A stretch of 64,000 nt of DNA from Pristiophorus japonicus. Lineage: Eukaryota. How positions within the stretch are numbered: the stretch's first letter is position 1; each line of letters starts with the position of its first letter. Position numbers and translations under genes: made by a program. Shown here in pieces: positions 1 through 64,000 of this stretch. The notes beneath the pieces are model-generated. The model did no database searches, was not told the origin of the DNA, and worked only from the letters and a program-made list of their open reading frames with translations. The stretch is taken from NCBI RefSeq assembly GCF_044704955.1, contig NC_092000.1:4650001-4714000 (forward strand), in the 5' to 3' direction.

Positions 1-232
1 TGGGAGGCAGGCTGTGTCTCTCCCTCTCTCCCCGCTGGGAGGCAGGCTGTGTGCCGGGCCAGTACCCGGGGCCGGTAGCAGTGAGCCCCTCAGGCGGTGT
101 CTGGAAGCAGCCTCCCCGGCCGCGGTGGGCAGGGAGTCACCTGTCCATTCCCGGCTGCTTCACCTCACCGGGGGCTTCTTCTTCTTCTTCTTCCTCCCCC
201 CCCACACAAAAGTCCGGCTTTACCCCGGGGGT

Positions 233-1150
233 TCAACAGGCCACGATGGCTCGCACCCACAGGCTCAGCTTGCCCAACACTCGCTCCCGGCACGGCTGCT
301 CCTTGGGGCTGATCCGGCCGCCCGAGCCCGAACCCCAGCCCGGGGCCGCGGCCGAGCCCAGGCCGTGGATGTTGCCGGGCCCCTGCTCCAGCCCCCGGGT
401 CAGCCTCGCCCTCTTGTGCGGCACACACTCGGCCCAGTCCGCCTGCTCCCGGCCTTTCCGCCGCTTCCTGCTGCCGTCCCCGGCCTCTGCTGCCGGCAGT
501 CCTGTCCGGGGGGCCCGGCGGGGGCACAGAGGCGGCTGGCCCGGCCGGCCTGGGGACCCGCAGTCCCGGGGCTCCGGGGACACATCTCCCGGGCCGGGAA
601 TCCGAGACTGGATACATTCCGGGGACTCGATACATTGTTCGATACTTTGCCGGGACTCGATACATTGTTCGATACTTTGCCGGGACTCGATACATTGTTC
701 GATACTTTGCCGGGACTCGATACATTCCGGGGACTCGATACATTGTTCGATACTTTGCCGGGACTCGATACATTCCGGGGACTCGATACATTGTTCGATA
801 CTTTGCCGGGACTCGATACATTCCCCGATACATTGCCGGGACTCGATACATTGCTTGGATTCCCATTGCACGGGCGCCTCCGCCTCCCTCTCCACGCCGC
901 TCAGGGCCAGCCCCAGGCCGGCTGGGCTGTCGGTGTCCCCGGGTCGGGGCTCGGCCTCCATGGGGGCCGCCTGCTCCTGCTCCTGCTCCTGCTGGGCTCG
1001 GAGGCTCAGGTAGATGTCGCGGGCTCCCCGCAGCACCAGCGACAGCAGCAGGCTCTTGTGCAGCCGGATGCCGCCTCGCTGCAAGCGGCCGCTGTACATC
1101 TTGCCCAGGGCCACGGCCATCACCCGCTGGGCCTCCACCTTCAGCTCCAT
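233..1150 (-). CDS. IER2: Immediate early response 2 (IER family), single exon, 305 aa, with internal repeat expansion
   Basis: N-terminus [47 protein letters not shown] is the IER-family domain. Basic SRKRRK and HKRAR motifs are present; the C-terminus RAIVAC is IER2-like. Head-to-head with STX10 as in human. Confidence 0.9.
611..854 (-). repeat. Coding minisatellite inside IER2 (30-bp and 18-bp units)
   Basis: Plus-strand units gggactcgatacattgttcgatactttgcc (encodes [10 protein letters not shown]) and ggggactcgatacattcc (CIESPE); both are multiples of 3. Confidence 0.95.
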
Positions 1151-1240
1151 GGATGCAGCAAAGGGGAGAGGTTCGTGTCGGGGGGGGAGAACACGAACGT
1201 GAGATCCGCTCCTTCAATCGCCCGTTCTCAGGGCCATTCT

Positions 1241-1523
1241 CTTTTATATAGCAATGACGCCCAGCCCCAAGTTCCAGCCCTCCCCCAGCCACATTCATTC
1301 CGCCCACTGGCACATTGCAGCGATAATTGCAATATTGGCCCCCTTTTCCCTCGCCCCCTCCACTTCCCAAATTCCTCCCTCCTCCTCCCCCCTCCCCTCC
1401 CACTCACATCCAGCCCTCCCACTCTCTCCCAGACCCTGGGCTTTGCGCCCTTGCTCCATATATGGTCCGGGCGGACGCGCCGCCTCTTCACTCTCTAGCG
1501 CCAATTTCCGACTCCATATTTGG
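1241..1523 (-). promoter_or_regulatory. IER2 promoter: TATA, CRE half-site, two CArG boxes, Ets site
   Basis: Minus-strand TATATAAAAG at 1241-1250; TGACG at 1255-1259; CC(A/T)6GG boxes CCATATATGG 1456-1465 and CCATATTTGG 1514-1523; Ets core CGGAAA (minus) 1505-1510 beside the second CArG. Confidence 0.8.
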
Positions 1524-1709
1524 GTCTCGCTGGAAATTCCCGTTGGTTCTGCCTCCACCCTTCCCCCTCCTCCTTTCCAACCCCCCCCCCAGGGGATGAT
1601 CCAACCCGGCATCGTCTTCAGGAGGGAGGCAAAAGTCACGCCTACATTAAAAAATAAAACGAAAATATTTTTAATAGTCTCACCGGTAAGGTTAGCATTG
1701 TGCTTATCT

Positions 1710-2081
1710 TAGAAACATAGAAAATAGGTGCAGGAGTAGGCCATTCGGCCCTTCGAGCCTGCACCACCATTCAATATGATCATGGTTGATCATTCCCTCA
1801 GTACCCCTTTCCTGCTTTCTCTCCATACCCCTTGATCCCTTTAGCCGTAAGGGCCATATCTAACTCCCTCTTGAATATATCCAATGAACTGGCATCAACA
1901 GCTCTCTGCGCCAGGGAATTCCACAGGTTCACAACTCTCTGAGTGAAAAAGTTTCTCCTCATCTCAGTTCAGTCCTAAATGGCTTACCCCTTATCCTTGG
2001 ACTGTGACCCCTGGTTCCGGACTTCCCCAACATCGGGAACATTCTACCCACATCTAACCTGTCCAGTCCCGTCAGAATTTT
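1710..2081 (-). mobile_element. CR1 LINE 3' fragment
   Basis: Tail tagaaacatagaaaataggtgcaggagtaggcc; same ORF2 C-terminus and 3'UTR as the full-length copy at 14646-19350. Confidence 0.9.
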
Positions 2082-2089
2082 ACTGGAAT

Positions 2090-2565
2090 AGACGGCAGCT
2101 GGGGAACTTAAATTCAGTTAATTCAATAAATCTGGAACAAAAAAGCTAGTGTTAGTAATGGTGAATGCCGGATTGTCGTAAAAACCCTTCGGGTTCACGC
2201 ATGTCCTCTTTAGGGAAGGAAAGTGCTGTAGAAATCCCTCAATCCTTTATTTACTACTACTTGGGGGATCAAGGGGTATGGCGAGAAAGCAGGAATGGGC
2301 TACTGAAGTTGCATGTTCAGCCATGAACTTATTGAATGGCGGTGCAGGCTCGAAGGGACGAATGGCCTACTCCTGCACCTATTTTCTATGTTTCTATGAA
2401 ATCTGCTGCCCTTACCCGGTCTGGCCGATATGTGACTCCAGACCCACAGCAATGTGGTTGACTCTGAACTGCCCCCTGAAATGGCCCAGCGAGACACTCC
2501 AGGGTAATTCGGGATGGGCAATAAATGCCAGCAATGCCCACATTCCAGGAACAAATAATTTTTTT
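2090..2565 (+). mobile_element. SINE body interrupted by a short CR1 3' fragment (about 2258-2397)
   Basis: Matches the SINE at 32849-33395 (aaattcagttaat...gggaaggaaatctgc...gatgggcaataaatgcc); it is split at GAAA by a CR1 3'UTR. Confidence 0.75.
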
Positions 2566-3159
2566 TTAAGTATCCAAGTTTTAGGATGTTGGAAGTGGAA
2601 AGAGGAATCGGTTCCAGAAAGGTCTTTCTAGCAAATAAAGGATTGAGGGATTTCTACAGCACTTTTCACCCGCTCCAAAAAATATACAAACACGTTGACA
2701 TTTTAATTGGTTTTGTCAAAAATGACTAATATCGGGACTATATAGTCTGTGCAAAAGAACACACCCAAACCAGCACCTGTCTGCACCTGTTAACATCTTA
2801 ATGAGCTTTAGTAATCAACAATGAAACTCGACGGTGAGATTTAGCATTAGGAATGAAGACCTCATTGTACAGGAATGATGATATAATAGTGACTAGTGAG
2901 GATCAGAACATTTCCTAAAATCTAGTCATGATGAAGGACAAGAATTTTATTCACCGTTTCCATGGAGAAGTGGATGGGATTGCAGAATTGGAAAGTTCTG
3001 GAAAAATCCTGTAGATCCCAGGAATAAAAATGCAGTTTGACTTTTTTTAGTCATCCTCAACTATTGTAAATCGTGGAATGCCACCCCTAAAAAGCCAGTA
3101 CTAATTCTGGAATCCCATATACTTCCCAGCAAAGGAGAGTTTAGAAAAAGATAACAACC

Positions 3160-3415
3160 GCTATATTTATATAGCGCCTTTAACATAGTAAAACGTCCCA
3201 AGATGCTTCACAGGAGCGATTATCAGACAAACTTTGACACCGAACCACATAAGGAGATATTAAGACAGGTGACCAGAAACTGGATTAAAGAGGTAGGTTT
3301 TAAGGAGCGTCTTAAAGGAGAGGTTTAGGGAGGGAGTGCCAGAGCTTAGGGCCCAGGCAGCTGAAGGCACAGCCACCGATGGTGGAGCGATGGGAATCGG
3401 GGGATGCTCAATAAT
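3160..3415 (-). mobile_element. L2-type LINE 3' fragment
   Basis: tttatatagcgcctttaacatagtaaaacgtcccaag...gggcccaggcagctgaaggcac; same family as 39600-41215. Confidence 0.75.
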
Positions 3416-3899
3416 CTTAATACTTGAAAATAAACTAAGAGTAGGAGTAGGAAATGGTCATTTTGGGACTGATATCAGTAAATTCTTTGCACATAGTGTG
3501 AAATGTGGATTTCCAGGTCGAGTACTGTAGGCAAAAAACCCTGGGATCCTTTAAGAAACAATTTATTGAATCGTAGAATGATACCATACAGGAGGAGGCC
3601 ATTCAGCCCATTGTGCCTGTCCTGGCTCTCTTTGGTAGAGCTGTCCAATCAGTCCCACTCCCCTGCCCCCCGTTCTTTCCCCATAGCCCTGTAAATTCTT
3701 CTCTTTCAAGTATATATCCAATTCCTAATCAGATGCTACAACGGGTGCGGGGGGGAGGGGAGGGGGGGGGGGGATGTTAAAGAATAGCCAGCATTTGGTG
3801 TTCTAAGGCAACAGATAAGAAACTCATATTTCTACTTCTTGCTGTTTATGCCAATCACCGGTATAAGGAGTAGGAAGTGCCTCTTCATTAAACTGAACA

Positions 3900-4427
3900 T
3901 TAAACAAAAGACTTTTAAAGGAACCTGAATAAATCAAACGGAAGTTTTGATTTGGGGTGGGGGAGGTGATGGTGCACTCCAGTCCCTCCGGCGCCCACCT
4001 CTCGCGGAAGGCCTCGAGCGTGCCGGTGGACACCGCCTGCTCCATCTCCAGGGGCACTTGGATGCAAAAACAGTCGCTAAAAAGAGGCAGGCAGTCGGGG
4101 CTGAACGACCCCCTCGACCGCCCGCTGCCTGGACCGGTTAATGGCCAACTTGGCCAGGCCCAGGAGCAGTCCTATAAGGAGGTCCCTGGTCCCTTCAGTT
4201 GCCTGCTCCACCCTCCCCCCCCCCCCCCCACCCATCGGGTTCCCAAAGATCGGGAGCGTGGGACTGAAGTGCAGCCAGACATCGAAGAGCAGCCCCTTCA
4301 CTGACAGAGGGGGCTGCAATCTCTCACGCTCAGTGTAAATGTGGAACACGGACTTCCCCCAGGCCACAGAAACTGCAGGCCGTCCGGAAGTCGTTGAACC
4401 GACTCAAAAACCTGTTGCACGGGACTG
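3900..4427 (-). mobile_element. L1/Tx1-like LINE ORF2 C-terminal fragment
   Basis: Translates to WLHFSPTL..FG..DLLIGLLLGLAKLAINRSRQR..LEMEQAVSTGTLEAFRERWAPEGLEC, a Tx1-clade ORF2 tail. Two more copies are in the window. The left boundary is approximate. Confidence 0.7.
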
Positions 4428-5070
4428 ACATAAGAACATAAGAAATAGGAGCAGGAGTAGGACATACGGCCCCTCGAGCCTGCTCCATCATTTAATACGA
4501 GCATGGCTGATCCGATCATGGACTCAGCTCCACTTCCCGGCCCGTTCCCCATAACCCCTTATCCCCTTATCGTTTAAGAAACTGTCTATCTCTGTCTTAA
4601 ATGCATTCAATGTCCCGGCTTCCACAGCTCTCTGAGGCAGCGAATTTCACAGATTTTCAACTATTTTTGTAGAAACAGTAATCAAATGCTCCCTGATTAA
4701 AGGGGGGGGGGGGGGGGGGGCACTAAAACCGACAATTTAAAGAAATTAATTTTTTACTGTAAAACTTAAATCAAATTAAAATTTGGTTGCCGGGGGTGAT
4801 GGTGCACTCCAGTCCCTCTGGCGCCCACGTCTCACGATCAGCCATGATCATATTGAATGGCGGTGCAGGCTCGAGGGGCCGAATGGCCTACTCCCGCACC
4901 TATTTTCTGTGTTTCTAAGGCCGCGAGCGTACCGGTGGACACCGCGTGCTCCATCTCCAGGGACACCCTGGCTCGGACGTAACCGCGGAAGAGAGGCAGG
5001 CAGTCGGGCTGAACGAGCCCCTACTCCACAGATTTACAACCCTCTGGGAGAAGAAATTCCTCCTCATCTG
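4428..5070 (-). mobile_element. Nested cluster: CR1 3' fragment interrupted by a Tx1-like fragment (4662-5023), itself interrupted by a CR1 3'UTR piece (4836-4917, +)
   Basis: CR1 breaks at cacagattttcaac and resumes at cacagatttacaac. The Tx1 sequence is continuous across the inserted gatcagccatg...tgtttcta. Confidence 0.75.
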
Positions 5071-5373
5071 CGCTTTTAAAAACTTTGTGCCACTCTCTCT
5101 CCTGGCCAAAGTCCCCAATAAAGCTCGCGTTGCGAGGGTATGCTCACAGAATGAGGGGAGGGGCTTGACAAGGGGAAAAGGGGGCCACTCAGCAGGGTGC
5201 AGGATACCAGAGAGCACCACAAGTTGGAGCTGTTTGCATGGGCAACTTTTGCAGGAACTGATGGTCTGTGGTTACAGTGAAGCCCAGTCCCTTGCCATGT
5301 GATGAGGGAGTGTTCCCGGATCTTGCTGAGGGTGGCTGACAGTCGAGGCTTGGGTGTTGAGCAAAGACAAAAG

Positions 5374-5408
5374 ATGTCACTGGACGATCCATTTTTTGTT
5401 GTGAAAGG
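5374..5408 (+). CDS. STX10: Syntaxin-10 coding exon 1. CDS = join(5374-5408,8211-8380,12333-12427,22518-22580,24670-24786,25949-26055,29094-29188,30282-30358), 759 nt, 252 aa
   Basis: ATG TCA CTG GAC GAT CCA TTT TTT GTT GTG AAA GG|gtgagt = MSLDDPFFVVKG, the STX6/STX10 N-terminus. Confidence 0.93.
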
Positions 5409-5913
5409 GTGAGTGACGAACCACCGTAAAGCCCTGTCCTGGGCAAAGAGGCAGCCAGCAGCTCGGGGCTCTGTGCTTCCCCGAGTTGTACCAGCTGCGA
5501 GCGATGTTTCCCTTCCCCTGTTGAGTTTAAAAGGGCTGCAGGAACTTTCCCAGCCCCCTCCTGTCCATTCCCATTGCCCGCTGGCCCGGAGCTGGGAGCT
5601 GTTCCCTTGTGTGCTCACCAGCTCTGGCCCGTGCGCCCTTGGTCGGATGCGAGCAGGAGCCCTCGGGGCTGTTGCTTGTTGAAGGCTGGGCAAACTGCAC
5701 AAATCACAGACCTGGGACAAGCCACAACACGCGGAGTGGTGAGAGTTTGGGAGTGTTATTCTCCACTGGATGGTCTGGGGAATTCTCCAGGGTGGAATTC
5801 GCCCAGCTATCAATCTGAAAGAAAAGCCTGGCGCCTCTCTATCTATTGCCCGTCGCAACCTCAGGCTGTCCCAAAGCGTTTTGCAGCCAATGAAGTACTT
5901 TGTGACGTGCAGT

Positions 5914-6525
5914 CATAGAATCACAGAATAGGACAGCACAGGAAGAGGCCATTCGGCCCCTCGAGTCTGGACCAGCTCTATCGAAGAGCGATCCAGTTAG
6001 TCCCACTCCCTCGCCCTTTCCCCATATCCCGGCAATTTTTTGTCTCCTTCAGGGCACTTATCCAACTCCCCTTTTGAAAGCCACGATTGAGTCTGCCTCC
6101 AACACACGCCCTCAGGCAGCACATTCCAGATCCTAACCACTCAGCTGTGTAAAAGGTTTTTCCTGACCAATACTTATCCCTCAATCAACATCACAAAAAC
6201 AGATTATCCGGTCATTATCACATTGCTGTGTGTGGGAGCTTGCTGTGCGCAAATTGGCTGCCGCGTTTCCCACATTACAACAGTGACTACACTCCAAAAG
6301 TACTTCATTGGCTGTAAAGTGTTTTGCGATGTCTGGTGGTGAAAGGCGCGATATAAATGCAAGTCTTTCTTTCATGTTGCATCTGTTTTTTTTGCCAATC
6401 ACCTTAAACCTGTACCCTGTGGTTACAGACCCCCCAGCCATCAGTTTCTCCTTATTTACTCTGTCTAAACACTTCATGATTTTAAACACCTCGATCAAAT
6501 CTTCTCCTGGCCTTCTCTGCTCCAA
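5914..6525 (-). mobile_element. Degenerate CR1 3' fragment interrupted by a SINE 3' part (about 6170-6372, +)
   Basis: catagaatcacagaat tail and CR1-like ORF2 remnant (ORF 6181-6525); SINE tail cattggctgtaaag...gcaagtctttcttt. Confidence 0.65.
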
Positions 6526-6859
6526 TCACTGTTGAGATGTAGATCCGTCTATCTTCTAGCCATCCATGTAATGTGATGTCTTTGATCCTACTTTGTGAAG
6601 GTTCTCCCGTTGGATTCTTGCGGAGGTGAAACTCCATAGGCACCAGATGCCCTCGTGTACCCCACCGGGTTGGTGTGTGAGTTGGCAGGCTGTGACACGG
6701 TGGGGAGGGGCAGCGATGTCGGGTCCATTCCTTCTCTCCCCGTCAGTGTCTGCTGGCGAGCGGAGTCACTGGATCGCTGTGTCCTGGCCCTCCTCCCTCC
6801 CCCCGCCCCCCCCCCCCCCCCAGGGACGCCCTGATAAACACGCAGACATGGTGTTGTGA

Positions 6860-7230
6860 TACAAAGGCTAAACACTGCGGATGCTGGAATCTGAAATAAA
6901 AACAGAAAATGCTGTAAATCTCAGCGGGTCGGGCAGCGTCTGTGGAGAGAGAAACAGAGTTAGCGTTTTGGGTCGATGACCCTTGGTCAGAACTGGAGAG
7001 CGTTCGAAATAAACAGATTGTTAAGGAGCATTGAAAGGGGGAGGGGAGGAGAGAACAACAGGGAAGGTCTGTGATAGGGGGGAAGGCAGGAGAGATTAGA
7101 GACACAAAAGGGACGATGGGCCGACTTGAAATGGTAATGGCCGGAGTTAGAGAAAGGTTAGTCTGGATAGGGTGTGAATGGCGAGATAATTACCGGCTGC
7201 CATTAGAGATAAAGAGAGAACAAAACATAA
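6860..7230 (-). mobile_element. Penelope-like element terminal-repeat fragment with degenerate hammerhead motif
   Basis: gatgctggaatctgaaataaaaacagaaaatgctg...tgtggagagagaaacagagtt resembles a common shark PLE-derived repeat (from recall). Minus strand reads CTGACCA-AGGGTC-ATC-GACCC-AAAAC. Confidence 0.55.
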
Positions 7231-7254
7231 GCTCGCGAACTGCTGGGCCTTTTA

Positions 7255-8109
7255 TAGGGTTAGGTGAGTGGGCAAATGCATGGCAGATGCAGTATAATGT
7301 GGATAAATGTGAGGTTATCCACTTTGGGGGCAAAAACACGAAGGCAGAATATTATCTGAATGGCGGCAGATTAGGAAAAGGGGAGGTGCAACGAGACCTG
7401 GGTGTCATGGTACATCAGTCATTGAAAGTTGGCATGCAGGTACAGCAGGCGGTGAAGAAGGCAAATGGTATGTTGGCCTTCATAGCTAGGGGATTTGAGT
7501 ATAGGAGCAGGGAGGTCTTACTGCAGTTGTACAGGGCCTTGGTGAGACCTCACCTTGAATATTGTGTTCAGTTTTGGTCTCCTAATCTGAGGAAGGACGT
7601 TCTTGCTATTGAGGGAGTGCAGCGAAGGTTCACCAGACTGATTCCAGGGATGGCAGGACTGACATATGAGGAGAGACTGGATCGACTGGGCCTGTATTCA
7701 CTGGAGTTTAGAAGGATGAGAGGGGATCTCATAGAAACGTATAACATTCTGACGGGACTGGACAGGTTAGATGCAGGAAGAATGTTCCCGATGTTGGGGA
7801 AGTCCAGAACCAGGGGACACAGTCTAAGGATAAGGGGTAAGCCATTTAGGACCAAGATGAGGAGAAACTTCTTCACCCAGAGAGTTGTGAACCTGTGGAA
7901 TTCCCTGCCGCAGAGAGTTGTTGAGGCCAATTCGTTGGATATATTCAAGAGGGAGTTAGATGTGGACCTTACGGCTAAAGGAATCAAGGGGTATGGAGAG
8001 AAAGCAGGAAAGGGGTACTGAGGGAATGATCAGCCATGATCATATTGAATGGTGGTGCAGGCTCGAAGGGCCGAATGGCCTACTCCTGCACCTATTTTCT
8101 ATGTTTCTA
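7255..8109 (+). mobile_element. CR1 LINE, 5'-truncated (RT C-terminus plus 3'UTR)
   Basis: WANAWQMQYNVDKCEVIHFG...LVRPHLEYCVQFWSP...RVVNLWNSLP; tail ttttctatgtttcta. Confidence 0.92.
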
Positions 8110-8210
8110 TATTCAGCTCGAGGGGTGGGGGGGAGGGAGCCAAAGTTGGGCAGAGGTTATGCTTTGGAATTGTCGCACGCTGTTGTGAGATTGCTTTTCT
8201 TTGATTGCAG

Positions 8211-8380
8211 GGAGGTTCAGAAGGCGGTGAATACGGCTCGCGGACTTTACCAGCGATGGTGTGAGTTACTGCAGGACTCACAGAGTGTCAGCAAGGAGGA
8301 GTATGACTGGACCACAAATGAACTTCGCAACAGTCTGCGCAGTATTGAGTGGGATCTGGAGGATCTGGACGAGACAATCG
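8211..8380 (+). CDS. STX10: Syntaxin-10 exon 2
   Basis: ttgcag|G GAG GTT..: [56 protein letters not shown]; followed by the U12 donor ATATCCTC. Confidence 0.95.
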
Positions 8381-8639
8381 ATATCCTCCAATAGTAACCA
8401 CCCCCCGCTGCCTGGACCCCAAGCTCTGGAATTCCCTCCCTAAAACCCTCGCTCCTCTTTTAAGACGCTCCTTAAACCTGACCTCCTGACCCTTCACCGG
8501 AGCATTATTGCCTGAGATCGCTCATGTGAAGCACCTTGGGATGTTCCACTACGTTAAAGGCGCCATAGAAATGTTGTATATATATATTTCTGTGTATTTT
8601 TAAAGATCTGTTTTCTCCCCTCCTCCAAATAGCACTGCG

Positions 8640-10197
8640 CCTAACTGGGGCACGGCCTAACTGGGGCACGGCCTAATACGGCCTAACTGGGGCACGGCCT
8701 AACTGGGGCACGGCCTAACTGGGGCACGGCCTAACTGGGGCACGGCCTAACTGGGGACGGCCTAACTGGGTCACGGCCTAACTGGGGCACGGCCTAACTG
8801 GGGCACGGCCTAACTGGGGCACGGCCTAACTGGGGCACGGCCTAATATGGCCCAACTGGGGCACGGCCTAACTGGGGCATGGCCTAATACGGCCCAACTG
8901 GGGCACGGCCTAATACGACCTAACTGGGGCATGGCCTAACTGGGGTACAGCCTAACTGGGGCACGGCCTAATACGACCTAACTGGGGCACGGCCTAATAC
9001 GACCTAACTGGGGCATGGCCTAATACGACCTAACTGGGGCATGGCCTAATACGACCTAACTGGGGCATGGCCTAACTGGGGCACGGCCTAACTGGGGCAC
9101 GGCCTAACTGGGGTACGGCCTAACTGGGGCACGGCCTAACTGGGGCACGGCCTAACTGGGGACGGCCTAACTGGGGCATGGCCTAATACGGCCCAACTGG
9201 GGCACGGCCTAACTGGGGCATGGCCTAATACGGCCCAACTGGGGCACGGCCTAATACGACCTAACTGGGGCATGGCCTAACTGGGGTACAGCCTAACTGG
9301 GGCATGGCCTAATACGACCTAACTGGGGCACGGCCTAATACGACCTAACTGGGGCACGGCCTAATACGACCTAACTGGGGCACGGCCTAATACGACCTAA
9401 CTGGGGCATGGCCTAATACGACCTAACTGGGGCATGGCCTAACTGGGGTACAGCCTAACTGGGGCACGGCCTAATACGGCCTAACTGGGGCATGGCCTAA
9501 TACGACCTAACTGGGGCATGGCCTAACTGGGGTACAGCCTAACTGGGGCACGGCCTAATACGGCCTAACTGGGGCACGGCCTAATACGGCCTAACTGGGG
9601 CATGGCCTAATACGGCCTAACTGGGGCACGGCCTAATACGACCTAACTGGGGCATGGCCTAATACGGCCTAACTGGGGTACAGCCTAACTGGGGCACGGC
9701 CTAATACGGCCTAACTGGGGCATGGCCTAATACGGCCTAACTGGGGCATGGCCTAATACGGCCTAACTGGGGCACGGCCTAATACGACCTAACTGGGGCA
9801 TGGCCTAATACGGCCTAACTGGGGTACAGCCTAACTGGGGCACGGCCTAATACGACCTAACTGGGGCATGGCCTAACTGGGGTACAGCCTAATACGACCT
9901 AACTGGGGCATGGCCTAACTGGGGTACAGCCTAACTGGGGCATGGCCTAATACGGCCTAACTGGGGCATGGCCTAACTGGGGTACAGCCTAACTGGGGCA
10001 TGGCCTAATACGACCTAACTGGGGCATGGCCTAACTGGGGTACAGCCTAATACGACCTAACTGGGGCATGGCCTAATACGGCCTAACTGGGGTACAGCCT
10101 AACTGGGGCACGGCCTAATACGGCCTAACTGGGGTACAGCCTAACTGGGGCACGGCCTAATACGGCCTAACTGGGGTACAGCCTAACTGGGGTACGG
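8640..10197 (+). repeat. Compound minisatellite (16-bp cctaactggggcacgg plus 10-bp cctaatacga/gg units)
   Basis: About 1.56 kb of direct tandem units read from the sequence. Confidence 0.97.
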
Positions 10198-10209
10198 CTT
10201 CTGCCTTGT

Positions 10210-10595
10210 TTCACATCCTGGTTTACAAATCTCTCCATGGCCCTCGCCCCCTCCCTATTTCTGTAATATCCTCCAGCCCCACAACTCCCCGAGATGTCTG
10301 CGCTCCTCTAACTCTGCCCTCCTGAGCATCCCTGATTATAATCGCTCCACCATCGGTGGCCGTGCCTTCAGCTGCCTGGGCCCCAAGCTCAGGAACTCCC
10401 TCCCTAAACCTCTCCGCCTCTCTCTCCTCCTTCAAGAAGCTCCTTAAAACCTACCTCTCTGACCGAGCTTTTGGTCATCTGCCCTAAAATCTCCTTATGT
10501 GATTCGGTGTCAAATTTTTAAATCCCATAACGCTCCTGTGAAAGGCCTTGGGACGTTTCGCTACTTTAAAGGTGCTATATAAATCCAAGTTGTTG
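10210..10595 (+). mobile_element. L2-type LINE 3' fragment
   Basis: Near-identical to 40815-41215 (ccctgattataatcgctccaccatcggtggccgtgccttcagctg). Confidence 0.8.
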
Positions 10596-11172
10596 TGTGA
10601 GCCTCGGCAGGCTATTCGACTACTGGAGGCATGCTGGCAGAGCTGGATCCTGTCCCCGATCTTACCACTAGATACACGTTCAGCAGCAGGAGCCCTGCTT
10701 GGTTCTTAATCCCGAGGTGCCGAGGAGAATTGCAGCACCCGTCCCACCAGCCAGTCCGAGGTGGGGGAATCGCACCTTGGCACTACCCGCTCCGTACGGC
10801 TCGGTGCAATGCCGGCCAGTGTGGTTCCCCATTGAGGTGTAAGGGGAAGTGGGGACTGCCCTGGGCAGGCAGCAGTGTGTGTGTGTGTTGGGGATGGGTG
10901 GTATGCCTGTGATGGGACCACACAGTGAGCTGGGGGGGACGGAGGCTGAGTTGGCACGGGGGTGTGAGGCGGCAGGCAGTAATACAGCGAGTTTCTGTAA
11001 ATTAACAGAATGGGAGCCATCAAAAACTGACCAACGATTAAATAGTAACTGACAGAAATTGTTGGTGTAGGAATAGTGTGTGTGTTTGTTTGTCGTTGAA
11101 GATTTTAAAATGTCTGTATGTAAAAATGAAGTCCTGTTTCACACTCGAGACAATCCCGGATATGCTTGATTG

Positions 11173-11338
11173 ATAGAAACATAGAAAATAGGTGCAGGAG
11201 TAGGCCATTCGGCCCTTCGAGCCTGCACCACCATTCAATAAGATCATGGCTGATCATTCCCTCAGTACCCCTTTCCTGCTTTCTCTCCATACCCCCTGAT
11301 CCCTTTAGCCGTAAGGGCCATATCGAACTCCCTCTTGA
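11173..11338 (-). mobile_element. CR1 3'UTR fragment
   Basis: tagaaacatagaaaataggtgcaggagtagg tail. Confidence 0.85.
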
Positions 11339-12332
11339 TATGTCACACACCTCACGAAGGTCCCAATCATAAACCACAGGAGGAGGCCATTCGGCCCATC
11401 GTGCTGACTCTGACAGAGCAGTGGTGCTCAGTCCCACACCCCGCTTTGTGTCCTCATCCCCCAGTACCGTGTCCAACTCCCTTTTAATGTCATTGATGGA
11501 ATCAGCTTCCACCACCTTTACGGGTCGAGCGTTCCGGATCGCGACAACTCTTGAGTGAAAATATTTCCCCTCATCACCCCCTCTCGATCTCTGGTGGATG
11601 GAGCAGTTTCAAGGTCTCGGGGGAGCCCCCCCGGGCTGGGCAGGGGAAAGGATTTCCAGCCCTGAGCATTGCTCCTGGGACCACCTGCTGAACGGATCGA
11701 ACTTGGCCACGATGCGCGCCATGGTGGAATAGCCTACAGCACTCGGTGTCTTGGAGCACACACCACCAATGTGCCCAATGCCCAGCGTCAGTCAGCATCT
11801 TCACTGAGCGGGACCGAGCCACACAATGTTCCGGAACTCTCTCCCTAAGCCCCTTGGCCTTGCCGTCTCGCCTTTTAAAGTCTCCTCAAAATCTCTTCAC
11901 TGTGTTTTAGATCACCGCCCAAACCCCTCTCCTGTTCCCCGCTCCCCACACCTTGCTCCCCCTGCAAGGCACCTTGTCTGTGTGTAAATATACGCTGTGA
12001 AAATGTCGCAGTGTGAAGCTGTTGTGGTAACCCCAACACCTCCTTATGGGCAACATTCCCGGGATCGGGACTTTGGAGGGGTAACGGAGGGACTGGTTCT
12101 GTTTGCGAGACCACACTTTGGGACTGTGGTGGAATTTTTGCGCTGAAAAGCGATTTCAAAACTGCGGTGTCCCCAAGTTTCAATCGATTGTAATTTACTG
12201 CAAAGTAATCTTGCTCTGTGTATAAATAATGTCCAGGCCCGAGGCCCCATCACAGGCTCCGCTTCTGTTCTGTTCTCTGGGACTCCAAGCTTTTGTCTCT
12301 CTGGTTTATTTTCTCCCTTAACTATTGTGAAC

Positions 12333-12427
12333 GCATCGTGGAATCGAACCCGCGGAAGTTCAAGATCGAGACTGCGGAACTGTACGAGAGGAAAGCATTC
12401 GTCATCAGAACCAGACAAACCGTCAAG
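12333..12427 (+). CDS. STX10: Syntaxin-10 exon 3
   Basis: ac|GC ATC GTG GAA TCG AAC..: IVESNPRKFKIETAELYERKAFVIRTRQTVK|gtacgt. Confidence 0.93.
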
Positions 12428-12440
12428 GTACGTACAACAC

Positions 12441-14645
12441 GGGCACTGCCCACATCCGGGGTCACCGCCCACATCCGGGGTCACCGCCCACATCCGGGGT
12501 CACCGCTCAAATCCGGGTCACCGCCCAGGGTCATTGCCCACATCCGGGTCACTGCCCGGGGTCACCGCCCACATCCGGGGTCACCGCCCACATCCGGGGT
12601 CACCGCTCACATCCGGGTCACCGCACAGGGTCACTGCCCACATCCGGGTCACTGCCCGGGGTCACCGCCCACATCCGGGTCACCGCCCACATCGGGGTCA
12701 CCGTCCATTTCCGGGCTCACTGCCAACATATCCAGGGTCACTCACTGCTCGGGGCCACCACCATCGTATCCGGGTTCACTGCCAACCTACCCTGGGTCAC
12801 CGCCCAGGGTCACCGTCAACATACCCGGGATCACCACCCATAGTCACCATCAACAGACCCAGGGTCACCACTAACATACTCGGGGTCACCGCCCAGGGTC
12901 ACGTCACCGTCCGGGGTCACCGCCAACATACCCGGGGTCACCGCCCAGGGTCACTGCCAACATACCCGGGGTCACCGCTCGGAGTCACCATCAACATACC
13001 CAGGGTCAACGCCAACATACCAAGGGTCACCGCCCGGGGTCACATCACCTTCCAGGGTCACCACCAACATACCTGGGGTCACCGCACAGGGTCACCGCCA
13101 ACATACCCAGGGTCGCTGCCCGGGGTCATCGCCAGCAGACCCGGGGTCACCACCCGGGGTTACTGCCAACAAACCCGGGGTCGTCGCCAACATACCCGGG
13201 CTCACCGCCAACATACCCTGGGTCACTCCCCAGGTTCACGGCCAACATACCCGGGGTCACTGCCTGGGTCGCTGCCCGGGGTCACTGCCGACATTCCCAT
13301 AGTCACCGTCCGGGGCCGCTGCCAACATACCCGGGGTCACTGCACGGGGTTGCCACCAACATACCCGGGGTCACTACAAACATACCCGCTGTCACCACCG
13401 GGGTCATCGCCCACATACCTGGGGTCACCACCAACAAACACGGGGTCACCGCCCATAGTCACCATCAACAGACCCAGGGTCACCACTAACATACTTGGGG
13501 TCACCGCCCAGGGTCACGTAACCGTCCGGGGTCACCGCCAACATACCCGGGGTCACCGCAAGGGTCACTGCCAACATACCCGGGGTCACCGCTCGGAGTC
13601 ACCATCAACATACTCAGGGTCAACGCCAACATACCAAGGGTCACCGCCCAGGGTCACGTCACCGTCCGGGGTCACCACCAACATACTTGGGGTCACCGCC
13701 CAGGGTCACGTAACCGTCCGGGGTCACCGCCAACATACCCGGGGTCACCGCAAGGGTCACTGCCAACATACCCGGGGTCACCGCTCGGAGTCACCATCAA
13801 CATACTCAGGGTCAACGCCAACATACCAAGGGTCACCGCCCGGGGTCACATCACCTTTCCAGGGTCACCACCAACATACCTGGGGTCACCGCACAGGGTC
13901 ACCGCCAACATACCCAGGGTTGCTGCCCGGGGTCATCGCCAGCATACCCGGGGTCACCGCCAACATACCCTGGGTCACTCCCCAGGTTCACGGCCAATAT
14001 ACCCGGGGTCACGCCCGGGGTCACTGCCGACATTCCCATAGTCACCGTCCAGGGCCGCTGCCAACATACCCAGGGTCACTGCACGGGTTCAGGGCCATAA
14101 TACCCGGGGTCATTGTCTAGGGTCACTGCCCGGGGTCATTGCCTACATACCCGGGGTCACGGCCCAAGGTCACTGCCTACATGCCCAGGGTCACCGCTCG
14201 GGGTTACCGTCAATGTACCCGGGGTTACTGCAACATATCCGGGGTCACCGCCAACATACCCAGGGTCACAGCCTGGGGTCAGCGCCAACATACCCAGGGT
14301 CACTGCCCGGGTCACAGCCGACATTCCCATAGTCACCGTCCGTGGCCGCTACCAACATACCCAGGGTCACCGCAACATACACACGGTCACTCCCCGCGCT
14401 CACTGCCTGGGTTATTACCCATGGCCACCACCCGGGATCACCGTCAACATACCCGGGGTCACTGCCAGCAAACCCGGGGTCACCGCCAACATGCCCGGGG
14501 TCACCACCAACGTACCTGGGGTCACCGCCAACATACCCAGGGTCACCTCCCGGGGCCACTACCAACATACCCGGGGTCACCACCAACATACCCGGGGTCA
14601 CCGCCCAGGGTCACATTAAAATACGCGGGGCCACTGCCCGGGGTC
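12441..14645 (+). repeat. Approx. 21-bp minisatellite (ggggtcaccgccaacataccc), left arm
   Basis: Degenerate tandem array with higher-order block duplications; continues after the CR1 insertion. Confidence 0.95.
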
Positions 14646-17600
14646 ATAGAAACATAGAAAATATAGAAACATAGAAAATAGGTGCAGGAGTAGGCCATTC
14701 GGCCCTTCGAGCCTGCACCGCCATTCAATGAGTTCATGGCTGAACATGCAACTTCAGTACCCCATTCCTGCTTTCTCGCCATAACCCTTGATCCCCCGAG
14801 TAGTAAGGACTAAATCTAACTCCTTTTTGAATATATTTAGTGAATTGGCCTCAACAACTTTCTGTGGTAGAGAATTCCACAGGTTCACCACTCTCTGGGT
14901 GAAGAAGTTTCTCCTCACCTTGGTCCTAAAAGGCTTACCCCTTATCCTTAGACTGTGTCCCCTGGTTCTGGACTTCCCCAACATCGGGAACATTCTTCCT
15001 GCATCTAACCTATCTAAACCCATCAGAATTTTAAACGTTTCTATGAGATCCTCTCTCATTCTTCTGAACTCCAGTGAATACAAGCCCAGTTGATCCAGTC
15101 TTTCTTGATATGTCAGTCCCGCCATCCCGGGAATCAGTCTGGTGAACCTTCGCTGCACTCCCTCAATAGCAAGAATGTCCTTCCTCAGGTTAGGAGACCA
15201 AAACTGTACACAGTACTCCAGGTGTGGCCTCACCAAGGCCCTGTACAACTGTAGCAACACCTCCCCTCGCTATGAAGGCCAACATGCCATTTGCTTTCTT
15301 AACCGCCTGCTGTACCTGCATGCCAACCTTCAATGACTGATGTACCATGACACCCAGGTCTCGTTGCACCTCCCCTTTTCCTAATCTGTCACCATTCTGA
15401 TAATAGTCTGTCTCTCTGTTTTTACCACCAAAGTGGATAACCTCACATTTATCCACATTATACTTCATCTGCCATGCATTTGCCCACTCACCTAACCTAT
15501 CCAAATCACTCTGCAGCCTCATAGCATCCTCCTCGCAGCTCATACTGCCATCCAACTTAGTGTCATCCGCAAATTTGGAGATACTACATTTAATCCCCTC
15601 GTCCAAATCATTAATGTACAATGTAAACAGCTGGAGCCCCAGCACAGAACCTTGCGGTACCCCACTAGTCACTGCCTGCCATTCTGAAAAGTACCCATTT
15701 ACTCCTACTCTTTGCTTCCTGTCTGACAACCAGTTCTCAAGCCATGTCAGCACACTACCCCCCAATCCCATGTGCTTTAACTTTGCACATTAATCTCTTG
15801 TGTGGGACCTTGTCGAAAGCCTTCTGAAAGTCCAAATATACCACATCAACTGGTTCTTCTTGTCCACTCTACTGGAAACATCCTCAAAAAATTCCAGAAG
15901 ATTTGTCAAGCATGATTTCCCTTTCACAAATCCATGCTGACTTGGACCTATCATGTCACCTCTTTCCAAATGCGCTGCTATGACATCCTTAATAATTGAT
16001 TCCATCATTTTACCCACTACCGATGTCCGGCTGACCGGTCTATAATTCCCTGTTTTCTCTCTCCCTCCTTTTTTAAAAAGTGGGGTTACATTGGCTACCC
16101 TCCACTCCATAGGAACTGATCCAGAGTCAATGGAATGTTGGAAAATGACTGTCAATGCATCTGCTATTTCCAAGGTCACCTCCTTAAGTACTCTGGGATG
16201 CAGTCCATCAGGCCCTGGGGATTTATCGGCCTTCAATCCCATCAATTACCCCAACACAATTTCCCGACTAATAAGGATTTCCCTCAGTTCCTCCTCCTTA
16301 CTAGACCCTCTGACCCCTTTTATATCCGGAAGGTTGTTTGTGTCCTCCTCAGTGAATACCGAACCAAAGTACTTGTTCAATTGGTCTGCCATTTCTTTGT
16401 TCCCCGTTATGACTTCCCCTGATTCTGACTGCAGGGGACCTACGTTTGTCTTTACTAACCTTTTTCTCTTTACATATCTATAGAAACTTTTGCAGTCCGT
16501 CTTAATGTTCCCTGCAAGCTTCCTCTCGTACTCTATTTTCCCTGCCCTAATCAAACCCTTTGTCCTCCTCTGCTGAGTTCTAAATTTCTCCCAGTCCCCG
16601 GGTTCACTGCTATTTCTGGCCAATTTGTATGCCACTTCCTTGGCTTTAATACTATCCCTGATTTCCCTTGATAGCCACGGTTGAGCCACCTTCCCTTTTT
16701 TATTTTTACGCCAGACAGGGATGTACAATTGTTGTAGTTCATCCATGCGGTCTCTAAATGTCTGCCATTGCCCATCCACAGTCAGCCCCTTAAGTACCAT
16801 TCGCCAATCTATCCTAGCCAATTCACACCTCATACCTTCAAAGTTACCCTTCTTTAAGTTCTGGACCATGGTCTCTGAATTAACTGTTTCATTCTCCATC
16901 CTAATGTAGAATTCCACCATATTATGGTCACTCTTCCCCAAGGGGCCTCGCACAACGAGATTGCTAATTAATCCTCTCTCATTACACAACACCCAGTCTA
17001 AGATGGCCTCCCCCCTAGTTGGTTCCTCGACATATTGGTCTAGAAAACCATCCCTTATGCACTCCAGGAAATCCTTCTCCACCGTATTGCTTCCAGTTTG
17101 GTTAGCCCAATCTATATGCATATTAAAGTCACCCATGATAACTGCTGCACCTTTATTGCATGCACCCCTAATTTCCTGTTTGATGCCCTCCCCAACATCA
17201 CTACTACTATTTGGAGGTCTGTACACAACTCCCACTAACGTTTTTTGCCCTTTGGTGTTCTGCAGCTCTACCCATATAGATTCCACATCATCCAAGCTAA
17301 TGTCCTTCCTAACTATTGCATTAATCTATTCTTTAACCAGCAATGCTACCCCACCTCCTTTTCCTTTTATTCTATCCTTCCTGAATGTTGAATACCCATG
17401 GATGTTGAGTTCCCAGCCCTGATCATCCTGGAGCCACGTCTCTGTAATCCCAATCACATCATATCTGTTAACATCTATTTGCACAGTTAATTCCTCCACC
17501 TTATTACGGATACTCCTTGTATTAAGACACAAAGCCTTCAGGCTTGTTTTTTTTAACATCCTTTGTCCTTTTAGAATTATGATGTAGTGTGGCCCTTTTT

Positions 17601-19350
17601 GTTTCTTGCCTTTGTTTACTCGGCCTTCCACTATTGCTTTTTACCTTTCTACCTTCTGTTTCTGACTCCATATTACTTTGCCCTATCTCGCTGCATAGGT
17701 TCCCATCCCCCTGCCATATTAGTTTAAACACTCCCGAACTGCATTAGCAAATGTTACCCCTAGGACATCAGTTCCAGTCCTGCCCGAGTGCAGACCGTCC
17801 CTTTTGTACAGGTCCCACTTCCCCCAGAACTGGTTCCAATGTCCCAGGAATTTGAATCCCTCTCTCTTGCACCACTGCTCAAGCCACGTATTTATTCTAA
17901 CTATCCTGCTCCCTCTACTCTGATTAGCACGTGGCACTGGTCGCAATCCAGAGATTACTACCTTTGAGGTCCTACTTTTTAATTTAACTCCTAGCTCCCT
18001 AAATTCAGCTTGTAGGACCTCTTCCCGCTTCTTACCTATATCGTTGGTACCTACATGTACCATGACAACTGGCTGTTCACCCTCCCTTTCCAGAATGCTC
18101 CGCAGCTGCTTCGAGACATCCTTGACCTTTGCACCAGGGAGGCAACATTCCGTCCTGGAGTCTCGGTTGCGGCCGCAGAAACTCCTATCTATTCCCTTTA
18201 CAATAGCTCTCCCACTCTTTTTCCTGCTCTTCTGTGCAGCAGAGCCACCCACGGTGCCATGAACCTGGCTGCTGGTGCCTTCCCCTGGCAAGTCATCTCC
18301 CCCAACAGTATCCAAAACGGTATATCTGTTTTGGAGGGAGATGACCGCAGGGGACTCCTGCACTACCTTCCTGCTCTTGCCTTGTCTCTTGGTCACCCAT
18401 TCACTATCTGTCCTAACCCTTACCTGCGGTGTGACCAACTCACTAAATGTGCTATCCACAACATTCCCAGCATCGCGCATGCTCCAGAGTGAGTCCATCC
18501 GCAGCTCCAGTGCCGTCATGCGGTCTGTCAGGAGCTGCAGCTGGACACACATTCCGCACACATAGTAGTCAGGGACACTGGAAGCGTCCCTGACTTCCCA
18601 CATCGCACAGGAGGAGCATGACACGGGTCCGAGCTCTCCTGCCATGACTTAACCCTTAAATTAATTTACTTACTAAAATTTACTTAAACACCAAACAGCT
18701 ACTTATTGGTTGGCTGACAATTAAACTAATCTAAAAGTCAGTCTAAAAGAGAGTTATACTTACCAGTCGAACAGCCAACCACTTACCAGCTTGGCTGTGA
18801 TGTCACCTCTCGATTTCGCACCCCTCTATCTTTGTCTGCAACTGGTTGGGCTGTTCTCTGGGCCTCCGCCTCCTACTCTCGCACTCCTTATCAGCTGCTC
18901 TAGTGTCAGCACTAGTAGGAAAAACAAGACAAAACAGCACCTGCCGCCCGAACTCACCCACTTACCAAACTCACGAATGCCACTCTATGCTGCTGCACTC
19001 CGTGCTCTGCACGAGCTGACTCTTTTTAAACTGTATCTAGGTCGGATGACCCACTACTGGTCAGTCGTTTACAGAACTGGTTTTAACTAGCTGCTAATTG
19101 CCTCCTACTGGAGAGTTACCTTGTTTTTCTCTGCCTAAACCTGAAAGATTCCCAACTATTTAACTTTTCCCCTTTAAATTAAACTGCTACTTACTTAGAA
19201 GCTACTGGCAATTTCCACTAACAATTTACTCCAGACTCCAAATGGTTTAAAGAGAATAACCCTTAAAACTCACCCTCTTACCAAACTAACAAATGCCACT
19301 CTATGCTGCTGCACTCTGTGCTCTGCACGAGCTGCCTCTTTTTAAACTGT
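14646..19350 (-). mobile_element. Essentially full-length CR1 LINE: 5'UTR, ORF1 (17719-18645), frameshifted ORF2 APE-RT (about 14754-17560), 3'UTR and tail
   Basis: ORF1 has CxxC..CxxC and an SGNH-esterase-like region (LPGA, HVGTND, DGLH). ORF2 has GITETW, MGDFN, SDHN, GVPQGSVLG, FADD. Tail (tagaaaca)n at 14646. Confidence 0.95.
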
Positions 19351-21890
19351 CAACATACCCGGGGTCACTGCCTGGGGTCACCGCAACATACCCTGGGTCA
19401 TCACTAATGTACCCGGGGTCACTGCCAACATACCCAGGGTTGCTGCCCGGGGTCACCACCAACATACCCGGGGTCACTACACGGGGTTGCCACCAACATG
19501 CCCGGGGCTCACCACCCACATACCCGGGGTCACTGCCAACATACCCGCTGTCACCGCCGAGGTCACCGCCCACATACCCGGGGTCACTGCCAACATACCC
19601 GCTGTCACCGCCGAGGTCACCGCCCACATACCCGGGGTCACCGCCAATATACTCGGGGTCACCACCAACAAACACGGAGTCATCGCACGAGGTCTCCAAC
19701 AACACATCCAGGGTCACTGCCAACATACCCGGGGTCACTGCCAACATACGTGGGGTCACGGCCCGGGGTCACCGCCAACATACCCGGGGTCACCGCCAAC
19801 AAACACGGGGTCATCGCACAAGGTCTCCAACAACACATCCAGGGTCACCGCCAACATACCCGGGGTCACCGGCAACATACCCGGGGTCACGGCCCGGTTC
19901 ACTACCAACATACCCGGGGTCACGGCCAGGGGCACCACCAACATATCCGGGGTCACCGCCAACATACCCGTGGTCACTGTCCGGGGTCACGGGAAACATA
20001 CCCACATCACGGTCCGGGGTCACTGCTTACATACCCATGGTCACCACCCAGGGTCACCGCCAACTAAACTGGGGTCACAGCCTGGGTTCACCACCAACAT
20101 ACCCATGGTCACCACCCAGGGTCACCGCCAACTAAACTGGGGTCACAGCCTGGGTTCACCACCAACAAACACGGAGTCATCGCACGAGGTCTCCAACAAC
20201 ACATCCGGGGTCACCGCCAACATACCCGGGGTCACCGCCAATATACTCGGGGTCACCACCAACAAACACGGAGTCATCGCACGAGGTCTCCAACAACACA
20301 TCCAGGGTCACTGCCAACATACGTGGGGTCACGGCCCGGGGTCACCGCCAACATACCCGGGGTCACCGCCAACAAACACGGGGTCATTGCACGAGGTCTC
20401 CAACAACACATCCAGGGTCACCGCCAACATACCCGGGGTCACGGCCCGGGGTCACCGCCAACATACCCGGGGTCACCGGCAACATCCCGGGGTCACCGGC
20501 AACATACCCGGGGTCACAGCCCGGTTCACTACCAACATACCCGGGGTCACGGCCAGGGGCACCACCAACATATCCGGGGTCACCGCCAACATACCCGTGG
20601 TCACTGTCCGGGGTCACGGGAAACATACCCACATCACGGTCCGGGGTCACTGCTTACATACCCATGGTCACCACCCAGGGTCACCGCCAACTAAACTGGG
20701 GTCACAGCCTGGGTTCACCACCAACATACTCGGGGTCACCGCCCGGGTTCACCACCAACGTTACCGCCAACATACCCGGGGTCACTGCCCTGGGTCACCG
20801 CCAACATAGCCGGGGTCACTGCCTGGCTTACTGCCGGGGTCAGTGCATACATACCCAAGGTCACCGCCTGGGGTCACCGCCCGACATACCGGGGTCACTG
20901 CTAACATAACCGTGGTTACCGCCCGGGGTCACTGCTGGGGGCACCGGCAACATATCTGGGGTCACTGCCAACATACCAAGGGTAACCGCCAACATACCCG
21001 GGGTCATCGCCCAGAGTCCCTGCCAGCATACCCGGAATCACCATAACATACCCGGGTTAACCGCCCAGGATCACCACCAATGTACCCGGGGTCATTGCCA
21101 ACATACCCAGGGTCGCAGCCCGGGGTCACCACCAACATTCCCAGGGTCACGGCCAACATACCCGGGGTGATTGTCCGGGGTCACTGCCTGGGTCATTGCC
21201 CGGGGTCACTGCCAACATACCCGGGGTCACCGCAAATAAACCCGGGGTCACCGCCCGGGGTTACCGCCAACATACCCGGGGTTACCGCCAACAAACCCGG
21301 GGTCACCGCCAACATACCTGGGGTTACCGCCAACAAACCCGGGGTCACCGCCAACATACCCGGGGTCACCGCCAACATACCCGGGGTTACCGCCAACAAA
21401 CCCGGGGTCACCGCCAACATACCCGGGGTCACCGCCAACATACCCGGGGTCACCGCAACAGACCTGGGGCCATTGCCTGGGGTCACCGACAACATACCCG
21501 AGGTCATCGCCAACGTACCCGGGGTCACCGCTCAGAGTCCCTGCCAGCATACCCGGGATCACTACAACATACCCAGGTTAACCGCCCTGGGTCACCACCA
21601 ATGTACCCGGGGTCATTGCCAACATAGCCGGGGTCACCACCAACATTCCCAGGGTCATGGCCAACATACCCGGGGTCATTGTCCGGGGTCACCGCCCGGG
21701 GTCACCGCCAACATACCCGGGGTCACCGCCTGGGGTCACCACCAAGATTCCCAGGGTCACCGCCAATATACCCGGGGTCATTGTCCGGGGTCACTGCCTG
21801 GGTCATTGCCCGGGGTCACCGCCAACATACCCGGGGTCACTGCCAACATACCCGGGGTCACCGCCAACATACCCGGGGTCACTGCCCAGG
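19351..21890 (+). repeat. Approx. 21-bp minisatellite (ggggtcaccgccaacataccc), right arm
   Basis: Same unit as 12441-14645. Confidence 0.95.
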
Positions 21891-22517
21891 ATTAGATTCC
21901 AGCCCTGACGTCACTCTTGGGCTGATGATAAAAGAGTGGTCTCGAATCATTCAGCACGAAGGAGGCCATTGGGCCCATCGAGCCTGTGCCGGCTCTGTGA
22001 CAGAGCGATCCAATCAGTTCCACCCCCCCCCCCCGCCCCCCCCGCCTTTTCCCCACAGCCCGGCACATTTTCACACTTCAAGTATTTATGAAATCGCATT
22101 TTGAAAATTATTATTGAATCAGCTGGCTTTCCCGTTCTACCCTGTGAGGGAGTTGTTTTGGTGTGGGGCCTGTATTAGTGGCTGTAGCCCTTGTCGGGCG
22201 GCACTGCTGTCCCTGTGTGAGCCCTAGACAGCTGGTGGTGCCGGGCTATCCAACCATGGGGGGCTGAACATTGCAGCGGAATCCTAGTCCTCTCCGGCGG
22301 CTGTGCGCTTTCCAGCAGGGATAACATACAGGAGCAGGAACCCTGGCTGCTTTCCCCACTTTCCACCCAGCACTGCGGCTATCTGTGGGGTTTTTTTTTT
22401 AGGCCTACCATGCTACGGCATCTTGTGTCTTAATCCGCCACGACCTGGAGGCAGCGGACTGCAGGGTTAACGAGAGAGAATCTCTAGCTAACCGTAACCT
22501 TCACTTTGTGTCTCCAG

Positions 22518-22580
22518 GAAATGAAAGATCACATTTCGAGTCCTTCTGCTGTGGCGTTTGGGGAGAGGAGAAACCGACAG
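22518..22580 (+). CDS. STX10: Syntaxin-10 exon 4
   Basis: ctccag|EMKDHISSPSAVAFGERRNRQ|gtgagg, 63 nt. Confidence 0.92.
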
Positions 22581-23084
22581 GTGAGGGGCTCCACGTCTGT
22601 CCTGTGTTGTTCGAATTCCACTTTCCCGCCGCCCCTCGGACACCGAGTCTCAGCGCTCACCCACAGCCCTCTGCTCTCTCACCCAAGTGGGAGCTGGGAC
22701 AACGAGCGCCGTCCCAACTATTGGACTGCAGTGAGCGTCGCAGAAAGCCTGGTGCTATCACCATCCAATATCAGCAGGGTTGATTGGGTAGTGATTAGGA
22801 AGGGGAGTCCCGGCTGATTGTCCAGCCCAGGGGTCCGAGACACAGACTGGGCCTTGAACCAGGAGGCCTCCTGTTCTCTCTGTAGTTCCAGCTCCGTGAG
22901 CACTAATATTCCACGCACCGAGCTCCCTCTGCGTCAGAGAATTCAACATCATTTTCTGGCACTTAAAGCATTGAATTAGCGAATAATTTGAAGCTATGTA
23001 AGTGACACACTAAAGAGGGAGTTTATTGCTAAAAATATATTGAATTAGTGCTTTCTCATGTCTGTTATGTGGAGAGACGAGAAA

Positions 23085-23485
23085 AGCCAGGATTGTTCTC
23101 CTTTGAGCAAAGAAGGTGAAAGGGAGATTTAATCGAGGTGTTCAAAATCATGACGAGGTTTTGATAAATAAGGAGATACTGTTTCCAGTGGCGGGAGGGT
23201 TGGTAACCAGAGGACACGGATTTAAAGTAATTGGGGGAAAAAAGCCAGAGGGGAGATGGAGAACTTTTTTTACGCAGCGAGTTGTTGTGATCGGGAATGC
23301 GCTGCCTGAAAGGGCGGTGGGAGCAGGTTCAATCGTAACTTTCAAAATTAGATAAATACTTGAAAGGAAAAAATGTGCAGGGGCTGTGGGGAAAGAGCAG
23401 GGGGGAGTGGGACTGATTGGATCGCTTTGTCACAGAGCTGGCTCAGGAACGATGGGCCGAATGGCTGCCTCCTGTGCTGTAAGAT
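23085..23485 (+). mobile_element. Older CR1 3' fragment
   Basis: TRGHGFKV..FFTQRVV..NALP remnant followed by 3'UTR. Confidence 0.75.
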
Positions 23486-23617
23486 GATTTGAGTGAAGTG
23501 ACTTTGAATTAAGAGGAGTGGATTTGGGCCAGCAGGTGAGTCTCAGTCGGTCTTTCTTGGACCCTGTTCAGTTCTCGTGTTGGTTGAGGAACCGCCTGAG
23601 CTCTCAGATAGTCCGAC

Positions 23618-24560
23618 ACATAAGGAACATAAGAACATATGAAATAGGAGCAGGAGTAGGCCATACGGCCTCTCGGGCCTGCTCCGCCATTTAATACGAT
23701 CATGGCTGATCCGATCATGGACTCAGGTCCACCTCCCTGCCCGCTCCCCATAACCCCTTATCCCCTTATCGTTTAAGAAACTGTCTATTTCTGTCTTAAA
23801 TTTATTCAATGTCCCAGCTTCCACAGCTCTCTGAGGCAGAGAATTCCACAGATTTACAACCCTCTGAGAGAAGAAATTCCTCCTCATCTCAGTTTTAAAT
23901 GGGCGGCCCCTTATTCTAAGATCATGCCCCCTAGTTCTAGTCTCCCCCATCAGTGGAAACATCCTCTCTGCATCCACCTTGTCAAGCCCCCTCATAATCT
24001 TACACGTTTCGATAAGATCACCTCTCATTCTTCTAAATTCCAATGAGTAGAGGCCCAACCTCCTCAACCTTTCCTCATAAGTCAACCCCCTTATCCCCGG
24101 AATCAACCGAGTGAACCTTCTCTGAACTGCCTCCAAAGCAAGTATATCCTTTCATAAATATGGAAACCAAAACTGCACGCAGTATTCCAGGTGTGGCCTC
24201 ACCAACACCTTATATAACTGTAGCAAGACTTCCCTGCTTTTATACTCCATCCCCTTTGTAATAAAGGCCAAGATACCATTGGCCTTCCTGATCACTTGCT
24301 GTACCTGCATACTATCCTTTTGTGTTTCATGCACAAGTACCCCCAGGTCCCGCTGTACTGCAGCACTTTGCAATCTTTCTCCATTTAAATAATAACTTGC
24401 TCTTTGATTTTTTTTCTGCCAAAGTGCATGACCTCACACCTTCCCACGTTATACTCCATCTGCCAAATTTTTGCCCCCTCACTTAGCCTGTCTGTGTCCT
24501 TTCGCAGGTTTTTTGTGTCCTCCTCACACATTGCTTTTCCTCCCGTCTGTGTATCATCGG
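23618..24560 (-). mobile_element. CR1 LINE 3' fragment (cataagaa-tail subfamily)
   Basis: ORFs 23723-24136 and 24152-24373 encode CR1 RT C-terminus. Confidence 0.9.
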
Positions 24561-24669
24561 CACTCTGTTATACTTACGCTGAATTGTTGAGCGCTGACGG
24601 CCCCGCCTGCCATCAGTGTGCGTGTAATGGGGAAAGTGAAGCCTGACCTGACGCTTGCTGTCATTGCAG

Positions 24670-24786
24670 AACCTGATGGGAGCCATCGAACAGCAGCTGA
24701 AGCCCGCGGATCGGTACAAGCGCCTGGACCAGGAACTGGAGACCGTTAACTCCCAGTACATTGAGGAGCAGCGAGTTCAGCAGCGC
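24670..24786 (+). CDS. STX10: Syntaxin-10 exon 5
   Basis: ttgcag|NLMGAIEQQLKPADRYKRLDQELETVNSQYIEEQRVQQR|gtacgt, 117 nt. Confidence 0.9.
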
Positions 24787-24954
24787 GTACGTACTTAACC
24801 GCTGAGGCTGACTCTCCCTCGCGGAGCCCAGGCCCAAACTTGTCGCATGACAGCAAGAGCGGGAGAGAAGTTGTGTTTAAAATCCTGTGCGTTGTCGGGG
24901 CGAGGGAGGTGAGGAGCCCTGCAGTTTGTAATCGCGGAGAAGGATGAGTTAGCA

Positions 24955-50957: not shown

Positions 50958-51694
50958 CTAGAGAGAGAGAGAGAGAGACACAGCACCCACCCGGTCAACA
51001 CCTTTGCTCCAGAACCTCGGATTACATCCTCACCCCTGGAACCAGCGTCAGTTAACAGCTTCGCACAGAGTCCCCGCAATAAGCTGGGGCTGCAGGACCA
51101 GCCTTTGGCTCAGAGCTACCACTCCCGCCGCAGAGACAGAAGGTGGTGGGTTCGATACTCGCTCCGGACAGTCCCGTCGGCCGGAGATCCGGCTTGGAAT
51201 TCTGGGTCGACCTCCCGCGGGATCCTCGTGTCCGGTGCGGTGACCCTCCCTCTCTCTCATTGCATGGGCTGTGGGAGCCCAGAGCCCACCCACCCATCGA
51301 CTGGGATAAAGATGGTCACGGCCATGGAAGGAGTCAGACCGCGAACCAGCCCATGAATCCTCCCGCTGCTTCTCCGAGGGGAGAGCGTGACGATACAGAC
51401 CCACTCTGGCTACAGCTTCTGCTCCTGTCGTTCAGACTCACAACTCACGCATCTCAACACACAACAGCATTTCTTGCAGTACGGCGGGGTACGGGAGTGG
51501 GTACGTGGAGAGTCAGGGTGTGGACCTTCCGGTCGGCCCTGACCTCCCCCGGCCCCCACCCCCGGCTCAGCCTTGCCCCCCACCCTCCCCGGGCCCAGTC
51601 CTGAACCACTCCCCCAGCCCTCCGTCCCTCCGTCCCCCCATCCCCTCCCCTGACCACCCCCTTCCCAGGTGCTCATTCCCAGCGGGAATCTTAC

Positions 51695-51814
51695 CCGGCT
51701 CTGGCCCTCGCCTTCGGTCCCCAGTTGGCTTCCGGGTTTTCCTGGAATCGCTTCAGCCCTTGCTTCCTTGATTTGGGATTTGCATCTTCCCGGATATCGA
51801 AGCAAGCCTGCAGA
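51695..51814 (-). CDS. TRMT1: TRMT1 exon
   Basis: tctcag|[42 protein letters not shown]|gtaaga; conserved FQxNPExNWGP. Confidence 0.95.
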
Positions 51815-51819
51815 CTGAG

Positions 51820-53419
51820 AGAACATAAGAATTAGGAACAGGAGTAGGCCATCTAGCCCCTCGAGCCTGCTCCGCCATTCAACAAGATCATGGCTGATCT
51901 GGCCGTGGACTCAGCTCCACTTACCCGCCCGCTCCCCGTAACCCTTAATTCCCTTATTGGTTAAAAATCTATCTATCTGTGATTTGAATACATTCAATGA
52001 GCTAGCCTCAACTGCTTCCCTGGGCAGAGAATTCCACAGATTCACAACCCTCTGGGAGAAGAAATTCCTTCTCAACTCGGTTTTAAATTGGCTCCCCCGT
52101 ATTTTGAGGCTGTGCCCCCTAGTTCCAGTCTCCCCGACCAGTGGAAACAACCTCTCTGCCTCTATCTTGTCTATCCCTTTCATTATTTTAAATGTTTCTA
52201 TTAGATCACCCCTCATCCTTCTGAACTCCAACGAGTAAAGACCCAGTCTACTCAATCTATCATCATAAGGTAACCCCCGCATCTCCGGAATCAGCCTAGT
52301 GAATCGTCTCTGTACCCCCTCCAAGGCTAGTATATCCTTCCTTAAGTAAGGTGACCAAAACTGCACGCAGTACTCCAGGTGCGGCCTTACCAATACCCGA
52401 TACAGTTGCAGCAGGACCTCCCTGCTTTTGTACCCCATCCCTCTCGCAATGAAGGCCAACATTCCATTCGCCTTCCTGATTACCTGCTGCACCTGCAAAC
52501 TAATTTTTTGGGATTCATGCACAAGGGTGTCCTTGGAGATGGAGCACGCGGTGTCCACCGGTACGCTCGCGGCCTTCCGCGAGGTGGGCACCGGAGGGAC
52601 TAGAGTGCATCATCACGCCCGGCAACCAAATTTTAAATTTGATTTTATGTTTTTAAGTTAATTTGTTTTAATTGCCGGTGCTTTTAGTGACCCCCTCCCC
52701 TTTTATAGGGGGCACTTGGAGAAAAAATATGTTTTTGTGCCCAAAAAAACCACAAAAAAATAAAAGGGCCTGTAAATGTTTGGTGTTTCCCCCAGATCGG
52801 GGGGGGCACGGTTTAATGTTTTTTGTTTACTCCCAAAAAAAGAGAGTGTTTCATGCACAAGGACCCCCAGGTCCCTCTGCACCGCAGCATGTTGTAATTT
52901 CTCCCCATTCAAATACTATTCCCTTTTACTGTTTTTTTTTCCCCCAAGGTGGATGACCTCACACTTTCCGACATTGTATTCCATCTGCCAAACCTTAGCC
53001 CATTCGCTTAACCTATCTAAATCTCTTTGCAGCCTCTCTGTGTCCTCTACACAACCCGCTTTCCCACTAATCTTTGTCTCATCTGCAAATTTTGTTACAC
53101 TACACTCTGTCCCCTCTTCCAGGTCATCTATGTATATTGTAAACAGTTGTGGTCCCAGCACTGATCCCTGTGGCACACCACTAACCACCGATTTCCAACC
53201 CGAAAAAGACCCATTTATCCCGACTCTCTGCTTTCTGTTAGCATGGATAGAGAATTGGCTGGCTAATACATTTCCTCTGACTCCGCGTACCTTTATCTTC
53301 TGCAGTAACCTTTTGGAAATCTAAATACACCACATCCATCGGTGCACCTCTATCCACCATGCTCGTTATATCCTCAAAGAATTCCAGTAAATTAGTTAAA
53401 CATGATTTTCCTTTCATGA
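51820..53419 (-). mobile_element. CR1 LINE, 5'-truncated, abutting the TRMT1 acceptor
   Basis: ORFs 51911-52591 and 52916-53188 encode RT; the tail ttcttatgttct ends 5 nt before the exon. Confidence 0.92.
52527..52849 (+). mobile_element. Tx1-like LINE 3' fragment inserted in CR1, 13-bp TSD
   Basis: TTCATGCACAAGG at 52514-52526 and 52850-52862; VSLEMEHAVSTGTLAAFRE; A-rich tail. Confidence 0.8.
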
Positions 53420-53727
53420 CGCAAGGTTGGTGTAAAAACCAGTTCGAATGGGAGAGGCTTACATTGCGAGAAATACAACAGACTCATTCTGAAAAGATCG
53501 GACGCAGGGAGGAATCGTCGCGCCTAGAAATCCAAAAGAAATCTCCAGCCTTCACTTGGTGAAACGAGCTTGAAACAGCCACACACAACTCGGCCTCCGT
53601 CAGGGTGGGAGCAGAATTATTACAGCACTCCAGGGCTACAGAGGAATCGCACGACCGAAGTCCATCGAATTCACCTTTTCAGATCAGCCGTGATCTCATT
53701 GAATGGCGGAGCAGGCTTGAGGGGCCG

Positions 53728-54372
53728 TGTGGAAATGTATTTTTATCTAAGCTGATACCATACGGTATTTGTGTGCCTTTTGATTAAAATGGAGTCCTGG
53801 CCCTTCCAGAACTTTCTGCATTTTAGCAGCCAGCTTATTATGAACAGCTAAACCTGCTGTTAGATGGCTGATGGTTATCAGACAGCTAGGAGACAAGTCA
53901 TGCTGAGACAAGTAACCCCCCATGGTGCTCTCCTATTGTCTACACTACAGGAGTTCCATGTCACCCCACCCTTATCTTCTAGCCATTATCTCTTTCCTTT
54001 ACCTCATCCATTTGAAGCAAACAGGTAAACTGACCAGGAAATAGCCCATTACCTATGACTCATGGAGTAATGGCCGTTTGGCTTTCTGATAACCCTGACA
54101 AAAGGGAATATCTTGACACCATTTCAGTCCAGGATATAGTAATTAACTCTTTATCTGTATTCACTGACTGTGAGACAGAGCAATACACAGGGAGAGGCCA
54201 GAACTTGGGTTTTACTGTATAAATATCTTGTGAAGCTGTACCATTGCGGAGGTTTCATTTTAGCCCTTGACTGAGTGAAACTTACCCCTTGCGAGCAAGT
54301 AAATTAAAAGGGAAACTTCCATCGGAGCTGTAAGTGTCGGAGTCATTCTTTTCTGAGGTCGAGATTTCGACA
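53728..54372 (+). repeat. ERV 5' LTR
   Basis: Terminal IR tgtggaaat/atttcgaca; AP-1 TGACTCA 54056-54062; TATAAAT 54218-54224; ATTAAA 54303-54308. Confidence 0.96.
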
Positions 54373-54377
54373 GTTAT

Positions 54378-54395
54378 TGGAGGTTCCACCGAGAT
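54378..54395 (+). promoter_or_regulatory. ERV primer-binding site, tRNA-Gln
   Basis: TGGAGGTTCCACCGAGAT is the reverse complement of the vertebrate tRNA-Gln(CTG) 3' 18 nt ATCTCGGTGGAACCTCCA. Confidence 0.9.
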
Positions 54396-55354
54396 GCATA
54401 CTCTCTGTTCTGTGAGTAAAACGGATACAGGCATAGTGCCTCTCCAGTGAAAGGCTTCGGTGGCCAAACAAGGTGAGCCTTTGCTCACAAGAGGTTTCTT
54501 CACTGTTGAATCGCAGATGTAATCTGTTGTCCACAGCTGAGGTACTGCATCTACAAGACTCGGCATTTAAAAGTTAAAGGTATTTTTTTTATAACCATTT
54601 CTTTCTCAGCTCACCAGCAGAAGAGAACAGGTTCTGGAAAAAAATCTCGAGACAGCCCGGGGAAGGTTTCAGTAGGTAAAAGAAAGCGCTAGTCGATCGA
54701 AAAGGGTTCCAGGTTCTTATATGATAAGATTTTTATTGTTTTTAATTCGGAAGGGGTTCTTATGTGATAAGACTATTAAAAGAAAAGAAAAAAAAAAGAA
54801 AGCGCTAATAATCGATCGAAGGTTCTTATGTGATAAGATTTTTATTGTTTTTAATTCGGAAGGGGTTCTTTTGTGATAAGACTATTAAAAAGAAAAAGAG
54901 CGCAATCGATCAAAGAGTTTGGGTACGGAACCTTAAGTTTTATCAGCTGTTATTAGGATAAGTTAAGGACTCGGTCTGTAGTGGCGTACAACGCAGACTG
55001 AGAATTTGTTTAGAGGTTATGATTTGTGTACTCACGGGAATATTGTTTGTTGTCCTTGTATTACTGTTGTGTGCAATACCTTTGTGAGTCATTGCCATTA
55101 GAGAAACGGGAAGAGTCACTAGGGAAAATTGTGATTCGAAAAAAAAAAAAACACAAGGATTGATTAGGAAAAGAAACAGTGACTGATTGATCAACTACGG
55201 TTGGTTCGTGCCAACATATCTCACACACCCAGACTGAGCCCGAATTAAGAGCCTTTTCAGGCCACGTAACAGCCAGGAGAAGTGGGCGTAGAGAACTCGG
55301 TTGGCCGAAAGGATTGTGAGATCAGAAACTGTGGGAAAATCTTAATCATCCAGA

Positions 55355-55625
55355 ATGGGTGCCGGAGCAAGTTAAAACACCACAAAAGGCACACCAGCCT
55401 ATGTCTTGCTCCAGAATTGTGGTCAGTCTTCAATTGACCAAAGAAACAAAAACCAGTAAAGTGGACTAAGGGTGAAAACAGGCCATTTCCACCCGATGGT
55501 TCATTTAATTTAGAGAGAACAACTTGTCTAGAGGAATGTCTTATAAACAGAGATCCAGGTAAAAAAAAAAAGGAAAGTAATAGAAAAGGCCTGGGTTCCG
55601 ATTCTTCAAACCCATGTAAAATTAA
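55355..55625 (+). pseudogene. gag: ERV gag (matrix) relic
   Basis: MGAGAS* myristoylation-type start, then GTPAYVLL and, after a frameshift, KWTKGENRPFPPDGSFNL; stops and poly-A expansions. Confidence 0.65.
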
Positions 55626-56346
55626 CAGAGGAAGTAAATCAAATGTAAAAAAAAAAAAGAGAACCTGATAGTGACTTATGAAAAAAAAATGAAGCTAGTA
55701 AAAGAAAAAGCTTTATTGAATGGAGAGAGACTTGTGAATGTCTTGTCTTTGAATGAGAGTGCGTGAATGTCTTGTCTTTGAATGAGAGTGCTTCTGTCTT
55801 TTTTCCTTGTGTCTGGAAACCTGTTTGGAAAAGTTGTGGAGCTGCCTGTTTGTTTTAGCTCCACCCACTTTTTCAAACAAAGTGAAGTTTTTTTAACCCT
55901 TCATAGTGTTGTCCTGTATGTGGGAAGTTTAAGACATTTTAAGTTAGAAGCGCAGGTGTGGATTTATTCGGATGAGAGGTTACAGAGCTAGGAAATGCAC
56001 AAAGGGATAGGTTTGTTGAGACATGGTCTCGGTGGTTAAAAGTTGTAATGTTTTTTTTTTAAAAAGCCTTTGTGGGTCTCTCGAGGTGCAGGCTGGGGGA
56101 GTACACTCTCATTGTCCTTGGTGTAAATTCTTGGTACAAAAGCTTCTAGCTCAGTAAGAGGATTTTTTTTTGATAAAGAGTGGCAGTAAAACAGTTGAAT
56201 TGGGATTTTGAGATATTTCAGGTGATCTCCTTGATCAACATTTTGAGTGTATTGGAAAAATCTTGGGTTTGGAGGCCTTTTAATAAGATTAGAAAACAAG
56301 TACTTTACATTCTGTGATCTGTGAATCACTATAAGCATAAATGAGA

Positions 56347-56689
56347 AGTCCGTGTAACACACAGATTTGTCCAGTTCAGAAGCCCACATAAATGGAGGTT
56401 TGTCCATGACCTACGAGCTGTGAATGAATCTACTATATTCTCACAATGCTTAAAGGATGTGGAATGAAGTATCCCGGAATGCTTTCCAGAACCTTAAGCA
56501 GTCCCTCACTTCAGCACCAGCCTTGGGATTACCAGATTACACTAAGCTATTCAACTTATTTGTGCATCACAAGTCGGGTTTTGCACAATCTGTTTTGACT
56601 CAGTTACATGGGGACAGGCAGCGACCGGTAGCGTATTTCAGTACCCAACTAGACCCAGTGGCACCGGACTACCAGGATGTCTTCCTTCA
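56347..56689 (+). pseudogene. pol: ERV RT relic: N-terminal motifs fused to thumb/connection, catalytic core deleted
   Basis: SPCNTQICPVQKP / KWRFVHDLRAVNE followed almost directly by WNE..AFQNLKQSLTSAPALGLPDY..RPVAYFS; no YxDD. Confidence 0.8.
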
Positions 56690-58684
56690 TTGGCAGCAGC
56701 TTATTATGCTATGCAACAGGCTCAGACAATAACTCTAAATCATCAGACCATTTTATATATCCCACACTCTGTCGAGATTTTACTTACTAAATGTGCCACC
56801 CAACACCTAACCTCCGCAAGAACCACTAAATACGAGGTCGAACTGTTATCAAATCCGAACCTTGTCATCAAAAGATGTACTACCTTAAATCCAGCCACTC
56901 TACTCCCCACGGAAGACGACGGCGAACCCCATTCATGTGAAATGGTAACCGAATTAGTGACTAAACCACGTATCAATCTAACAGATGTACCAATGTGTAA
57001 CCCTGATCTAGTGTACTATGTTGTCGGATCAGCCTTACGAAATGATAGGGGCCAACCTAGAGCGGCTTATGCAATTGTAACTCAGTTTAATGTTGTCGAA
57101 ACAGCCTCTCTTCCAGACTCCTTTTCAGCCCAACAAGCCGAATTGTTTGCGTTAACTCGAGCCTGTATTCTGGCTGAAGGACACACAGTTAATATCTACA
57201 CTGACTCCAGGTATGCTTTTGGGGTATCACATGACTATGGACAAATTTGGAAGATTCGCGGGTACCTGACTTCTTCAGGAACCCCTATCAAAAATGCAGA
57301 ACAAGTGGAAAATCTCCTGCGAGCCATTCAATGCCCCTTAAAACTTGCCATTATCAAATGCCAGGCACATACAGGCCAGTCGAATGAGGTGGCACTTGGG
57401 AATGCCAGAGCTGATAATGCAGCTAAGTCAGCAGCTCTGTCGAAAGGGGGGATGCAGGTGTCATTGTTCCCACTAAGGAAAAATAATTGCTCAGACCCGC
57501 CACCCACTATTAATGACGTGCTGGCCTTTCAGACACAGGCCAGTACGGAGGAGGTGGTGACCTGGACGAAGGATCAATGTTATAAAAATCCAGAAGGAAT
57601 ATGGGTTCACCATGACGGCCGCGTGGTGGCCCCTAGATCCTTACTTCCATGGATTGCCCGATGTGTTCATACATTCACACATGCAGGCAAAGGGGGATTG
57701 GCAGATTATATTTTGGCAACTTGGTATGCACCAGGTATTTCGGCAATTGCAAAACAAATCTGTGAAAATTGTGTTACCTGTCAGACAATGAATCCGGGTA
57801 AGACGGAAAAAGTAGAATCTGCCTCCCACCCAAATCCAGTCGGGCCTTTTGTACATTTACAAATGGATTTTATTGAATTACCTATGTGTATGGGATTCAA
57901 GTATGTATTAGTTATTGTAGATGTGTTCTCTAGATGGATTGAAGCCTTTCCATGTAAAAAGGCCGATGCCACTACTGTTGCTAAATGTTTGTTAAAAGAA
58001 ATTGTACCGCGCTTCGGAATCCCTGCTAAGCTTTCCAGTGATAACGGGTCACATTTCACGGGAACTGTCATAAGAGAAATGTGTAAAGCTTTACAGATTA
58101 ATCAACGTTTTCATTGCAGTTATCATCCACAATCAGCTGGACTTGTTGAAAGATATAATGGAATGCTTAAAAATAAGCTGGCAAAACTATGCAATGACAC
58201 TGGACTGAAATGGACAGAACTGCTGCCCTTAGCTTTGATGGTAATGCGATCTGCAACCAACAGAACAACAGGCTTGTCACCACATGAGATAGTTATGGGA
58301 CGTCCCCAACGACTACCTTTTACAGCACCATTTACTGCAAAACAGATGGACATCCACAAAATGGAGGAAAATATGTTGAATTATTGTATTGCACTAACCA
58401 AATGTATTTCCAGCTTTCATTCACAGGTAAAGGAAGCCCAAGTCAAGCCAGCGGAAGGGAAGTGTCATAACCTGGAGCCAGGGGAATTCGTTTACATCAA
58501 GATTTTTAAAAGGAAAAGCAATCTACAGCCAAGATTCAAAGGACCATACCAGGTCTTGCTGTCGACCAATACTGCAATCAAGGTAAAGGAAAGACCAACA
58601 TGGATCCACGCATCCCATTGCAAACGGGCACCCGACCAGGAGGAAGGGACGAAGGAATCAGAGGAACAGAAAAAGGAAGACTGA
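56690..58684 (+). CDS. pol: ERV pol 3' open frame: connection, RNase H, integrase (664 codons; first ATG 56711)
   Basis: SAQQAEL, IYTDSRYAF, GNARAD; IN HTFTH..CVTC, QMDF, SDNG, GLVER, GPY module. Confidence 0.9.
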   Translation: MAAAYYAMQQAQTITLNHQTILYIPHSVEILLTKCATQHLTSARTTKYEVELLSNPNLVIKRCTTLNPATLLPTEDDGEPHSCEMVTELVTKPRINLTDVPMCNPDLVYYVVGSALRNDRGQPRAAYAIVTQFNVVETASLPDSFSAQQAELFALTRACILAEGHTVNIYTDSRYAFGVSHDYGQIWKIRGYLTSSGTPIKNAEQVENLLRAIQCPLKLAIIKCQAHTGQSNEVALGNARADNAAKSAALSKGGMQVSLFPLRKNNCSDPPPTINDVLAFQTQASTEEVVTWTKDQCYKNPEGIWVHHDGRVVAPRSLLPWIARCVHTFTHAGKGGLADYILATWYAPGISAIAKQICENCVTCQTMNPGKTEKVESASHPNPVGPFVHLQMDFIELPMCMGFKYVLVIVDVFSRWIEAFPCKKADATTVAKCLLKEIVPRFGIPAKLSSDNGSHFTGTVIREMCKALQINQRFHCSYHPQSAGLVERYNGMLKNKLAKLCNDTGLKWTELLPLALMVMRSATNRTTGLSPHEIVMGRPQRLPFTAPFTAKQMDIHKMEENMLNYCIALTKCISSFHSQVKEAQVKPAEGKCHNLEPGEFVYIKIFKRKSNLQPRFKGPYQVLLSTNTAIKVKERPTWIHASHCKRAPDQEEGTKESEEQKKED

Positions 58685-59244
58685 ATAAAGAACTTTATGG
58701 ACTATGGGGACTGATGGTGCTGGGCTTGACAGGGTTTTACTTCGCATTATTGATTACACCAGGGGTACAGACCCACCACCGAAGGGAATTGCACGTAAAC
58801 GTATTTATGGCACTGAGTCATAGGTATGCTCAAGAAAGAAACTTGTCGAGTTGCTGGATATGTTCCCATGTACCTGTCCACTCCAGGGGGGGTATTCCCC
58901 TGAGATCTGTCCCCTTTAACGAATCAGAAATGGTAGAATGGTTGACAGTGCAAAACAGGACAAAACTAACTAAGGGGCCAGAAACAAAGGAGCAAACAGA
59001 ATGGAGGTCGACAGGGTATAAACTTACAGCCTTCCAGGGATGGTACCAGCCCAATTATGATAATAACCATCAGCCTCCCTTCCTAAGCATTACTCCCAGA
59101 ATAGGAAATCCTGAGGGTATAATATGCCTAGTGAGTAATGAAACTAAAAGAAATGGAAATGGAGAGACTGTACAAGATCAGAATGGATTGAGTTGTCCTT
59201 GTGAAGGACAAAATGGGGGAATGTGGAAATGTATTTTTATCTAA
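58600..59244 (+). CDS. env: ERV env, truncated (signal peptide plus SU N-terminus; no TM)
   Basis: Overlaps the pol end; hydrophobic GLWGLMVLGLTGFYFALLI; NLSSCWIC CxxC motif; N-glycosylation sequons; runs through the PPT into the 3' LTR. Confidence 0.8.
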   Translation: MDPRIPLQTGTRPGGRDEGIRGTEKGRLNKELYGLWGLMVLGLTGFYFALLITPGVQTHHRRELHVNVFMALSHRYAQERNLSSCWICSHVPVHSRGGIPLRSVPFNESEMVEWLTVQNRTKLTKGPETKEQTEWRSTGYKLTAFQGWYQPNYDNNHQPPFLSITPRIGNPEGIICLVSNETKRNGNGETVQDQNGLSCPCEGQNGGMWKCIFI

Positions 59245-59866
59245 GCTGATACCATACGGTATTTGTGTGCCTTTTGATTAAAATGGAGTCCTGGCCCTTC
59301 CAGAACTTTCTGCATTTTAGCAGCCAGCTTATTATGAACAGCTAAACCTGCTGTTAGATGGCTGATGGTTATCAGACAGCTAGGAGACAAGTCATGCTGA
59401 GACAAGTAACCCCCCATGGTGCTCTCCTATTGTCTACACTACAGGAGTTCCATGTCACCCCACCCTTATCTTCTAGCCATTATCTCTTTCCTTTACCTCA
59501 TCCATTTGAAGCAAACAGGTAAACTGACCAGGAAATAGCCCATTACCTATGACTCATGGAGTAATGGCCGTTTGGCTTTCTGATAACCCTGACAAAAGGG
59601 AATATCTTGACACCATTTCAGTCCAGGATATAGTAATTAACTCTTTATCTGTATTCACTGACTGTGAGACAGAGCAATACACAGGGAGAGGCCAGAACTT
59701 GGGTTTTACTGTATAAATATCTTGTGAAGCTGTACCATTGCGGAGGTTTCATTTTAGCCCTTGACTGAGTGAAACTTACCCCTTGCGAGCAAGTAAATTA
59801 AAAGGGAAACTTCCATCGGAGCTGTAAGTGTCGGAGTCATTCTTTTCTGAGGTCGAGATTTCGACA
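59222..59866 (+). repeat. ERV 3' LTR
   Basis: No differences from the 5' LTR seen by eye; preceded by PPT-like aaaatgggggaa. Confidence 0.96.
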
Positions 59867-59985
59867 GCCGAATGGCCGACTCCTGCTCCTATTTCTTATG
59901 TTCTCATCCTGGGGGGGGGTCACATGATCCAACGATAATGGGGTTGTCGACCAATCCCAGCAATCAATCTCGATCAGTGAGTGTA

Positions 59986-60992
59986 CATAAGAAATAGGAG
60001 CAGGAGTCGGCCATTCGGCCCCTCGAGCCTGCTCCGCCATTCAATAAGATCATAGACTCAGGTCCACTTCCCCACCCGCTCCCCATAACCCCTTATTCCC
60101 TTATCGTTTAAGAAACTGTCTATTTCTGTCTTAAATTTATTCAATGACCCAGCTTCCACAGCTCTCTGAGGCAGCGAATTCCACAGATTTACAACTCTCA
60201 GAGAAAAAATTTCTCATCTCAGTTTTAAATGGGCGGCCCCTTATTCTAAGATTATGCCCTCTAGTTCTAGTCTTCCCCATCAGTGGAAACATCCTCTCTG
60301 CATCCACCTTGTCAAGCCCCCTCATAATCTTATACGTCTTGATAAGATCACCTCTCATTCTTCTGAATTCCAATAAATAGAGGCCCAACCTACTCAATCT
60401 TTCTCATAAATCAACCTCGTGAACCTTCTCAACTGCCTCCAAAGCAAGTATATCCTTTTGTAAATATGGAAACCAAAACTGCACGCAGTACTCCAGGTGT
60501 GGCCTCACCAATACCCTGTATAGCTGGAGCAAGACTTCCCTGCTTTTATACTCCATCCTCTTTGCAACAAAGGCCAAGATTCCATTGGCCTTCCTGATCA
60601 CTTGCTATACCTGCATACTATCCTTTTGTGTTTTATGCACAAGTACCCCCAGGTCCCGCTGCAATCTTTCTCCATTTAAATAATAACCTGCTCTTTGATT
60701 TTTTTCTGCCAAAGTGCATCATGACCTCACACTTTCCAACATTATACTCCATCTGCCAAATCTTTGCGCACTCACTTTGCCTGTCTATGTCCTTTTGCAG
60801 ACTTTTTGTGTCCTCCTCACACATTGCTTTTCCTCCCATTTTTGTATCGTCAGCAAACTTGGCTACGTTACACTCAGTCCCTTCTTCCAAGTCATTACTA
60901 TAGATTGTAAATAGTTGGGGTCCCAGCACTGATCCCTGTGGCACCTCACTAGTTACTGATTGCCAACCCGAGAACGAACCATTTATCCCGAC
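59986..60992 (-). mobile_element. CR1 LINE 3' fragment
   Basis: ORFs 60137-60397, 60404-60601 and 60633-61040. Confidence 0.9.
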
Positions 60993-61296
60993 AACAGACC
61001 CAGACATGAAGCTCACGTTACTCAGATACTGGAGTGCCAAGTGCTGTTCTCTGATGGAATTCTATCCAATATACATTTCAATCAATCAACACAAACTGCT
61101 CCCACCATCTCCCTCGGGAGGCTGGTCCATAGACTCCCAACTTGTGCAAAGCACACTGGCCCAGCCCCAGCTGTGGGATCGTGTACTATTCTGCCAATTG
61201 GAGTACAGACACCTGGCATTAGCGAGGGTATGGCTGAAGGGCTTTTTATCCCAGGCCAGACCCGTGAGCTCTGATTAGAGGTGATGGAAGAAGCTG

Positions 61297-62262
61297 TGTC
61301 AGCCGTGGCTCAGTGAACAGCACACTCGCCTCCGAGTCAGAAGGCGGTGGGGTTCAAGTCCCACTCCAGAGACTGGAGTGCATAAATCTAGGCTAACACT
61401 TCAGTGCAGTACTGAGGGAGCGCCGCACTGTCAGAGGAGCAGTACTGAGGGAGTGCCACACCGTCGGAGGGGCAGTGCTGAGGGAGCGCCGCACTGTCGG
61501 AGGAGCAGTACTGAGGGAGTGCCACACCGTCGGAGGGGCGGTGCTGAGGGAGCGCCGCACTGTCGGAGGGGCAGTACTGAGGGAGCGCCGCACTGTCGGG
61601 GCGGCGCTGAGGGAGCGCCGCACTGTCAGAGGGGCAGTGCTGAGGGAGCGCCGCACTGTCAGAGGGGCAGTACTGAGGGAGCCCCGCACTGTCGGAGGGG
61701 CAGTGCTGAGGGAGCGCCGCACTGTCGGAGGGGCAGTGCTGAGGGAGCGCCGCACTGTCGGAGGGGCAGTACTGAGGGAGCCCCGCACTGTCGGAGGGGC
61801 AGTACTGAGGGAGCGTCGCACTGTCGGAGGGGCAGTACTGAGGGAGTGCCACACTGTCGGAGGGGCAGTACTGAGGGAGCGCCGCACTGTCGGAGGGGCA
61901 GTACTGAGGGAGCGCCGGCCGCACTGTCGGAGGGGCAGTGCTGAGGGAGCCCCGTACTGTCGGAGGGGCAGTGCTGAGGGAGCGCCGCACTGTCGGAGGG
62001 GCGGTGCTGAGGGAGCGCCGCACTGTCGGAGGGGCAGTACTGAAGGAGCCCCGCACTGTCGGAGGGGCAGTACTGAGGGAGCGCCGCACTGTCGGAGGGG
62101 CAGTACTGAGGGAGCGCCGCACTGTTGGAGGGGCGGTGCTGAGGGAGCGCCGCACTGTCGGAGGGGCAGTGCTGAGGGAGCGCCGCACTGTCGGAGGGGC
62201 CGTTTTTCGGTTGAGACGTTAAACCGAGGCCCCGTCTGCTCTCTCAGGTGGACATGAAAGAT
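61297..62262 (+). mobile_element. tRNA-head DeuSINE-like SINE with the 33-bp unit expanded about 24 times (61406-62200)
   Basis: A-box tggctcagtg, B-box ggttcaagtcc, then the array, then gccgtttttcggttgagacgttaaaccgaggccccgtctg..caggtggac. Confidence 0.78.
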
Positions 62263-62331
62263 ATTTTCCTGGTCAAGTCGAGCTCTGCCCCAATAGGCCC
62301 CCGGCAGTGGGATTCAAATTGAACAACTTAC

Positions 62332-62408
62332 ACAGGCTCTTTGCCGAGGATGCGAAAGGCGGGGCTGCTCTCGGACAGCTTCTCTCGCTTCACAGGGTGG
62401 ATCTTCGC
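62332..62408 (-). CDS. TRMT1: TRMT1 exon
   Basis: tgcag|AKIHPVKREKLSESSPAFRILGKEP GT|gtaagt. Confidence 0.94.
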
Positions 62409-62643
62409 CTGCAGCAAAAACAGAGCAAAGATTAAACCCCGATTAACCCTTCCACATAACCCCCATCCCCCCACATTAACCCCTCACTGCCCAGAAAACA
62501 GCCGCTCGCCTCTAAATCCAGTGCCCGAGCTCACACATGTTTTTGGGCCTTCACGCACTAGCGTGCTGAATTCTTATTTCACTGTACCCCGCACCTAACC
62601 GTCGATATAATGTTAATCTCACACCGACAGATTGGCCTCTTAC

Positions 62644-62752
62644 CCAGCTCCTCATGACATCCCAGATCACCGAAGATGGTGCGTCGGTTTTCACTGCGTT
62701 TTTACAAGCGTGCGAGAGGGACACGCGATACCCAGCGTGGAGGAGGGCAGAC
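62644..62752 (-). CDS. TRMT1: TRMT1 exon
   Basis: taag|[37 protein letters not shown]|gtaaga. Confidence 0.96.
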
Positions 62753-62940
62753 CTTACAGGAGGGGGAATAGAGAGAGATTAAATCATTCCAGCAGGCCCA
62801 GTTCCTTCTGCCTTCTTTAAGCGTCCCCTGTTGCCCTCCCCACTACAGAGGCCGTCTGCTGGGAGTTTGATCATCAACCTCCCAACACCCTGGACCACGG
62901 TTCTCAAGAGGCGGAGGGAAGTTAAAACCGACAATCTTAC

Positions 62941-63026
62941 CTCATCTGCAGGAGGGATGGGGTACTGCAGTGGATCACGCTGCTCAGGTGGTCCATGGTG
63001 TGGTATAGAGGGCAGTCCGGCAACTC
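62941..63026 (-). CDS. TRMT1: TRMT1 exon (most 5' visible; the gene continues beyond the window)
   Basis: gtcag|[30 protein letters not shown]|gtaaga. Confidence 0.95.
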
Positions 63027-63429
63027 CTGACAAGAGAGAAACCAATGGGAGGTGAATCAACTGTGAATGGACCGCGTGACGCAGGCAAGAGCTGATCTGC
63101 CAGGTTACCCATCGCGCGACCGGGGCAGGGCTTAACCAAACACAACCTGCATCGTCAACCTGCACAGAGACAATCTCGTAGTATTAGGCAGACCCTCGTA
63201 TTGAAGATGATTTGCTTCTACACCAAAAAGGGATGAGTTCACAAGTGTTTCAATGAAGGACCTAATATTCCGGATCCCGAACTACATCCTGAAGGGTGGA
63301 AGATGCCTGTGAGTGGATTTTTTTAACGTGGGGTGACCGTTGCACACCAGCCACCACATGGGGCTTGACAGAGCGAGGTCTTGGTCCAGTGGCAAGGGTT
63401 AACCAGGACGTTTGGAGACTAAGACCAAG

Positions 63430-63820
63430 CACAGAGATAATCATCAAACAAATGGACACTGAGGTGAAGAGGGAGATACGAGTGGGTCGGTCACAGAGGT
63501 AGGTTTAAATGGGGAGGGGGAGGTAGGAATGGAAGAGTTTAGGGAGGGAATTCCAGAAGACAGAATCTAGTTGGCTGAAGGCACAGCTGCCAGTGATGGG
63601 GCAAAGGGGGCGTGGGGCATTGCACAAGAGGCCGGAGAATGATAGGCCGAGACTTCGGATTGGGGGTGGGAGGTGTGTGCAGAGATAGGGAGGGGCAGGG
63701 CCACGGAGGAATTTAAACACGAGTACAAGAGTTCTAATGGAGGTGTTGGGGGACAGGGATCCGGCGTACATCAGCGAGGGTGATGGGGAGCGGGGCTTGG
63801 TGTGGACGAGCTGGGGTTGA
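63430..63820 (-). mobile_element. Degenerate L2 3' fragment
   Basis: gagtttagggagggaattccaga...ctgaaggcacagc. Confidence 0.6.
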
Positions 63821-63847
63821 TGAGGGTGGAGGTACGCGAGCATTGGT

Positions 63848-64000
63848 ATAGACATAGAAAATAGGTGCAGGAGTGGGCCATTCGGCCCTTCGAGCCTGCA
63901 CCGCCATTTAATGAGTTCATGGCTGAACATGCAACTTCAGTACCCCCTTCCTGCTTTCTCGCCATACCCCTTGATCCCCCGAGTAGTAAGGACTTCATCT
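63848..64000 (-). mobile_element. CR1 3'UTR (continues past the window end)
   Basis: catagaaaataggtgcaggagt tail. Confidence 0.88.

Follow-up and report, generated by a model that had tools for sequence, protein, structure and literature searches.

This locus raises the question of how an endogenous retrovirus (ERV) could be bounded by two apparently identical long terminal repeats (LTRs), as expected of a recent insertion, and still be damaged inside. An earlier note, made from sequence alone, had called the element very young but internally wrecked and had placed it in a non-autonomous lineage. Trans-copying of defective ERVs is familiar from mammals, and the combination of wreckage and recent copying is therefore in itself unsurprising. 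Here, we examined which parts of the element are broken, when the damage arose, and whether the remainder is still under selection. The window is the whole stretch of DNA that was analyzed, 64,000 nucleotides from the shark Pristiophorus japonicus (Table 1).

Table 1. Features of the provirus and its host gene, numbered from the first nucleotide of the window.
Feature	Position	Strand	Details
Left target-site duplication (TSD), 4 bp	53724..53727	+	GCCG, within the 3′ end of a dispersed repeat
5′ LTR, 645 bp, TG...CA	53728..54372	+	TATA-like site at 54218
Primer binding site (PBS) for tRNA-Gln	54378..54395	+	starts 5 nt past the LTR end
Leader	54396..55354	+	tandem duplication of ~109 bp, homopolymer runs
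gag matrix remnant	55355..55563	+	Met-Gly start, one stop, one frameshift; moderate evidence
A/T-rich stretch with homopolymer runs, at the expected capsid/nucleocapsid/protease place	55564..56340	+	
Reverse transcriptase (RT) start remnant, two frames	56341..56437	+	RT start motifs
RT-core deletion junction, about 200 codons gone	56437..56457	+	common to organism B
RT connection domain	56457..56672	+	from position 1 of Pfam PF17919; runs to a frameshift around 56660-56672
Open frame of 712 codons: remainder of the connection domain, RNase H, then zinc finger, core and C-terminus of integrase	56546..58684	+	
Likely env splice acceptor, within integrase	58095..58120	+	used by predicted gene model P0121
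Open N-terminal part of env	58600..59148	+	env homology stops at 59148
Polypurine tract (PPT)	59206..59221	+	
3′ LTR, 645 bp	59222..59866	+	same sequence as 5′ LTR
Right TSD	59867..59870	+	GCCG
Host TRMT1 exon	62644..62751	-	Pfam TRM, E 2e-9

The provirus likely lies in a later intron of TRMT1, between probable exons at 62331-62411 and 51697-51813, which we take to be TRMT1 exons. Its antisense orientation to this gene, as the earlier note had it, agrees with the minus-strand exon that matches Pfam TRM; that exon had no match in PDB, and three further host exons had none in Pfam or PDB.

The boundaries are those of an integrated provirus, comprising directly repeated LTRs with TG...CA ends, a short TSD, and an adjoining PBS and PPT, with homology to gag, pol, and env in retroviral order, although the gag match is only moderate. 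Exact alignment of the LTR pair gave zero mismatches over 645 bp, and the LTR terminal inverted repeat matches at 8 of 9 positions. The claim of a clean duplication splitting a repeat also stood: GCCG was found at both ends, and the rejoined flank motif of the interrupted high-copy repeat, presumably CR1, is intact in three other copies within the window (4870+, 50221+, and 60027-, each with at most two mismatches). Both the PBS and the PPT, said to be intact, were located, the former representing the 3′ end of tRNA-Gln(CTG), a primer reported in an excerpt of PMC7744096.

Extreme youth, by comparison, is unproven. Sharks mutate slowly (PMC10587355), and at published shark rates identical LTRs are compatible with an age of as much as 3.3 million generations (about 10 My). 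It is very unlikely, in our estimation, that the LTR identity is a product of assembly collapse or gene conversion and that the insertion is old. The LTRs of the family are heterogeneous and a single run, X1, holds 85% of sampled words, both of which would suit such an artifact, but the TSD, PBS, and PPT junctions are exact, the element contains no N letters, and the identity extends from end to end. Even under this explanation, neither the shared deletion nor the selection signal described below would be lost.

With respect to the interior, the description as wrecked held for the 5′ half. Gag has decayed to a broken matrix remnant, for which the best local match of 41 was to the N-terminal end of a Gag-Pol from a newt (z 5.8), while a second gag piece had no match in Pfam or Atlas. 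The leader/gag part contains ten homopolymer runs of at least 7 bases, versus none in pol, in line with the poly-A runs noted previously, and a 66-nt leader segment (54610-54675) is an exon in a P. japonicus gene model. No convincing homology to capsid, nucleocapsid, or protease was detected in the A/T-rich stretch, and the search for a protease found no match in the element. The RT start motifs abut the RT connection domain directly, such that a median of 203 RT residues are missing (range 114-206, from the 49 of 69 long homologues matching both sides); the loss of the RT core was thus correctly recognized. Between gag and the connection domain the window copy has stops in all three frames.

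The 3′ half, however, did not fit the description, having a 712-codon stop-free frame and an open N-terminal env. RNase H is located at 57005-57436, with one conserved active-site position substituted (codon 57023). The window copy keeps 69 of 70 highly conserved columns, a count that is weak alone because 4 of 5 such columns are likewise retained in the RT-start remnants (9 of 10 at a looser threshold). Conservation begins at the junction, with 13 of 13 conserved columns kept in 56457-56663. The remainder of the env surface unit (SU) and the whole transmembrane unit (TM) are missing beyond the end of env homology, while in the P. japonicus relative P0297 (65/73 identical) env is longer and runs into TM. 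An X8 contig parts from the window at 59145 and continues with 288 letters of other sequence.

To place the damage in time we used contigs from X1, X5, X8 (organism B), and X9, out of nine listed runs (X2-X4, X6, and X7 were left out); X9 (organism C, share 0.10) was then dropped, as its 52 records and depth of 2-5 on the element represent trace DNA at best. The contigs show a multi-copy family. The earlier note had proposed a check for sibling copies with the same deletion, and one X8 contig (56181-56558) bridges the RT junction, differing from the window by 14 letters and 3 gaps over 378 bp (~96% identity); X8 depth was present in 30 of 30 bins, and for organism A the listed pieces included no contig across the junction. 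Since the deletion is common to a second organism label at about 96% identity, it predates the window insertion. Moreover, 8 differences from X5 in 1638 bp (five pieces) predict 6.3 differences between the LTRs (P of none 0.002), while 11 of the listed sites that are nearly private to the window copy predict 2.9 (P 0.054). These changes are too many beside identical LTRs, and hence the internal damage appears older than the insertion, as had been proposed. The proposal of a non-autonomous lineage likewise stands, the element being unable to copy itself and the family having many copies. Related loci were absent from metagenome, viral, and prokaryote contigs.

The two halves have diverged differently across the family. 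X8 pieces contain no gaps in 1590 bp of pol versus 36 gaps in 1291 bp of the 5′ part (four listed pieces, with 66 letter differences from the window), a count inflated by the homopolymer-rich nature of the latter. All six internal indels among those listed fall in the 5′ part, and three of four frame lesions lie within the approximately 100 codons of the 5′ remnants (P 0.004). In organism B, the clean pol is linked to the deletion only as far as 100 bp beyond the junction. A depth step occurs in X5 near 58130; contigs cannot rank parts of a gene.

Among the listed family variants, the 3′ half carries a signal of purifying selection. The test comprised 18 open-frame sites, a non-random set chosen by support among 40 listed of 513 rows, of which 12 were synonymous against an expected proportion of 0.29-0.375 (P 0.0009-0.011), and 13 were at third codon positions (P 0.0009). 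In the two other plus-strand frames, the counts were 3/18 and 2/18. Sites that were not private to the lineage of the window copy were synonymous in 10 of 12 cases versus 2 of 6 for private sites, and the private variants look neutral. Of the 12 listed variants that lie upstream of the env acceptor, 9 were synonymous, and the signal is therefore not accounted for by env.

We consider it unlikely that the family is an ordinary deletion derivative without continuing selection or exchange, in which the synonymous excess came from the choice of rows or from admixed intact proviruses and the 3′ half had simply not had long enough to decay, given the mutation rates of sharks. Listing 40 of 513 rows leaves room for such a bias, but choice by support does not favor third positions, and at 11 of the 18 pol sites one X8 contig carries all the depth. 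Slow shark mutation (PMC10587355) would be in keeping with this explanation, as would the conserved residues mostly kept by the RT-start remnants and the part of the 5′ indel excess for which homopolymer runs account; older diverged pieces, however, do have pol gaps (9 in 7 listed X1/X5 pieces).

The explanation we prefer, and to which we would give an even chance, is that the element belongs to a non-autonomous class I ERV lineage that is old and is copied by a helper, with the 3′ half of the element probably refreshed through template switching onto helper RNA. Copying of the element was probably the work of a helper virus, since capsid, protease, and the copying enzyme are absent despite identical LTRs. 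In this scheme, the LTR would drive a full-length RNA that keeps the PBS, leader, and PPT; helper Gag would package this RNA, helper RT would copy it using tRNA-Gln, and an integrase would insert the DNA with a 4-bp duplication. The 5′ part, no longer homologous to the helper, would decay by slippage in homopolymer runs, while the 3′ part, still homologous, could be traded with a helper that is itself under purifying selection. From one exchange to the next the 3′ part would drift, and the frameshift, the lost RNase H active-site position, and the truncated env may represent such drift in the lineage of the window copy. No helper was found in protein searches, where the best full-length Pol was 47% identical (1162 aa) and the best long match 52%. 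X8 RNase H-integrase contigs (depth 93-133) had no greater depth than the contig across the junction (103), which would make any helper a small minority, with the caveat that contig depth is not copy number. The loose ends and joints of the contigs were dominated by the flanking repeat, and no helper junction was legible among them. Counting against recombination with a helper, conservation starts at the junction and the break falls at position 1 of the Pfam domain; selection on the protein fits these two observations better than random crossovers.

Such selection could be explained if the family borrowed Gag, protease, and RT but its own connection-RNase H-integrase were selected, acting in cis on the DNA ends, perhaps because these go unrecognized by too distant a helper, with the window copy being a dead daughter. 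We hold this as a tentative possibility. The deletion stops short of the connection domain, which is retained from the first Pfam position on, conservation begins where the deletion ends, and the synonymous excess upstream of the env acceptor is also as this reading would have it, as are the lack of a close full-length Pol in protein searches and the long, variable LTR-to-PBS spacer (5 nt in the window copy, 9 nt in the X1 and X5 joints). An ATG at 56457 could provide a start in the window copy but is missing from both X8 contigs there and from part of X1 and X5. Retroviral Pol is normally packaged as Gag-Pol, and there is no known way into particles without Gag. Furthermore, no transcript of the connection-RNase H-integrase frame was seen, and the window copy was inserted even though its lineage has non-synonymous changes at a neutral rate. 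A precedent for aid in cis to a deleted ERV is mouse IAP 1delta1, which is helped by its own fusion protein, according to excerpts of PMC6466679 and PMC7411935. Taken further, and rather doubtfully, the family would be an "end-enzyme-only" ERV, a long-lived shark parasite without RT or Gag, in at least two host lineages, and selected for its own RNase H and integrase, the enzymes that would define and recognize the ends of its DNA.

We find it hardly credible that the family is one half of a two-part retrovirus, in which a partner gives Gag, protease, and polymerase and the family gives RNase H and integrase, plus Env in its longer members. The gene content would be complementary, the retained part carries a selection signal, and env is longer in relatives, yet no partner was seen and our literature searches turned up no such system.

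The element is class I (gamma/epsilon-like), with an MLV-type integrase C-terminus (PF18697, E 6e-14); 7 of the 11 env relatives that were scanned carry PF00429 (TLV_coat-type env). A tree of 40 Pol sequences placed it among ERVs of turtle, hagfish, newt, and teleosts (local support 0.56-0.59) and outside the MLV/PERV clade (support 1.0), and a gammaretrovirus was therefore rejected. Its neighbors suggest that it is epsilon-like, as judged from a tree without WDSV and WEHV and from a Pol missing the RT core. Replication genes are lost, cis signals are kept, and a lesion is common to several copies, as in non-autonomous ERVs. A domesticated NYNRIN-type gene was rejected, as this is a multi-copy LTR element, the lineage of the window copy drifts neutrally, and the NYNRIN names are automatic. 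A LINE-mobilized processed copy was also rejected, as both LTRs are complete, the duplication is 4 bp, and a poly-A tail is absent.

The family indicates ERV copying, hidden from RT-based screens, within a shark lineage. The selection signal in the RNase H-integrase of an RT-less family implies either a living helper that recombines with it or use of its own integrase, and a public shark assembly could tell these apart. We found neither this family nor an RT-less ERV whose RNase H-integrase is under selection described in literature judged from titles and abstract openings, with poor coverage of subscription papers.

The known systems compared here are described from excerpts of the cited papers. 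Identical LTRs recall ERVi (invading ERVs), but these are defined by gag, pro, pol, and env in intact form together with polymorphism (PMC10435555), and the broken genes here exclude the element. The ERVi survey, in which 0 of 13 cartilaginous fishes had one (PMC10435555, Supplementary Data 8), used an RT-based screen (PMC10435555), and such screens would likely miss this element because the family lacks RT. Like mouse ETn/MusD and VL30/MLV, it is a non-autonomous LTR element of the kind copied by a related competent ERV; unlike ETn, which has no coding capacity (PMC6466679), it keeps about 900 codons with a single frameshift. In cattle, ERVK[2-1-LTR] D-type elements are defective with intact LTRs, are mobilized in trans, outnumber and recombine with competent copies, and dominate new insertions (PMC10924933). 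These bovine elements belong to class II, carry a swapped segment in the center, and lack an intact open reading frame (PMC10924933), whereas the window element is class I, carries deletions, and keeps an RNase H-integrase frame that is open and shows an excess of synonymous variants. CmiERV lineages II and III of the elephant shark are also class I, epsilon-related, and from a cartilaginous fish, although their LTRs are 2.4-3.3% diverged and dated at more than 50 My, and the likeness is one of description (PMC4422223). Mouse IAP 1delta1 resembles the element in its internal gag/pol deletion, its need for Gag and Pol in trans, and its open 3′ pol frame (PMC6466679, PMC7411935). It makes a cis-acting Gag-Pol fusion (PMC6466679, PMC7411935), while the gag of the window copy is broken, as read from its sequence, and for this copy an element of the 1delta1 type was rejected given the absence of an in-frame fusion and the stops in three frames.

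The two halves of the provirus differed in condition. The 5′ 2 kb was decayed, with 10 homopolymer runs and a 109-bp duplication, and searches of the element for homology to capsid, nucleocapsid, and protease found none. A 32-codon remnant of the reverse transcriptase (RT) start was fused straight to the RT connection domain, with a median of 203 residues absent relative to the long homologues that matched both sides (49/69). Beyond a single frameshift near 56660-56672, the frame was open up to 58684 and contained RNase H and every integrase domain. This region retained 69 of the 70 columns with ≥90% conservation across 39 homologues; the one lost was an RNase H active-site position (codon 57023), and a repeat count with 69 other homologues gave 55/56. 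Env was open from 58600, and its homology to P0297, a predicted P. japonicus protein that runs on into the transmembrane part, stopped at 59148 (65/73 identical). Thus, the earlier note was right that no protease is recognizable and that the RT core is missing, while its "internally wrecked" is true of the 5′ half only, given the open RNase H-integrase frame and env start. A contig from organism A (set X5) across the pol frameshift (56520-56832) had one gap against the window, its place not given; the frameshift may therefore be less than family-wide.

The ends of the element bore out what had been noted by eye. The long terminal repeats (LTRs), 645 bp each with TG...CA termini, had zero differences when compared exactly, GCCG was present on either side of the element, and the joined flank motif was unbroken in three other window copies of the interrupted repeat. 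The polypurine tract directly adjoined the 3′ LTR, and the primer-binding site (PBS), likewise reported as intact, started 5 nt past the 5′ LTR and corresponded to the tRNA-Gln 3′ end, as that end is given in part of PMC7744096. The LTR-PBS spacer (54373-54377) was 5 nt in the window and 9 nt, in two different sequences, in X1/X5 joints from organism A. The usual MLV spacer is 2 nt, shorter than those of this family. There were 0 assembly Ns inside the element, and an artefactual LTR pair is very unlikely. The reported antisense placement also stood: the element lies in an intron of what is by its Pfam TRM match (one exon) a TRMT1-type gene, and the exons on either side of the element presumably belong to this gene as well. 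Among other repeats in the window, the 33-bp unit is a dispersed minisatellite, apparently transported within a mobile repeat, and the inverted repeat arises from two tail-to-tail copies of one repeat end.

Positions of the element and other repeat features in the window
Feature	Position	Remarks
Element	53728-59866	both LTRs included
Gag matrix remnant	55355-55563	one stop, one frameshift; moderate match
33-bp GC-rich tandem unit, four arrays	26144-27122, 35916-36808, 38608-38895, 61406-62203	both orientations; 88-98% alike
Perfect inverted repeat, 35 bp	59867-60052	arms 83 nt apart; adjoins 3′ LTR
Degenerate tandem repeat, two long arrays	12440-14650, 19350-21890	about 70% alike to each other

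Nine runs contained the element or part of it, and four were compared over 54373-61400, all as contigs, the depth of which does not equal copy number. X1 and X5 held many variant contigs across the entire internal part, and the organism B set (X8) covered 30/30 bins. One X8 contig (56181-56558) spanned the RT junction with 14 other letters and 3 gaps, so the RT deletion predates the split of the window and organism B copies, whose divergence was 5.1% over the listed 5′ pieces and 3.4% over pol. The proposal that decay preceded this insertion, and that siblings would share the deletion, was thereby upheld. A second X8 contig tracked env to 59145, followed by 288 other letters; the side on which this unmatched part lies was taken from two organism C (X9) records. 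That set itself was dropped as a family source, being trace DNA.

The absence of differences in 645 bp bounds LTR divergence at ≤0.46% (95%), equivalent to 3.3 million generations at 7e-10 per generation (PMC10587355) or about 10 My with PMC4422223's assumed 2.2e-10 per year. LTR identity therefore does not settle "very young", and this claim of age is unproven; in zebrafish, 248/890 elements have identical LTRs, according to a passage of PMC8672886. Relative timing, with internal differences older than the insertion, is better based. Specifically, 8 differences in 1638 bases from five X5 pieces predict 6.3 LTR differences if all postdate insertion (P 0.002 for none), and the 11 listed sites nearly private to the window copy give P 0.054 by the same reasoning. 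Among X1 contigs (72% of X1 read), some matched the window's letter at 9 of these 11 sites, and none did at 2.

Among 40 of 513 variants, picked by support, 18 lay within the open frame, and 12 of these were synonymous, where 29-38% would be expected once transitions and CpG sites are weighted (P 0.0009-0.011). Third codon positions held 13/18, compared with 3 and 2 of 18 in the remaining two plus-strand frames. Sites private to the window copy's lineage looked neutral (2/6 synonymous); the others did not (10/12). The same count at four listed env sites gave 2 and 2. Moreover, gaps in X8 numbered 0 over 1590 bp of pol and 36 over 1291 bp of the 5′ part, where all six internal indels among 12 of 96 rows also fell. 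Against selection, the rows are few and chosen by support, homopolymer runs raise the 5′ indel count, and RT-start remnants likewise retain most conserved residues. We consider a complete lack of selection improbable. Separately, three near-private nonsynonymous differences lay together in a 42-bp stretch of the sequence for the integrase C-terminal domain (58521-58562), possibly a recombined patch, and P0121, another predicted P. japonicus protein, agreed with the window over the 130 residues before it. Summed contig depth rose at 58130-59777, just past the likely env splice acceptor, in X5 and X8 and not in X1; this is only a lead for env-type RNA, as contigs give no basis for ranking the parts of a gene.

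Provided that the LTRs are genuine, the element was very probably copied in trans, which its inability to make particles or cDNA renders close to certain. We favor, while evenly divided about it, a 3′ half kept clean by recurrent template switches to the RNA of a helper: element and helper RNAs would be packaged together, the copying enzyme would switch repeatedly between them, and exchange would renew just the part 3′ of the deletion, since homology to the helper is left only there. Recombination between defective and competent copies is reported for cattle ERVK in part of PMC10924933. However, conservation begins at the RT junction, which coincides with position 1 of the Pfam domain, and protein searches for a close helper Pol found none, the best long match being 47%. 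Both points leave room for a family that encodes a connection-RNase H-integrase protein to serve itself in cis, which might loosely resemble the IAP 1delta1 fusion protein as described in parts of PMC6466679 and PMC7411935; its translation and packaging routes are hypothetical, and organism B lacks the junction ATG. This reading is unlikely. A two-part virus is the least probable reading. The helper claim of the earlier note is unproven.

Two P. japonicus gene models belonged to the element's family, P0297 and P0121, the latter 97% alike over 188 integrase residues and with a leader exon predicted to be spliced to 58120. The host is thus probably a sawshark or a near relative of one. In a tree of 40 sequences, the RNase H-integrase had turtle, hagfish, newt, and teleost ERVs as neighbors, a placement with weak local support, and stood apart from MLV and PERV, whereby a gammaretroviral identity was rejected. 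By this sequence comparison, the set for which lacked an epsilon reference, the element is a class I ERV and not gamma; epsilon-like human groups, in part of PMC4724089, provide context only. ERVi identity was also rejected, as PMC10435555 demands intact genes; it gives 0 ERVi among 13 cartilaginous fishes. Literature searches found no published description of the family, and the selected RNase H-integrase of a family that lacks RT is the part that merits following. In the features tested, the element is a non-autonomous class I ERV, with a helper that is only inferred, and in its way of working it is like ETn, VL30, IAP 1delta1, and the cattle D-type elements.
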